This document shows positions 1 to 64,000 of a DNA stretch of 64,000 nt, piece after piece. The stretch covers positions 449-64,448 of the forward strand of contig CAZUJU010000015.1 of NCBI GenBank assembly GCA_964620675.1, in the 5' to 3' direction. Position numbers and translations under genes: made by a program. The notes below the pieces were generated by a model. It worked only from the letters and a program-made list of their open reading frames with translations. It was not told where the DNA came from and searched no databases. The DNA comes from an uncultured Thiotrichales bacterium. Lineage in GTDB: Bacteria > Pseudomonadota > Gammaproteobacteria > UWMA-0217. How positions within the stretch are numbered: position 1 is the stretch's first letter; each line of letters starts with the position of its first letter.

Positions 1-891
1 CTCTTTTTCGCTGCGACGCCGCCGCGCGTTGTCTTGCACGATGAGGTTGAGCGGTCACCCGCCGCGGAAGTGGCCGCGGGCGAGTATCTAGTCAGACTCG
101 CGGGATGTGCGGCGTGCCATACCGACAACAAGACGGGCGGCCAGCCATTCGCCGGTGGAAGCGCGTTTCCCACGGCATACGGCACATTTTACGCCCCTAA
201 CATCACCCCCGATCCTGCGACCGGAATCGGGCGATGGAGCGAGGAGGATCTTGGTCGCGCATTGCGGTACGGCATCGCTCCGGGCGGGCACGCGTACTAC
301 CCGGTTTTCCCCTACACCGCGTACACCGACCTGAGCGACGACGATCTTGGCGCCATTTACGCTTATCTGATGACGGTGACGCCAGTCAGTCGCGTCAGCA
401 AGGCGCACGTATTGCCGTGGTATCTCACCCGCGCCACCGCGCGCGCTTGGCAAATGGCCTTTTTCCGTCCTGGAAGGGGCCAGTTTACGCACTCCACCGA
501 CACCCTGCTCGGTCGGGGGGAGTATCTGGCCAAGTCAGTCGCGCACTGCGGCGAGTGTCACACGCCGCGCAATACATTCGGCGCGCTGAAACGAAGTTAC
601 CATTTGGCGGGCGTGACGGCGTCGCCGGTGCTGGATGGCAAGGCGGTTCCGAATATCACCCGTGCGTTCAAAGGTGGCATCGGCAAGTGGGGTGCCGCCG
701 ATCTTAAGCAGTTTTTTCAGACCGGACAGCGTCCCGAAGGCAAGGACGTTGGTGGGGCGATGGCGGAGGTCATCGACGGTCGTCTAAAGTACCTCTCGCC
801 GGAAGATTCGAAGGCTCTCGTCACCTATATCAGAAGCGTGCCGGAAGCTGAAACGCTGCCGTGGTGGTCATCCTTGCCCTCGCTACGGTAA
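1..891 (+). CDS. Diheme cytochrome c (gluconate/alcohol dehydrogenase cytochrome subunit-like); probably 5'-truncated by the window
   Basis: Two CxxCH motifs (CAACH, CGECH), APNITPD and GEYL motifs; the frame is open from base 1. Confidence 0.8.
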   Translation, partial: LFFAATPPRVVLHDEVERSPAAEVAAGEYLVRLAGCAACHTDNKTGGQPFAGGSAFPTAYGTFYAPNITPDPATGIGRWSEEDLGRALRYGIAPGGHAYYPVFPYTAYTDLSDDDLGAIYAYLMTVTPVSRVSKAHVLPWYLTRATARAWQMAFFRPGRGQFTHSTDTLLGRGEYLAKSVAHCGECHTPRNTFGALKRSYHLAGVTASPVLDGKAVPNITRAFKGGIGKWGAADLKQFFQTGQRPEGKDVGGAMAEVIDGRLKYLSPEDSKALVTYIRSVPEAETLPWWSSLPSLR

Positions 892-915
892 GCGATTCGC
901 GCACGGATTGTGTGC

Positions 916-2181
916 TCAGGGCGACACCCCGCGGTGGCCTCGCGACTCGTCGGGCACACACCACAACACGAGCGCACCGCCCACAAACAGTACCAGTAGC
1001 GATAGCAGTCCTATCCGCGGATTACCGGTTGCGAGCCCGATGCCTCCGACCAGCAGCGGACCCAGCACCGCGGCGAACTTGCCAAGCATGTTATAAAACC
1101 CGAAGAACTCGGCGGCACGCTCAGGTGGAATCAGGCGCGCATAGTACGAGCGACTGAGCGCCTGAATTCCGCCCTGAATCAAGCCGATACAGGTTGCCAG
1201 GGCGAAAAATTCCCAGCTTTCCTGAATCTGCGACGCCCACAGCGTGACCAGACAATAGCCGCCAATCGCGAGCAAGATGCCATTGCGGGTGCCGAGGCGC
1301 TCGCCCAGGCGGCCGAACGCGACCGCCGCCGGAAAACCGATAAACTGCGTGATCAACAGCGCGGTGATGAGCTGTTTGGTCTCAAAGCCGAGTGCCTTGC
1401 CGTAGTCCACCGCCATGACGATGACGGTGTCGACGCCGTCGATATACAGCCAGTACGCGAGTAAGAACACCCACACCGCCCGCAGCTTTCGCACTTCGCG
1501 AAAGGTGTCGCGGAGCTGGCTGAAGCCGGCCTGTGTTGCGCGGCGGATGCCGAGGGGCGCCGCGGGTCTTGGCTCGTGGACGAACATCAGCAACGGTATA
1601 CTGAAGGTCAGCCACCAGATCGCGGTTAGCAGGAACGACAATTGCACGGCTGCCGCCGCGTCGGCGAGGCCAAACCATTGCGGTTGCAAGGTCATGACCA
1701 CGCAGAATGCGAACAGCAAGCCGCCGCCCAAGTACCCGAGCGCGAACCCGAATGCAGACACCCGGTCGTAACGCGCCGCGGTGGTCACATTGACGAGTAA
1801 CGCATCGTAAAACACATTACCGCCCATGAAACCGATGCTTGCCAGCACATAGAGCAGGATCGCGAGGTGCCAGTCGCCTTGGGCGATCCAGAACAGGCTG
1901 CCGGTCAACACCGCACCGAGGGTGGCAAAGAGCCAGAGCAGGCGCTTCTTGTAGCCACCCTGATCGGCGATCGCGCCCAGGATCGGCGCCAGCATGACGA
2001 TGCCAAGGCTGGCGAGCGAATTGGCGGTGCCGAGGGTGAAGGTGATGCGGGCGGACTCGGCGCCGTGGGCCCAGAACTCGCGGAAGAAAATCGGAAAGAA
2101 CCCTGCCAGCATGACCGTGGCAAACGCGGAGTTGGCCCAGTCATAGAGCGCCCAAGCGAGGATCGGTCGACGGATTGGCAT
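916..2181 (-). CDS. MFS transporter, UMF1/Atg22-like family
   Basis: About 12 hydrophobic segments; WALYDWANSAF N-terminus; SRSYYARLIP...EFFGFY motif. Confidence 0.85.
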   Translation of the reverse strand: MPIRRPILAWALYDWANSAFATVMLAGFFPIFFREFWAHGAESARITFTLGTANSLASLGIVMLAPILGAIADQGGYKKRLLWLFATLGAVLTGSLFWIAQGDWHLAILLYVLASIGFMGGNVFYDALLVNVTTAARYDRVSAFGFALGYLGGGLLFAFCVVMTLQPQWFGLADAAAAVQLSFLLTAIWWLTFSIPLLMFVHEPRPAAPLGIRRATQAGFSQLRDTFREVRKLRAVWVFLLAYWLYIDGVDTVIVMAVDYGKALGFETKQLITALLITQFIGFPAAVAFGRLGERLGTRNGILLAIGGYCLVTLWASQIQESWEFFALATCIGLIQGGIQALSRSYYARLIPPERAAEFFGFYNMLGKFAAVLGPLLVGGIGLATGNPRIGLLSLLVLFVGGALVLWCVPDESRGHRGVSP

Positions 2182-2218
2182 CGGCGTGGCCCGGTGCGGT
2201 TAGGGGGACCGCACTATG

Positions 2219-3022
2219 CTACGCGATTGCCGGGCTTGGCGTCGCCTCGCTCGCCGCGTCGCGGATACCCAGCACGATCCCGGCGTGGTGCAATCGTACC
2301 AGGGTCTGATGGCCGCCTTGAATCACCAAATCCGGATCTGGATGGGCGAGTTCCGTCGCGATCTGCTGGAGTAGCGCCAGCCCGGAACGCGTGCCGTTGT
2401 CGGCCAACAACGCGACCAAACGCGCACTCACCGGATTGGCCTCCATGAATCGAACCTCGTCGTTGCCGTCGCGATAGACCAACAAATGTGTGGGCTGCGG
2501 CGGTGGTGTCGTGGGCCGATAGCCTGGCGACAGACGATGCACCGGCCAGCGATAGGTGAGGTTCCAGCATAACGGCGAAAGCACCGGAACGCCGCGTAAC
2601 AGGTCGCCATGGCCGATCCAGGCGGGCGAGTCGGCGGGCGTCTCGGCGATCATTAAACCCAGTTCGACCCACTCGTAGTGTGCCAACTCCAGCAAGAACG
2701 GCGGATCGTCCGGGTCGGGTTCAAAGCGCTGTTCGAGATAGCTCAAAAACTCACGCGGGACATCGGCGAAATAGGGGCTCCGACACCGATGTTGGGCGAA
2801 GAACGGCCGTGCCAGCCGCGCTTCCCAACGATCCGCTGGATAAAGCGACCGCAGTACCGGAAAACCTTTTTCGAGGAAGCCGCTGACGTTGTTGAGCAAC
2901 AGCTCGCGGTAAATCCTCATCCGCCGCTCCTCGACATCCACGGGACGTGGGTTGTCGGCGGGGTTGCGGATATGCGCGGCGAAGGCGAACTGCGCTTGCT
3001 GAAACTCGGGCGTCTCAGGCAT
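2219..3022 (-). CDS. DUF2063-type RiPP maturation partner protein (HvfC/BufC-like)
   Basis: [25 protein letters not shown] and LAHYEWVEL motifs; the ATG at 3022 overlaps the end of the DUF692 gene. Confidence 0.85.
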
Positions 3023-3875
3023 GCGCGCCTCCAAGGCGGCGCGGTGCCAGATGGCGCGTCTGCATGGCTTCGATGCGTGTGATCTCGCGCAGCAAATCGG
3101 CGAGCGGCGGGATGTTGAAATCGCGCTCCAGCAGGGTCGGAAATACGCCAAACTCGGCGTAAGCGGCGTCGAGCAACCCCCACACGGGCTCAATAACATC
3201 TGCCCCATGGGTGTCGATGATGAGGTCTTCGGCCTCGTTAAAGTGCCCGGCGATGTGCGCATAGGCGATGCGTTCACCGGGCAGTGCGGTGAGGAAATCG
3301 CGCGCGTCGTAGCGGTGATTCACCGAATTGACGTAGATATTGTTGACGTCGAGTAACAGGTCGCAATCGGCCTCCGCGAGCACCGCGGTGATGAACTCGA
3401 TCTCGGTCATCGCCGGGTTCGGGGCGGCGTAGTAGGACACGTTTTCGATCGCGATACGCTGTTCCAGGATGTCCTGGACCCGCCGAATCCGCGCCGCGAC
3501 ATAGCGCACGGCCTCATCGGTGAAGGGAATCGGCAGCAGGTCATAGAGATGACCTTCGTCCGAACAGTAACTGAGGTGTTCGCTGTAACCGCGAATCTGG
3601 TGCTGATCGAGGAACCGCTTGACCTCGCGGACGAAATCCTCGTCGAGCGGTGTCGGCCCCCCCAAGGACAGCGAAAGCCCGTGGCAGACAAACGGCCAGC
3701 GCTCGGTGAAATGGCGCAGGGATTTGCCCAGCGCGCCACCGATGTGGATCCAGTTTTCCGGGGCGATTTCCCAGAATCCAACGGCGGTATCGGGTTGCTC
3801 GCGCAGCGACGCGAGGAATTCGCGGCGTAGCCCGAGGCCGGTGCCCGCGATGTGATTGGAGGATTTTGGGGTCAC
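3015..3875 (-). CDS. DUF692 multinuclear non-heme iron oxidase (MNIO; HvfB/BufB-like)
   Basis: [53 protein letters not shown] and LLERD motifs. Confidence 0.93.
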
Positions 3876-3976
3876 GTTAGGCTCCCAAGCGATGGCGACA
3901 CGTCGCGGACTCGTGCCGTACGAACGGACTCGGCAACGATAACAGTGCGGTAAACATCGTGACGAACCTGTCTGCG

Positions 3977-4005
3977 GTTAAAGAGCGGCGGGCTTGCGCC
4001 CGCCG
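3977..4005 (-). terminator. Stem-loop (probable leaky terminator or mRNA stabiliser) after the RiPP precursor gene
   Basis: CGGCGGGC-ttgc-GCCCGCCG at 3986-4005, followed on the minus strand by CTCTTT. Confidence 0.5.
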
Positions 4006-4039
4006 ACGGTCACGCGAGTTTGCCTCGCGTGTGGGGGAA

Positions 4040-4408
4040 TTACTTTTTGCTCCCGCCGCACTTACCTTCGCCGCATTTGCCTTCCACGGCCTTTTTGGCA
4101 TCGCCGCCGCATTTGCCTTCCATGGCCTTTTTGGCATCGCCGCCGCACTTGCCTTCACCGCACTTGCCTTCCACGGCCTTTTTGGCATCGCCGCCGCACT
4201 TGCCTTCACCGCACTTGCCGTCGGCCTTTTTAGCGCCACCGCATTTGCCGTCGGCCTTCTTGTCACCGGCCTGGGTGTCGGCGATTTGATAGCCGTTGCC
4301 GAGATCGGTCAGGCTAAACGGATTCGCCTGCGCGGATGCGACGCTCATGCCGACGAGCGAAGCGCCGAGGGCCAAAGCAAAAGGACTCAGAGTGTTTTTC
4401 ATTGCCAT
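4040..4408 (-). CDS. Secreted Cys-repeat RiPP precursor (HvfA/oxazolin-like, EGKCG repeats)
   Basis: Sec-type signal (MKNTLSPFALALGASLVGMSVASAQA); 8 (E/D)GKCG repeats; AAGGAG RBS; directly upstream of DUF692/DUF2063. Confidence 0.9.
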   Translation of the reverse strand: MAMKNTLSPFALALGASLVGMSVASAQANPFSLTDLGNGYQIADTQAGDKKADGKCGGAKKADGKCGEGKCGGDAKKAVEGKCGEGKCGGDAKKAMEGKCGGDAKKAVEGKCGEGKCGGSKK

Positions 4409-4466
4409 GTCGTGTGCTCCTTCAAGCTTGATGGTAGACGGGCCGGTTGTCGGCCGGACCCGGGGT

Positions 4467-4494
4467 TAAGCGTAACTCGTTTCGATTACGCTTA
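4467..4494. promoter_or_regulatory. Perfect 9-bp inverted repeat (candidate operator) upstream of the RiPP precursor
   Basis: TAAGCGTAA-N10-TTACGCTTA. Confidence 0.35.
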
Positions 4495-4844
4495 CCCTTA
4501 CGCGCTGCGTTTGAGTTTGGATGCACCTGATTCTACCGATTCTTCAAACGATGAGCGTATGACCGTTCGACTTGAGTTCCTGCTCACTCCCGAGATCGCC
4601 GGATGGTCATGTTTTTAATGTTTGTTAAGTTATAGCCGGGCGCCGAAAAAAAGCACGCCTCGACGCGAATTCTAGCCCGCTCGGCCGGTGGCGGCGTGAC
4701 GGTGGGGATCTATGAAAAAATGTAAATCTTGAGGTCTGTTGATGCCGTCGGCGAACGATCCTGCGCTACCATCATGGCCAACTTGTCGGCTGACGATGAG
4801 CCCGCGCGCGGATACTTCTCCCCCACCTTTACCCGAGAACGACA

Positions 4845-6626
4845 TTGACCCGATCAGGTATTGTGCATACTTACGGGCGCGTACTGGCGCTTTTGCGGCC
4901 AGTGCGGGGCCTCGCCATTCTGCTGACCGCCGCCAACCTGGCGTTGGCGGCGGTGCCGTTTGCCGAGCCGATTCTCTTCGGCAAGGCCATCGACCTGCTG
5001 ACCGCGGCACCAACGCGCGGTGCCGATGCAACGTTTCACGACGGTGCGCGGGTGTTCGGCCTGTGGCTATTGATCAGCCTGTTCGGGATCGGCGCCGGGA
5101 TCTTGGTGGCGCTGCATGCCGATCGACTCGCGCATCGTCTGCGTTTGAATACCTCGGCGTACTTTTTTGAGCACGTGCTCGATTTGCACCTCGGGTTCCA
5201 TCGCGACGGCCATTCCGGGCGACTGTTGAAGATCATGATGCGTAGCGCCGATCATCTGTTTGGGCTGTGGTTGGCGATCTTTCGCGAGCATCTGTCGAGC
5301 GTCGTCGCGCTGCTGGTGCTGTTGCCGATGACCTTGTTCTTGAATTGGAAGCTGGCGTTGGTACTGATCCTGTTGATACTGCTTTCGGTCACGCTTACCG
5401 TGCTCGTCAGCCGGCGCACCCATGCCGCGCAGCGCGAGGTCGAGTCTTACCACTCGGCGGTGGCTGAGCATGCAGTGGACGCGCTCGGCAACGTCGTGTT
5501 GGTGCAGAGTTTTGTCCGCCGCGTGGAGGAGACCCGTACGATGCGCGACATGATGAGCCGCCTGCTCGCGGCGCAGTTTCCGGTGCTCAACTGGTGGGCG
5601 CTGGTCAACGTGCTGAACGGTGCCGCGGCCTCGATCACGGTGATCACGATCTTTGCGCTTGGCGCGTGGCTCAGTCTGCAAGGCGAGGTCACGGTGGGCG
5701 AGATCGTCACCTTTATGGGCTTTGCGAACCACCTGATTGGGCGTCTGGACCAAGTCATCGGCTTTTTCAACCGACTGTTCCATCAGGCGCCGTCGCTGGC
5801 TGAGTTCTTCGAGGTGTTGGATACGCAATCGGCGGTGCGCGATGCCCCCAATGCGCGCGACTTGGCACAGGTGAACGGACGCATCGAATTCGCTCAGGTC
5901 GGCTTCGCCTACGGCAATGGCCGCCAGGCGCTGAGCGATATCAGTTTTGTCGCCGAACCGGGTCGAACCATCGCGCTGGTTGGCGAAACCGGTGCGGGCA
6001 AGTCAACCGCGATGAATCTGCTGCACCGCCAGTACGACCCGCAAACCGGCGCGATCCTGCTCGACGGGAGCGATATCCGCGAGATCAAACTGGATGCACT
6101 GCGGCACCAGATTGGGGTCGTGTTTCAGGAGAATCTGCTGTTTTACCGCAGCATCGCGGACAATCTGCGGGTCGGCAATCCCGCCGCGAGTGACGCCGAA
6201 CTGGAGCAGGCGGCGCGTCTGGCGCAGGCCCATGAGTTCATCCTGGCGCAGCCCAACGGCTATCAGACCCGCATCGGCGAACGCGGCTCGAACCTGAGTG
6301 GCGGTGAGCGCCAGCGGCTTGCGATCGCGCGCGTGTTACTGAAAAATCCCCCGATCCTGATCCTCGACGAGGCCACGAGCGCGCTCGACACGGCCACCGA
6401 GGCCCAAGTGCAACTGGCGCTCAAGGCGCTGATGCGGGGGCGCACCACATTCGTCATCGCGCATCGTCTCGCGACCATCCGCGATGCCGATGAAATTCTG
6501 GTATTCCGCCAGGGGCGTATCATTGAACGCGGCGGGTTCCAGCAACTTGCGCAGCAAGGCGGCTATTTCGCGGAACTGGTCGCGAAGCAATATCCGGTGG
6601 CATCGGAGATCCCGACACCACCTTGA
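4845..6626 (+). CDS. ABC exporter, fused TMD-NBD, NdvA/ChvA (cyclic beta-1,2-glucan exporter)-like; exact start uncertain
   Basis: AEPILFGKAID, ADRLAHR and AQFPVLNWWAL resemble ChvA/NdvA; Walker A GETGAGKST; LSGGERQRLAIAR; ILDEATSALD. Confidence 0.8.
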   Translation: MTRSGIVHTYGRVLALLRPVRGLAILLTAANLALAAVPFAEPILFGKAIDLLTAAPTRGADATFHDGARVFGLWLLISLFGIGAGILVALHADRLAHRLRLNTSAYFFEHVLDLHLGFHRDGHSGRLLKIMMRSADHLFGLWLAIFREHLSSVVALLVLLPMTLFLNWKLALVLILLILLSVTLTVLVSRRTHAAQREVESYHSAVAEHAVDALGNVVLVQSFVRRVEETRTMRDMMSRLLAAQFPVLNWWALVNVLNGAAASITVITIFALGAWLSLQGEVTVGEIVTFMGFANHLIGRLDQVIGFFNRLFHQAPSLAEFFEVLDTQSAVRDAPNARDLAQVNGRIEFAQVGFAYGNGRQALSDISFVAEPGRTIALVGETGAGKSTAMNLLHRQYDPQTGAILLDGSDIREIKLDALRHQIGVVFQENLLFYRSIADNLRVGNPAASDAELEQAARLAQAHEFILAQPNGYQTRIGERGSNLSGGERQRLAIARVLLKNPPILILDEATSALDTATEAQVQLALKALMRGRTTFVIAHRLATIRDADEILVFRQGRIIERGGFQQLAQQGGYFAELVAKQYPVASEIPTPP

Positions 6627-6651
6627 ATTCATTCGAAAATCAGGGGGCGGG

Positions 6652-7440
6652 ATGGCTGGGTTTTTACCCGATGCGGCGGATTTGGCTTGGTTGCTCGCCG
6701 CCGCATTTCTCGCCGGACTGTTCGACGCGGCGGTCGGCGGTGGTGGCCTGATTCAGGTCCCGGCGCTCTTCGCCGTGTTGCCGCAAGTACCGCCGGCCGC
6801 GTTGCTCGGCACCAACAAACTCGCCAGCATTTTCGGCACCCTTAGCGCGGTGGCGCACTACGCGCGATCGCTGCGCTTCGATTGGCGATTTCTCCGCATC
6901 GCCGCCCCGGTGGCGCTGCTCGGCGCACTTGCCGGGGCCAGTGTTGTGGCCTGGCTTCCGGTCGCCTGGGTGCGGCCACTCGTGCTGCTGCTATTGATCG
7001 TGATCCTGGTGCGGACCTGGCGTGACCGTCAACGCGGGTTGAGCGCGACCCCTGTGCGCGCACGACCGCAAGTGGTCGCGGTAGCGGCCGGCGGTGGCAT
7101 CGGGTTTTACGACGGATTCTTCGGCCCCGGCACCGGGAGTTTTCTGATCTTTGTGTTCGTGCGCTGGCTGGGACAGGATTTTCTCCACGCCAGCGCGCAT
7201 GCCAAGGTCGTCAATGCCAGCACCAATCTCGGCGCGTTGATCTACTTCGCCGCGACCGGCCATGTTCTCTGGCTGCTCGGTTTTGCGATGACCGCCTTCA
7301 ATATCGCCGGGGCCCAGGTCGGCACCCGGATCGCGCTCAAGGGTGGCGCGGCGTTGGTGCGTCAGTTGTTTTTCCTGCTATGTATCGCCTTGATTCTGCG
7401 TCTGGGTTGGAGTCTCGCGGTGGAATGGTCAGGGCAGTAG
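6652..7440 (+). CDS. TSUP (TauE/SafE) family sulfite/anion exporter
   Basis: AGLFDAAVGGGGLIQVP, GTNK and GFYDGFFGPGTGSF motifs. Confidence 0.88.
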   Translation: MAGFLPDAADLAWLLAAAFLAGLFDAAVGGGGLIQVPALFAVLPQVPPAALLGTNKLASIFGTLSAVAHYARSLRFDWRFLRIAAPVALLGALAGASVVAWLPVAWVRPLVLLLLIVILVRTWRDRQRGLSATPVRARPQVVAVAAGGGIGFYDGFFGPGTGSFLIFVFVRWLGQDFLHASAHAKVVNASTNLGALIYFAATGHVLWLLGFAMTAFNIAGAQVGTRIALKGGAALVRQLFFLLCIALILRLGWSLAVEWSGQ

Positions 7441-7851
7441 GCGCACGCATTCGAGGTAACATTGCGCGTCGGGCGCGGTGCCGTTGCGTTGGGCTTCCCA
7501 CAAACGCTGCCCGAGACATTCGAGCATGGCGTGCTCGGCCTGATGCGGGCCGTGATGGCGTGCGAGTCGCAGCCACTGGTCGCGAATGCCAGGCGGGCGA
7601 TCGGTGCTGACCTGTTCCTGAATCGAGAGGTGCAGCGCAAGATGCAAAAACGGATTGACCTGCCCGTCCTCGGGGGTGAAATCGGCGTGCAGACTCGCCT
7701 CCGGCGCCGCGAGCAGGGCGTGGTATTCCGGGTGTTCACGCAGGACTTCGACGATCTGTTGTTCCAGTGGTTGCAAGGCGTCGGCGCGCTGCCACTTGGC
7801 GTACACATCGCAAAAGATCCGGCGGAAGGTGTCTCGATTTTGGCTGAACAT
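7429..7851 (-). CDS. DUF1841 family protein
   Basis: HPEYH and NPFLHLALHLSIQEQVSTDRPPGIR motifs; typical position after nth. Confidence 0.85.
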   Translation of the reverse strand: MFSQNRDTFRRIFCDVYAKWQRADALQPLEQQIVEVLREHPEYHALLAAPEASLHADFTPEDGQVNPFLHLALHLSIQEQVSTDRPPGIRDQWLRLARHHGPHQAEHAMLECLGQRLWEAQRNGTAPDAQCYLECVRLLP

Positions 7852-8016
7852 CGCCGCGATTCTAAGCGATCGCAACGCGCCACGGCGAGGTAACCGCACC
7901 CGCTACGGTTTGTGAAATTCTAACGAGGTCGGTTGCGCGAATGAGCGTTCGGTCCTGCCGCCGCGTCGGGTGATGCTCCCCGAACGAGGTGGCGCCGATT
8001 GATTTGATTTCGCCCC

Positions 8017-8080
8017 TGGTTCGGCAGGTTCACCGCCACCGGAAGCAGAAGGTTGCCGTTTATCTTGAGCTTGTCGAAGG
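8017..8080. repeat. Degenerate REP-like palindromic intergenic element
   Basis: TGGTTCGGCAGGTTCACCGCCACCGG ... CCGTTTATCTTGAGCTTGTCGAAGG form imperfect inverted arms; translates to RSFDKLKING, typical of a widespread proteobacterial short repeat. Confidence 0.55.
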
Positions 8081-8119
8081 ATCTAAGCGTTTCCCTTGAA
8101 AACCCTCGGCCGAGCCGAA

Positions 8120-8785
8120 TCAACGGTCCGCCGCCGGTTCGCATTGCGCGCAAGCAGCGGTTTTTTCGCGGTAATCACAGAGATCGCAGAGGATGCATTC
8201 GCCACATTTGGGTTTGCGCGCGAGGCAGGTGTAGCGACCATGCAGGATCAACCAGTGGTGGGCGTCGCGCTTGAACTCGGCAGGGACTGCCCGAAGCAGG
8301 CGTTGCTCGACCGCCAGCGGCGTTTTACCGGGTGCGAGGCCGGTGCGATTGCTGACGCGGAAGATATGGGTATCGACCGCGATGGTGGGTTCACCAAAGG
8401 CGGTGTTGAGAACGACGTTCGTCGTTTTGCGACCGACGCCCGGCAGCGATTCCAACGCGGCGCGATCGCGAGGGACCTCGCCGCCGTATTCGTCGCGCAG
8501 GCGTTGACAGGTCTTGATCAGATTCGCGGCCTTGGTGCGGTACAGCCCGATCGACTGGATATACCCGGTGAGCCCATCCAGACCGAGGGCGAGGATCGCG
8601 CCCGGGGTGTTCGCAACCGGAAACAGTCGCGCGGTCGCTCGGTTGACCCCCTTGTCGGTGGCTTGTGCCGATAGCACCACGGCGACCAACAATTCAAACA
8701 CCGAGTCGTAGTTGAGTTCGGTGGCGGGGTTGGGATTAGCGGCGCGCAAGCGTTCGAACAGCGCGCGGCGTTGCGCGGGATTCAC
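8120..8785 (-). CDS. nth: Endonuclease III
   Basis: LLVAVVLSAQATD, HhH LPGVGRKT, VDTH and CLARKPKCGECILCDLC Fe-S motif. Confidence 0.96.
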   Translation of the reverse strand: MNPAQRRALFERLRAANPNPATELNYDSVFELLVAVVLSAQATDKGVNRATARLFPVANTPGAILALGLDGLTGYIQSIGLYRTKAANLIKTCQRLRDEYGGEVPRDRAALESLPGVGRKTTNVVLNTAFGEPTIAVDTHIFRVSNRTGLAPGKTPLAVEQRLLRAVPAEFKRDAHHWLILHGRYTCLARKPKCGECILCDLCDYREKTAACAQCEPAADR

Positions 8786-8804
8786 GGTCGCGCGTGCGCG
8801 GGGG

Positions 8805-9194
8805 TCAACCCACGAGCGCCAGCACCGGCGCTTCGCCGCACAGGGCTTCGACCTCCGCTACCGCTTTGCGGTAACCCACGCTCAGTGCGAAGCGACCGTA
8901 CTCGTCGAGCTTGGGGCGAAACTGGGCATTGATCCGCGCGCCGAGCGCGTCCATCTCCCGCGCCCAGTATCCGGCGTCGCGCGCGCCAAACGGGACGTCT
9001 AAACCCAGCAGCGGGAAGCGATCGAACTCGGCCAATTGTGCGGCACGCAGTTCGCCATCCTGTTCGACGAAGTGTTTGCTCCAGTCGAACCACCAGCGGT
9101 AAAAGGCCTCGCATTGCTCCGGGGTGTAACGGTGTTCGACAAAGAAATCGAGGGTGCTGTAACCCGGTTGGTCGAAGGGCGGGTCCTGTAGCAT
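8805..9194 (-). CDS. Hypothetical protein (129 aa, aromatic-rich)
   Basis: CAGGAGG RBS just upstream of the ATG; fills the gap between rnfE and nth on the same strand; protein-like composition. Confidence 0.7.
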   Translation of the reverse strand: MLQDPPFDQPGYSTLDFFVEHRYTPEQCEAFYRWWFDWSKHFVEQDGELRAAQLAEFDRFPLLGLDVPFGARDAGYWAREMDALGARINAQFRPKLDEYGRFALSVGYRKAVAEVEALCGEAPVLALVG

Positions 9195-9287
9195 TGAGCC
9201 TCCTGGGCTTGTCCGCGGGGCGGAGGATGATCGATCGCGCTAATTTAAACACGGTTTGCGTGATCGTTCGCTCCGCTCGCCGGGGAA

Positions 9288-9986
9288 TCAGTGTGCTCCG
9301 TCGAGAACCGCTTGCGGTGGGTTGTCGGCAAGCAGGCGCGGCTTGCGGGCACGGCGGCCGTCGATAACGTTTTTGAGTGCGATGAGAGCGCCAAGCGCGA
9401 AGAACGCCCCCGGCGGCAGCACCGCGATCAGCAGGCCGGCGTAGTCTTCGACGACGACGAATTTGAGGTTCACCGCGGCGGGGCCGAACATCAGATGCGC
9501 CTGCTCGAACAGGGTGCCTTTGCCGACCAGCTCGCGGAGCGCCCCGAGGGTCACCAGCACCAGCGCGAAGCCGCCGCCAACCGCGAAGCCATCGGCCAGC
9601 GCGTGCCGCACGCCGTGTTTTGAGGCAAACGCCTCGGCGCGGCCGATCACCGCGCAGTTGGTCACGATCAGGGGAATGAAGATGCCCAGGATGTTGTACA
9701 ACTCGTGAAAATACGCGCTCATCAATAATTCGATCGCGGTCACGATCGACGCGATCAGCAGCACGAAAACCGGAATTCTGACCTCCGGCCGAATCAGGTT
9801 ACGCGCCAGCGAGACGCTGACATTGCTGACCACCAGCGTAAGCAAGGTCGCCAGTCCGAGCCCCAGGCCATTGACGATGTTACTCGTCACCGCGAGGAGG
9901 GGGCACAAGCCGAGCAGTTGAACCAGGCCGGTGTTGTTGTGCCACAGCCCGTCCGCGAGGAGCTGGCGGATGCTCGGTTCATTCAT
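9288..9986 (-). CDS. rnfE: Rnf/Rsx electron transport complex subunit E
   Basis: QLLGLCPLLAVT and FIPLIVTNCAVIGRAEAFA motifs. Confidence 0.96.
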   Translation of the reverse strand: MNEPSIRQLLADGLWHNNTGLVQLLGLCPLLAVTSNIVNGLGLGLATLLTLVVSNVSVSLARNLIRPEVRIPVFVLLIASIVTAIELLMSAYFHELYNILGIFIPLIVTNCAVIGRAEAFASKHGVRHALADGFAVGGGFALVLVTLGALRELVGKGTLFEQAHLMFGPAAVNLKFVVVEDYAGLLIAVLPPGAFFALGALIALKNVIDGRRARKPRLLADNPPQAVLDGAH

Positions 9987-10620
9987 TGGGCGGTGCCTCG
10001 GGTGTCAGGAGCGTGACTTGGTGCGCGTCGAAATACACCAGGGTCTGGCGAATGGCCTTGACCACGGCGCGCGGCGAGATGGTCGCGCCGGTAAACTGGT
10101 CGAAGTCGCCGCCGTCGCGTTTGACGGCCCAGCGCGGAAGTCCCGGCGCATGGAGCGACTTGCCGGTGAAACGGTGGATCCAGTCGCTATGATTTTGTTC
10201 GATTGGATCGCCGAGCCCCGGGGTCTCGGCGTGCTTGAGTACCCGCGCGCCGGTCACGCGGCCGTCGGTGTCGATGCCGATGAGCAGGTGGATTGCGCCG
10301 CTGTAGCCATCTGGCGCGACGGTTTCGAACACCGCGGCGACGGGTGCGCCGCCGCGGCGGGCGCGATACACCGTGACCGGGTAGCGGCCGCCGGCAAGCG
10401 CCGGATCGCGTAAAACCACGGTGTCTTCGAGGATCGAATTGTCGTATCGGTCCGCCGGCAACACTTCGTTCAAGACCTTGAGGCGCGCGAGGCGCTCGTT
10501 TTCGAGTACCCGTTCGGCGGTGAGCTCATGCACCCCGGCGACGATGCCGGCACCCACCACGCCGAATAGGCCGAGCATGATCGACGAGGTGATCACGTGG
10601 ACAAACGGCGAGTGCGCCAC
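9979..10620 (-). CDS. rnfG: Rnf/Rsx complex subunit G (FMN-binding)
   Basis: GYSGAI, HAETPGLGD and FDQFTGATIS motifs. Confidence 0.95.
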   Translation of the reverse strand: MAHSPFVHVITSSIMLGLFGVVGAGIVAGVHELTAERVLENERLARLKVLNEVLPADRYDNSILEDTVVLRDPALAGGRYPVTVYRARRGGAPVAAVFETVAPDGYSGAIHLLIGIDTDGRVTGARVLKHAETPGLGDPIEQNHSDWIHRFTGKSLHAPGLPRWAVKRDGGDFDQFTGATISPRAVVKAIRQTLVYFDAHQVTLLTPEAPPNE

Positions 10621-10621
10621 C

Positions 10622-11653
10622 TTAGCGCTCCCGCCCGAACACGCGCGGCTGGGTGTATTGGTCCAGCAACGGTACGGTCATGTTCATCAACAGCACCGCG
10701 AAGGCGATGCCGTCGGGGTAGCCGCCCCAGGTACGGATCACGAACGCGAGCAACCCCACGCCGACGCCGAACAGGATCCGCCCGAGCGGGGTCGCGCTGC
10801 CGGACACCGGATCGGTTGCGATAAAGAACGCGCCGAGCATCGCGCCACCGCTAAAAATATGAAATGCCGGCGAGGCGAAGTAGTCGGGGTTGGAGAGGTA
10901 AAACACCCCGGCCGGAAGACCGAGCCCCAACAGCACCGCGAGTGGGATCTGCCACGGAATGACGCGCTTGTAGATCAACCAGAGGCCACCGAGGGCATAA
11001 AAATTCGCGACCCACTCCCAGCCCTTGCCGGAGAAATCGCCGAACAGTGGGCTGGCGCGAATCTCGCTGATGGTCTGATGCAGCCCGACCTGGGTCTTGA
11101 CCGTGTCGAGCGGGGTCGCCATCGTCACCATGTCCCAGGTCAGGGAGGCGGGAAGGTTGCCGGAAAAGACCACTTGCAGCGTTTGCAACAGATCAAGGGG
11201 GTGTTGCGCGAGCAGGCCCGGGGGCAGCCAGCGGGTCATGTAAACCGGCATCGAGATCAACAACGCGACATAACCGACCATGGCCGGGTTGAACGGGTTG
11301 TAGCCTAGCCCGCCGTAGAGATGTTTGGCGACTACGATGGCCCAGAACATTCCCATTAATACCAGCCACCACGGCGCCAGCGGCGGTAGCGCCAGCGCCA
11401 GCAACCACGCCGTGACCACTGCACTGTAGTCATTTAGCGCCGGGCGGACCGGGCGCGCCCGCGCACGCAGCATCGCGGACTCCAGGGCCAGCGCGAATGC
11501 GATCGCGAGAATGACGTTGACGAGCACGCCCCAACCGAAGAACCACACGGCCGCCGCGGTGCCCGGTACCAAAGCATAGAGCACCTGGCGCATCACGCCG
11601 CCGACCTGTTGCGCGGCAGCAAAATGCGGAGAACTGACGGTATTGAAGTGCAT
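10622..11653 (-). CDS. rnfD: Rnf/Rsx complex subunit D
   Basis: SSPH, KHLYGGLGYNPFNPAM, TMATPL and FFIATDPVS motifs. Confidence 0.96.
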   Translation of the reverse strand: MHFNTVSSPHFAAAQQVGGVMRQVLYALVPGTAAAVWFFGWGVLVNVILAIAFALALESAMLRARARPVRPALNDYSAVVTAWLLALALPPLAPWWLVLMGMFWAIVVAKHLYGGLGYNPFNPAMVGYVALLISMPVYMTRWLPPGLLAQHPLDLLQTLQVVFSGNLPASLTWDMVTMATPLDTVKTQVGLHQTISEIRASPLFGDFSGKGWEWVANFYALGGLWLIYKRVIPWQIPLAVLLGLGLPAGVFYLSNPDYFASPAFHIFSGGAMLGAFFIATDPVSGSATPLGRILFGVGVGLLAFVIRTWGGYPDGIAFAVLLMNMTVPLLDQYTQPRVFGRER

Positions 11654-11658
11654 CGGGT

Positions 11659-13290
11659 TCAGTCGGCGGCGGTCGGCGTGGTGTCAGGTGTGGCTGGGGG
11701 CGTAGGCGCCACCTCGGCGCGTGCGGCCTTTTTGGCGCGCGCGCGTTCCAACGCGGCCTCGATCGCCGCCTGTTTGGGATCTGGCACCGCGGGCGTTTGC
11801 GCGCTGGCGGTTGGATCGGTGCTGGCGGGCGAGGCGAGGCCGGCCTTCCTTTGCGCATGGCGCGCCGCCTTTTCCTGCTCTTCGTGCTCTAGACGTTGCA
11901 AGCGGAATTGATGGCGCTCGCGGGCGATATCGGCCTTGCGTTTATCGCGTTCGAGCTGCCAGATCTCGGTCTTGGCGTGGCGGTAGTAATGTACCAACGG
12001 GAGATGGCTCGGGCAAACCTCGGCGCAGCAACCGCATTCGATGCAGTCAAAGAGATTGTGATCCTGGATTTTGTCGAAATCCTCGCTGCGGGCGTACCAA
12101 TAGAGTTGCTGCGGCAGAAGCTGGGCCGGGCAAACGGCGACACATTGGCCGCAGCGGATGCACGGTTGCGCCGCGTGTTCCGGCGCCAGTTCCGCCGCGC
12201 TTGCGACCCACACGCAATTGCCGCCCTTGATCAGCGGCACCTGATCCGAGGCGAGCGCGAACCCCATCATCGGGCCGCCGAGAATCAAGCGCTCGACCGC
12301 GTCGGTGTAGCCGCCGGCGTAGGCGATCAGTTCGGCGAGCGGAGTGCCCAGGCGCACCCGCAGATTGCGCGGTGCGGCGACGCCTTGCCCGGTGATCGTG
12401 ACCACGCGTTCAATCAGCGGTTGACCCTCGATCACGGCCTGATGAACCGCGAACGCGGTACCGACATTTTGGCAGAGGATTCCAAGGTCGACCGGCAACC
12501 CCGCCACTGGCACCTCGCGTCCAGTCAGCACCTTAATGAGTTGCTTCTCGCTGCCGGTTGGGTACAGCGTGGGTATCACGACCACCTCGGTCGCCGGCAT
12601 CGCCGCCCGCGCCAGGGCCTCGCCCATGGCGGCGATGGCCTCGGGTTTGTTGTCCTCGATCGCGATCAGCGTTTCGTGGGGTTTGACGATGTGCTGCAGA
12701 ATCGCGACCCCGAGGACGATGGCGTCGGCCCGCTCGCGCATCAGGCGGTCGTCGCAGGTGATGTAGGGTTCGCACTCGGCGCCGTTGATGATCAGCGTCG
12801 CGATACTGTCCATCGCCGGGGGGTTGAGTTTGACCGCGGTCGGAAACGCCGCGCCGCCCAAGCCGACGATTCCGGCCTCGCGAATCACTGTGCGCAGCTC
12901 GATTGCCGACAGCGCGCGGAAATCCGGAATCGGATTGGGCAGGCCGGGCGCCCATTGGTCGCGGCCGTCGGTGTCGATCACGATGCACGGTGCGCTCAAA
13001 CCGGAAGGATGGGGAACCGCGCGCGGTTCGATGGCGCTCACCGTGCCCGAGGTGCTGGCGTGAATCGAGGCGCTGATATAACCCTCGGCGCGGGCGATGC
13101 GTTGCCCCTTGCCGACTTGATCGCCGATCTTCACCAGCGCTTCCGCGGCGCGACCAATGTGCTGGTGGAGTGGCAACACGAGTTGTCGCGGCAGCGGCGC
13201 GGTATCGATCGGGGCCAGGTTCGATGGCGCCTTGTGCCCCGGCAGGCGCAGGCCGCCGTGGAAATGCCAGAGTTTGCGCGGCACCATCAT
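11659..13290 (-). CDS. rnfC: Rnf/Rsx complex subunit C
   Basis: [25 protein letters not shown], and two 4Fe-4S motifs (CIRCGQC, CIECGCC); start placed at [13 protein letters not shown]. Confidence 0.95.
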
Positions 13291-13877
13291 GCCGCGCGGT
13301 CGGGACTGGGCTCGGCAGCGAGCGTGGGTGTTACGAGCTGTCGCTGCGCCGGGTCGGGCCAGACCCAATGCTCGATCGGCGTCGCTTCGGTCTCCATCAC
13401 GATGCAGTCGACCGGGCAGGCCGGGAGGCAGAGCTTGCATCCGGTGCACTCCGCCGCAATCACGGTGTGCATCTGCTTCGCCGCGCCGACGATCGCATCG
13501 ACCGGGCAGGCCTGGATGCACAGCGTACACCCCACGCACCATTGCTCCAGGATGACCGCGACCTGCGGCACGTCAATCGCCTCGCCGACCGCTTCGTCGA
13601 GCGGCTTCGGATCCATCCCGAGCAGGTCGGCCAGCGAGCCGATCACCATTTGACCGCCGGGCGGGCAGCGATTGATGTCCGCCTCGCCCCGGGCGATGGC
13701 TTCCGCGTAAGGATGGCAGCCCGGATAACCGCATTGACCGCATTGTGTTTGCGGCAGGATTGCGTCGATCTGCGTGACGATCGGATTGCCCTCGACGCGA
13801 AAGCGGATCGACGAATACCCGAGGACCAGACCGAAGAACGCTGCAAGCAGGCTGATACTGGCGATGGCGGCAAGCAT
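13287..13877 (-). CDS. rnfB: Rnf/Rsx complex subunit B
   Basis: [30 protein letters not shown] and [12 protein letters not shown] motifs. Confidence 0.95.
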
Positions 13878-13881
13878 CCCG

Positions 13882-14463
13882 TCAGCCCTTGACCAGACCG
13901 GCGAAGCCCATGAAGGCAAGTGACATCAATCCCGCCGTGATCAGGGCGATGGCGTTGCCCTTGAAGGCCACCGGCACGTCCGCCACCGTGACCCGTTCCC
14001 GCATCGCGGCGAACAGCACCAGCACCAAGGTGAAGCCGACCGCAGCGCCAAAGCCGTATAGCGCCGACGAGATGAAGTTGTGATCCTCCTTGACATTCAA
14101 CAGCGCCACCCCGAGCACGGCACAGTTGGTCGTGATCAGCGGCAGATAGATACCGAGCACGCGGTACAGCAGCGGACTGGTCTTGCGGACCACCATTTCG
14201 GTGAAGCCCACGATCGCGGCGATCACCAGGATGAAGGTAATCGTGCGGAGGTAAGCCAACTCCAACGGCACCAGCAGGTAGGCATTGATCAGGTAGCTCG
14301 AGATCGATGCCAGGGTGAGGACAAAGGTTGTCGCGAGCCCCATCCCGAGCGCCGTTTCCAGTTTGCGCGATACGCCCATGAACGGGCACAGGCCGAGAAA
14401 CTTCACCAGGACGAAGTTGTTCACCAGGATCGTCGACACCAGAATCAGCAGGAACTCAGTCAT
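13882..14463 (-). CDS. rnfA: Rnf/Rsx complex subunit A
   Basis: [16 protein letters not shown] and [12 protein letters not shown] motifs. Confidence 0.96.
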
Positions 14464-14686
14464 TTCGAATGGGCGCGCTCACAACGAGGTGTCACGGTAG
14501 AGGGTTGCAGGGTGGACTGGCAAATTTATCGAAGCTTGGCGGGATTATAAATGAAAATCGTCAATCGGCCGGTGCGTGAGTCGCCGGGATTGCGATGCGT
14601 GGCGCAGGTCACGAGAGCGCCAGCGGCTTTCGGTGTAAACTCGCGCGCTCGTTCGGCCGGTGGCCACTTAGGGAGAGAGGATCGAA

Positions 14687-15814
14687 ATGAATATCGCTAT
14701 CGTAGGCTGTGGATTTGTCGCGGATTACTATTTAGGCACGTTGCCGCTGCACCCCGAGTTGAAGCTGCTGGGGGTGACCGATCGTGTTCCCGATCGGGTC
14801 GAGCACCTCGCGGCCTTTCATTCGGTACCGAAATACGCCTCGTTGGCGGAACTCTTGGCCGATGAGCGCGTCGAAATGGTTCTGAATCTGACCAATCCGC
14901 GTGACCATTACGAGGTTTCCAAAGCTGCGCTTGACGCCGGCAAGCACGTCTACTCGGAAAAACCCCTCGCAATGGAGATGTCCCAGGCAATCGAACTCGT
15001 CGAGCTGGCCGAACGCCACAGTTTGTTGATTGCCTCGGCGCCGTGCAGCCTGCTCGGCGAAACTGCGCAAACCTTGTGGAGGGCGCTGCGTGAGGAAGCA
15101 GTCGGCAAGGTCCGGGTGGTTTACGCTGAAATGGACGATGGTATGGTGCATCTGATGCCTTATCAGAAATGGTTGAGCGACGCCGGCGTGCCATGGCCGT
15201 GGAAGGATGAGTTCGAGATCGGTTGTACCCTCGAACATGCCGGTTACTATCTGTCCTGGTTCGCGGCATGGTTTGGCCCGGCGACGAGCGTGACTTCATT
15301 CGCCTCGGTACAAGTTGGCGACAAATTGACGGCCGAGCCGCTCAACCTGGAATCCCCGGATTTTTCGGTTGCGTGTATCCAGTTCGCCAACGGCGTGGTC
15401 GCCCGGCTGACATGCAGCATTCTCGCGCCGCATGATCACACCTTGAAGATCGTTGGCGATGCGGGGGTGCTGTACACCCAGGACAGCTGGAAATACCGGT
15501 CGCCCGTTTTCAGCCGGCGAATGCTGCGGATTCGGCGCAAGACATTTCTGAATCCGATCAAGACTCGCCACCCGTTGCTCAAGGCCCCATACGGCCAAGC
15601 GAAGACCAAGGGTTCGCAGAGTATGGACTTCGCCCGCGGACCCGCCGAGCTCGCGGCCGCCGTGCGGGAGCGGCGCGAGCCTCGCCTTTCCGCGCGCTTT
15701 TCTTTGCATGTCAACGAGATGGCCTTGGCGATACACTATGCGCGCGAACAGGGCGCGAGCTACCGTATGACCACCACGTTCGATCCGGTCGAGCCGCTGG
15801 ACTGGGCAAAATGA
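14687..15814 (+). CDS. Gfo/Idh/MocA family NAD(P)-dependent oxidoreductase
   Basis: IAIVGCGFVA Rossmann motif; GKHVYSEKP; GGAGAGAGG RBS. Confidence 0.88.
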   Translation: MNIAIVGCGFVADYYLGTLPLHPELKLLGVTDRVPDRVEHLAAFHSVPKYASLAELLADERVEMVLNLTNPRDHYEVSKAALDAGKHVYSEKPLAMEMSQAIELVELAERHSLLIASAPCSLLGETAQTLWRALREEAVGKVRVVYAEMDDGMVHLMPYQKWLSDAGVPWPWKDEFEIGCTLEHAGYYLSWFAAWFGPATSVTSFASVQVGDKLTAEPLNLESPDFSVACIQFANGVVARLTCSILAPHDHTLKIVGDAGVLYTQDSWKYRSPVFSRRMLRIRRKTFLNPIKTRHPLLKAPYGQAKTKGSQSMDFARGPAELAAAVRERREPRLSARFSLHVNEMALAIHYAREQGASYRMTTTFDPVEPLDWAK

Positions 15815-15874
15815 CGCGCAGTGAACCGCTCGCCGCCGCGCGCGCATCTCGATAAGTACGATAGGAGTAGCCTG

Positions 15875-16987
15875 ATGGCACGCAGAATTCGCTGGGGTTT
15901 TTGGGGAACGGGTGCGGTCGCTAACGATGTCGCAGCGGATTTTCCACTCGTGCCCGAGGTGGAGCTCTACGCCGTGGCCTCACGAACGCTGGCCCACGCG
16001 GAAAGATTCGCGGCCCGCCATGGCGTGAACAAGTACAGTAGCAATCTCGAGGATTTGTTGGACGACCCCGCGGTTGACGTGATCTACGTCTCGACCCCGC
16101 ATGAGCGGCACCTGGAGGATTGCCTCGACTGTCTCTCCGCCGGCAAGCCGGTGGTAAGCGAAAAACCCTTCACGCTGAATGCGATGCAGGCGGCCCAGGT
16201 CGTTGACGCGGCGCGCGAGCAGGACCTGTTCTGCATGGAGGCGATGTGGATGCGCTTTGTGCCCGCGGTCGTCGAAGCCAAGCGAAGGGTTGCGGCCGGA
16301 GAACTTGGCGCGGTGCGCTTTATCACCGCCAATTTCGCATACCCGGACTATTTTGATCCTCATCATCGTTTGTTCAATCTCGAACAGGGCGGCGGCGCGT
16401 TGCTCGATCGTGGGGTGTATACGATTTCTCTGGCCTGCTATCTGCTTGGATTGCCGCTCTCCATATCGAGCAGCGCGGCGATTGGCAGCACGGGCGTGGA
16501 TGATCAATCCACCTACCAACTTGCGTTCGAAGGCGGTGTGCTCGCCGACCTCTCGGCTAGTCTGCGCGTACTGGGGCGTAATGAGGCGGTGATCATGGGT
16601 GAGCGGGGCCAGCTTCGGCTGCACGCGCCGTTCTATCGCGCCCACCGCTTGAGCATGCAACAGGTTGAGCCGCCCGGTCCGGCGCCGTTGCGTTCCGAGG
16701 CCGCAGAGGGCGGAATCAAGACCCGCATCAAGGCAACGCTCAAGCAGCACCCAGCCATGCATCAGCTCAGCCGTCGCCTCGATCCGTTACGTGGACTTCT
16801 GGGTCGCGGCAGTGCGACGTTCGCTTTTCCTGGCAACGGTTACCAGTTCGAGATCGCGGAGGTTGGCCGGTGCCTGCGGGAAGGATTGCGGGAAAGCCCG
16901 ATCATGCCGCTCGACGAGACGGTTGCGATCATGCAGATCATGGATGCGATTCGCGGTCAGTGGGGGTTGGTGTATCCCGGTGAGTGA
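15875..16987 (+). CDS. Gfo/Idh/MocA family oxidoreductase (dihydrodiol/xylose dehydrogenase-like)
   Basis: WGFWGTGAVA, SEKPF, MEAMW and GGGALLDRGVY motifs; AGGAG RBS. Confidence 0.88.
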   Translation: MARRIRWGFWGTGAVANDVAADFPLVPEVELYAVASRTLAHAERFAARHGVNKYSSNLEDLLDDPAVDVIYVSTPHERHLEDCLDCLSAGKPVVSEKPFTLNAMQAAQVVDAAREQDLFCMEAMWMRFVPAVVEAKRRVAAGELGAVRFITANFAYPDYFDPHHRLFNLEQGGGALLDRGVYTISLACYLLGLPLSISSSAAIGSTGVDDQSTYQLAFEGGVLADLSASLRVLGRNEAVIMGERGQLRLHAPFYRAHRLSMQQVEPPGPAPLRSEAAEGGIKTRIKATLKQHPAMHQLSRRLDPLRGLLGRGSATFAFPGNGYQFEIAEVGRCLREGLRESPIMPLDETVAIMQIMDAIRGQWGLVYPGE

Positions 16988-17100
16988 AATAATTACCGGA
17001 TCGGTTCACAGAACCCGTTGAAGGGCTTTGAATCGCGCCAGTCGAGTCCTTTAAGCTTGCCGCGCCTATCCGATTGATCAACTATGGACGTGACCCGGAC

Positions 17101-18369
17101 ATGACTGCCGCTTCCGACAGTACCCCGCGCGCTTTGGCGTATATCGTCAGCCAGTATCCGATGCTTTCGATGATTTTCATCATCCGTGAAGTCCTGCAAC
17201 TCAAGCGGTTGGGGTTTCGGGTCGACGTGGCGTCAATCAATGCGCCGGATCGCGGCGCCCAGGGATTGACCGCGGACGAGGCAAATGAGGCGAATGTCAC
17301 GTATTACATCAAACCCGACGGCGCCAAGAGCGCCGTCGGGTCGCACTTCGAAACGCTGCGCAGCCACCCGGGCGGTTACTGGCGCGGGTGGCGGATGGTG
17401 TTTCGTCTCGGTGCGCTTGATTTGGGTAAGTGGTTCTACAATCTCATGTATTTCACCGAGGCGCTGATGGTCGGGCGGTGGATGCGGCAAAAGGATCAGC
17501 GCCACCTCCACGCCCATCTTGGCAGTCAGGCAGCGACGGTCGCGATGTATGTCAAGGAGATCTTCGGGTACGGGTTTTCCATCACCGTGCATGGCCCGGA
17601 CGAGTTCTACAACGCCCCGGGACAGTACCTCACGGAGAAGGTGATCGCAGCGGACTTCATCGTCTGCATCAGCCACTTCGCCCGGAGTCAGTTAATGAAG
17701 CTTTCGCCCTACGAGCACTGGCACAAGCTGGAAGTTTCACGGCTCGGGGTCGATCCGCAGGTGTTCACACCCAAGCCGTTCAAATCTGACCCCGAGGTGT
17801 TCGAGGTGATTTGTGTCGGGCGGCTGACGCCGGCCAAGGGCCAGCATATTCTGGTAGCCGCGATCGGCGCGCTGGTGGCCGCGGGGCGCCGGGTGCGGCT
17901 GCGGATCGTCGGCGACGGCACCGACCGCGCCTCGCTCGAACGCCAGGTCAAAAGCCTCGGACTCGGGGAGCAGGTCGTTTTCGAAGGTGCGGTCAACCAG
18001 GATCGAATCCGCGAACTCTATGCCCAGGCCGATGCGTTCTCGATTCCGAGCTTTGCCGAGGGCATTCCGGTGGTGTTGATGGAGGCGATGGCGATGGAGA
18101 TCCCGTGCGTCACCACTCGCATCACTGGGATTCCCGAGTTGATTCGCGATGGCGTCGACGGCCTGTTGGTCGCGCCGTCCGCCAGCGATGAGCTCGCCGC
18201 CGCGATCGCGCGCTTGATGGACGATCCGGAACTGCGCGAGCGTTTGGCGAAAAGCGGGCGTCAACGGGTGTTGGAGCAGTACGACCTGGCGAAAAACGTC
18301 GATCGGCTCGCCACGCTGTTCCGTCGCCGCGTGGCTCAGTCCGTCGACGTCCCGCCTATTCACCCTTAG
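17101..18369 (+). CDS. Glycosyltransferase family 4 (WcaL-like)
   Basis: HLHAH, VGRLTPAKG and EGIPVVLMEAMA (EX7E) motifs. Confidence 0.9.
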   Translation: MTAASDSTPRALAYIVSQYPMLSMIFIIREVLQLKRLGFRVDVASINAPDRGAQGLTADEANEANVTYYIKPDGAKSAVGSHFETLRSHPGGYWRGWRMVFRLGALDLGKWFYNLMYFTEALMVGRWMRQKDQRHLHAHLGSQAATVAMYVKEIFGYGFSITVHGPDEFYNAPGQYLTEKVIAADFIVCISHFARSQLMKLSPYEHWHKLEVSRLGVDPQVFTPKPFKSDPEVFEVICVGRLTPAKGQHILVAAIGALVAAGRRVRLRIVGDGTDRASLERQVKSLGLGEQVVFEGAVNQDRIRELYAQADAFSIPSFAEGIPVVLMEAMAMEIPCVTTRITGIPELIRDGVDGLLVAPSASDELAAAIARLMDDPELRERLAKSGRQRVLEQYDLAKNVDRLATLFRRRVAQSVDVPPIHP

Positions 18370-19271
18370 GTCATAGCTTCGAGCCGGTATTCGGTACTCA
18401 GGGTTACGGTTGCGTCCGGCGCCACGGTAACCGTGTCGTCCCAGGCGTTGGTGGTTTCGACGCACAGCATGTGGCGGTAGCCATCGTCGCCCATGTCGCC
18501 GAATTTGGCGCCTTTCTCTGCCCCGGGATTCCATACCACATAGCTTGAGCTGTTTTGCTTGCCGATCAGGATGCGGCGCTTGAGCGCAGGGTCCGCGATC
18601 GCTACTTCGCCCGGTGTGGCGAGGTAGACCCGATCGACTTCACCGTCAATTATAACTGGGCCTTGTTGCACCACGCGGGCATCGCCGCGGACGCGATCGA
18701 CATAGGACTTGCCATCGAGCCCTTCGACACTGACCGTCTCAACATCACCGATCTGAAAATACGTGTGCAAGGCCTGCGTCAGCGTGAAGGGCGTGGTGCC
18801 GGTATTTTGGGTGGTGAGTTCCAATCGCAGCCGGGTGCCGATGGTGACGGCCAAGGTCAAGGTGGCTGCGTGCGGCCATAGGATCTGCTGCGCCGCCTCG
18901 GGTTCAAACCGCAACACGACGCGGGTGGCGTTGCCGAGCGCGGCAGTCTCGACAAACTTCCAGTCGAGGTTGCGCGCGAATCCATGCGCCGGTTTGCCGG
19001 GATCGGTCGGATGCGCGCCGAACCACGGCCAGCACACCGGCACGCCCCCGCGCAGCGATTTGCCGACCGCGAACTTTGCGGCGGGTGAGAGCCAAACCAC
19101 CGGCGCCTGACCGGCGGGGGTCCAGTGCAGGAGCTGCGCGCCTTGACGCGCAATCGCGGCGGTCGCGCCGCCGTTGCTGATTTCGGCGACTACGGCGCCA
19201 TGCGCACCGAGCTTGAACTCGACCACACCGGGGATGCCAAATTTGTCATTCAGGGCTGCTGGGTCACACAT
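18366..19271 (-). CDS. yeaD: D-hexose-6-phosphate mutarotase (aldose 1-epimerase family)
   Basis: RGGVPVCWPWFG, HGFAR, ALHTYF, VVWNPG and MLCVET motifs. Confidence 0.88.
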   Translation of the reverse strand: MCDPAALNDKFGIPGVVEFKLGAHGAVVAEISNGGATAAIARQGAQLLHWTPAGQAPVVWLSPAAKFAVGKSLRGGVPVCWPWFGAHPTDPGKPAHGFARNLDWKFVETAALGNATRVVLRFEPEAAQQILWPHAATLTLAVTIGTRLRLELTTQNTGTTPFTLTQALHTYFQIGDVETVSVEGLDGKSYVDRVRGDARVVQQGPVIIDGEVDRVYLATPGEVAIADPALKRRILIGKQNSSSYVVWNPGAEKGAKFGDMGDDGYRHMLCVETTNAWDDTVTVAPDATVTLSTEYRLEAMT

Positions 19272-19315
19272 GCTGGGGATTCCTTGGGTTGAGATTGGGT
19301 CAAGGGACGCGAGCG

Positions 19316-19828
19316 TCAATTGAGCGTGCGCGAAGTCGGCGGCCCGAGCGCGATGGCCTGCCCAGTGGGGATCCGGCCGGAGAGTTCGTCGCGAGTCGCG
19401 TCGCGCACCTGCAGAATATTCAGAACGAATACAATCGGCTTTCCGGCCAGCGGGTGGTTGCCGTCGAGCGTGAGCAGGCCGTTTTCGATGGCGCTGACGC
19501 GAAACGTTTTGACGTCGCCCTGGTCATTCTGAAACTCCACCTCGGCACCGACCCAGCGAAACTCCTCCGGCACATTGTCGATATCGTCAGTGAACGTGAG
19601 GTTCGGGTCGGGCTCGCCGAAGCCCTCATTTGGGCCCAGTTTGACCGCGACCGTATCGCCCGTTCGGTGACCTGCCAGCGCGTGCTCGATCTTCTGGTGC
19701 AATCCGCTATTGCGTCCCTGAATGTAATTGATCGGTAGATCGATCTGCTCCAGCACCTGCCCTTGTTCGTCGCGGATGCTGTAGGTGAACTCGACCAATT
19801 TGTTGTCGCGGATCGTCTCGTCAGTCAT
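19316..19828 (-). CDS. slyD: FKBP-type peptidyl-prolyl isomerase, SlyD-like (no His-rich tail)
   Basis: LDGNHPLAGK motif; FKBP fold with IF insertion. Confidence 0.85.
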   Translation of the reverse strand: MTDETIRDNKLVEFTYSIRDEQGQVLEQIDLPINYIQGRNSGLHQKIEHALAGHRTGDTVAVKLGPNEGFGEPDPNLTFTDDIDNVPEEFRWVGAEVEFQNDQGDVKTFRVSAIENGLLTLDGNHPLAGKPIVFVLNILQVRDATRDELSGRIPTGQAIALGPPTSRTLN

Positions 19829-20150
19829 GGCACAAGCGGCGGTGGATTCGCCGCCATGATAGGCGATCGCGGGCGCAAACCGAAAGTGTATGCTCTATGC
19901 GGTCGTGGGCGTGCGGGCCGAGCGGGTAGATAAGACGGTCGTGGGCTACCGCATGTCGTTGCCTTTCGTCCGGTTGCAGGCCACCTACAGCAGGCGCTGG
20001 CTGCGCTGGGAATCAATCTGCCCTTAGTCTTACGTGTTAGGTTGGGCAAATCAGACTTGCCGCTCGGGGCGTGCCCGATTTCAGCAAGTGGCGCGTCGTA
20101 GGCCAAGAGCCGCGCTAGAATGGAGCCTTCCCCTTGGAATTGCGGGCGTC

Positions 20151-20996
20151 ATGTCGAACCGATCGATCTTAATCACCGGATGTTCCAGCGGCATTGGGTT
20201 GTGCGTGGCCGAGGGTCTGCGCGCGCGCGGCTACCGTGTCTTCGCGAGCGCGCGTCAACCGGAAGACGTCGAGCGGCTTGAGCGTGAGGGCTTTGCTGCT
20301 GTACACCTCGACCTCGCCTCCAGCGGGACGATCGCGCAGGCGGTCAATGAGGTGCTCACCCATACCGGCGGTACGCTCGATGCGCTGTTCAATAATGGCG
20401 CCTACGGCCAACCTGGGGCGGTGGAGGATTTGACCCGTTCCACGCTACGCGAGCAGTTCGAGACCAATTTGTTTGGGACCGTCGAACTCACCAATCGGGT
20501 GGTCGCGGTCATGAGGCGCCAGGGCCACGGGCGTATCGTGCAAAACAGTTCCGTGCTGGGATTGGCGGCGTTTCCGTATCGCGGCGCCTATGTGGCTACG
20601 AAATTCGCGCTTGAGGGAATCTCGGACACCTTGCGGCTAGAACTCATGGGGACAGGTATCGAGATTGTGCTGATCGAGCCGGGCCCGATTGAAAGCCGTT
20701 TTCGCTTGAATGCGCTGGCGGCGTTTCGTCGCAATATCGATATCGAGGGCAGCGCGCACCGGGAAGCCTACCTCGCGCAACTCCACCGGCTCGAAAAACC
20801 CGGACCCGCGGCGCCGTTCACCTTGCCCGCGGCGGCGGTACTGAAAAAACTGATTCAGGCACTCGAAGCGCCGCGGCCGAAGCCGCGCTATTACGTCACC
20901 GTGCCCACTTACGTGTTCGGCACCTTGCGGCGCCTGTTGCCGACCCGGTGGCTTGACCGGGTCTTGTTGGCCAGCTCCGGCGGAGGCAAGCGCTGA
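20151..20996 (+). CDS. Short-chain dehydrogenase/reductase (YbbO-like)
   Basis: ITGCSSGIG, NNGAYG and YVATK (YxxxK) motifs. Confidence 0.9.
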   Translation: MSNRSILITGCSSGIGLCVAEGLRARGYRVFASARQPEDVERLEREGFAAVHLDLASSGTIAQAVNEVLTHTGGTLDALFNNGAYGQPGAVEDLTRSTLREQFETNLFGTVELTNRVVAVMRRQGHGRIVQNSSVLGLAAFPYRGAYVATKFALEGISDTLRLELMGTGIEIVLIEPGPIESRFRLNALAAFRRNIDIEGSAHREAYLAQLHRLEKPGPAAPFTLPAAAVLKKLIQALEAPRPKPRYYVTVPTYVFGTLRRLLPTRWLDRVLLASSGGGKR

Positions 20997-21050
20997 TCCG
21001 CGGCGAATGCCGTGTGGATCGGCGTCTCGCCGCGTAAGCTTGCAGATGTA

Positions 21051-21428
21051 TCAGTGTGCGCCGACGCCTTGCGGGCGGTGACTTTGCATAATGAGCTTGG
21101 CTTCCGCCTCGCCGAGCCCGTGGCGGAACATCAGCTCTTCCACATTGGCCCCACGGCGGGCGGTTTCGATCGCTTGCAGGTAATTGTTGTTGTAATTGCC
21201 GTAGAGTTCGCGCACGTGGAATTCCTGGCGGGTCTGGTCGAGCGAGGTTTGCAGCGCGGCGGCGGCGTTACGGGCTTCGCTGATTTCCGCGGCCATCGCG
21301 TTCAAGCGGGTCGCAAGCTTCCGCCCGCGCAGGATGACCATGGTCTGAACCACGATCAAGGCGACGATGGCAAGCGAAAGTGCCATCACAACATCGAGCG
21401 GATTGAGTTGACTCAATGGCGAAAACAT
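21051..21428 (-). CDS. DUF2802 family membrane-anchored protein
   Basis: N-terminal TM helix, coiled coil, and C-terminal YLQAIETARRGANVEELM..GL..AEAKLI motif. Confidence 0.75.
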   Translation of the reverse strand: MFSPLSQLNPLDVVMALSLAIVALIVVQTMVILRGRKLATRLNAMAAEISEARNAAAALQTSLDQTRQEFHVRELYGNYNNNYLQAIETARRGANVEELMFRHGLGEAEAKLIMQSHRPQGVGAH

Positions 21429-21501
21429 ATCAGCGATCTCCTAGCGTTGATTCAAGGTATTCAATGTGGCAGGGCAAGTGCGAGGCGAATTTGTGGTGGA
21501 A

Positions 21502-22248
21502 TCAATCCGACCAGTCGCCGAGACCGGCACGGATGCGCGCGATCGCCTGGCCGTGAATTTGGCTGACGCGCGATTCACTCACCCCGAGTACCGCGCCGAT
21601 TTCCTTCAAGTTCATGTCCTCGGTGTAATACAGCGCCATGACCAGCTTTTCGCGCTCCGGCAGGCGCTCGATCGCGTCGGCGACCACGCGATGAACCTCT
21701 TCGCTTTGTAACAGCTGCTGGGGTGTCGCGTCGGTCGAGGCGATGTCGAAAACGCGCGAGTTGCCTTCGTCATCGCCCTCGTCCTGTTCGTCCATCGACA
21801 ACAGTTGCGCGAACGACGCTTCCCGCACGATTTTTTGATACTCCGCCAGCGGCAGTTTCATTTCAGCGGCGATTTCACCTTCGCTGGCGCGGCGGTGCAG
21901 GCGCGCCTCGACGCGTCTTACGGCGTCGCTGATCTCGCGCAGATTGCGACTGACCGAGCGCGGGGTCCAATCGGAACCGCGGACTTCGTCGAGCATCGCG
22001 CCGCGAACCCGAATCCCGGCGTAGGTCTCAAAGCTTGCGCCTTGGGTGGGATCGAACTGGCGTACTGCTTCCATCAATCCGATCATCCCGGCCTGAATCA
22101 GGTCCGCGACTTGAACATTGTCGGGCAGGCGCCCGGACAAATGGTGCGCGATGCGCTTTACCAGCGGCGCGTGCCGCTCGATCATGTCCTCCAGCGGGGT
22201 CTGCTCGACCTGACCCCAAGGGGTTTTCTGGCTTACGGCGTATGTCAT
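21502..22248 (-). CDS. fliA: Flagellar sigma factor sigma28
   Basis: DLIQAGMIGL, YAGIRVRGAMLDE.R..DW and LGVSESRVSQIH motifs. Confidence 0.96.
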   Translation of the reverse strand: MTYAVSQKTPWGQVEQTPLEDMIERHAPLVKRIAHHLSGRLPDNVQVADLIQAGMIGLMEAVRQFDPTQGASFETYAGIRVRGAMLDEVRGSDWTPRSVSRNLREISDAVRRVEARLHRRASEGEIAAEMKLPLAEYQKIVREASFAQLLSMDEQDEGDDEGNSRVFDIASTDATPQQLLQSEEVHRVVADAIERLPEREKLVMALYYTEDMNLKEIGAVLGVSESRVSQIHGQAIARIRAGLGDWSD

Positions 22249-23063
22249 ACGGCTTCCTGCGCCAACAGTCGTTCAAAGAAAAATTCGAGGCGGCCGGTGG
22301 GCACTTCGGGCGCGGCCAATGCCTCGATGCGCGCGGCAATACGCTCGAGCGCGCGCGCGCCGCGACTGTGCGGATAGCTTTGCGTCAGCAGTTTGCGCTG
22401 CTGGTTGGCGCGGCGGATGAATTCATCCTGCGGCACGCTGCCGAGAAACGCGACGTTGACGTCGAGAAAGCGATCGGTGGTGTCGGTGATCCGCCGGTAA
22501 ACCGCGAGTCCGGCCTGTTCGGTTTCCACCATGTTCGCGAGCACCTGAAACTTGCGTACGCCGTAGTCGCGGTTCAAGACCTTGATCAGTGCGTAGCTGT
22601 CTGCGAGCGAAGAGGGGTCTTCGCAGGCCACCACGATGACCTCGTGCGCGGCGTTGCAAAAGCTCATGACGCTGTCGCTGATGCCGGCCGCGGTGTCGAT
22701 GATCAGGGTGTCGACCGGGTGGGTCAGCGTGCTGAAGGCCCGGATCAGCCCGACATGTTCCGCCTTACTGAGATCCGACATCCGTTGTACCCCGGACGCG
22801 GCGGGTACGATCAGCAGCCCGCCCGGACCGTGGATGACAACCTCGTCGAGCGTGCGTTCGCCGCTCAACACGTGAAACAGGTTGTAGCGGGGGCGCAGGC
22901 CTAACAAGACGTCAATGTTTGCGAGGCCGAGATCGGCGTCGAGCAGCATCACCTGGTGGTCGCGCAGCGCGAGTTGGGCGGCGAGATTCGCGGAGAGGGT
23001 GGTCTTGCCAACGCCGCCTTTGCCGCTGGTGACGGCGATGACCTTGATCGGTTTGGGTTCCAT
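22245..23063 (-). CDS. flhG: Flagellar number regulator FlhG/FleN (MinD-like ATPase)
   Basis: SGKGGVGKT and DADLGLAN motifs; lies between flhF and fliA. Confidence 0.94.
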   Translation of the reverse strand: MEPKPIKVIAVTSGKGGVGKTTLSANLAAQLALRDHQVMLLDADLGLANIDVLLGLRPRYNLFHVLSGERTLDEVVIHGPGGLLIVPAASGVQRMSDLSKAEHVGLIRAFSTLTHPVDTLIIDTAAGISDSVMSFCNAAHEVIVVACEDPSSLADSYALIKVLNRDYGVRKFQVLANMVETEQAGLAVYRRITDTTDRFLDVNVAFLGSVPQDEFIRRANQQRKLLTQSYPHSRGARALERIAARIEALAAPEVPTGRLEFFFERLLAQEAV

Positions 23064-23089
23064 GAGCGTGGTATCTATTTTGCCTGCGG

Positions 23090-24643
23090 TTACTGTTGCG
23101 GAAGGCTCTTTTGCGGGAACGCCAATTCATCGGCGCGGGGAAGAAAATTCCCCTGCGCGCGTTCCACCGACTCGGGGTCGTGTAGTTTGGCGAGTGCGAC
23201 GGCCTTGGCCACCAGGTGTTGCGGGGTCGCGACGTGCAGGTCTTCAGTAATTCGCGGACCGTCGCACCAGTAGGACACTGGCACGCGGTGACGGATTACG
23301 GCGGAGAGCGCGCCGCCCAGAGTGTTGGCCTCATCCACCTTAGTCAGAATGCAGGATTTCATCGGGGTGCCGGTAAACGCGGCAACCACGCGGTCGAGCG
23401 TGTAGGGCTGCATGTGCGTCGGCAGTACCAGATAATTGCGCAGCTTTGGCAGATCCATCCAGAGTGTCGCGAGGCGGCGCGGATTGGCGATATCCTCGGT
23501 GTTCATACTCGGGGTATCGACCAGTACCAGACGTTTATCCGTCGTAAGAGACAGGATTTGCTGAATCTCCTCGGGGCGTTTGGCCCATAGGATCGGCACG
23601 TTGAACAGCCGCGCAAACGTCAGTAATTGTTCGTGGGCGCCGATGCGCTTGTAGTCGGTGCTCACGTACATGATGTCGCGCGCGGTGTAGCGCTGTAGAA
23701 ATTGGGCCGTGAGTTTTGCGATCGTTGTGGTCTTGCCCGCGCCGGCCGGACCGAGCAAAACAATCTGGCCGCCATCGCGCAAGATCTCGTCCTCGCCGAC
23801 CGGGATGTGGCGGACGAGGAGTTCGAGCGCCTGTTTGGTCGCGCTGCGTACGTCCTGGGCGTCGACATTCGGCAGCGCGGAGATGACCTGCGAGGCGAGT
23901 CCGCGATTTAGACCGAGCCGGGTCAAATGGCGCAACAGCTTGGTGCGGTTGGGGCTGAAGGCGGCCCATTCGCGCGTTTGCAGGGTGTTGAACTGGCTTT
24001 CGAGCAGACCGCGCAACTGGTTGATTTCGTTTCGTACCGAGTTGATCGACGCATCGGGATCGCTGCCGTTACGCGCAACTGATGGCGCGGCGGGTTTTGC
24101 GTGAGGCGCGGGTTGGGCGGTGGACTGCGGCGGCATGTCCGGCGCTGCGCCGCCGGCACGATTGGCGCCGAACAAGGTTTCGCGCGGTGGCGGCTGCTTT
24201 GATGCGTCGGGTGCCGGTTCGTTGAATCGATAAGGCGAGTCCGGCGCCGCGCCGTTGCGCGCGCGGGCCGCGAACGACCAGGGCTGCGCCGCGGGATTTT
24301 GCGCGGGCGGTTGCGGGATCGAGTAGCCGCGCGGCTCGGTGCCACCGCCATTCGGGTAGATCGATGCGCTGTCGCGCGCCGGGGCGGCTTGGGTGGCCCA
24401 GGGGTCGGCGCTCGCGGGCCGCGCGGTGTTCATATTCGCATCGCGTTGCTGGAGCAGATCACCCAAGTCGGCTTCGAGTTCGCCCTTTTCGCGCAACTCG
24501 TCGGCCTCGTCCAGCGCGGCGATGATTTCCACGCCGTCCGCCGTGGGGCGGTTGCTCATGATGATTGCTTCCGAGCCCAACTCCCGGCGCACCATCAGCA
24601 GCGCCTTGCGGGTGTCGGCAGCGAAAAACCGTCTGATCTTCAT
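23090..24643 (-). CDS. flhF: Flagellar SRP-type GTPase FlhF
   Basis: MKIRRFFA N-terminus; GPAGAGKTTTIAKL; TKVDE; long Pro/Ala linker. Confidence 0.92.
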   Translation of the reverse strand: MKIRRFFAADTRKALLMVRRELGSEAIIMSNRPTADGVEIIAALDEADELREKGELEADLGDLLQQRDANMNTARPASADPWATQAAPARDSASIYPNGGGTEPRGYSIPQPPAQNPAAQPWSFAARARNGAAPDSPYRFNEPAPDASKQPPPRETLFGANRAGGAAPDMPPQSTAQPAPHAKPAAPSVARNGSDPDASINSVRNEINQLRGLLESQFNTLQTREWAAFSPNRTKLLRHLTRLGLNRGLASQVISALPNVDAQDVRSATKQALELLVRHIPVGEDEILRDGGQIVLLGPAGAGKTTTIAKLTAQFLQRYTARDIMYVSTDYKRIGAHEQLLTFARLFNVPILWAKRPEEIQQILSLTTDKRLVLVDTPSMNTEDIANPRRLATLWMDLPKLRNYLVLPTHMQPYTLDRVVAAFTGTPMKSCILTKVDEANTLGGALSAVIRHRVPVSYWCDGPRITEDLHVATPQHLVAKAVALAKLHDPESVERAQGNFLPRADELAFPQKSLPQQ

Positions 24644-24671
24644 TTACCTTACCTTCCTTGATAAGCGCGGG

Positions 24672-26783
24672 TTATGCCGCGTGTTCAATGCTGCCTTGAG
24701 TCAGCAAGTTGCCAATGTTCGCCAGGACGCGAATCCGTTTGTTCTCTGCGATCTCGTTGTAAGCCAGTACGCGCAGGCCAGGCACTGAGCGGTTGACTAA
24801 GCGTGCCAGCCCCATTCGCAGCGCTGGGGATACCAGGAGTACTGCCGGATGTCCGCTCATTTCGAGGCGCTGAGTCTGATCGCCGAGAACTTCGGTCAGG
24901 CGTTCGGCGAGGCCAGGCTCGACGACGACTGCGTGACCCGTCTGGGGTTGCAATGACTTAAGCAATATCTGTTCCAGCTCCGTGCCGAGTGTTACAACCG
25001 GGAGCTCTTCGTCCAAGCCGTTGATTTGTTGAGTGATCATCCGGCGCAGCGCGACCCGGACCACCCCCGTCAATGCGTCGGCATCTTGACTGGTGTTGGC
25101 GTGCTCCGCCAATGCTTCGGCGATCGTGCGCAGATCGCGGACCGGGATGCCTTCGCGCAGCAGGTTTTGCAGGACACGCGCGACGGTGCTCAGCGGCAAC
25201 GCTTTCGGCACCAGCGATTCGACCAGCTTGGGCGCGGTCTTGCCGAGGTGGTGCAGCAGCTGTTGCGCCTCCTCGTGACCCAGCAAGTCGTGGGCATGCT
25301 CGCGCAACACTTTGTTGAGATGGGTGGCGACGACGGTGCCGGCGTCAACCACGGTGTAGCCGAGCATTTGGGCGTGTTCGCGCTGGGCGGGGTCGATCCA
25401 CACCGCGTCCATGCCGAAGGCTGGATCGCGGGTCGGGCTGCCACGCAGCTCGCCATAGACCTCGCCGGGGTTGATCGCGAGTTCCTTGTCCGCGAGGACC
25501 TCGCCTTCGCCTTCCGGTACGCCAAGTACGGTCACGCGATAATGAGTCGGTGCCAGATCGAGGTTGTCGCGGATATGCACCGGCTGGATCAGGAAACCGA
25601 GTTCCTCCGACAGCTTGCGGCGGACACCCTTGATCCGCCCGAGTAGGCTGCCGTCCTGTTGGCTGTCGACCAGCGGGATGAGCTTGTAGCCGACTTCGAG
25701 GCCGATGATGTCGACCTGCTTGATGTCGTCCCAGCCAAGGTCGCGGTTCTCGGGGTTTTCGGTCGTCGCGGACTGGGCCGTGGGCGCTGGCGTCGAGTCG
25801 ATCCGGTTTTTTCGAATCTTCCACGCCGCGGCGCCGGCGAGTCCGGACAGCCCGAGAAAGACCAGATTCGGCATGCCCGGTACGATCCCGACGATACCGA
25901 GAATGCCGGCCGTCACGCCCAGCGCGCGCGGATCCTGGAACATCTGCTGGGTCATCAGCTGACCCATGTCCTGCGAGTTGGAGACCCGGGTGACGATGAC
26001 CGCGGTCGCCGCCGACAGCAGCAACGCCGGGATTTGCGCCACCAGCGCATCACCGATCGACAGCAGGATGTAGGTCTCGCCCGCTGCGCTGAACGGCAGG
26101 CCATGTTGCGCCATGCCGATCGCCATGCCGCCGATGATGTTGATGAACAGGATCAGCAATCCGGCGATCGCGTCGCCGCGCACGAATTTACTGGCGCCGT
26201 CCATCGAACCGTAGAAATCCGCCTCCTGCGTGATTTCCTGGCGCCGGGCGCGGGCCTCGTCCTGCGTTAAAAGCCCGGCGTTGAGGTCGGCATCCACCGC
26301 CATCTGTTTGCCAGGCATCGCGTCGAGGGTGAAGCGGGCGCTGACCTCGGAGACCCGTCCGGCGCCTTTGGTGACGACCACAAAGTTGATGATCACCAGA
26401 ATCGAGAACACCACGATACCGACCGCGAAGTTGCCGCCAATCACAAACGCGCCGAAGGCCTCGATCACCTGACCGGCCGCGTGCGAACCGGTATGACCTT
26501 CAAGCAGCACCACCCGGGTGGAGGCGATATTCAGTGCCAGCCGCAGGAGTGTCGCAATCAGCAGCACGGTCGGAAACGCCGAGAAATTCAGCGGCCGCAG
26601 GGTGTAAATCGTCACTAACATCACCACCAGCGACAGCGCGATATTGAACGTGAACAATACGTCCAGCCCGAACGGCGGCACCGGCAGAATGATCATGGCC
26701 AGCATCAGCATCAACACCAGCGGCGCGCCCAGCCCGCTGCGGCTTGCGCTCGCCATGAAATTGCCCAATGTTCCGACTTGCAT
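24672..26783 (-). CDS. flhA: Flagellar export protein FlhA
   Basis: RFTLDAMPGKQMA and FYGSMDGASKFVRGDAIAG motifs. Confidence 0.97.
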   Translation of the reverse strand: MQVGTLGNFMASASRSGLGAPLVLMLMLAMIILPVPPFGLDVLFTFNIALSLVVMLVTIYTLRPLNFSAFPTVLLIATLLRLALNIASTRVVLLEGHTGSHAAGQVIEAFGAFVIGGNFAVGIVVFSILVIINFVVVTKGAGRVSEVSARFTLDAMPGKQMAVDADLNAGLLTQDEARARRQEITQEADFYGSMDGASKFVRGDAIAGLLILFINIIGGMAIGMAQHGLPFSAAGETYILLSIGDALVAQIPALLLSAATAVIVTRVSNSQDMGQLMTQQMFQDPRALGVTAGILGIVGIVPGMPNLVFLGLSGLAGAAAWKIRKNRIDSTPAPTAQSATTENPENRDLGWDDIKQVDIIGLEVGYKLIPLVDSQQDGSLLGRIKGVRRKLSEELGFLIQPVHIRDNLDLAPTHYRVTVLGVPEGEGEVLADKELAINPGEVYGELRGSPTRDPAFGMDAVWIDPAQREHAQMLGYTVVDAGTVVATHLNKVLREHAHDLLGHEEAQQLLHHLGKTAPKLVESLVPKALPLSTVARVLQNLLREGIPVRDLRTIAEALAEHANTSQDADALTGVVRVALRRMITQQINGLDEELPVVTLGTELEQILLKSLQPQTGHAVVVEPGLAERLTEVLGDQTQRLEMSGHPAVLLVSPALRMGLARLVNRSVPGLRVLAYNEIAENKRIRVLANIGNLLTQGSIEHAA

Positions 26784-26833
26784 GTCTTTTTCTCCTTAAA
26801 TTACGGGTGAGGGGATGATGGGGGTCATCCACC

Positions 26834-27994
26834 TCACGCTGGGCGCTGCCGTTTGCGCGCCAGCGCTTCAATGTCAGCCGGGATCGGCAGATCGTTCGGC
26901 GTCTCCGGCACCATGCCGCCATTACGCACCACGGCGCGCAGCTGGTGTATGTAAGCGAGCACGCGAGCGACCGCGACGTACAGGCCGGTCGGAATCTCCT
27001 GATTGAGCTCGGTGCTGTGATAGATCGCCCGTGCCAGCGGGGGGGCCGCGAAGATCGGCACATCATGCGCGGCCGCGATCTCGCGAATTTTGAGGGCGAC
27101 CTCATCGACCCCGCTCGCGACCAACGTCGGTGCGCCGGTTTTGCCGTCCTCATAACGCAACGCAACCGCGTAGTGGGTCGGGTTGGTAATGACCACGCTG
27201 GCCTCCGGTATCGCCTGCATCATCCGGCGCTGCGCCCACTCGCGTTGGAGCGCGCGGATCTTACCCTTGACCTCAGGATTACCGTCGGTCTCTTTCATCT
27301 CCTCCTTGATTTCCTGGCGGGTCATCTTGAGCTGTTTGGTGTGCTGCCAGAGCTGAAACGGGACATCCGCTGCCGTAATCAGCACCAGTACCGCGACCAG
27401 CCCGAGCAGCAGCCCGTCAAGCATCGAGGCTGCGTGCACCGCCGCTTGGTCGAGCGGCTCAACCGCCAGACCGAGCAAGGCCGGCGTGAACTGGTGCAGG
27501 GTCCACACCGCGACCGCCGCCAGCAGCATGAATTTGAAGAATGACTTGGTCATTTCGACCAGGCCCTGGGTGCCGAAGATGCGTTTGAGTCCTTTCAGCG
27601 GGTTCAACTTGTTCCACTTGAACCCAAGCGCTTGCCAGGAAAAATTGAAGCCGCCGAGTGCGACCGAGCCGGCAATCGCGGCGATGATCATCAGCGCGAA
27701 AACCGGCGCCACCAGCAACAGACCGTCGAGGATTACGCGATATAAACTATCCAGCACCGCCGCCTTGTCGAACATTCGTTCGCGCTCGATTTGGAGGCCG
27801 CGGCGGATGATTTCGCGCAACGCGTCAACCGTGGCGGGGCCAAAGAATACCAGCGCAATCCCGGCGAAGATCATCACCATCAAGGTGTTGAGTTCCTTGG
27901 AGCGCGCAATCTGACCCTTCTCCCGCGCCTGTTGGAGGCGTTTCGCGGTCGGTTGTTCGGTGCGTTCCTGACCGCTGTTCTGGTCCGCGGCCAT
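26834..27994 (-). CDS. flhB: Flagellar export protein FlhB
   Basis: TNPTHYAVAL autocleavage motif. Confidence 0.97.
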   Translation of the reverse strand: MAADQNSGQERTEQPTAKRLQQAREKGQIARSKELNTLMVMIFAGIALVFFGPATVDALREIIRRGLQIERERMFDKAAVLDSLYRVILDGLLLVAPVFALMIIAAIAGSVALGGFNFSWQALGFKWNKLNPLKGLKRIFGTQGLVEMTKSFFKFMLLAAVAVWTLHQFTPALLGLAVEPLDQAAVHAASMLDGLLLGLVAVLVLITAADVPFQLWQHTKQLKMTRQEIKEEMKETDGNPEVKGKIRALQREWAQRRMMQAIPEASVVITNPTHYAVALRYEDGKTGAPTLVASGVDEVALKIREIAAAHDVPIFAAPPLARAIYHSTELNQEIPTGLYVAVARVLAYIHQLRAVVRNGGMVPETPNDLPIPADIEALARKRQRPA

Positions 27995-28783
27995 TTAAAA
28001 GCGCCCCCGTAACCAGTTGTTCAGATTCACAAAGGCCTGCTCCATCAAGCTTTCGAAGACCTCCGGCAGGGTCGGCAACACCGACATCAGGATCACCAGG
28101 CCGGTCAACAGGGTAAGCGGAAAGCCGACCGAAAAGATGTTCAATTGCGGTGCCGCGCGGGTAATCACGCCCAACGAGAGGTTGACCGCGAGCAGGGAGA
28201 TCACCGCCGGCAGCGCGATCGACATCGCCCCGGTGAACATCGTCGCGCTCCATTCGACCAGCAGCCAGTAGGCCTCGAACGGGAGGCCACCACCGCCGAG
28301 CGGGAGGTAACTAAAGCTGTCCGCGACCATTTGAATCAACGCGAGATGACCGTTCAGTACCAGAAAGAGCAAGGTCGCGAGAATCATGAATAACTGGCCG
28401 ACCATTGGCACCTGGACCCCGTTCTGCGGATCGGCCATCAGCGCGAATCCGAGCCCCATGCTGAGCGCCACGAACTCACCAGCGATAATTGCGGCCTGCA
28501 GCACCAGTTGCAGCATCAATCCCATGAAGGCGCCGATCAGCACCTGATGAATGCTCACCAGCAGCCCGTCGGCGGACAACGGGTCGAGCGCCGGCGCGGC
28601 GCCGGTTTGCGGCAGCATGACCACGGTTAGCATCACCGCCAGTGCGGCGCGGATGCGCAGCGGCACATTCCGGCCGCCGATCGCCGGCATCACCATCAGC
28701 ATCGCGCTGACCCGCAACAGCGGCCAGACAAACGCGCCGACCCAGGCGGTGATCTCGGCGGTGGTAAGGATCAGCGGTTGCAT
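27995..28783 (-). CDS. fliR: Flagellar export protein FliR
   Basis: TRAAPQLNIFSVGFP motif; synteny. Confidence 0.95.
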   Translation of the reverse strand: MQPLILTTAEITAWVGAFVWPLLRVSAMLMVMPAIGGRNVPLRIRAALAVMLTVVMLPQTGAAPALDPLSADGLLVSIHQVLIGAFMGLMLQLVLQAAIIAGEFVALSMGLGFALMADPQNGVQVPMVGQLFMILATLLFLVLNGHLALIQMVADSFSYLPLGGGGLPFEAYWLLVEWSATMFTGAMSIALPAVISLLAVNLSLGVITRAAPQLNIFSVGFPLTLLTGLVILMSVLPTLPEVFESLMEQAFVNLNNWLRGRF

Positions 28784-28796
28784 CCCGGCGCGCCGC

Positions 28797-29066
28797 TCAC
28801 CCGATCAGATGCGGAATGTCCTCGATCAGCTTGCGGGTGTAGTCGAGCAGCACCTGCAGCAGCCATGGCCCGGTGGCGAACAGCATCACGACCATCACCG
28901 CGAGCTTGGGGACGAAGCTCAGGGTTGCTTCGTTGATCGAGGTCGCCGCCTGGATCATGCCGATGAAGAGACCGATCGCAAGCGCCGCCGCCAGCAACGG
29001 TGCCGCCAGCAGCACGATGACGATCAACGCGTCCTGGCCAATGTTGATGATCGAATCGGGGGTCAT
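28797..29066 (-). CDS. fliQ: Flagellar export protein FliQ
   Basis: QAATSINEATLSFVPK motif. Confidence 0.95.
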   Translation of the reverse strand: MTPDSIINIGQDALIVIVLLAAPLLAAALAIGLFIGMIQAATSINEATLSFVPKLAVMVVMLFATGPWLLQVLLDYTRKLIEDIPHLIG

Positions 29067-29091
29067 GGTGTCATTCCGTTGACGGGCGGTT

Positions 29092-29835
29092 TCAGGTCGT
29101 CAGATAAAAGCTGCCGGCGAGGGTGCCGAGGATCAGCGACCAGCCGTCTACCAAGACGAACAACATCAGCTTGAACGGCAGCGAGATCATGATCGGGGAG
29201 AGCATCATCATCCCCATCGACATCAGTACGCTTGCCACCACCAGATCGATGATCAGGAACGGCAGAAACAGCAGAAAGCCGATCTGGAACGCGGTCTTGA
29301 GTTCACTGGTGACGAACGCCGGCAACAGCACGGTCATCGACACGTCGTCGGGCGAGGTGAGTTTGTCGGTGCCCGACAGGTTGACGAACAGCGCGACATC
29401 GTCTTCCCGCGTCTGCTTCAGCATAAACTCGCGAAACGGGATCGAACCCTTTTCGATCGCCGCGGTAAAACCGATCTCGTCGTTCAAGTACGGCGTGATC
29501 GCTTCGCCGTAGACGCGCTCGAAAACCGGCTGCATCACAAACAGGGTCAGAAACAGCGCCAGCCCGAGCAGGATCTGATTCGAGGGTGTCTGGGCGGTGC
29601 CGAGTGCGGTGCGCAGAATCGCCAGGACGATGATAATTCGGGTGAAGCTCGTCATCATCAGCATGAAGGCCGGCAGCATCGTCAGCGCCGTCATCAGCGC
29701 CAGGGCCTGCAGGCTGAGGCTCCAGGTCTCTTCGCCGGGGCCGGTGGATTGCACCGTCACCGCCGGAAATCCGCCCTGGGCGTAGGCCGAACCTGCGCCC
29801 AGAGTCAGGGCCAGAATGACCAGCCAGCGGCTCAT
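29092..29835 (-). CDS. fliP: Flagellar export protein FliP
   Basis: [26 protein letters not shown] and MGMMMLSP motifs. Confidence 0.96.
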
Positions 29836-30266
29836 GTGGACTCGTCCTTGTGGAGGGCCTTGCGGAACCGCGCGGCGAAGTCGCCGGTGCTGTCGCTCCC
29901 CAAGGCCGCAACGTCTGCGTCGGTGAGTTCGTGCAACTTGGTGATCTGTTGCGCGGTGATACCGAGTAACAGATGGCTTTCGCCAACCTGCAATACGACC
30001 AAGCGCTCCCGCGTCCCCAGCGCGAGGCTGGCGCGGATCTTGAGCGCGGCGTGATGCAACCCGCCGAACTTGCCGCCGAGACGGCGCATCCACCAGGCCA
30101 ACCCGGCAAAGGCCGCTACCATCAGCAGTAGGGTCACGATCATCCGGCCGATTTCCGGGGTGCCCGGGCCAGGCAGGGTCAGGCCGGGGTCGGCTGCGTG
30201 ACTTGACGCGTTGACGACGAGTGCCAGCACGGCCAGCAGTCCGCGCGAATAAAATGGTCGATCCAT
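29832..30266 (-). CDS. fliO: Flagellar protein FliO
   Basis: TM helix then [19 protein letters not shown]; lies between fliN and fliP. Confidence 0.88.
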
Positions 30267-30289
30267 GACGAACGTCTATCCGGTGAGGT

Positions 30290-30661
30290 TCAACGCAGGC
30301 GCTTGACCCGTTCCATCGGGCTTACGACGTCGGTCAGGCGGATCCCGAACTTGTCGTCGATCACCACCGCCTCGCCGCGTGCGACCAGCGTGCCGTTGAC
30401 CAGGACATCCATCGGCTCGTCGGCCATCCGCTGCAACTCGACGACCGAGCCCTTGGTGAGGCGCAGCAGGTCGCGAATGCTGATACGGGTACGTCCCAGT
30501 TCCATCGACAGAGTCACTGGAATATCCAACACCATATCGAGGTTACGTGGATTCTGGTCGCCTTCGGCCACCGCCTCGAGCGGCGGGCGGGCTTGCGGTT
30601 TGGTGCCGGCCGGCGGATTACCGGGCATTTCGGACTGAAACGCGGCGTTGGATTCACTCAT
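30290..30661 (-). CDS. fliN: Flagellar motor switch protein FliN
   Basis: [14 protein letters not shown] and [13 protein letters not shown] motifs. Confidence 0.95.
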
Positions 30662-31676
30662 ACGACATCTCCTTGGAAGACGGTGACATGTAGCGGGGTT
30701 TCGGTTGGTGCAGTTCGTTCACGCGCACCGACAGCATGCCGTTGGCGGCGCCGATGGTGGCTTCGAACAGCGAAATATCCTCGGAATAGAACAACGCCCG
30801 TTGCGATTGCGTCAGCGGGATGAAATCGCCAGGTTGCAGGTGGAGCAACTCGCCGAGCGAGAGTTCAGCCTCGGCGATCACGCCCTTGACCTCAAGCGCC
30901 GAGTCGAGCACGGCCTCCATGAACTCCATCCGCCAAGTCTTGTCGCTGCGGTTTGGGCGGTCTAAGGCAGAGGTCAGCAACGAGCGGGCCGGCTCCAACG
31001 TCTGGTAAGGAATCACGATATCTAACTCGCCACCGCCGAGCGGAAACTCGATGCGAAACTTGCTCGCCATCACCACTTCGGCGGGATTCGCAGGGCTCGT
31101 GATCTGGCTGGTGATTTCATTGCGCACGAATTTCGGCGTGATTGGCATGATCTGACCCCAGGCGGCGATCAATGCGGTGAAGGCGCGCTCCAACGTGCGC
31201 TCGACCAGCCGTCGTTCGGAGGGGGTAAAGCTGCGCTTGGTCGCGAAATTGGCCTGCGCTTGCGCCGAACCGCCAAAGAAATTGTCCACCAGGCGGAAGA
31301 TCAGGGACGCATCCATACAGATCAGCGCGCTGCCCGGGAGCGGGTCGAGCTGGATCCGGTTGATGCTGACGATCTCCGGTAGCGAGTGGGTGTATTCCTG
31401 CATCCGATGCGCCGCGTGCGACACCGGCGTGACTTTGACGGTCTGGTGAATCATCAACGAGAGTTCTTCGGAAAACCGTTCCGCGAAACGATCGTTGATC
31501 ACCTCTAGCAGCGGCAAACGCCCCTTCATGCGGTGCTCGGGGTGGCGGAAGTCATAATAGACGACCTTGCCTTTGAGGGAAGCGGCCCCGCCTTCGGCCG
31601 CGACACTGCCGTCGGACACCTGCTTGAGCAAGGTATCCATCTCGTCCTGAGTAATGAGGTCCTCTTGTTGCGCCAT
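30654..31676 (-). CDS. fliM: Flagellar motor switch protein FliM
   Basis: LITQDEMDTLL CheY-binding N-terminus; YDF; LEVINDRFA. Confidence 0.93.
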   Translation of the reverse strand: MAQQEDLITQDEMDTLLKQVSDGSVAAEGGAASLKGKVVYYDFRHPEHRMKGRLPLLEVINDRFAERFSEELSLMIHQTVKVTPVSHAAHRMQEYTHSLPEIVSINRIQLDPLPGSALICMDASLIFRLVDNFFGGSAQAQANFATKRSFTPSERRLVERTLERAFTALIAAWGQIMPITPKFVRNEITSQITSPANPAEVVMASKFRIEFPLGGGELDIVIPYQTLEPARSLLTSALDRPNRSDKTWRMEFMEAVLDSALEVKGVIAEAELSLGELLHLQPGDFIPLTQSQRALFYSEDISLFEATIGAANGMLSVRVNELHQPKPRYMSPSSKEMSYE

Positions 31677-31805
31677 ATTCCTAGTGCACCATGAGCAGCT
31701 GACCCTTGCGGGTCGGTTCAACATCCCTGTGTAGACGGCGCGTTGTGATCAGCGTGCATCGGAAGATGCGCGCTGACGCGGAACCGCTTCGTCGATAAGG
31801 CTATA

Positions 31806-31821
31806 AGCAATGTGCGTGCCA
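31806..31821 (-). promoter_or_regulatory. sigma54 promoter for fliMNOPQR-flhB
   Basis: TGGCAC-GCACA-TTGCT on the minus strand, an exact -24/-12 consensus 130 nt upstream of fliM. Confidence 0.85.
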
Positions 31822-32012
31822 TAACAGATCAGGGCGGTTAGTCGCGTGCTTTCAAAGGCTTGCACGGGGTCGGTGCGGCGGGTGCCAAGAAGTCGGCGGT
31901 GAGTTTGGGTGCGATTGGTGCGGTGGGTGCCAGTTTTACGGCGCGATGGGTCGAATGAACCATCGCGCCTTGGCGGTTGCGCAGGTGCGCAGGTGCGTGG
32001 GTGCGTGGGTGG

Positions 32013-34751
32013 CTACGCCGCCTGTTGCGTCAGCCGCCGGCGCGGGGCTGCGTTCGTCGACTGCAAATCGCCACCGCGTGGGCTCCCGAGACTGAAATGG
32101 CCGATCAGTTCGTGCAGGCGGACCGCTTGGGTATCGAGCGACTGCGCTGCGGCCGCCGCCTGCTCGACCATCGCGGCATTTTGCTGCGTCAGCCCGTCGA
32201 GTTGGTCGAGGGTCTGATCGATCCTCAACATTCCCTCGGCCTGCTCGCTCGATGCGCGCGCGACACCCGCCATCAGCTCGGCGATCTCGCGAATCGCGCG
32301 CGTGGTCTGATGCATCGAGGCGTGGGTCGAGGTGACGAGCTCATGTCCGTTTGCGATCTCGGTGACTGATGCTTGGACCAACGCATCGATCTCCTTGGCC
32401 GCCTCCCGCGAACGCCCGGCGAGGTTGCGGACCTCGGTCGCAACCACCGCGAAGCCCTTGCCGTGTTCCCCGGCCCGCGCCGCCTCGACCGCGGCGTTGA
32501 TGGCCAGGATATTGGTCTGGAACGCGATGCCTTCGATCACCTCGACGATGCGGGAGATCTGTTCGGAGCGTTGACCGACGGCCGACATGTTGTCGACCAG
32601 TCGGGCAACCACCTCGGCCGCGGACTCGGTCGATTCCCGCGCTTGCAGCGTGATACGGCAGGCCTGTTGCGCGTGCTCGGCGTTGCGTTGCACGGTTTCG
32701 GTCAAGGCTCGCGTGCGGGTGGCGGTCTGTTCGATCGAGCGCGATTGCGCTTCGGTGCGAGTGGCGAGGTCGCCGTTGCCGACCGCGATCTCGCGCGCGG
32801 CGGTCAGGATCGATTCGCTCACCGCCGAGATCGTGGTCACCAGCTCGCCGAGTTCGCGCAGCGTGGTATTCGCGTGCGTCATCAGCTCGCCCAGGGTGCC
32901 GTCGAACTGACCCTCGATACGATGGCCGAGATCGCCACGCGCCAGCGCCTTCAGGGTCGCTTCCAGGGTTCCCAGACCGCTCTGGGTGGTTTCGAGCAAT
33001 TGGTTGAGACCGGTGCCGAGCGTGGCGAAAAAGGCGTGATTTTCGATCGTGCCAAGCCGCTGTGCGAAATCGCCACGCGCGGCGGCAGTCACGATTCGGG
33101 TGATATCCTGTTCCAGTCGCAGCTCGTCGGTGCGCTCAGACCATTCCAGTGCGGCGCCAATCGGCTTGCTGTCGTCTTGCGTGATTGGGGTGGTGACCAC
33201 ATCCAGCGTGCGCGACCCCAAGGTGAGGGTGACCTTGCTGGGCGCGCGGGTAGCCGAATTCAAGGACTGGCCGGCATACCAGCGGTGGATCGACGTGCCC
33301 AACAAGCCCTCGGCGTTGAAGTCCGCTGCTTGCTGCCGGAGTTGCGGTGAGAGCGATTGCATCAGGCGTCGCAAGGCCCGATTCATGAACCTGATCGTCC
33401 CGGCTTCATCGATCATCATGACGTTCGCCGAGACGTTGTCGAGCGCCGTGACGACTTTCTGACTCTCCGCGGTCTGCCGGCGCGCCTCCGCAAGGTCGAA
33501 GCCGTGTTGGGTGTACAAGATCTTGAATGCATCAACCAATTCGCCGATTTCGTCGTTGCGTTGCTTGGCCACCGCGATACCAAAGTTGCCGCGGTGAATT
33601 TCACCCATGTGTTGGCGCACGGCGCGCAGCGGCCGCAGGACTTCCTTAAAGAACCGCCGCGTCGAAACCGCGATCAGGACCAACAGGCCGGAGAGCCCGA
33701 GTGCGATGGTGTTGCGCACCCAGGCGACGCGCGCGTTGGCTTCCCCGTAGGCTTGCGCGATCTGATGCATTTGCCGATCGACCTGCTCGCTCAGTAACGC
33801 CGCCGTTTGATCGATCAGGGCGACGACGCTGCGCGGGTCGTGCCCGTGCGCCGGCGTGGGTGCGTCCGACGCTCCGGCCGGATCGCGCACCGCCTCAGCG
33901 TAGACCCGGTCAAGTTCAGTCAGCATCTGCTCGGTTTCCTGAAAATTGGCGACGCTACCGTGGCTCGCGACAATGCCGCGATACGCGCTCCACTGGGCAT
34001 TGCCCATGGTTCGGATCGCCTCCAGTTCCTGCGTAGCTGTCGCGGGGGTAAGTAGGCCTTGATTCAGTTGGTAAAGCACCAGCGGCGCTTGGGCCAGATA
34101 CTGGTCGGTGGTGGTTTTAAGTAGCTTGATCGGGATGATGTTGGCGGTGAACACCGCCTCCAGGTCTGTGCGCGCTTGCTGGATTCCCACCAAACCGGCG
34201 CCACCGACGGCGGACAGCAGCAAGCCCATACTCAACGCAGCGATTGCGGCACGGGTGCGTAACGACTGTGGCAAGCGGCGTCGCAGCGCGAGCCACGGAC
34301 TGTTGCGCAAGGCGCGGCCTTCGACGATCACCCAGCGTCGTTCACCTTGGTTCAGGGAGCGATACACTTGCTCGGCCGCACGTACGTCGGCTGCGCGCGG
34401 TTTGGTCCGGACCGAGATGAAGCCGACGATCCGACCATCCTCATGGATCGGGCTGATGTTTGCCAAGACCCAGTAGTAATCGCCGTTCTTGCACAGATTC
34501 TTGACGATGCCGGTCCATGGCCGTCCGGCGCGGACGGTATCCCAAAGATCCTGAAAGGCGGCCTTGGGCATATCGGGGTGACGCACCAAGTTGTGCGGCC
34601 GTCCAATGAGTTCGGCTTCCGAGAATCCGCTGATCGCGACGAATTCGCGATTGACGTAGGTGATCTTGCCGCGGCTATCCGTGCGCGAAACGATAAATTC
34701 GCCTTCGTTGAGCAGGCGTTCCTTGCCGGTGGCAGTATGGGGGGGTGCCAT
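32013..34751 (-). CDS. Methyl-accepting chemotaxis protein: Aer-type PAS, TM, 4HB, TM, HAMP, Aer2-type PAS, HAMPs, MA domain
   Basis: [16 protein letters not shown] motif; two TM helices; NDEIGEL HAMP; [13 protein letters not shown]; [30 protein letters not shown]. Confidence 0.9.
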
Positions 34752-35014
34752 CAGTCGTGTCCTCTGTTGTGTGTGGTATGGATTTACTTCCAGATCGCGA
34801 AGCCGGCGCGAGCGATCCAGGGTCCTCGTCCTGGTGGCCGCGTCGGGTCGCCGGGTCGGTGGGGGCCGACCGCGTATGGTTGCATCCGTTGGGTCCCGAC
34901 GCGGCAAGTCGTCACGCGTTGGGGCGCGAGCGATCCACGGCAGCGACGCGGGACACGGATTCAAGTGATCGGGCGTGTGCTTAAGAAGCCTCCTGGTGTG
35001 ATTGGGTGATCCGT

Positions 35015-36472
35015 TCAGGCGAACAGGTCGATCCGCTCGCGCCCGCCGTGACGCCATGCCGCAGGCGTACCCAGTCGTTGGGCATCGTCATTTCCAGCCG
35101 TCTCGGCGGCGCCCGGCGTGCGCCACGGCGACTCGCGCTCGGCCGCGTGTTGACGCTGCGGATTCTGTTGCCCGGAAACGTCGACATCGACGCTGCCGAA
35201 GCCATTTTCGGCCAAAGTCTCACGCAGGCGTGGCAGGTGCTGTTCGAGGGTTTCGCGGGTTTGCGCGTGGTGTGCCAGAAACTGGATTTGCAGTTGATCC
35301 GTGCCGGTCATTGAGAGTTTGATCTGGATCGGACCGAGTTCCACCGGGTCGAGTTGAATCGTCGCGTGCTGCAGGCTGCGCTGCACCATCCAGTTGACTT
35401 GGGCCCCGAGTTGCGCGGGCGCGTCGGCGCGCTGTAACGCGAGGGTTGGCAGCGGCGCGGCGTGGGTCGATGTCGTTGCGCGTGGATTTGAAACGCTCGT
35501 GGCCGAGTCGGTGGGCGCCGCGTTGTCGGTCAGTACCGTCGTTGCGGTGGTCGTCGTAGCCCGTGTGGTGGTTGTTGCCTTGAGGCCGGGGAGTTTGCTC
35601 GCGTGGGCGATCTGAGCCTGCGCTGCAACGCTGCGTTTGCCAAAGGTTGGGCGCAGGGCTTCGGTCGGATTCTGCGCCGGCGCGACCGGCAGTGGTGTTG
35701 CAGGTATGCCGGCGTGGTCCGACGCGGCGGCTGAGGCCACGGGTGATGCGCTTGGCGTTAGGCCCACCGACGCCGGAATTGGATGGGCGAGGGGAGCCGC
35801 AGGGACCGATTTGGCCGGTTCGCTTGCGCTCGTCGGCGCGGCCGTTGCCGTTGCCGTCGCGGTCAGCGGCGAGGGGGTGCTCGTCAGCGGTCGGGCGCCG
35901 GTAGGCTGGTCGGTCTTGGCCGGGTCCGCGGCGGCGACTGTCGGTGTGGTGTTGCTCAGGCGTGAACGCGGCGCCGCAAGGGTGTCTGGCGACACGGCTG
36001 TGGCGGTCGGTAATTTGAGGCCCTGAGTAGTACCCAGCCAGTCGCGGTCGGCGGGATCTTGCGCGGTTGGTTGCGCGGGCGCGGCCGGGGATGGCGGCGC
36101 GCCCGGCGTCAGCGGGTTTGGCGCCGGCTGCGCCGAAGGTGCGCGGGTGGCCTGGTTTGCGTCGCCGAGTCCGCCCTCGGGGAGTTTGCCGCCAGTGACG
36201 CCCGCGGCAGTCGCCTGCAACAAATCGCTTGTGAACGGAGTTGAGTTGCCGTGGGTGTTGCCGGTGAACGGCGGGTTCGCTGTTTCCGCCGCGTCGGAAC
36301 CCTCGGCCGGCGGCGCGGTGGCGATACCTTGCGCCGGCGCCAGCAAGCCAGTCAGTAACGCGACGAACGGATCGCCGGGCGCGTTTTCCGGATCGGCGGC
36401 GTGGGGGGCAGTCGGCTTACCGATTGTCCCCGGTTTCGTGGCGACCGGCGCGATCGAGTTTGCTACATCCAT
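35015..36472 (-). CDS. fliK: Flagellar hook-length control protein FliK
   Basis: Ala/Pro/Thr-rich N-region; C-terminal [13 protein letters not shown]...LPRLRE. Confidence 0.9.
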
Positions 36473-36508
36473 GTAAGACCCTCGTTGAGTGTGCTTTGCA
36501 CGAGTATT

Positions 36509-36524
36509 AGCAATTCATGGGCCA
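36509..36524 (-). promoter_or_regulatory. sigma54 promoter for fliK
   Basis: TGGCCC-ATGAA-TTGCT on the minus strand, 36 nt upstream of the fliK ATG. Confidence 0.75.
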
Positions 36525-36709
36525 ATCGGATCGCGCGGTGCCCGATGCGCCACGGCTAAGTCGCCGGGTAACCCGGCTCGTCTTGCACCGTCGCCGCGCG
36601 ACGCGAGCCTTGCGGACGCCGGCATCATTTGCCGGCAGCATGCGTCGGAACGCAGGGCGCGCAGACGCGAGCGTCAGCGCCGATGCTCGCGTTGCGCACA
36701 TTTGCGCCG

Positions 36710-37156
36710 TCATTCGTGCCCGCTGCTGTTTCGCGTGGCTCCGGCGAGGTCGTCTTGTTCGCGTTGTTCGCGGCGCTCGCGGGCTTGTTGGTAGGTGTGC
36801 AGGTAGTTCTGAATGACCTTTTCGAGGGCGTCGGTTCGGGTTTTGGTCTGTTGCCAGCGTTCGATCTGTTGTTGCACGCGGCGCTCGGTTTGCCGCACTT
36901 TCTCGCGTTGTTGTCCGATGGCGTCGTTGAGCTTGACGAGAAACGCCTGCTTGTTCTCCAGCAACGGCGAATACAGGCGGGTGCCATCGCGGCTTTGGCT
37001 TTGGTCGTAATCGTTCAGGTAGCCGAGCAGTTGATCCAGTTGACGTTGCGCCGCCTGCTGCTGCTGCATCAGGCGCGCGAGCTCGCGTGCGGCCAAATCC
37101 TGCTGGGCTTGGGTGATATCGAGAATCGGGCGCAGCCGTTGATGGCGGTGCATCAT
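36710..37156 (-). CDS. fliJ: Flagellar export chaperone FliJ
   Basis: Coiled coil; QLLGYLNDY, FLVKLNDAIGQQ and EQREQDDLA; follows fliI. Confidence 0.9.
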   Translation of the reverse strand: MMHRHQRLRPILDITQAQQDLAARELARLMQQQQAAQRQLDQLLGYLNDYDQSQSRDGTRLYSPLLENKQAFLVKLNDAIGQQREKVRQTERRVQQQIERWQQTKTRTDALEKVIQNYLHTYQQARERREQREQDDLAGATRNSSGHE

Positions 37157-37209
37157 CGTCAGTTATCCACGACGGCGCGCGCGACTGCAAGCAAGCGCGT
37201 CAGCATGCC

Positions 37210-38607
37210 TCAGGTCCGCATGATCTCATGCAGCTGGCGTTCACTTTGATCGAACGCGACGCCGTCATGAAAGTCCTGCTGTAGAAAGCGCACCAGCTGG
37301 GGATAGTTAGCGATGGCTTGATCGAGTTCCGGGTTGGTCCCCGGATGGTAGATGCCCATGTTCACCAGATCCTGATTCTTGAGGTATTGGCTGTACATTG
37401 CGCGGACGCGTTGCGCGGCGTTGCGGTGCGGCGGATTGACGATCTGGTTCATCAGCCGGCTGACCGAGGCTTCGATGTCGATCGCGGGGTAGTGGCCACT
37501 TTCGGCGAGCTGGCGGGTCAGCACGATGTGCCCGTCGAGCACCGCCCGCGCGGCGTCGGCGATGGGATCGTTCTGATCGTCCCCTTCGGCCAGCACGGTG
37601 TAGAACGCGGTGATCGAGCCGGTGTGACTGGCGGCGTTGCCGGCGCGTTCCACCAATGCCGGCAGCTTGGCGAACACCGACGGTGGATAGCCTTTGGTCG
37701 CCGGCGGTTCTCCGATCGAGAGCGCGATTTCACGTTGGGCCTGAGCAAAGCGCGTGAGCGAGTCGATCAGCAGCAACACGTTCTTGCCTTGGTCGCGGAA
37801 ATATTCGGCGATGCTGGTGGCGACCATCGCGCCGTGCAGCCGCTTGAGCGGTGGGTTGTCTGCCGGCACCGCCACGACGACGGATCGGGCGAGTCCGTCG
37901 GCGCCGAGGATATCGCGCACGAATTCATTGACTTCGCGGCCGCGTTCGCCGATCAGTCCAACCACGACGATGTCGGCCTGGGTATAGCGCGTCATCATCC
38001 CAAGCAGGACGCTCTTGCCGACCCCGGAGCCGGCAAACAGGCCGATCCGCTGGCCGCGCCCGACCGTGAGCATGGCGTTGATCGCACGCACGCCGACATC
38101 GAGCGGCTCGGTGATCGGGGTGCGGTGCAACGGGTTGAACGGCGGCGGAACCAGCGGTTGAAACTGGCTGGCACGCAACGGGCCGCGTTCATCCAGCGGT
38201 TTGCCGGTGGCATCCACCACCCGCCCGAGCAGGCGTTCGCCGACCGGCACTTCGAGTACCCGCCCGGTTGGGATCACCCGCGAACCGGGGAGAATGCCCT
38301 GGATGTCGCCGGTCGGCATCAGGAAGGTGCGGTCCTGAGAAAAGCCTACGACTTCGCTCTCGATCGGGCTGCTGTTGGGCGAGATGATCAGACAGCGTTC
38401 CCCCACCGCGGCCTGGCATCCAATCGCCTCCAGCGTCAGGCCGGCCATGCGGGTCAGGCGACCCTCGACGACTGGCTTCGGCAGGCGCAGATTCCGCCGG
38501 ACCTCGGCGAGATAGCCCGCCCAGCGTTCGCCGTGGGGGTGGATGAAGGTGTTGGGCGAATCCGGCGGGTCCGATCCGAGTGAATCGGCGTCGTGCTCAG
38601 TCGACAT
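37210..38607 (-). CDS. fliI: Flagellar export ATPase FliI
   Basis: AGSGVGKS, GLIGERGREV, DSLTRFAQAQREI and GEPPATKGYPPS motifs. Confidence 0.96.
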   Translation of the reverse strand: MSTEHDADSLGSDPPDSPNTFIHPHGERWAGYLAEVRRNLRLPKPVVEGRLTRMAGLTLEAIGCQAAVGERCLIISPNSSPIESEVVGFSQDRTFLMPTGDIQGILPGSRVIPTGRVLEVPVGERLLGRVVDATGKPLDERGPLRASQFQPLVPPPFNPLHRTPITEPLDVGVRAINAMLTVGRGQRIGLFAGSGVGKSVLLGMMTRYTQADIVVVGLIGERGREVNEFVRDILGADGLARSVVVAVPADNPPLKRLHGAMVATSIAEYFRDQGKNVLLLIDSLTRFAQAQREIALSIGEPPATKGYPPSVFAKLPALVERAGNAASHTGSITAFYTVLAEGDDQNDPIADAARAVLDGHIVLTRQLAESGHYPAIDIEASVSRLMNQIVNPPHRNAAQRVRAMYSQYLKNQDLVNMGIYHPGTNPELDQAIANYPQLVRFLQQDFHDGVAFDQSERQLHEIMRT

Positions 38608-39298
38608 GATGGCGGTCGCCGCTGACGCTGGCGCGTTCGGAGCCGTCGCTGGTGCGATGGCCGCCGAGCAGTTCCGCCGCGAGTCGGGCAATGAGGCCAT
38701 CGATGCCGGCATCGACGTAGGAGGTTTCGGTGGTGATTTTGCAGTCGCCGGTTGAGACGCCGGGATCGTCGACGATCTTCCAGCGCCGCTTGCCCGGGTG
38801 TTCGTGCAAGGTGTCACGAATGACGCTGGCGTCGTCCGGGTGCAGATGCACTGAGATGTCTTGCAGATTGGCCGGGAGTTGCTTCACCGCCTCGCGGATC
38901 AGACCGATGATGTGGCGCGGATCAGTGCGAATCTCACGCCGCAGGATTTGTTTGGAGACCGCCAGCGCGAGTTCGAGCATCTCTTCCTCGACCCGGTGAT
39001 CGAGTGCTTCGACCGGTCGTTCCAGGAAGCCGAGTAACTCGCGCAAGCGGGCGGTGACCGCGGTGGTTTCGGCGCGCGCGGCCTGCATGCCTTCCTCGTA
39101 ACCTTCGTTAAACCCTTCGCGGTGAGCCTGTTCGCGTATCGATAGCGCCTCCAGTGAGGCATCGAGTGTTTCCTGATGTACCGGCAGCGGCAGTTCGGAA
39201 TGGCCACCGTCAGCGCCGCGCGTGGTCGCGCCGCCCACCCGTGGCAACGGCCAGCGGCGGGCATTCTGGGCGCGTTCGCCACGGATGACCTTAGACAT
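38597..39298 (-). CDS. fliH: Flagellar assembly protein FliH
   Basis: AxxEGF.EGYEEG repeats; VHLHPDD; synteny. Confidence 0.92.
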   Translation of the reverse strand: MSKVIRGERAQNARRWPLPRVGGATTRGADGGHSELPLPVHQETLDASLEALSIREQAHREGFNEGYEEGMQAARAETTAVTARLRELLGFLERPVEALDHRVEEEMLELALAVSKQILRREIRTDPRHIIGLIREAVKQLPANLQDISVHLHPDDASVIRDTLHEHPGKRRWKIVDDPGVSTGDCKITTETSYVDAGIDGLIARLAAELLGGHRTSDGSERASVSGDRHHVD

Positions 39299-40349
39299 AT
39301 TCCTCTTCCTCGTCGCCGAGCTGGATCTGGCCTTCTTCTGCCAGACGTTCCGCCACCGCCATGATTTCCTTCTGCGAGCGCTCGGCGTCCTTGAGCTTGA
39401 TCGGTCCCATCGCATCGAGGTCTTCGCGCAGGGTCTCGGCCTGGCGCCGCGACATATTGCGCAGGAACAGGTCGCGCAGGTCTTCCGATGCCGCCTTGAG
39501 CGAGAGCACCAGCTTGTCCTGTTGAATGTGGCGCAGTAGGATCTGCATCCCTTTGTCGTTGAGCGAGAGCAGGCTTTCGAAGGCGAACATGTTCTCCTGC
39601 AGCTTGTCGCTCATGTCCTGATCGACGCGGCGCAGCTCCTCGATGATCTTGGCCTCGGTCTTCGATGGTGTGGAGTTCAGGATCTCGGCTGCGATCTTGA
39701 TGCCGCCGACCCCGGTGTACTCGACATCCGGCTCCTCGGCGAACCGGCGCTGCAGGACGGCGTCGAGCTCGGTCAGCGCGTCCGGATGAATATTGTTCAG
39801 GGTCGCGACCCGCACTACGACCTCCGGTTGCACCGCCGCAGGCAGCAGGTCGAGTACCTGGCCGGCCTTGTGGAAGTCGAGGTGGGTCAGCACGATCGCG
39901 ATGATCTGCGGATGCTCGTGCTTGATCACGTTGGCGATCGCCCGCGGTGTCATCCATTTCAGTTCCGCGAGCCCGCGCGGCGATGAGCTGATCATCACCT
40001 GCGCCAGCACGTTGTTCGCCTTGTCGCGGCCCAGCGCGCTGACCAGGATTTTGCGCAGATATTCCTGCGAGCCGATGCTGATCGACGATTCATGGCCGAT
40101 GCGGTCGACAAAATGATCGAGTACGTGGCGGATGTCCTCGCGTGACACCTTTTGTAACGCGGTCATGGCAGAGCCTAGCGATTGCACCTCGCCGGGTTCC
40201 ATGTGGCGCAGGATGCGCGACGCTTCGTCCTCGCCGAGCGCCATCAGGAGGACGGCGGCGCGTTCCGGCCCGGTCAGATGGCTGACCGGTTTGGCGGGTG
40301 TGGCGGCCTCGGCGGCCTTGGCGGGTTCGTTCTTGGGGGTCTTAGCCAC
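39291..40349 (-). CDS. fliG: Flagellar motor switch protein FliG
   Basis: EHPQIIA, GGIKIAAEILN, MFAFE and NMSRR motifs. Confidence 0.96.
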   Translation of the reverse strand: MAKTPKNEPAKAAEAATPAKPVSHLTGPERAAVLLMALGEDEASRILRHMEPGEVQSLGSAMTALQKVSREDIRHVLDHFVDRIGHESSISIGSQEYLRKILVSALGRDKANNVLAQVMISSSPRGLAELKWMTPRAIANVIKHEHPQIIAIVLTHLDFHKAGQVLDLLPAAVQPEVVVRVATLNNIHPDALTELDAVLQRRFAEEPDVEYTGVGGIKIAAEILNSTPSKTEAKIIEELRRVDQDMSDKLQENMFAFESLLSLNDKGMQILLRHIQQDKLVLSLKAASEDLRDLFLRNMSRRQAETLREDLDAMGPIKLKDAERSQKEIMAVAERLAEEGQIQLGDEEEEYV

Positions 40350-42048
40350 GTTCGGTCACCCAGTTCTTGATCAGTTGCGCAACCCGCTTCGGGTCTTCCG
40401 CCGCCATTGTGCGCGCCATGTCGAGCATGTCTTCGTAGGCCACTTGCGGTGGCGGCAACATCGGTACGCCGTGCGCGTCATGCGACAGGGTCAGACGATC
40501 CGCTTCAAGTTCGCGTTCGCGCGCGGCCAGTTCTTTTTCTTCCAAGGTCGCCTCCAGTGTCGGCAGGGCAGCGGCTGCGGGTGCAATAGGTGTGGCCTGT
40601 TTCAGGTTGCGCAGCGCCGGGCGAAACACCATCAGGATCAGCAGCAATACACCGATCCCCGCGAGCACCTGCTTGCCGAGGCCCCACACCCAGGGTTGCT
40701 CCCACAACGGCGGCGGTGCGATCGGTTCGATCGCGGCGACCGGCTGGAAGCTCTGGTTGATCACGAACACGCTGTCGCCGCGTTGCTCGTTGAAGCCGAC
40801 CGCTTCCTTGACCAGCCGGGTGAGATTGTCGAGCTCGCCGGCGTCGAGTGCCTTGGTGGTGGCCTGACCGTTGTCGATGACGGTCTTGTCGTCTACCAGG
40901 ACCGCGACCGAGACCCGCTTGATCCCGCCCTGTGAGCGACGGGTATGGGTGATGGTGCGATCGAGCTCGTAGTTGCGGGTGGCCTGTTTGCTGGTCGAGG
41001 TCGGCGTCTTGTTCTCGCCATTCTGCTGCGCCGCATTGGGATCGGTTTCGCCGGCATCGGGTGGCTGGTTGGTCAGGGCACCGGGAATCCCCAGCGCGGC
41101 GATCGAGCCTTTGGTCTCCTGATCCTGAACCTGCTCACTGCGCACCTTGCCTTCGCTCGGCTCGTACAGCTCCTGGGTCTGTTCGTTCTCGGAAAAATCG
41201 GCATCGACATTGACCTTGGCGCGGACCTTGCCCGGGCCCACGACCGCCGTCAGCAATTCCTCCACCCGCGCGACGAAGCGGTTTTCGAGTTCGGCGACGT
41301 AGGCAAGTTGCTTGCGCGAGGCCTGCGCGCCGTTGGCGCCGTCGCCGCTGGAGAGCAGCCGACCCCATTGATCGACAATCGTGACATCGGACGACTCCAT
41401 GTACGAAATGCTCGACGCCACGAGGTGCACGATCGCGGCAACCTGGCCGTCTTCCAACGTGCGACCGGACTGGAGTTTGACCATCACCGACGCGGAGGGC
41501 TTGGCGCGCTCGCGGATGAACACGGATTGCTTGGGTAAGGCCAGATGCACCCGCGCGGTTTCGACGTTGCGCATGCTGGAAATGGTGCGCGAGAGCTCGG
41601 TCTCCAGCGCGTGCTGGTAGCGTGCGTTTTCAACAAAGCGGCTGGTGCCGAGGGCTTGATCCTGGCGCAGCATTTCGAGCCCGACGTTGGCGCTCTGTGG
41701 CAGACCCTCGGCGGAGAGCTTGATCCGCGCCGCGTCGAGTCGATCCTGTGGAATCAGAACCAGGCCGCTGCCGCTCTCGATTTGATACGGAATATTGTCG
41801 GCGCGCAGCACATCGGTGATGCGCTGAATATCGTCCCGCGCGACGCGATCGAACACCGGTACCATGCTCGGCTTGGAGGCCCACATGATCAGGCCGATGC
41901 CGAGCGTGGCCGCCGCGGCGAGCGAGGCCAGCGTGCCCAGCTGCTGGTAGAGCGTGCCGCTTTCCAGCAGTTGCCGCCAGAACGGCTGTTCGCCGCCGGG
42001 CGTGCCACCGGTCGGCGGCAAGGACTTACTCAATGTGGTCTCGTTCAT
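40342..42048 (-). CDS. fliF: Flagellar MS-ring protein FliF
   Basis: ARVHLALPKQSVF, PSASV, GIPGALTNQPP and NYELDRTI motifs. Confidence 0.96.
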   Translation of the reverse strand: MNETTLSKSLPPTGGTPGGEQPFWRQLLESGTLYQQLGTLASLAAAATLGIGLIMWASKPSMVPVFDRVARDDIQRITDVLRADNIPYQIESGSGLVLIPQDRLDAARIKLSAEGLPQSANVGLEMLRQDQALGTSRFVENARYQHALETELSRTISSMRNVETARVHLALPKQSVFIRERAKPSASVMVKLQSGRTLEDGQVAAIVHLVASSISYMESSDVTIVDQWGRLLSSGDGANGAQASRKQLAYVAELENRFVARVEELLTAVVGPGKVRAKVNVDADFSENEQTQELYEPSEGKVRSEQVQDQETKGSIAALGIPGALTNQPPDAGETDPNAAQQNGENKTPTSTSKQATRNYELDRTITHTRRSQGGIKRVSVAVLVDDKTVIDNGQATTKALDAGELDNLTRLVKEAVGFNEQRGDSVFVINQSFQPVAAIEPIAPPPLWEQPWVWGLGKQVLAGIGVLLLILMVFRPALRNLKQATPIAPAAAALPTLEATLEEKELAARERELEADRLTLSHDAHGVPMLPPPQVAYEDMLDMARTMAAEDPKRVAQLIKNWVTERG

Positions 42049-42099
42049 GTGCTTACTCGGGTATTACCTGGTCACAGTCGCTGGCGTCGTTGGGTCGCG

Positions 42100-42426
42100 T
42101 CAGACCGGCATGTTCATGATTTCTTTGTAGGCGTCGATCAGCTTGTTACGCACGCGCAGCAGCGTCTCGAAGGCGATGCGCGATTTTTGCGATTCGAGCA
42201 TCACCTGCGGCAAATCGACCCCGGGCTCACCGAGTTCGAAGGCCTCGCGCAAACGCCCGCTGACCTGTTGCCGGCGATTGACGTTGCGGATCGATTCCTG
42301 CAATAGACCGCTGAATTCGGCGCCCGGTGTCGTCCCCGGGGTGCCGCTGCGGGCGCCTTGCAGACCGGCTTGCTGAGCCAGCGCGCGCAGTTGCGACAAT
42401 ACTTGTTGTGAGCTGATGGGTTCCAT
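42100..42426 (-). CDS. fliE: Flagellar hook-basal body protein FliE
   Basis: VRNKLIDAYKEIMNMPV C-terminus. Confidence 0.95.
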   Translation of the reverse strand: MEPISSQQVLSQLRALAQQAGLQGARSGTPGTTPGAEFSGLLQESIRNVNRRQQVSGRLREAFELGEPGVDLPQVMLESQKSRIAFETLLRVRNKLIDAYKEIMNMPV

Positions 42427-42469
42427 CGCGACAGTCTCCCTTTGTCTCGTTTATGTCACAGTTCGTCAT

Positions 42470-43804
42470 TCACGCGTCGGGCACTGGGATGCCGGCCTCA
42501 CGCATCCGCGCCAATTTGTAACGCAGGGTGCGCGGACTGATACCGAGCTTTTCGGCTGCGTACTTGCGGCTGCCGTGCCCTGCCTGCAAGGCCTTGAGGA
42601 TGATCTGGTACTCATGCGACCTGAGATCGGAGTTCAACGGTGCGTCGGGGTCGAGCACCGGCAGTGCTCGCGGCTCATCCCGCGCGGCTTCGAAGTGCAG
42701 GTCGTTCACATCGATATGGATGCCGTTGCAGAGCACCAGGGCGCGCTGAACCACATTGCCAAGTTCGCGGATATTTCCCGGCCAGTCGTAGTCCTCGAGG
42801 CGCATCGACGCGGCGGCGGTCAGCACCGGTACGCGTTGGCCGAGCGCGCTGTGACGCCGAATCAGGTGATTCGCCAGTGCGACCACATCGGCGGGGCGCT
42901 CGCGTAGCGGCGCCAGACGCAACGGGAACACATTGAGCCGATAGAACAGATCCTCACGGAAGCGCCCGGCGCGAACTTCCTCGATCAGATTGCGGTTGGT
43001 GGTGGCGAGCACGCGCACGTCGAGGACGATGGTCTTGCGCCCGCCGATCCGTTCCACCTCGCGCTCCTGCAGCACCCGCAACAGCTTGGCTTGCAGCCCG
43101 AGATCCATTTCCGAGATTTCGTCGAGCAGCAGGGTGCCACCCTGGGCGAGTTCGAACTTGCCCGGATTTGAGTTCAACGCGCCAGTAAACGAGCCTTTTT
43201 CGTGACCGAACAGCACCGCCTCCAGCATGTTGACCGGAATTGCCGCACAGTTGATCGCGATGAACGGTTTGTTGTGGCGCAGCGAATTGGCGTGGACGAA
43301 ACGCGCCAGGACTTCCTTGCCGGTGCCACTTTCGCCGGAGATCAACACCGACACATCGGTGACCGCAACCTTGCGCGCCAACTGCAGCAATTCGCGCGAA
43401 TAGGGGTCCTTCGCGATGAAGGCGTCGTCGCCCGCCTCGATGTTCGGGAGCAGGCGCTTGCAGGTCGCGAGCAACTGATCGATCTTGAGCGGCCGCAACA
43501 GATAGTCGGCGGCGCCCTCGCGCATAGCTTGAACGGCCTTTTCGATCGCGCCGACATAAGTGATCAGCACGACCGGTAAATCAGGGCGCACGGCCTTGAG
43601 CTTCGCGAGTAAAGCATGACCATCGATCGGCTCCATCGCTTCCTCTACCACCAACAGGTTCGGAGCCAGTTGTTCCACCAGTTGCAGCGTGTGTTCCGGC
43701 GAGGTCTGAAGGGTGACGGTGAAGCCCTGTTCCTGAAGCACGTCGCGCAGTGCGTTCGCAAGCGGTGCGTCGGGGGTCACGATCAGTACATGTCTATCGC
43801 TCAT
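42470..43804 (-). CDS. fleR: sigma54 enhancer-binding protein FleR/FlrC with an atypical (pseudo-)receiver domain
   Basis: [15 protein letters not shown]-terminal [17 protein letters not shown]; immediately upstream of fliE. Confidence 0.9.
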
Positions 43805-44056
43805 TCGCGGGAACTCCTTTCCTGTTGCTCTGACCCGGCTCGGCATTGGGCTGGGCGAATTCGATCATTGGCGCGCTCGATCGCCGCATGTTCTTCCTGA
43901 ACAGCACGTTCAAGCGGCTGGAACGTGCGGCGTGAAACCGCCGGCCGCGGGTGGGGATGCGTCCTTGCATCAGCTTTCTAACTCCTTGTCAGCGTGTTTT
44001 TGAGTATCGTTGTTTTCGGTTGAGCGATTGAGGCTCGGCCGGGTGGGTGGTTCGGT

Positions 44057-45448
44057 TCAGTAGGTCAGCTCCTCGCGCTCGAGCTGGAATTTGCGCATTT
44101 TCTCGACCAGGGTGGTTCGGCGCAAATTGAGCAGTTTCGCGGCCTGCGCGACGACGCCATCGGCTTTGGTCAAGGCTTGGCGGATGTACTTGAGTTCCAG
44201 ATCATTCAAGTGGTTCTTGAGGTCGAACTCGCCATTGTTGAGATCGAGTTCGGCGGCCTCATCGCTCAACCACTCTTCGGGATCCGCCGGTTGCACGGCG
44301 ATCGGACGACCGCCACGATACTTCTCCGGCAGGTCGGCCGCGGTGACGCTCATGTTCGGGTACAGGATCCGCAGGCGCTCGATCAGGTTGGCGAGTTCGC
44401 GCACGTTACCGGGCCAGGGATACGCCATCAGCACCTCGAGCGCATGGCGGTCAAGCCGAAATGCACCTTTCTCGGGGGCCATGCGACTGATCATCGATTC
44501 CACCAGGGCCGGGATGTCCTCGCGCCGCGCGCGCAGCGGGGGCATTTCGATCGGAAAAACGTTCAAGCGGTAGAACAGGTCCTCGCGGAATTTGCCTTCC
44601 GCGATGCTCGATTCGAGGTTCTGGTGGGTCGCCGCAACAATCCTGACATCGGCCTGCAGCGAGCGGTTGCTGCCGACGCGCTCGTAGCTGCGTTCCTGCA
44701 GAACGCGCAATAACTTCACTTGCATACTGAAGTTCATATCGCCGATCTCGTCGAGAAACAGCGAGCCGCCGTCCGCCAGTTCGAAACGCCCGGCGCGGGC
44801 GGTGATTGCGCCGGTGAACGCGCCTTTTTCGTGTCCGAACAGTTCACTTTCCAGCAATTCTCCGGGAATCGCGCCGCAGTTCACCGGCACGAACGGACGT
44901 TCCGAGCGCGCCGAGGTGCGGTGAATCATCCGTGCGACGATTTCCTTGCCGGTGCCCGACTCGCCCAGGATCAAAACGCTTGCATCGGTGTGCGCTACTT
45001 TCTCGATCAGGTCGCGCACGCGCCGAATGGCAACGCTGTCGCCTTCGAGCGACTGCGGCGTTATGTTCTGGCGCCGCCGGGGGGCCGGTGGCGCGGCGGG
45101 TTGCGTGCGCGCGAGCGTCTCCTGAAGTTGACGATAAGTGCACGGCAGCGGCAGGACCGAATCGAAACCGGTGCTGTCGTAGGCGTTGGGTGAGGACATG
45201 CCGGAAATAAACAGCACCAATGCGGTGCCTGCGGGCGCGACGGCGCAGGTTTCCCGAATGCGTGTCAGTTCTGCGGGTGTGTCGACCGCGGCACAGATCG
45301 CAACGTAGTGCTCGGTGCCTATCGCGACCGCCTCGGGCGCAGAGATCGCCTGCGTATCCACCGCGAAATCGAGAAACTCGAGCATCTCGGCGACGCGCCG
45401 GGACAGTCCGGCGTTGTTGCCTAACACGAGTGCGCGTTGTTCTGCCAT
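44057..45448 (-). CDS. fleQ: Flagellar master regulator FleQ/FlrA
   Basis: FleQ-type N-domain; GESGTGKE; GAFTGA; C-terminal [12 protein letters not shown]. Confidence 0.92.
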
Positions 45449-45742
45449 TGTCTCTATCCTTGTGCTCTCTTCCGTGGCGCCAACTGGTCCAGACAGCGAG
45501 GGTTCGCTCGCGGCTGGTTGAAGGTTTCGAGCTTGGAGCCGTGGCCGTATTCCGTGCCCCTTCCTCACTCGTTCCGGAGGAACGGCGCGGGCGGGCGGTC
45601 CGGGGCGACGGTCACAAGTCGTATCCGTGTGAATCGGGTCAATTTGCCGGGGGCTGCAATATAACGCCGTGCTCTTGGCGCAATAGTAGGACGGCGGCGC
45701 GGGAGGGAGTATGAACGCGTTAACAGAATGCTCGTTGCATCC

Positions 45743-45756
45743 GTCAAAAAAATAAC
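45743..45756. promoter_or_regulatory. Possible FleQ-box-like site upstream of fleQ
   Basis: GTCAAAAAAATAAC resembles the Pseudomonas FleQ consensus GTCAnTAAATTGAC; an AT-rich tract lies at about 45805-45860. Confidence 0.3.
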
Positions 45757-45996
45757 GCCTCTTGCGCATGATCAGAACTGGGTCTCATCAGTGCGTGCGG
45801 CGAAAAACTCATAAATGGATCTATATTATTGTTTTTAAACAAATATATTTAATGACTTCGATTCTTGCCGGGCACGCCCGAATGTTGCCAGGGCGGCGAC
45901 AAGGTCTGCCGCCGTGTGGCCTGCAGGCGTTGCCGCCGAGGTGGCGGGCCGGGTTTCCGATTTCCCACCGCTGGTCGGTGTTCGCGGTGGCTTCGG

Positions 45997-46305
45997 TCAG
46001 CTCAGGGTTGCGGAGTAAGCGCGCATGCCGTGCAGATTTCTTTGTGCTCCGGCGAATTCTTCGCGGGTCCGGGTCATCGCGTTGGTCACGTAGTTCACGA
46101 TGGCGGCGTCCATTTGCAGGATGCGCTGGCGCAGCGGAGCGAGGTGTGCCTGGGTGGCGTCGACCGTTGCGTCGCCGAGCAGCGCGAGGAGGTGTCCGCG
46201 TTCGTCGTCGAGCGTGCGCACGCGGTCCCAGTCCTCTTGTTGCGCCGCTTGCAGCATCGCCTCACAGGTGTCGGACAAGGCACACAAGGTCTCGTAGGTG
46301 GTCAT
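45997..46305 (-). CDS. fliT: Flagellar chaperone FliT
   Basis: MLQAAQQEDWD..LDDER and AY near the C-terminus; overlaps the fliS stop. Confidence 0.8.
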   Translation of the reverse strand: MTTYETLCALSDTCEAMLQAAQQEDWDRVRTLDDERGHLLALLGDATVDATQAHLAPLRQRILQMDAAIVNYVTNAMTRTREEFAGAQRNLHGMRAYSATLS

Positions 46306-46712
46306 GCCGCCGCTCCGCTCTGCACCCGTTGTTCCGGCGGAATGTTGTTCCAGGCGCCGCGCAGGCCGTCGATCAACCCGGCGACTTCCTCCAGCAGCGT
46401 GACGTCGCTGGTTCGGTTGGCTTCGAACAGCCGGCGTTGCATGTAGTCATAGAGCGCGTCAAGATTCTGCGAGATCTCGCCGCCGGCAGGGCGTAGTCCG
46501 GCCTTCAATTCGACCACGATATCGATCGCCTGGGTGATGCAGCGGCCTTTGGCGGCGATTTCGTTGCGTGCGAGGTGCCCTTTGGCGCGGGCGATTTTCT
46601 CCAGGGCGCCGCCGTACAACATGTCCACCAGCTTGTGGGGATCCGAGGCCAGTGCGTTGCTGTAGTTTCCGACCTGCTGGTAGGCGTTTGCCGCGGTGGC
46701 GTAGCGATTCAT
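46302..46712 (-). CDS. fliS: Flagellin chaperone FliS
   Basis: PHKLVDMLYGGA, NLDALYDYM and AW motifs. Confidence 0.94.
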   Translation of the reverse strand: MNRYATAANAYQQVGNYSNALASDPHKLVDMLYGGALEKIARAKGHLARNEIAAKGRCITQAIDIVVELKAGLRPAGGEISQNLDALYDYMQRRLFEANRTSDVTLLEEVAGLIDGLRGAWNNIPPEQRVQSGAAA

Positions 46713-46856
46713 TGACTGTGCTCCTGAGCTTGTTGTTGGATTTTCCGGTATCTGATAGCGAGCAAACGCTTGTGGGCGGTCAGGCGCCGATGCTTGACCG
46801 CACCTGGCGTCGCGCTGGGGTTCTGGCGCCGAACCTCGGCCGCACTCGGCTGCTCA

Positions 46857-48137
46857 TCACGACGACTTGAATCGTTGTGCAAGAAATGAACTGGTCTGGT
46901 TCAGTTTGGCGACCAGCGAGTCCATGGCGCCGAACTGTTTGCGCATGCGTGCCTCGACACTCACCATTCGTGCCTCGAAGCGCTCCATCTGTAAATCGAT
47001 CGATTTTTTGCGGTTGCCGAGGCCGTCGGTGCGAGTCTGGATGAAACCGTCACTTTGGGTGTAGCGCTCGAACGCGTCGGCGATCCGCTTCGCGAAGCCG
47101 TTGTCTTTGTCGGTGAAGAACGCGACCACATTGGCGAGGTTGTCCTTGATCTGATCATTGGCCTTGGTGGTGTTGACGCTCATCACGCCTTCCTTGCTAT
47201 AGGTCATGCCGAAGTCGATCGCGGACACGTTGGCGCCTGCCGCGTTGGTAAAGTTGCCGAACATCTGGCTACGCAGCGATGACTCGATCCCGACCAGCAT
47301 CCCCTCGCCTTTGAGGTCGTCCGTGCGCAGGCTCTTGATACGGTTGATCAAGGTGTTGTAAGCGCTGGTGAAGTCCTGCATCGATTTCGTCATCGCGCCG
47401 TTGTCGGCCGCGGAGGTGATTTCGGTGGTGCCTTTGCCGGTGAGGGTAAGGGTCAGCCCGTCGACGACGCCGGTGATCGTATTCGAGGCGCTGGTGACGC
47501 CAAAACCGTTGACGCTGAGTTCGGCATCCTTCGCTGGCTGCGATTCGGTGAACCCAAACCCTGCGGGGGCGGTGATCTCGTTCGCCAAGCCGGTATTCTT
47601 CGCTGTCAGCACGAGGTAGCTGCCGCCGGTCGCGTTGACGATGCTTGCGCTCATGCCGGTATTGCCACTGGCGTTATTGATCGCGTCGCGGAGCCCTTTC
47701 AGCGAATTGTTGCCGGCGTCGATGGTGATATCGAAGCTCGACGCGCCCGCGGTAAAGGTATGGGTGCCTTCGCCCACCGCCGTGTCGGCGTCGGTGTATG
47801 CCTGGGAGGCCATGCGGTGTGCCTGGGCGAGTTCCGTCACGACGACCGTGTGGTTTTCGGCGGCGGCGCCCGCGCTCGCGCTGACGGTTGCGACCTTCGC
47901 GTCGCTGGTCGAGACGGTGTACTTGGAAAACTGATCCTTGTCGCCAAGTTTTTTCGCCGCGGAGACCAAGTCCGAGATTGCCGTTTTCAATCGACCGTAG
48001 GCGCTGACCTGCACGTCGATCGTGCTTTTCTGTTTCTGTAGCTTGGTCAGCGGTTGGCGTTCGACCTGCATCAGGCCGGAGATCATCGAGTTGATGTCGA
48101 GGCCCGAACCGACGCCGGCCGCGGTTAAAGTTGGCAT
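46857..48137 (-). CDS. fliD: Flagellar filament cap protein FliD
   Basis: GVGSGLDINSMISGLM N-terminus; KQFGAMDSLVAKLN C-terminus. Confidence 0.95.
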   Translation of the reverse strand: MPTLTAAGVGSGLDINSMISGLMQVERQPLTKLQKQKSTIDVQVSAYGRLKTAISDLVSAAKKLGDKDQFSKYTVSTSDAKVATVSASAGAAAENHTVVVTELAQAHRMASQAYTDADTAVGEGTHTFTAGASSFDITIDAGNNSLKGLRDAINNASGNTGMSASIVNATGGSYLVLTAKNTGLANEITAPAGFGFTESQPAKDAELSVNGFGVTSASNTITGVVDGLTLTLTGKGTTEITSAADNGAMTKSMQDFTSAYNTLINRIKSLRTDDLKGEGMLVGIESSLRSQMFGNFTNAAGANVSAIDFGMTYSKEGVMSVNTTKANDQIKDNLANVVAFFTDKDNGFAKRIADAFERYTQSDGFIQTRTDGLGNRKKSIDLQMERFEARMVSVEARMRKQFGAMDSLVAKLNQTSSFLAQRFKSS

Positions 48138-48170
48138 GTGTCGCTCCTGAGTATTATTTTGGCTCGTATA

Positions 48171-48186
48171 TGCATGGTTCGTGCCC
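48171..48186 (-). promoter_or_regulatory. sigma54 promoter for fliD-fliS-fliT
   Basis: GGGCAC-GAACC-ATGCA on the minus strand, 33 nt upstream of the fliD ATG. Confidence 0.65.
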
Positions 48187-48194
48187 GTTCGGCG

Positions 48195-48572
48195 TCAGGT
48201 CAGGGTATCCAGCAATAGACCGAGCGGCGGTTCATCTTTTGGATTGCCCCCCTCCACAAAACGCTGTAAGGCGACGGCCTGTTCCGACGGAATCTGGCGC
48301 ACAACCTCGCCCGTCGCTTGATTGCGTACGACGATTACGCTGTCCTTGACGTCGGCATCGAACGAAAGCTCCATCGACCACGGCAAATCCACGGACAGTT
48401 GCCGGATCGACGCGGCAATCTTCTGCAGGTCCGGTGGCGGTTCGGTCTTTGCGCTCGCTCCGTGTTCCAACGGTTCCGATGGCGTGGCAGCAGGTGCCCC
48501 GCGCGGACTCGTAAAATGCGTATGCAACGCATCGGTGGCACTAATTTTAAGGTTCGGATCGGATGCTGTCAT
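48195..48572 (-). CDS. flaG: Flagellar protein FlaG
   Basis: TGEVVRQIPSE and GLLLD motifs; GGGGAG RBS. Confidence 0.88.
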   Translation of the reverse strand: MTASDPNLKISATDALHTHFTSPRGAPAATPSEPLEHGASAKTEPPPDLQKIAASIRQLSVDLPWSMELSFDADVKDSVIVVRNQATGEVVRQIPSEQAVALQRFVEGGNPKDEPPLGLLLDTLT

Positions 48573-48689
48573 GTTTGTGCTCTCCCCTGTCGGCCTGGGC
48601 CCGAGGTCGCGGAGCGATGGCTCACGCAAGGGCTTCGGCCGCTATTGTTTGGACCGCCCAAGGCCGTAAGTGCCGACACCGTCCGTCAG

Positions 48690-48876
48690 GAAAGATTCGG
48701 GGCCCGAGGCCCCGAATAAGGAGTGGACGATATTATTGTTATTATCAAGTGAGGGCTTCTAGTTACGTCGTTGGGTTATGCTTTCTCGCTTCCATCGATT
48801 TCCGCCTTACCTGGCAGCTGATCCTCGTTCCGTTTACTTCCCTGGGCGCCTTGCCTATGTGACCTTGCGTCCTCAC
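48690..48876 (-). ncRNA. Putative sigma28-dependent sRNA (GGA-rich, A-rich tract, anti-SD, terminator) in the flagellin slot
   Basis: Bounded by a sigma28 promoter and a 10-bp hairpin; six GGA motifs in about 82 nt; no convincing long ORF. Confidence 0.55.
48691..48717 (-). terminator. Intrinsic terminator-like hairpin
   Basis: ATTCGGGGCC-cga-GGCCCCGAAT (10-bp stem) followed on the minus strand by CTTT. Confidence 0.65.
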
Positions 48877-48881
48877 CCGGG

Positions 48882-48908
48882 TTATCGGTCGGCTCCGTCA
48901 GAGCTTTA
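48882..48908 (-). promoter_or_regulatory. sigma28 (FliA) promoter
   Basis: TAAA-N15-ACCGATAA on the minus strand (consensus TAAA-N15-GCCGATAA). Confidence 0.85.
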
Positions 48909-49324
48909 GCGGTGAACCGCCAATTTCGTCGCGCGAGTGCATCAACGGCATAAGTCCGGCCGCGAATGGTAAGGGCCGTGCTTTGGCGGGCGCGATTGGC
49001 AAGCTATTCAGGTCATCATCGCGTGTCGGCACGAAAGCTTCCCCGGGTCTCTCTTTGCTGGGGTGACTTTCCGTTACACCTTCGGAGTGGCCGGTTGTAT
49101 CAAATGAGGCGCGGCATGAACGAGGCGCCCATTCCTAGTCCGGGTGGCAGGGTGGGTTGGACCTGGATAAGCGGTCGCGAGTTCTGCGCTGTTGCGACGT
49201 TCGGAATTGAGACTAACGGCGTTTTCGGGATCTTGAGTCAGGGAGTTCGGGCGGGTCGGATCGACAAAGCAGCGCGGCAGGTTGCGTAGTGGTGCTTCCG
49301 AGCGCGGATCGCGCGGACGTACGC

Positions 49325-49352
49325 AAAAAAAAAGCCGTCCAGTGGGACGGCT
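49325..49352 (-). terminator. Rho-independent terminator
   Basis: AGCCGTCC-cact-GGACGGCT followed by a further 8 T on the minus strand. Confidence 0.88.
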
Positions 49353-49430
49353 AAATAACTCAGGAGGAGTCACATCCAATGAATGTACGGGTGTTATTTT
49401 AGGCCCTAACTATTTGTTTTTGGAATGTCC
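49325..49430 (-). ncRNA. Putative CRP-activated sRNA of about 105 nt with an anti-SD seed
   Basis: Strong terminator; AT-rich body; CTCCTCCTGAG just before the terminator; CRP site and -10 element upstream. Confidence 0.55.
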
Positions 49431-49464
49431 TGATCTATTAAATGCTACCGTTTATCGGAGTGCT

Positions 49465-49480
49465 TGTGAAATCGATCACA
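49465..49480. promoter_or_regulatory. CRP/Vfr binding site
   Basis: TGTGA-AATCGA-TCACA, an exact core consensus; centred about 42 bp from the start implied by the minus-strand TTTAAT -10 at 49442-49437. Confidence 0.75.
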
Positions 49481-49758
49481 GAATCCTGCCGAGTGGTCGC
49501 GAAACGCCTCACGGGGTCGCTGGAATGCGTGGCTTGAACGGCCGATTTCCATTCCCGCGGGGGATGGGGGCGATTACGTCGTCGCTACGCACTGGGGTAG
49601 ACTCGCACGCTTGCCGTGACGGCCGCGGGTCGGATGGGTTTATCGGTCGTTGGCCTCATGGGGGCGCGGATGCAGGTATCGCCCCGCTGCGGTAACCAAC
49701 CGACAGGTGCCTTGCGTCCGCTTGCGGCTCGCGCTTGCGATGGAGGATTCCAGCTCAG

Positions 49759-50769
49759 ATGCCCAGCGTTCGAATCGATCTCGTCATTCCCGGTGTGTTC
49801 GACCGCTGGTCGGAATGGCGCGGTGACTACACCGGCTTACCTGATTTCGCGCGGGTGGCCGGGTGGTGGGGCCGAGGTAAAGGTGCGGCGATCGCAGCCG
49901 TTGGCTACGAAGCGACGCTCTGGTCGCTGTTGCGCGCCCCGCTCGCGGGGGGCGAGGAATTGTCGGTGGCGCGCGCATTGAGCGGAATGAACGGAGCCAC
50001 GATATGCCGGGCTGATCCGGCCTATCTGCGCGCCGGCGTCTCGGATTTGATTGCGTACGGACTCGGATCAGCACCGCTCGACGCTGCGGAGCGCCAGGCC
50101 TGCGCCGATCGGGTCAACGCGCAACTCGGCGCACGCGGGTCGTTCCGGCTCGACGCCGCAGGCGGGGGTTATCTGGCGCTTCCCGACCCGCTGGCGTTGC
50201 GCACGGTGCCGCCCTCGCAGGCGTGGGGTCGCTCGGTGCGGCGTCACCTGCCGGAGGCGGTCGTAGGCGGCCGGTCGCTGCTTGCGCTGCTGAACGAGAT
50301 ACAAATGGCCTTGCACGGGGCCGATTTCAATCGGGCGCGCGAGCAGCGCGGCGCACCCCCTGCGAATACACTGTGGTTGTGGGGTTGCGGGACGCATCCG
50401 GCCCCGGCGCAGCATGACTACACCACGATCATCGCCGACGATGGCTTGGTGGCCGGTCTGGCGGAAGGCGCGACAATCCCGCTGGCGGACTGGTTGGCGC
50501 GACCGAATCTGCCTGGCGGTCACCTGTTGCTGGTGTGGGATGCGTTACTCACGCCAATCTGGAACGACGATCTGAATCAATGGCTCGAAACAATGCGGAT
50601 TTTTGAGACGCGGTGGCTACCGCTCTTGCGCCGACTCTTGGGTCGTGGCGCATGCGGCGAGCTGAGGATTCTGCCCTGCAATGGCGCGGTGTTTCGGCTT
50701 GGCCGTTGGGACCGCTGGTTGCGGTGGCGCGCGCCGACGACCCTGGCCGCGCTGAGTCAGCCGGAATGA
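49759..50769 (+). CDS. Conserved protein upstream of recJ (phosphoglycerate mutase-like domain)
   Basis: RADP, LLNEIQMALH..FN.AR..RG..PANTLWLWG motifs; GGAGGA RBS; stop overlaps the recJ start. Confidence 0.75.
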   Translation: MPSVRIDLVIPGVFDRWSEWRGDYTGLPDFARVAGWWGRGKGAAIAAVGYEATLWSLLRAPLAGGEELSVARALSGMNGATICRADPAYLRAGVSDLIAYGLGSAPLDAAERQACADRVNAQLGARGSFRLDAAGGGYLALPDPLALRTVPPSQAWGRSVRRHLPEAVVGGRSLLALLNEIQMALHGADFNRAREQRGAPPANTLWLWGCGTHPAPAQHDYTTIIADDGLVAGLAEGATIPLADWLARPNLPGGHLLLVWDALLTPIWNDDLNQWLETMRIFETRWLPLLRRLLGRGACGELRILPCNGAVFRLGRWDRWLRWRAPTTLAALSQPE

Positions 50770-52481
50770 CGCCGGCCCGGTATCGGCTGCGACGGCGCTC
50801 GCCGCTGGTAACGAACGGCGCGCCGCCGGGTCTGCTTGAGCGGGTGTTGCATGCGCGCGGCGTGAGCGGCGCCGACGACCTCGATTACACCCTCGCTCGC
50901 CTCGCCACGGTAACCTTGCTCACGGGCGTTGACGCTGCCGTTGAGCGCTTGGTGCGGGCGCTGGAGCGCGACGAGCGCGTGCTGGTTGTGGGCGATTTTG
51001 ACGCCGATGGCGCGACCAGTACCGCACTTGCGCTGCGCGGGTTGCGGGCGCTCGGACTGCGCCAGGTCGATTATTTGGTGCCCAATCGTTTCGAATACGG
51101 GTATGGCTTGACGCCGGAGATCGTCGCGGTGGCCCGCCGCCGCGGCCCGCATCTGATCGTGACGGTTGATAACGGCATTGCCAGCATCGACGGCGTGGCC
51201 GCGGCCAATACCGCCGGGATCGATGTCGTGATCACCGACCACCATCTGCCGGGAGAGGCGTTGCCGGCGGCGGTCGCGATCGTCAACCCGAATCAGCCGG
51301 GGGATGGGTTTCCGAGCAAGGCGCTGGCGGGCGTGGGGGTGATCTTTTATGTACTGATCGCGCTGCGACAGGCGTTGCGCGTGCGCGGCTGGTTTGGCGC
51401 GGGGGCGGAACCGAACCTGGCGCAATGGCTCGATATCGTTGCGCTGGGCACGGTGGCCGACGTGGTGCCGCTCGATTTCAATAACCGCGTGCTAGTCGAG
51501 CAAGGGTTGCGGCGCATCCGTTCCGGGCGTGCGGTCGCCGGTATCCAGGCCTTGCTGGCCGGCGCGAACCGGGATTGCCGTTACCTCGCGGCGGCGGATC
51601 TCGGGTTTGCCGTTGCGCCGCGACTGAATGCCGCGGGCCGGCTCGAGGATATGTCGCTCGGCATCGAGTGCCTGTTGACCGACGACGCCGCGGTGGCGCG
51701 TACTCTGGCGGCCCGGCTCGACGATCTCAATCAGCAGCGACGTGAGATCGAAGCCGAGATGCAAGCGCAGGCGCTGGAGATTCTCGACCGGATCCATTTC
51801 GACGCGGCCGAGCTGCCCTGGGGGTTGACGTTGTACGGTGCGGATTGGCATCAGGGGGTGATCGGCATCCTCGCCGCGCGGATACGCGAGCACGTGCATC
51901 GCCCGGTGATTGCGTTCGCCGATGCGGGTGACGGACAACTCAAGGGCTCGGCCCGCTCGGTGCCGGGGCTGCATATCCGCGATGCGCTGGATTGGGTTGC
52001 CACGCATTATCCCGGCGTCATCACGCGGTTCGGCGGACACGCGATGGCGGCCGGTCTGGCGCTCGACGCGGTGCAGCTCGGTAGGTTCACCGCGGCGTTC
52101 GATCATGCGGTACGAACTTTGCTCCCGGAAGAGCTGCTGCAACCGGAGGTCTGGTCGGACGGGATCCTGGCACCGACGGAGTTGACGCTGGATTCGGCCG
52201 AGTTGCTGGCGCGGGCGGGGCCGTGGGGGCAGGCGTTTCCGCCCCCGGTGTTCGACGGAGTGTTCGAAATTCGGCAGCGCCGGGTGCTGAAAGAGCGCCA
52301 CCTGAAGTACGTTTTGCGGCCGGCGCAACAGACGCTCGAACTCGATGCGATCATATTCAACGTCGAGCCGTCGGCGTGGCCCGACCCCGGAGAAACGATG
52401 CATATCGCCTATCGGCTAGAGGTCAATCGCTTCAACGATTCCAGCAGTTTGCAACTGATGATCCAGCACCGCTTTGATTGA
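50766..52481 (+). CDS. recJ: ssDNA-specific exonuclease RecJ
   Basis: GDFDADG, TVDNG, TDHH, PRLNAAGR and GGHAMAAG motifs. Confidence 0.97.
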   Translation: MTPARYRLRRRSPLVTNGAPPGLLERVLHARGVSGADDLDYTLARLATVTLLTGVDAAVERLVRALERDERVLVVGDFDADGATSTALALRGLRALGLRQVDYLVPNRFEYGYGLTPEIVAVARRRGPHLIVTVDNGIASIDGVAAANTAGIDVVITDHHLPGEALPAAVAIVNPNQPGDGFPSKALAGVGVIFYVLIALRQALRVRGWFGAGAEPNLAQWLDIVALGTVADVVPLDFNNRVLVEQGLRRIRSGRAVAGIQALLAGANRDCRYLAAADLGFAVAPRLNAAGRLEDMSLGIECLLTDDAAVARTLAARLDDLNQQRREIEAEMQAQALEILDRIHFDAAELPWGLTLYGADWHQGVIGILAARIREHVHRPVIAFADAGDGQLKGSARSVPGLHIRDALDWVATHYPGVITRFGGHAMAAGLALDAVQLGRFTAAFDHAVRTLLPEELLQPEVWSDGILAPTELTLDSAELLARAGPWGQAFPPPVFDGVFEIRQRRVLKERHLKYVLRPAQQTLELDAIIFNVEPSAWPDPGETMHIAYRLEVNRFNDSSSLQLMIQHRFD

Positions 52482-52589
52482 ACCGCGGTGCTCACAATGT
52501 AGGCGGCACGAAGATCGGCCTTAACTTGTCGGGTCAACGGCAATCAGGGCTGAGAATCAGGTAATATCGGCACTTTTTCGGGCGTGACC

Positions 52590-53685
52590 ATGGAACTTAA
52601 TCCGCTATACAACCAAATCGAAGACCTGCAGGGGCGAATCGCGTCCCTGAGGGGGTATCTTTGACTTCGATAGCAAGGTCGAACAACTAGAGGAGGTCTC
52701 GCGCGAACTTGAGGCGCCGGATCTCTGGAACAACCCCGAGCGGGCGCAGTCGCTCGGACAGCAACGCGCCAAGCTTGAGGCGGTTGTCAACGTGATCCTG
52801 CGACTAGATACCGGATTGCGCGACACGCGCGAGCTGCTCGAACTATCGGAGGCAGAAGCCGATGAGGCCGGAGTTCAGGCGGTCCAGACCGATCTCGATA
52901 AATTCCAGGCCGAGGTCGAGAAATTGGAGTTTCGCCGCATGTTCGCCGGCGAGATGGACGCCCACAACGCGTATGTTGACGTACAGGCCGGCTCCGGTGG
53001 CACCGAGGCGCAGGACTGGGCGGAGATGTTGTTGCGCATGTATCTGCGCTGGGGCGAGGCGCACGGTTTCCACACCGAGTTGATCGAGGTCTCGCCGGGC
53101 GAGGTCGCCGGAATCAAGAGCGCAACCATCCTGTTCTCGGGCGAGTACGCCTTCGGCTGGATGCGCACCGAAACCGGCGTCCACCGCCTGGTGCGTAAAT
53201 CGCCCTACGACTCCGGTAACCGCCGCCATACCTCGTTCGCCGCGGTATTTGTTTCGCCGGAAATCGACGATGACATCGAGATTGACATCAACCCTGCCGA
53301 TCTGCGGGTGGATGTCTATCGTGCCAGCGGCGCCGGCGGGCAGCACGTCAACCGGACCGAATCGGCGGTGCGGATTACCCACCTCCCGTCCGGCGTCGTC
53401 ACCCAATGCCAAAATGACCGCTCGCAGCACAAGAACCGCGACACGGCAATGAAGCAGCTCAAGGCCAAGCTCTACGAACTGGAGGTGCAAAAGCGCAATG
53501 CCAGCCAGCAGGCGATCGAGGACACCAAATCCGACATCGGCTGGGGCAGCCAGATTCGCTCCTATGTGCTCGATCAGTCGCGGATCAAAGATCTGCGTAC
53601 CGGGGTTGAAACCGCGAACACGCGCGCGGTGCTGGATGGTGATCTGGATCAATTCATCGAGGCCAGCCTCAAAAGCGGCCTGTAA
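52590..53685 (+). CDS. prfB: Peptide chain release factor 2 (programmed +1 frameshift at codon 24)
   Basis: ATG at 52590; AGGGGGTAT-CTT-TGA-C; GGQ motif; SPY at the SPF position. Confidence 0.97.
52650..52665 (+). other. prfB +1 frameshift signal (internal SD plus CTT TGA C)
   Basis: AGGGGGTATCTTTGAC. Confidence 0.95.
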
Positions 53686-53735
53686 GCGACTACCGAACAG
53701 TGTGGCGTAAACCTCAAGGAAACCAGCGAGCAGTT

Positions 53736-55241
53736 ATGAACGATCAACCGGACGTCCCAGCGCAAGAGGAGCACAAGCTGCTTGCGGAGCGGCGCGATAA
53801 ACTCAAGCGCCTGCGCGAAAACGGCGTCGCGTTCCCGAACGACTTTCGGCGTAACGTGATGGCGGGCGAACTCCAGGCGGAATACGCGGAGAAGCCCGCT
53901 GAATTCTTCACGGGCGCGCCGGTTCGGGTCGCCGTGGCCGGACGGATGATGGCCAAGCGCGTGATGGGCAAGGCGAGTTTCGCGTCGTTGCTCGATATGT
54001 CCGGCCGAATCCAAATCTATGTTCAGCGCGATGCGTTGCCCGAGGGTGTTTACGCCGAGTTCAAGACCTGGGATGTCGGCGACATTTTGGGCGCCGAGGG
54101 CACGCTGTTCCGAACGCAGAAAGGCGAGTTGAGCGTCCATGTCGACGGTTTACGCTTGTTGACCAAATCGCTGCGGCCGCTGCCGGAGAAGTTTCACGGT
54201 CTGACCGATACTGAGCAACGTTATCGGCAACGTTACCTTGATCTCATCATGAACGAGCCGGTGCGCGAGACCTTCCGGGTCCGGACCCGGGTCGTCAACT
54301 TCATCCGCGACTATCTGAACGAACGCGGATTTCTCGAAGTCGAAACGCCGATGATGCAAGTGATTCCTGGCGGCGCCACGGCACGGCCGTTCGTCACCTT
54401 CCACAACGCGCTGGATATGGCGCTCTACCTGCGCGTCGCGCCGGAGCTTTATCTCAAGCGCTTGGTGGTCGGCGGTTTTGAGCGGGTCTATGAGATCAAT
54501 CGCAATTTTCGGAATGAGGGTCTGTCCACCCGGCACAATCCCGAGTTCACGATGCTCGAATTCTACGAGGCCTATGCCACGTACTTCGACCTGATGGATC
54601 TGACCGAGGATCTGCTGCGCAAGCTGACCCAGGCGGTGATCGGTACGATGACCGTGAGTTATCAAGGCCGCGAGTACGATTTCGCCAAACCCTTCGCCCG
54701 GATGAGCGTCAGGGACTCGATCCTGCACTTCAATCCTGATGTGCGCGCGGATGAACTCGACGACCTCGATCATGCGCGGGCGTTGGCAGCGCGTCTCGGC
54801 ATCCCGCTCAAGCCCGCTTATGGACTCGGCAAGGTGCAGATCGAGATCTTTGAAAAAACCGTCGAACCACGCTTGCTGGACCCGACCTTCATTACCGCCT
54901 ATCCGGCCGAAGTCTCGCCATTGGCGCGACGTAACGATGCCGATCCGTTCGTCACCGACCGCTTCGAGTTTTTCGTCGGCGGGCGCGAAATCGCGAACGG
55001 CTTTTCGGAGCTGAACGATTACGAGGACCAGGCTGAACGCTTTCGCCGGCAGGTTGCGGAAAAGGAGGCAGGTGACGAGGAGGCGATGCACTTCGACGCG
55101 GATTACGTCCGCGCGCTGGAACATGGCATGCCGCCGACCGCGGGCGAGGGCATTGGGATCGACCGGCTGGTGATGTTGCTGACCGACTCGCCGTCAATCC
55201 GCGATGTATTGCTGTTTCCGCATATGCGGCCGGAGGGGTAG
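53736..55241 (+). CDS. lysS: Lysine--tRNA ligase (class II)
   Basis: [26 protein letters not shown] and GEGIGIDRL motifs. Confidence 0.97.
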
Positions 55242-55716
55242 AGGCGCGCGCATGAAGAATACGTGGGCATTACAGTGCTGAAGTAAAAAATGACGGCCTG
55301 TTCGGCCGCTCTTTAACGTAGTGTTGGCGCCAAAGCGTTCGGGTTGGCGATCGCTTGCGACGATGTAAGAAAGTCGTGGGCGATCGAGGGTATTGACTGG
55401 CCGTAGAGTGGAACGAACCAGCCGACGCGCGGGTCGTTGGGTGGCCAAACACGCCTTATATGTCCATGATTTCTCGAAACTCCCGGTGTCAGTGAGTGAT
55501 TATGTGACGAATTCCAGCTAAAATCGTGAGATCGTCGATTGGACGGCTAGGTGCGGTCAATGCGATAACCGGGGGCGGGTGCATGCCGCGCTCTGGTGCA
55601 TATGTCTAAGGGGAGTTGGAGTATTGACCGCCCGCGTGGACATGTTCCGCATGGCGGGCGACATATCCAGGAGCCTGGTAATCGCCTTGCCGATGTCCCC
55701 CAGCCAGGAGATCGAG

Positions 55717-56409
55717 ATGCCCCATTTCAAGTTGCGCGAGTATCTGCCGCGTATCCCATTGTTCTCGGAATTGCCTGCGGAAGACCTGGATACCGTTACG
55801 CAAGCGGCCCACATACGCGAGGCCGAGCGCAATGAGATCTTGTTTCTGAGCGGCGAGAAGCCGGACGGGATGTATCTGGTCCTCGACGGTCAAGTCAAAT
55901 TGTCATTGACCAGTCCGAGCGGTGCGGAAAAGATCGTCGATATCATGGGTGTGGGGACCAGTTTCGCCGAGGCGCTGATGTTCTACGATCGACCAAGTCC
56001 AGTCACGGCGCAGGCGGTCAAAAAATCGCTGCTTGCGTTTATTCCGGCGCGCGTGATTCTGGGGGAGATTAATCGCTCCGATCAGTTCACCCGGCGCATG
56101 CTCGCGGGGCTCTCGGCGAGGTTGCATCACGTGATCGCCGATATGGAGGCGTTTTGCCTTCAATCGTCGACCCAGCGGGTGATCGGCGTACTATTGAGCG
56201 AGACACAGGATCAACCGGGCGCTGGTGTGCGCCGCACGGTACACCTGCCGGCGAACAAAAACCTGATCGCGTCACGACTCAATCTGACCCCCGAGACCTT
56301 CTCGCGCGCCTTGCACGAACTGGCCGAGGAAGGATTGATCAAGTCGACCGGTAAGGAGATCACGATCCTGGACCTCGATCGACTCAAACGATTCGGCCAG
56401 ATGGTTTAA
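55717..56409 (+). CDS. dnr: Crp/Fnr family regulator, DNR-type (NO-responsive)
   Basis: SFAEALMF; IASRLNLTPETFSR HTH; no FNR Cys cluster; adjacent to the nir genes; CAGGAG RBS. Confidence 0.8.
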   Translation: MPHFKLREYLPRIPLFSELPAEDLDTVTQAAHIREAERNEILFLSGEKPDGMYLVLDGQVKLSLTSPSGAEKIVDIMGVGTSFAEALMFYDRPSPVTAQAVKKSLLAFIPARVILGEINRSDQFTRRMLAGLSARLHHVIADMEAFCLQSSTQRVIGVLLSETQDQPGAGVRRTVHLPANKNLIASRLNLTPETFSRALHELAEEGLIKSTGKEITILDLDRLKRFGQMV

Positions 56410-56467
56410 GTCGCAACGCGACGACCGCCGGCCCCGGCGCGCCCCAACGGTTGTCGCCGCGCCAAGA

Positions 56468-58027
56468 TCAGTGGCTCGTGCCCTCCGACAGCCGTGTTTT
56501 GTTCCAGACGTTGTATTTACCCACCGGGCGCTTCATCGGTAGCCGTTTGACCTCTTCCAACGTTTTGGCGTCGTAGATCACCAGCGCGCCGTCGTGTTCC
56601 CAGATCGATACCAGCGCGTATTTGCCATAGCGGTCGAATTCGACGTGGGTCGACGTCTTGCCGGGCTCCGGGCGGAGCACCTTGACCACTTCCAGCGTAC
56701 GTTTGTCGATCACCAGCATCGCGTCTTTTTCCGGACCCGAGAACACGTCGGCCCAGGCGTAGGGCGTTTCCTCGTGACTGCGCAGGAAGAATCCAGGCCC
56801 CAGCGTCGGGATGGTTTTAACCGTCTTCCAGGTCTTGAGGTCGATCACCGTGATCTGGTTATCCTTGAGGTTCGGGCTGGCCATCACGCGCTTGCCGTCG
56901 TAGTCAAAAGTGATGCCGGAGCCGAGGTGTGGCATTCCGGTCAGTTCGAGATCGGCCAGTTTGCGCCGGCCTGGCAGGAACACAACCTGACCTTTCGGGC
57001 TGCTGCGCGAGGCGCCCAGCAGGTAGGTGTAGCTCTGGTCAAAGAAGAAATCGTCCAGGTAGTCCTCCAGTTCGGTCTTGCGGATCGGGAGCGGACCGGG
57101 TGCTTCAATCGCTTCCTTGTACTGGTGGTCGTGCACCAGGCCGGTGTAGACCGGGCCGCCTTTTTCCTTGTCATAGACGATTTCCCAGACTTCGGGAATG
57201 TCCTTGAGCGCGGCGATGAAGCTGCCGCGGGGGCGGGCGTCGTAGACCGCGGAGACCCGCGAGCCCTTGCCATTCTTGTCCTGCACCGGGATGACCTTGA
57301 CTAACGAGAGGTCGTCGGCGTCTAGCGCGACCAGCGCGTTGGGCAGGTAGTTCGCGACCATCACGACCTTGCCGTCGGATGAAACGGCGAGATTGCGGGT
57401 GTTGATGCCGGCGCGGATTTCGGCCACGACCTTGAGGTTCAACAGGTCGTATTTGGTGATCCAGCCGTCGCGCGAGGCCCAGTAGACGTAGTGACCATCG
57501 GGGGTGAATTTCGGTCCGCCATGGAGCGAATGGCGGGTTTCGAAGCGGTGAAAGGGTTCCATCTTGTCCCCGTCGAGCACGGTGATGTGGTTATCGCCGT
57601 GTTCGACCACCAGCGTGACATTGAGCGGATCGGCCTCAAACACCGGCTTGAGCGGCAGTCGCAGATTCTCCTTGTGCACGATATGCGACCTACGAATGTC
57701 GGCCTCGTCCCACTTCGGCGGATGGGTCGGCGGGGTGTAGATCCACTCGGCGAGCGCCTTCATTTCGGCCTCGCTCAGTTTATCCTTGAAGCCCGGCATC
57801 TGGGTGGCGGGCAGGCCGTCGGCGATCGCGGCGTAGGCGGCGTCTTTCTTCAGCCGGTGCAGATTGTCGGGGAGCAATACCGGACCCCAGCCGCCGAGGC
57901 GCTCGGGGCCGTGGCAGGCGGCGCAATATTGGAGGTAATTGTCCTTGACGTCGCCGGGCGAGGGGGTCGCGGCGAGGGCCGGTGTGACCAGGCTGGCGAG
58001 GAGGAGCGGTAGCAGAGTTGTTCTCAT
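56468..58027 (-). CDS. nirN: Dihydro-heme d1 dehydrogenase NirN (cytochrome c plus d1 beta-propeller)
   Basis: CAACH, HGGPKF, GMPHLGSG, GFFLRSHE and GKYNVWNK motifs. Confidence 0.92.
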   Translation of the reverse strand: MRTTLLPLLLASLVTPALAATPSPGDVKDNYLQYCAACHGPERLGGWGPVLLPDNLHRLKKDAAYAAIADGLPATQMPGFKDKLSEAEMKALAEWIYTPPTHPPKWDEADIRRSHIVHKENLRLPLKPVFEADPLNVTLVVEHGDNHITVLDGDKMEPFHRFETRHSLHGGPKFTPDGHYVYWASRDGWITKYDLLNLKVVAEIRAGINTRNLAVSSDGKVVMVANYLPNALVALDADDLSLVKVIPVQDKNGKGSRVSAVYDARPRGSFIAALKDIPEVWEIVYDKEKGGPVYTGLVHDHQYKEAIEAPGPLPIRKTELEDYLDDFFFDQSYTYLLGASRSSPKGQVVFLPGRRKLADLELTGMPHLGSGITFDYDGKRVMASPNLKDNQITVIDLKTWKTVKTIPTLGPGFFLRSHEETPYAWADVFSGPEKDAMLVIDKRTLEVVKVLRPEPGKTSTHVEFDRYGKYALVSIWEHDGALVIYDAKTLEEVKRLPMKRPVGKYNVWNKTRLSEGTSH

Positions 58028-58037
58028 GGGGAATGTC

Positions 58038-59420
58038 TCAAGGTAGGCCGATCGGCGGCGTAGTGCGCGTTTGCCGGGTTGGTCGCGCGAGGGGGCTTTC
58101 CATCAGGCGATGGGGTTCGTCGCGCTGTGCGGCATTGGGCGCGGCGAGACCGATTTCTCTGTCGTCGAGGTAGCAGGCGGGGTCCTCGGCCCAGGGGTCA
58201 CCGGTCAGCTGCATCGCGCGCACCCGGGTATTGCCGTTGCAGATGTCGAGGTAGGCGCAGGCACCGCAGCGTCCGCCGACCGGGCGGGGATGTTGCTTGA
58301 GCCCGGCGAGGATCGGGTCGGACAGATCGGTCCAGATCGTGCTGAACGGGCGCTCCCGTACATTGCCGAGGGTGTAGTGCCACCACATGGTGTCGGGGTG
58401 GACGTTGCCAAGGTTATCGATGTTGGCGATGTTGACCCCGGAACTGTTGCCGCCCCATTGCGTGAGTTTCTGGCGCAGATGTGCGACGCGCTCGGGAAAG
58501 CGGCGTTCGGCCCAGTGCAGCAGGTACACCCCGTCGGCATCGTTGTTCCCGGTTACGAATTCGCGCGGGTCGCCATCGCGTTCATGTTTGAGCGCGGTTT
58601 CGAACAGGAGATCGAGTGCCCAGCGGGTGGTGTTGAGGAACACATCGCTCTTGCGATTGCGGTTGCCGCGGCCGGCGTAGTTGAGGTGCGAGAAATAGAA
58701 CTTCTCGACACCTTCGCTTTCCATCAGTTCCAGCAACTGCGGCAGCTCGGCCGCGTTGTCCTGGGTCATCGTAAAGCGTAATCCTACCTTGATCCCATGC
58801 GCGCGGCATAGGCGCAGGCCGCGCAGCGAGGCGTCGAACGCACCGGCCTGGTGGCGGAAGCGGTCGTGGGTTTCGCGGATGCCGTCGATGCTGATACCGA
58901 CGTAGTCGTAGCCGACCGCCGCGATCTCGGCAATGTTGCTGGCGTCGATCAGAGTGCCGTTGGTCGACAGCCCGACATAAAAACCCTTCGCCTTGGCGCG
59001 TTGCGAAATCGCGAAAATGTCCGGCCGCAGCAGCGGCTCGCCACCCGACAGAATCAGCACCGGGACGCCGAACGTCTTCAGGTCGGCCATCACCGAATAG
59101 ATCTCGTCGGTCGCCAACTCGCCGGGAAAGTCATGATCGGCCGAGATCGAGTAGCAGTGTTTGCAGGCGAGATTGCAGCGCCGCACCAGGTTCCAGATCA
59201 CCACCGGGCCGCCTGCTGCGGACGCCCCTGGACGCGGTGTCCTGCGTTGCAAGAGGCCCGAAATCGGGTCATGTAGGCCGGCTACACTCCCCGATTTCGG
59301 GCCTCTCGCGCCTTGTTCACCACGCCCAGGATCGCCCTCGCGACGATCGGGGATATTGTCACAGGCTCTGAGCGGGGTTGGATGAACCAGCTCGCGCAGG
59401 TATTGGGAAATACGGAACAT
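58038..59420 (-). CDS. nirJ: Heme d1 biosynthesis radical SAM protein NirJ, with an N-terminal insertion
   Basis: MFRISQY; VVIWNL.RRCNLACKHCY; SPASM-type Cys; DPACYL. Confidence 0.94.
   Translation of the reverse strand: MFRISQYLRELVHPTPLRACDNIPDRREGDPGRGEQGARGPKSGSVAGLHDPISGLLQRRTPRPGASAAGGPVVIWNLVRRCNLACKHCYSISADHDFPGELATDEIYSVMADLKTFGVPVLILSGGEPLLRPDIFAISQRAKAKGFYVGLSTNGTLIDASNIAEIAAVGYDYVGISIDGIRETHDRFRHQAGAFDASLRGLRLCRAHGIKVGLRFTMTQDNAAELPQLLELMESEGVEKFYFSHLNYAGRGNRNRKSDVFLNTTRWALDLLFETALKHERDGDPREFVTGNNDADGVYLLHWAERRFPERVAHLRQKLTQWGGNSSGVNIANIDNLGNVHPDTMWWHYTLGNVRERPFSTIWTDLSDPILAGLKQHPRPVGGRCGACAYLDICNGNTRVRAMQLTGDPWAEDPACYLDDREIGLAAPNAAQRDEPHRLMESPLARPTRQTRTTPPIGLP
59227..59369. repeat. 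Palindromic MITE/REP-like element inserted in frame in nirJ
   Basis: GAGGCCCGAAATCGGG...CCCGATTTCGGGCCTC core with outer arms; its terminal ~30 nt match 63067-63097. Confidence 0.7.
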
Positions 59421-59434
59421 GGGGGTTGATCTCC

Positions 59435-60001
59435 TCAGTCGGTGAGCCGAAGTCCGGTTTTTTTCAGGATTCGGGTGCTGAACAGGACGTCATGGGCACG
59501 AAGCCTGGACCCAAGTAGGCGCGCGATTTCGTCGACCTGCGCGGTGACCGCGTCACGGGTCCGGCCGTGGACCATCGCAAATAGGTTGTAGGGCCACAGC
59601 GGCAATGCGCGCGGGCGTTCGTAGCAGTGACTGACGTAGGGCAGGGCACCGATCAGCGCACCCGCGGCGGCGATGTCGGCGTCTTCGACGTCCCACACGC
59701 TCATGCCATTGCCGCGGTAGCCGAGCGCGTAGTGATTCGGCACGGCGCCGATGCGGCGGATGACGCCGTGCTCAAGCATCCGCCGCAGACGGCGTTGCAC
59801 CTCGGCGGGTTCGAGTCCCAGGGCGGTGGCAACTCGTGCGTAAGGTTCGGGCACCAGCGGCAGGCCACTCTGGGTCGCGCGGATCAGCGCACGATCGATC
59901 GAGTCGGGCAGCGCGGGAATTGATTGGGTCGCGGCGTCGGTGGCCGCGTTCGGTGCCGATACCGCTGTAGCACCGAGCGGATCCGGGTCACGCGAACTCA
60001 C
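59435..60001 (-). CDS. nirH: Siroheme decarboxylase subunit NirH
   Basis: GVIRRIGAVPNHYALG..NGMSVWD and WPYNLFAMVHG motifs; GTGA overlap with the nirG stop. Confidence 0.88.
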   Translation of the reverse strand: MSSRDPDPLGATAVSAPNAATDAATQSIPALPDSIDRALIRATQSGLPLVPEPYARVATALGLEPAEVQRRLRRMLEHGVIRRIGAVPNHYALGYRGNGMSVWDVEDADIAAAGALIGALPYVSHCYERPRALPLWPYNLFAMVHGRTRDAVTAQVDEIARLLGSRLRAHDVLFSTRILKKTGLRLTD

Positions 60002-60474
60002 GCCTCGAACCTCAAGCCGACGAAGAACTCCCGCAACTTCGGAAAATCGTAGACCTTGAGTCCGGTCTGCGTCTCGATGGCCGCAAGCACTTCGCCGATA
60101 CGCCCAGGTGACTCGGTGCCGACGACGAACCACATATTCAATTGATGTTCCCGCGCGTAGTTGTGGGCAACTTCCGGATAGGCGTTGACCTGCGCGGCAA
60201 CTGCTTCGAAGCGTTCCGCTGGGACTTGCAATGCGCACAGACTAAAGGCACCGCCGATGCGATCGGCGTTGTACATCGGGCCGAAGCGCGACAGTACGCC
60301 CCGGTCGAGCAGCGTCGCGAGCCGCTCGATCAGAGTCGCTTCTCCGAGCTCGAGCGCGGCGCCGGCGACTTCGAACGGCCGATCGCACAGCGGGAAGCCA
60401 CCCTGCAAGGCGTTGATGATCGCGCGGTCGGTCGCGTCGAGCGCGATCGGTTCAGAAGCTTGCGTCCGCGACAT
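59998..60474 (-). CDS. nirG: Siroheme decarboxylase subunit NirG
   Basis: LSRFGPMY and VAHNYAREH.LNMWFV motifs. Confidence 0.88.
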   Translation of the reverse strand: MSRTQASEPIALDATDRAIINALQGGFPLCDRPFEVAGAALELGEATLIERLATLLDRGVLSRFGPMYNADRIGGAFSLCALQVPAERFEAVAAQVNAYPEVAHNYAREHQLNMWFVVGTESPGRIGEVLAAIETQTGLKVYDFPKLREFFVGLRFEA

Positions 60475-60949
60475 AACGCGCCCCCCGCTGTTTGAAGCGA
60501 CGGGTGCTGAACAGCACCTGATGCGGGATTTCTGCCAGTCCGGCCGCCTCGATCATGGCCTGGAGGTGTTGCAACACGCTGACGCGGTCGCGGCCGTGAA
60601 TCATCGTGAACAGATTGTACGGCCACAGCGGAAGGCGTCGCGGGCGGCGGTAGCACAGGCTGACGCAGTCGTACTCGCCGAGCCGGGCGCCGATCGCGCC
60701 GACGGTCTCGTCCGCCACGTTCCAAACCACCATGGCGTTGGCACGGTAGCCAAGCTCGTGGTGGCGGACCACGACGCCCAGGCGTTTGATCTGCCCTTCG
60801 TCCTTGAGGCGTTGGATGCGCGCGATGACCTCGGCTTCGGTCAGGCCGAGTTGCGTCGCGATCGCTGCATAGGGACGCGGGACCAGCGGCAGACCGGCTT
60901 GAATGGCGGCGATGAGTGCGGTGTCGGGCATCGTGAGCGTATGGGTCAT
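60452..60949 (-). CDS. nirL: Siroheme decarboxylase subunit NirL
   Basis: IKRLGVVVRHHELGYRANAMVVW and RFKQRGARY motifs. Confidence 0.88.
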   Translation of the reverse strand: MTHTLTMPDTALIAAIQAGLPLVPRPYAAIATQLGLTEAEVIARIQRLKDEGQIKRLGVVVRHHELGYRANAMVVWNVADETVGAIGARLGEYDCVSLCYRRPRRLPLWPYNLFTMIHGRDRVSVLQHLQAMIEAAGLAEIPHQVLFSTRRFKQRGARYVADASF

Positions 60950-60969
60950 GGGTTAGGGGGTTCGGCTAC

Positions 60970-61476
60970 TCAGCAGTCCCAGAGCCGAAAACCGAGGTCG
61001 ATATGGAAACTCTCCTCCATCGGCAGGTCCAGGACTTGCAGGCCGGTGGTGGCGCGGATCTCCTCCAGCACCGCGGTGACGCGTTCGCGGGTCGGCGCGG
61101 TGACGACAAACCACAAATTGAACCCGTGTTCGCGTTCGTAGTTGTGGTTGACCTCGGGATACTGGCTGACCAGATTCGCGACCGCTTCCAGGCGCCCCTC
61201 CGGCACCGGCATCGCGGCCAGCGTGCTCGCGCCGACGCGGTGGGTTTGAAACACCGGTCCGACGCGACTGACCATGCCGCGCGCGTGCAGCGATTGCAGG
61301 GTGGCGAGGACGGTCGCCTCGCTCACGCCGAGCTTGGCGGCAAGCGCGGCGTAAGGCTCCGGGGTCAGCGGGAAGTCGTGCTGAAAGTCATTCAGCAGGC
61401 GGCGTTCGAGATCACTCAACGCGGCTACGTCGCCGGCGGAAGGGAGTTCGGGCATCGGGGCGGATCGGTAGGTCAT
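60970..61476 (-). CDS. nirD: Siroheme decarboxylase subunit NirD
   Basis: VSRVGPVF, VNHNYEREH..NLWFV and HIDLGF motifs. Confidence 0.88.
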   Translation of the reverse strand: MTYRSAPMPELPSAGDVAALSDLERRLLNDFQHDFPLTPEPYAALAAKLGVSEATVLATLQSLHARGMVSRVGPVFQTHRVGASTLAAMPVPEGRLEAVANLVSQYPEVNHNYEREHGFNLWFVVTAPTRERVTAVLEEIRATTGLQVLDLPMEESFHIDLGFRLWDC

Positions 61477-61490
61477 CGTTCGCGCCTCTG

Positions 61491-62678
61491 TTAGAGCCCG
61501 ATCCGGTGGGCGCGCGGGGTGAAAAAGATCCCACTTGGTTTTGCGGCCGGGAGCGAGGTGATCTTCTTGAAGGTCGCGGTGTCGTAGACGTCGACGCGGT
61601 CTTCGTCGCGCACCGAGAGCCAGAGCTGTTCGCCGCGCGGGGTAAACTCCATGTGCATCACGCCCTTGCCGGGTTTGAAGGTGTGCACCACGGTGAGGGT
61701 TTCAGTGTCGATCACCTGAATCGTGTCATTGTCGGGGTGGGCGAAGTTGGACCAGACCTGACGCCCGTCCGGGCGTGCCATCACAAATACCGGTTGACTG
61801 TGCATCTCGATCTGCTTGACCTCTTGCCAGGACTTGCGATCCACGACCAGCACGCGGTGGTGGCCGACCGCCGGTAGGAATACCAGGTCGCCGACCGAGG
61901 CCCAGCCTTCGAGGTGCGGCATCTTGTACACCGGCAAGGCTTCGGTGCCGCGACCGTAGCGATCGAGGATCCGGCGCGGACCTTTTTCCGGCGCCCACAG
62001 GTCGAGCAAGGTCAGGCCGTCCTCGCCATACAGGCCGGCAATGTAATAGCGACCGTCCGTAGTCACCAGCGCGTCGTAGGGTTGCTGGCCTATGTCCTTA
62101 TATTTCGTGATTTTCGGGTTGGCCGGGTCGGCCAGGTCGACGAGGTGGATCTCATTGCCGTCGTACAGGCTGTAGGCGAAACGCCGCCCGGTCGTATCCT
62201 CGACGCCGACGACCTTGGAGCGTTGGGTGCCGTCGCCATAGGTGGCGGGCAGGTCGGCGACCTCGTTCAGCGTGTCGGCGTCAAAGATCTTGACCCCGCC
62301 GGGCTCATAGTTACCGACGGCGATCAGTTGCCCGTCCTGCGAGATCGCACCGCCGATCGAGTTGCCGGACTGTGCCACGCGTTTCACCAACTTGCCGCAT
62401 AACAGGTCGACCTTGGACAGGCCGCCGTCGCGGCCGAAGACGAAGGCATAGCGTTCGTCACGCGAGAACACGGCGGCGGCGTGCGACAGATCGCCGAGTC
62501 CGGTCACGCGAAACAGTTGGGTGTGCGTGCTCGATTCCACGACTTGCACGCTGCCGCTGGCGCGCTCAACGATGATGCCGAGATCGCCGGTGCCGCGCAG
62601 TTGACATTCGTTGGCCGGACTGGAAGTGGCGGCGAGCAGCGCCGCGACGGTGAACAGGTTTCGCAGCAGGTGTTTCAT
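61491..62678 (-). CDS. nirF: Heme d1 biosynthesis protein NirF
   Basis: RGTGDLG, GLGDLSHA, LPVYKMPHLEGW and PSGIFF..RAHRIGL motifs. Confidence 0.94.
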   Translation of the reverse strand: MKHLLRNLFTVAALLAATSSPANECQLRGTGDLGIIVERASGSVQVVESSTHTQLFRVTGLGDLSHAAAVFSRDERYAFVFGRDGGLSKVDLLCGKLVKRVAQSGNSIGGAISQDGQLIAVGNYEPGGVKIFDADTLNEVADLPATYGDGTQRSKVVGVEDTTGRRFAYSLYDGNEIHLVDLADPANPKITKYKDIGQQPYDALVTTDGRYYIAGLYGEDGLTLLDLWAPEKGPRRILDRYGRGTEALPVYKMPHLEGWASVGDLVFLPAVGHHRVLVVDRKSWQEVKQIEMHSQPVFVMARPDGRQVWSNFAHPDNDTIQVIDTETLTVVHTFKPGKGVMHMEFTPRGEQLWLSVRDEDRVDVYDTATFKKITSLPAAKPSGIFFTPRAHRIGL

Positions 62679-63100
62679 TGATCAGGTCCTTGGCGCATCA
62701 ATTGAATCAAGAAGTCGACTTCGATCTCGTTGAGCAGGGCCTTCCACGGCGGCATCGGTTTGCCGGGAATGCCTTCTAGGATCACGGTGCGGAGGTAGAA
62801 GTCGGGCTTGTCTTTGAGATTCTCCGGCAACAACGGCGTACCCAGTCCGCCGCGCATGGTCAGGCCATGGCAGGAGCCGCAGTCCTGAACGAAAAAATTG
62901 CGCAGTTCCTGCTCGCGCGCTGCGGTCAGGTCGGCCCAGGCGCCGGTCGCGGTGCTCAGCAACGCCAGGCTTAACGCCAAAGGCGGTAGAACGGCGGCGA
63001 GTCGGTGGTGCCGCGCGGGGTTCGCGCGGGTCGGCGCGTGGGGCGCCGAGGCGAATGGGGCGACCGCGCGACGATCGGGAATTTTTTCACAGGCTCTCAC
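62675..63100 (-). CDS. nirC: Cytochrome c55X NirC
   Basis: QDCGSCHG.T..GGLG..L, G.PG.PMPPW; GGGAGA RBS before the GTG. Confidence 0.9.
   Translation of the reverse strand: MRACEKIPDRRAVAPFASAPHAPTRANPARHHRLAAVLPPLALSLALLSTATGAWADLTAAREQELRNFFVQDCGSCHGLTMRGGLGTPLLPENLKDKPDFYLRTVILEGIPGKPMPPWKALLNEIEVDFLIQLMRQGPDQ
63067..63097. repeat. Terminal fragment of the repeat found in nirJ, at the nirC 5' end
   Basis: CGCGACGATCGGGAATTTTTTCACAGGCTCT versus CGCGACGATCGGGGATATTGTCACAGGCTCT at 59339-59369. Confidence 0.7.
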
Positions 63101-63163
63101 TTTATGTCTCCCAAAGACGCCGTGAGGTGGCGGTTGCGGGCCGCAGCGGCGTCTACTTCAATT

Positions 63164-63943
63164 CTAGCCATGAACGTGCGCCCTGACCTGCGCGGGGTGA
63201 ATCACGTCGCCGAATTCCACAGCGGGTGCGGCAGCGAGCTCGACCACCCGCCCGATCACGATCAGGGTCGGCGGCTCAAAGGTCGCGACCCAGGGGTCGT
63301 GCTCGATGCGTTCGAGCGTGGTGACGTGAATGCGTTGGTGCGGCGTGCTGGCGTTCTGCAGCAGTGCGATTGGGGTATCGGCGCTGCGTCCGGCGCGACG
63401 CAACCGGGCGGCGATCCGGTCGAGGTTACGCAAGCCCATGTAAACAACCACCGTGGTGGTCTCGTTGGCGAGCGCATGCCAGTCGAAATCGGGCAGTTGG
63501 TCGTCGTGCGCGTTGCCGGTGACAAAGGTCACGCTGTTGGCGAGCCCGCGGTGAGTCAGTGGAAAGCCGTACCCAGCCGTGGCCGCGGCAGTGGTGATGC
63601 CCGGAATGACTTCGACCTCGATCTGCCGTTGTTGCAGGTAGAGCATTTCCTCGCCGCCACGGCCGAACAGGAACGGGTCGCCGCCTTTCAGGCGGACCAC
63701 CCGCGCATGCCGGCGCGCGAGGCGCAACAGCAACAGATTGATCTCGGGCTGGGTCAGATGGTGGTTGCCGCGCGCCTTGCCGGCGTACACGCGGACGCAC
63801 CCCGGGGGCAGTAGGTCGAGGATCTCGGCCGAGACCAGGCGGTCGTACACCACCGCATCGGCGGTTTCGAGTCGCCGTACCGCCTTGAGGGTGAGGAGTT
63901 CCGGGTCGCCCGGTCCGGCGCCAATCAAGGTGACCTTGCCCAT
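63164..63943 (-). CDS. nirE: Uroporphyrinogen-III C-methyltransferase (NirE/CobA)
   Basis: GAGPGDPELLT and RLKGGDPFLFGRGGEE motifs; inside the nir operon; GGAGG RBS. Confidence 0.93.
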   Translation of the reverse strand: MGKVTLIGAGPGDPELLTLKAVRRLETADAVVYDRLVSAEILDLLPPGCVRVYAGKARGNHHLTQPEINLLLLRLARRHARVVRLKGGDPFLFGRGGEEMLYLQQRQIEVEVIPGITTAAATAGYGFPLTHRGLANSVTFVTGNAHDDQLPDFDWHALANETTTVVVYMGLRNLDRIAARLRRAGRSADTPIALLQNASTPHQRIHVTTLERIEHDPWVATFEPPTLIVIGRVVELAAAPAVEFGDVIHPAQVRAHVHG

Positions 63944-64000
63944 CTGTTAGCCTCCAACTTCTGTGGTGTGAGTCCGCTACAACTGCCTTGGAAATGCCGC

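Follow-up and report, generated by a model that had tools for sequence, protein, structure and literature searches.

The window, by which we mean the whole stretch of 64,000 nucleotides analysed here, carries on its minus strand a sigma28-type promoter, an interval ending in a GC-rich hairpin, flaG and a sigma54-type promoter preceding fliD, in that order. A first-pass annotation had proposed that the place usually held by the flagellin gene fliC is occupied here by a near-consensus sigma28 promoter, an organised interval and a terminator-like hairpin. These three features are real and are kept in each of the three species that we compared within the genus: the promoter (48908-48882, minus strand) is followed by about 187 nt and then by a 10-bp GC hairpin at 48717-48695, and no flagellin lies between promoter and flaG. 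The features, all on the minus strand, are as follows.

48882..48908, minus strand: sigma28 (FliA)-type promoter TAAAG-N15-CCGATAA, read directly, one of five sites of exact form in the assembly
48866..48881, minus strand: transcript start CCCGGGUGAGGACGCA, of the same type as the family's fliC leaders
48822..48865, minus strand: purine-rich, U-poor 5' stretch of low conservation, with the majority of the GGA motifs
48802..48817, minus strand: small hairpin CUGCC-AGGUAA-GGCGG, present in 3/3 species and retained in the centroid fold
48747..48758, minus strand: AAGCCCUC(AC) block, able to pair with the 5' UGAGG; AAGCCCUC is invariant in 3/3 species
48731..48745, minus strand: A-rich tract AUAAUAACAAUAAUA with (AAN)4, kept in the genus and common to fliC 3'UTRs and the g2 elements described below
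48689..48717, minus strand: 10-bp GC hairpin with weak U tail, read from fold energy and conservation as a leaky intrinsic terminator
48573..48688, minus strand: spacer to flaG with Shine-Dalgarno GGGGAG, without recognisable promoter
48195..48572, minus strand: flaG, 125 aa, ATG at 48572, Pfam FlaG match
48170..48185, minus strand: sigma54-type promoter GGGCACGAACCATGCA preceding fliD, matching 10/12 consensus positions

Within the promoter, TAAA (48908-48905) is separated by 15 nt from ACCGATAA (48889-48882). Downstream, GGGTGAGG (48878-48871) has a potential pairing partner in CCTCACTT (48754-48747), and six GGA motifs are located at 48872, 48841, 48831, 48824, 48803 and 48793. The A-rich tract reads ATAATAACAATAATA at 48745-48731, and the repeated ARN/AAN run that it contains (AAUAACAAUAAU, 48743-48732) is conserved in the genus and unpaired in both the minimum free energy and the centroid folds. 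Tracts of the form (AAN)n with at least four repeats number only 68 in the assembly, and in three of these, including the tract upstream of flaG, a terminator-like hairpin comes next. The hairpin itself, ATTCGGGGCC-TCG-GGCCCCGAAT, has a fold energy of -18 kcal/mol (z = -3.46 relative to shuffled sequences); its U tail is CUUUCC, and a simple terminator scan gave no flag because this tail has few U. The terminator of a class II Hfq sRNA has a U-rich 3' tail; here the hairpin is strong but the tail is short. Folding of the whole RNA gives a stability that does not exceed that of shuffles (z = -0.40). The possibility that the locus results from an assembly collapse of flagellin repeats can be ruled out, because in the DNA contigs of the likely source run a single contig covers 48075-49373 with even depth and no joints.

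Predicted promoters of flaG and fliD

The FliA (sigma28) consensus consists of a -35 TAAA, 15-nt spacing and a -10 GCCGATAA, and by both motifs and their spacing the site at 48908-48882 belongs among the FliA-type promoters. A looser form, TAAAG-N14-17-CCGATA[AT], occurs at seven sites on both strands of the 3.55-Mb assembly, where base composition predicts about 0.9; the exact form TAAAG-N15-CCGATAA accounts for five of them, including one that lies 47 nt before flgM. The fliA gene is also present in the window (21502-22248), where it closes the flhA-flhF-fleN cluster; its product has sigma-70 r2/r3/r4 domains, and the gene is named from its position and these domains rather than from a FliA-specific model.

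The product of flaG is 71% and 59% identical to its counterparts in the two other species of the genus, G001 and G002, respectively. Between the hairpin and flaG there is no sigma54-type site matching at least 7 of 12 consensus positions, either in the present assembly (G000) or in G001. The only sigma70-like match in the vicinity (48572-48544) begins at the flaG start codon and, being located within the gene, is unable to drive it. Judged on these motifs, the sigma28-type promoter is the sole recognisable promoter for flaG, and fliD has its own sigma54-type site, which in G001 and G002 matches 11/12 consensus positions each. The layout of promoter, hairpin and a co-oriented gene that has no recognisable promoter of its own also places the interval among possible transcription attenuators or leaders of flaG. 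In the related genome G004, flaG begins only 22 nt past the fliC hairpin, which suggests that read-through into flaG belongs to the ancestral layout. U tails, as judged by eye, are poorer where flaG follows without a promoter (G000-G002 and fliC1 of G004) and better in the free-standing g2 elements and in the hairpins of genus g5 that precede a sigma54 promoter. A role of the promoter as the only one recognisable for flaG had not appeared among the readings of the first-pass annotation.

Conservation in three species of the genus

Our comparison within the genus (g1) covers three species, G000, G001 and G002. A FliD search of public genomes returned the G001 contig as the sole match and no further relatives. 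The unit is located directly upstream of flaG in all three genomes, with the promoter motif, position and spacing maintained, and the genes beyond it differ, being the recJ side in G000, a pirin gene in G001, and unknown ORFs with an MFS transporter in G002. Identity between species amounts to 0.65-0.85 for the CCCUC block plus AAN tract, 0.79-0.89 for the GC hairpin and 0.68-0.77 for the small hairpin, and four-fold degenerate sites of fliD and fliS are saturated (0.43-0.54). The block at 48881-48822, which includes the transcript start, is 45-53% identical between species and thus close to the four-fold-site level. The A-rich (AAN)n tract beside the hairpin is the best-conserved feature of all and recurs in related elements; together with the presence of hfq (on contig C28), this is consistent with the earlier suggestion of an Hfq-type handle.

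Two further elements proposed from the sequence in the first-pass annotation fare less well. The putative anti-Shine-Dalgarno stretch CCACUCCUU (CCACTCCTT at 48726-48718) is not conserved: at its place one of the other species has CCUAGAC-UU and the other CCACAC--U. The helix thought to close the 5' domain survives in part, in that a core of 4-5 bp is kept and its GAGG/CCUC pairs are invariant, but no compensatory change is seen in it among the three sequences. In the small hairpin a U to C change on one side in G002 converts a G-U into a G-C pair. Nevertheless, no pair anywhere in the element exhibits a convincing compensatory change among the three sequences, and the covariation term is unfavourable (+2.23).

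Relationship to flagellin transcription units

That the slot is indeed that of fliC, as had been proposed, is borne out by the finding that fliC lies just upstream of flaG/fliD in 9/9 other family genomes in which both genes are on the examined locus. Moreover, in 6/6 examined genomes from genera g3, g4 and g5 the last fliC is followed by a 170-250-nt 3'UTR that ends in (AAN)n and a CCGGGG hairpin. By sequence correspondence, the conserved 3' half of the element is the counterpart of this long 3'UTR of the slot fliC in three sister genera. In genus g5 the module closes with a strong terminator, which is followed by a separate sigma54 promoter. The 5' end points in the same direction: fliC leaders of relatives begin with CCGATAACCCCCnTGAA/GTGAGG, like the element start, and the G002 and G001 copies of the element share 25/27 and 24/26 nt, respectively, with the promoter and leader of the G002 fliC, the G000 copy being more diverged. 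No flagellin coding sequence stands in front of the element in G000, G001 or G002, however, and the element thereby differs from sRNAs of the FliX/FlaX type, which derive from the 3'UTR of a flagellin gene. When the three elements were searched by tblastn with six flagellins, the result was noise only (best E values of 0.02-0.2, for a database of three short sequences), and fliC is absent from the G000 assembly, where neither a copy elsewhere in the genome nor flgB-L is found. G002 carries a decayed flagellin C-terminal fragment elsewhere. These sequence relationships give good support to the view that a flagellin gene once stood in the slot, lost its coding part and left the interval behind as a non-coding shell.

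A free-standing element in a second genus

An element of about 165 nt, comprising TAAAT-N15-CCGATGA, two AAN tracts and a terminator, is present in 4/4 genomes of genus g2. It is sited between housekeeping genes, opposite a convergent gene and without a downstream co-oriented gene, and because of these surroundings it cannot be a leader. A GAGGC/GCCUU helix in this element is analogous to the closing helix of the g1 element. When genomes were searched with a model built from the g1 elements (R1), the g2 element was the best match in G007 (E = 2.5e-4), G011 (0.055) and G003 (0.11). Conversely, the g1 element was the sole match at E<=1 to a model of the g2 element (R2) in G000 (0.16), G001 (0.022) and G002 (0.105), and R2 also matches fliC 3'UTRs in G005, G004 (two) and G008. 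These matches make it likely that the g1 and g2 elements descend from one ancestor, although each cross-model match is weak when taken singly (E 0.02-0.16) and may owe most of its score to the GC hairpin and the AAN tract, which is of low complexity. In addition, the free-standing element and a fliC leader of G007 have the same 15-nt run.

Proposed function of the interval

In the shell, a FliA (sigma28) promoter and the opening bases of a leader of fliC type are followed by a long 3'UTR, likewise of fliC type (small hairpin, (AAN)4 tract and GC hairpin). We propose that, after the loss of the coding part from the slot, selection has retained this shell in each of the three species, and that it would function as a single late-class transcription unit with two outputs. 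Most transcripts would end at the hairpin, giving an RNA of about 185 nt in which the A-rich tract and the 3' hairpin could form an Hfq-type handle like that of MgrR and other class II sRNAs. The RNA might act in trans, and it would be the local version of a module timed by sigma28 and spread across the family, which three sister genera have as the 3'UTR of their last fliC and a fourth genus as a free-standing sigma28 gene. The remaining fraction of transcripts would pass the weak U tail and become flaG mRNA. We place the probability of this reading, one sigma28 unit yielding both a terminated RNA (about 185 nt, with an A-rich handle of Hfq type) and read-through that expresses flaG, at about 0.5. 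Because the U tail is short and the simple terminator scan raised no flag, termination may be the minor outcome and the RNA chiefly a leader of flaG. Also counting against the reading are the stability of the whole fold, which does not exceed that of shuffles, the unfavourable covariation term, the weakness of the single cross-model matches and the absence of fliC, flgB-L and csrA from the assembly. A crude RNAduplex scan of the elements against the start regions of flaG, fliD, fliS, fliT and fleQ in the three species gave no outlier (background fractions of 0.21-0.99). This null carries little weight, since the scan ignores intramolecular structure, two flaG starts were off by 1 nt, and the windows for fleQ in G001 and for fliS, fliT and fleQ in G002 were not at the start codon.

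Alternative explanations

The strongest competitor is a purely cis-acting element, in which the sigma28 promoter is simply the flaG promoter, and a 310-nt leader with its hairpin tunes flaG by attenuation or mRNA stability without any trans-acting RNA. We regard this as possible, though not probable. The promoter layout of flaG and fliD, the weak U tail, the G004 arrangement and the distribution of poor U tails all agree with it. A promoter and an attenuator, however, have no need of the conserved AAN tract, the small hairpin or the AAGCCCUC block, and the related g2 element has no co-oriented gene to regulate. Moreover, the strong terminator and separate sigma54 promoter in g5 imply that the module is kept where read-through is unneeded. 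It is very unlikely, by comparison, that the interval is an inert scar of fliC deletion retained by chance; a fliC scar was among the alternatives in the first-pass annotation. As regards origin that suggestion was correct: the derivation from a fliC unit is well supported, relatives with intact fliC have such a leader start and tail, the absence of a coding remnant by tblastn is consistent with clean loss, and the flagellin fragment in G002 fits the same history. The shell appears to be under selection rather than inert, however, because its blocks are 65-89% identical across species in which synonymous sites are saturated, and the promoter motif and spacing are also kept in 3/3 species.

The first-pass annotation had favoured a FliA-driven sponge in which GGA sites titrate CsrA/RsmA, combined with an Hfq/base-pairing module, and this we now consider improbable. 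The G000 element does have six GGA motifs in about 85 nt, and only 0.44% of genomic 115-nt windows have at least six. One GGA position is kept in 3/3 species (AUGGAAG, AGGGAAA, CAGGGAC), the g2 element has ACA(G/U/A)GGA and CCAGGGA in 4/4 species (the second being CCAUGGA in G003), csrA is present in 13/13 other family genomes, often in 2-4 copies, and the flagellin mRNA of C. jejuni is itself reported to titrate CsrA (PMC4894983). Dinucleotide-preserving shuffles, however, reveal no enrichment beyond composition in any of the three species (P = 0.29, 0.84 and 0.50; for G000, 6 observed versus 4.7 +/- 1.5), so that it is the composition of the element, rich in purines and poor in U, that sets its GGA count above the genomic level. 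The part with most GGAs, at 45-53% identity, drifts about neutrally between species, no GGA is located in a loop of the hairpins retained in the centroid fold, and the loop of the single conserved hairpin is AGGYAM rather than GGA. Rfam gave no match at gathering scores over the whole window and none at E<=5 over 48500-49800, CsrB/Rsm families included, and csrA (0 matches) and fliW were not found in the G000 assembly, which is 98.65% complete. On the g1 and g2 loci the only Rfam match was a weak SorX-like one (20.6 bits, L004 1518-1584, minus strand), which falls inside the G001 element (L004 1501-1644). The final candidate, an mRNA for a small protein encoded by the 37-codon GTG ORF at 48876..48763 and possibly translated without a leader, is extremely unlikely. 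This frame is present in the ORF list and opens at the same (G/A)TG in 3/3 species (37, 40 and 44 codons, with ATG in G001), but the peptides are hardly similar between species, there is no Shine-Dalgarno sequence, and with only 5-12% U open frames are expected from composition. We rejected this candidate on account of composition and of the frame shift across the conserved hairpin in G002 (phase 0 versus 1).

Discussion

The two-output reading outlined above would make the element a new candidate of a known kind, represented by FliX, FlaX and the FliA-dependent sRNAs, with an unusual origin. FliX is described as an sRNA from the fliC 3'UTR of E. coli (PMC10578931) and FlaX as an sRNA of about 265 nt from the flaA 3'UTR of V. 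cholerae that works with ProQ (PMC11879080). The resemblance, which is one of layout and description (Rfam as a whole gave no match), lies in the likeness of the element's 3' half to the fliC 3'UTR of sister genera, in a flagellin terminator hairpin and in a comparable length (about 185 versus 265 nt), and expression of the element would likewise follow a flagellin promoter. The element differs from both sRNAs in that it has no flagellin coding sequence. Almost nothing separates its promoter from the tail, and for this reason RNase E processing would be unneeded. In addition, the transcript probably also feeds flaG, and the A-rich tract points to Hfq instead of ProQ.

A sigma28-type promoter directly before a short non-coding transcript, with the attendant link to the late class, is a feature shared with UhpU and MotR of E. 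coli, sRNAs having their own FliA promoter (PMC10578931), and with CJnc170 (CJnc170/FlmR), a FliA-dependent sRNA of C. jejuni (PMC11187230); FliA dependence of our element is predicted from the motif. A 3'UTR sRNA that later gained a FliA promoter is also described (PMC12704781). For UhpU, the FliA promoter is described as having arisen inside an intact coding gene, whereas in the g1 element the coding part is lost and the g2 element occupies a separate locus. Repeated ARN/AAN motifs are described as the ligand that the distal face of Hfq binds, and they are present in the class II sRNA MgrR (PMC6239178). Like MgrR and ChiX, the element has a single-stranded ARN/AAN run upstream of a terminator hairpin in a genome that encodes Hfq; its U tail is short, however, and the Hfq handle is a prediction from sequence. 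The likeness to CsrB, RsmY and RsmZ goes no further than a short non-coding RNA that bears several GGAs. In the element these motifs are explained by composition, mostly not conserved and outside hairpin loops, and the promoter is of the sigma28 rather than the GacA/UvrY type.

A further-reaching idea, which we hold to be doubtful, is that the FliA-timed, lineage-wide module is a copy of the A-rich (AAN)n sequence found in flagellin leaders ahead of the ribosome-binding site. It would then be a decoy for the reader of that sequence, perhaps the distal face of Hfq or the ribosome standby machinery, and would tune flagellin translation after the late genes fire, a single module being delivered in three interchangeable ways (flagellin 3'UTR, free-standing sigma28 gene and emptied flagellin gene). 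If this were true, the locus would show how, in nature, an mRNA that loses its ORF can give rise to an sRNA gene.

Only recently have sRNAs that are controlled by FliA or derived from flagellin 3'UTRs been discovered, in enterics, Vibrio and Campylobacter. Comparative genomics alone points here to the same RNA module in an unrelated lineage of uncultured sulfur/nitrogen-cycling proteobacteria, always under sigma28 control and reached by three genetic routes. Should the short RNA not be real, the locus would be a warning that an organised promoter-to-terminator interval can be the shell of a lost gene serving the next gene. If it is real, the element offers a compact test case for distinguishing a trans-acting RNA from a leaky-terminator leader, and the family would provide a clean natural experiment in which regulators derived from a 3'UTR can be followed on their way to becoming genes of their own.

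Organization of the flaG upstream region

The window carries a flagellar cluster of the Pseudomonas/Vibrio type, in which flaG is followed by fliD, fliS, fliT, fleQ, a fleR-like second sigma54 activator with a receiver domain, and then by fliF to fliR, flhB, flhA, flhF, fleN and fliA. A 1014-aa methyl-accepting chemotaxis protein (PAS, HAMP) is encoded within the fliF-fliR stretch, between fliK and fliM (32013-35057, minus strand). The interval before flaG (48908-48689, minus strand), here called the element, and its surroundings contain these features:

49470-49442, minus: sigma70-like promoter of a second small unit, TTCACA-17-TAGCAT
49352-49324, minus: strong terminator of that unit, AGCCGUCC-CACU-GGACGGCU, then nine U
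48908-48882, minus: sigma28-type promoter, TAAAG-N15-(A)CCGATAA
48717-48695, minus: 10-bp GC hairpin with short tail CUUUCC, ~187 nt past the promoter
48572, minus: flaG start codon, 122 nt beyond the hairpin
48170-48185, minus: sigma54-type promoter GGGCACGAACCATGCA between flaG and fliD

The first-pass annotation had interpreted the element as a FliA-dependent small RNA in the fliC slot, combining a CsrA sponge with an Hfq/base-pairing module, and its motifs (six GGA, a AUAAUAACAAUAAUA tract and a 37-codon GTG ORF among them) are all found where it had placed them. The form of the promoter is both uncommon and meaningful: a loose version occurs at 7 sites in the 3.55 Mb assembly against ~0.9 expected, five of the seven have the exact form TAAAG-N15-CCGATAA, and one exact site lies 47 nt before flgM, a classical sigma28 target. 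Two other exact-form promoters (G000:C18:24823-24960 and C50:10058-10125 of the genome under study) each precede an ORF, with leaders that are A-rich immediately before the ribosome-binding site, as an (AAN)4 run CAACAAUAACAAAAG in the former and a shorter run CAACAAGAAAGG in the latter. The hairpin (-18 kcal/mol) is far stabler than its shuffles (z -3.46); for the full-length RNA, folding does no better than shuffles (z -0.40). Tracts of (AAN) with at least four repeats number just 68 in the assembly; two of these have a sigma28-type promoter no more than 200 nt upstream, and a terminator-like hairpin follows three.

Upstream of the promoter are ~850 nt of non-coding DNA and, farther out, a 344-codon plus-strand ORF without a Pfam match (49735-50769), directly upstream of recJ, in which a good Shine-Dalgarno sequence, GGAGGA, precedes an ATG near 49758. 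The second small transcription unit (49322-49470, minus strand) contains a CU-rich ACUCCUCCUGAG stretch and resembles RF02278, a toxic sRNA of Betaproteobacteria, at a sub-threshold 27 bits (gathering 50; E 0.0056). It has no blastn match in G001 or G002, the other two species of the genus (g1), and 49323-49373 also occurs on a further contig from the source metagenome, which diverges after that.

A flagellin repeat collapsed during assembly does not account for the absence of flagellin here, since a single contig of the probable source run spans 48075-49373 with even depth and no joints. The assembly (155 contigs, 98.65% complete) yields no match to Flagellin_N, Flagellin_C (above threshold), Flg_bb_rod or CsrA, so fliC, flgB-L and csrA have been lost or else lie on contigs that were not binned; csrA is present in 13/13 relatives. 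The flgA, flgM and flgN genes adjoin a phage-tail-like cluster (sheath, Pvc16, AAA; G000:C47:24968-26571, L035) on another contig, where relatives carry flgB onward, which could reflect loss or a binning gap.

Conservation and a free-standing relative

The order here consists of a single family, represented by 14 species genomes in five genera. Both G001 and G002 carry the element directly upstream of flaG, with different genes beyond it. All three copies share the promoter with equal spacing, a (G/A)UGAGG start, a small hairpin CYGCC-AGGYAM-GGCGG, AAGCCCUC, the A-rich tract and the GC hairpin, at block identities of 0.65-0.89 between species, compared with merely 0.45-0.53 for the 5' stretch (48881-48822). 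Because four-fold degenerate sites in fliD and fliS are saturated (0.43-0.54 identical in each pair), the 3' two-thirds of the element are under purifying selection, which is not visible in the GGA-rich 5' third. Protein identities to G001 and G002 are 71% and 59% for FlaG and 84% and 65% for FliD.

A covariance model of the g1 element, built without the promoter sequence, has as its best matches an intergenic element in the sister genus g2 (E 2.5e-4 in G007, 0.055 in G011, 0.11 in G003). This ~165-nt g2 element (G007:C1:9059-9261, L045 1501-1703; also L046, L047 and L048) is highly conserved in 4/4 g2 genomes and keeps ACANGGA and CCAGGGACCGGCACGUAGCCUU blocks. It also carries two AAN tracts, a good terminator and a sigma28-type promoter of its own, TAAAT-N15-CCGATGA, and has no Rfam match. 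Located between housekeeping genes, with a CLC channel or argC on one flank and GNAT-UDG-leuA on the opposite one, it faces a convergent gene. This placement excludes a leader, and the g2 element has the appearance of a genuine sRNA gene with a relationship to that of g1. In the reciprocal search, the g1 element is the sole match at E≤1 in each g1 genome (0.16, 0.022, 0.105), and the g2 model also matches fliC 3'UTRs in G005, G004 (both) and G008. Although these E-values are individually weak and the common part is of low complexity, the relationship is likely, because the hits coincide in location and the promoter was unmodelled. In the predicted g2 structure, 5' GAGGC pairs with GCCUU immediately before the A-rich tract, putatively the same architecture as the g1 GAGG/CCUC; compensatory changes supporting either helix were not found.

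Origin from a flagellin transcription unit

One to three fliC genes lie immediately upstream of flaG or fliD in 9/9 other family genomes with both genes on the fetched locus (G003 and G013 being left out). In g3, g4 and g5, the fliC adjoining flaG or fliD has a 170-250 nt 3'UTR in all six genomes examined (G004, G005, G006, G008, G010, G012), at the end of which an (AAN)n tract is separated by ~10-25 nt from a CCGGGG...CCCCGG hairpin; the 3'UTR of G012 aligns with the element over ~35 nt around AAUAACAAUAAUA...UUAU(C/U)CGGGG. Family fliC leaders open with CCGATAACCCCCnTGAA or GTGAGG. Relative to the G002 fliC promoter-leader, the G002 and G001 elements are alike at 25/27 and 24/26 nt, and that of G000 retains the -10, CCC and UGAGG. 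No flagellin coding remnant is detectable within the element. By slot, 3'UTR and leader, the element is thus a flagellin transcription unit minus its ORF.

A fliC elsewhere in the genome, which the first-pass annotation proposed to look for, is missing from the G000 assembly and present in both congeners: G002 retains a decayed fragment as well as an intact copy, 22 kb upstream of the element on its contig, and the flagellin genes of G001 are on another contig. The G002 fragment (L023 9894-10016, G002:C19, minus strand), a decayed second copy ~1.6 kb downstream of the intact fliC, is isolated and resembles the last 41 flagellin residues at 46% identity. A PIN-domain ORF lies between two flagellin genes of G001 (L032 1450-2259, G001:C7), and 3' of it are a CAAUAACAACAG tract and a hairpin UUUCGGGGCCUUCGGGCCCCGAUUUUUUU resembling the g1 terminator.

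Proposed function and alternatives

The site before fliD matches 10-11 of 12 sigma54 consensus positions in all three species (L006 ~9110 in G001; L007 ~5339 in G002). Between hairpin and flaG there is no comparable site in G000 or G001, and G002 has weak candidates only. In G004, a Pfam-confirmed flaG begins 22 nt past the fliC hairpin, which makes read-through the ancestral arrangement; g5, without flaG in this slot, has a better terminator ending the module and then a clear sigma54 promoter for fliD. On this layout, the sigma28 promoter in G000 is almost certainly that of flaG, and the hairpin, it would follow, must be leaky. An element acting solely in cis, as leader or attenuator of flaG, is therefore a serious rival, which we regard as possible; the free-standing g2 relative is not placed as a leader.

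We give a probability of about 0.5 to a terminated, trans-acting RNA that is also the flaG leader. A single FliA-dependent unit would then have two outputs, a ~185-nt RNA and read-through flaG mRNA, the former with a conserved single-stranded (AAN)4 tract adjoining the 3' hairpin, the class II Hfq sRNA architecture described for MgrR (PMC6239178). The G000 genome has hfq. Since the tract recurs in fliC leaders immediately before the ribosome-binding site and in one further sigma28-promoter leader of G000, with a shorter A-rich run in a second, competition for a shared reader might be speculated. From the earlier interpretation, both the Hfq-type tract and the sigma28 unit stand, and each is kept in 3/3 species. 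Its CsrA sponge is improbable despite the six GGA motifs, whose number does not exceed that in dinucleotide-preserving shuffles in G000 or either relative (P 0.29, 0.84, 0.50) and most of which fall where purifying selection is not visible. The proposed anti-Shine-Dalgarno CCACUCCUU is not conserved in G001 or G002, and the structured 5' domain is not supported by the fold score or by a helix lacking compensatory changes. An inert scar and a small protein share the little probability left; the purine-rich composition (U just 5-12%) explains the open reading frames.

FliX (E. coli, fliC 3'UTR; PMC10578931) and FlaX (V. cholerae, flaA 3'UTR; PMC11879080) are closest in logic. FliA promoters drive the sRNAs UhpU, MotR and CJnc170 (PMC10578931, PMC11187230 and PMC12704781), and the UhpU study has a 3'UTR sRNA acquiring its FliA promoter later (PMC12704781). 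The route here would be different, in that the ORF was lost and promoter and tail were thereby fused. Rfam has no family for this module, which one bacterial family holds as a 3'UTR, a stand-alone gene and an emptied gene. The element may therefore be regarded as a candidate regulator of a known kind with an instructive origin.
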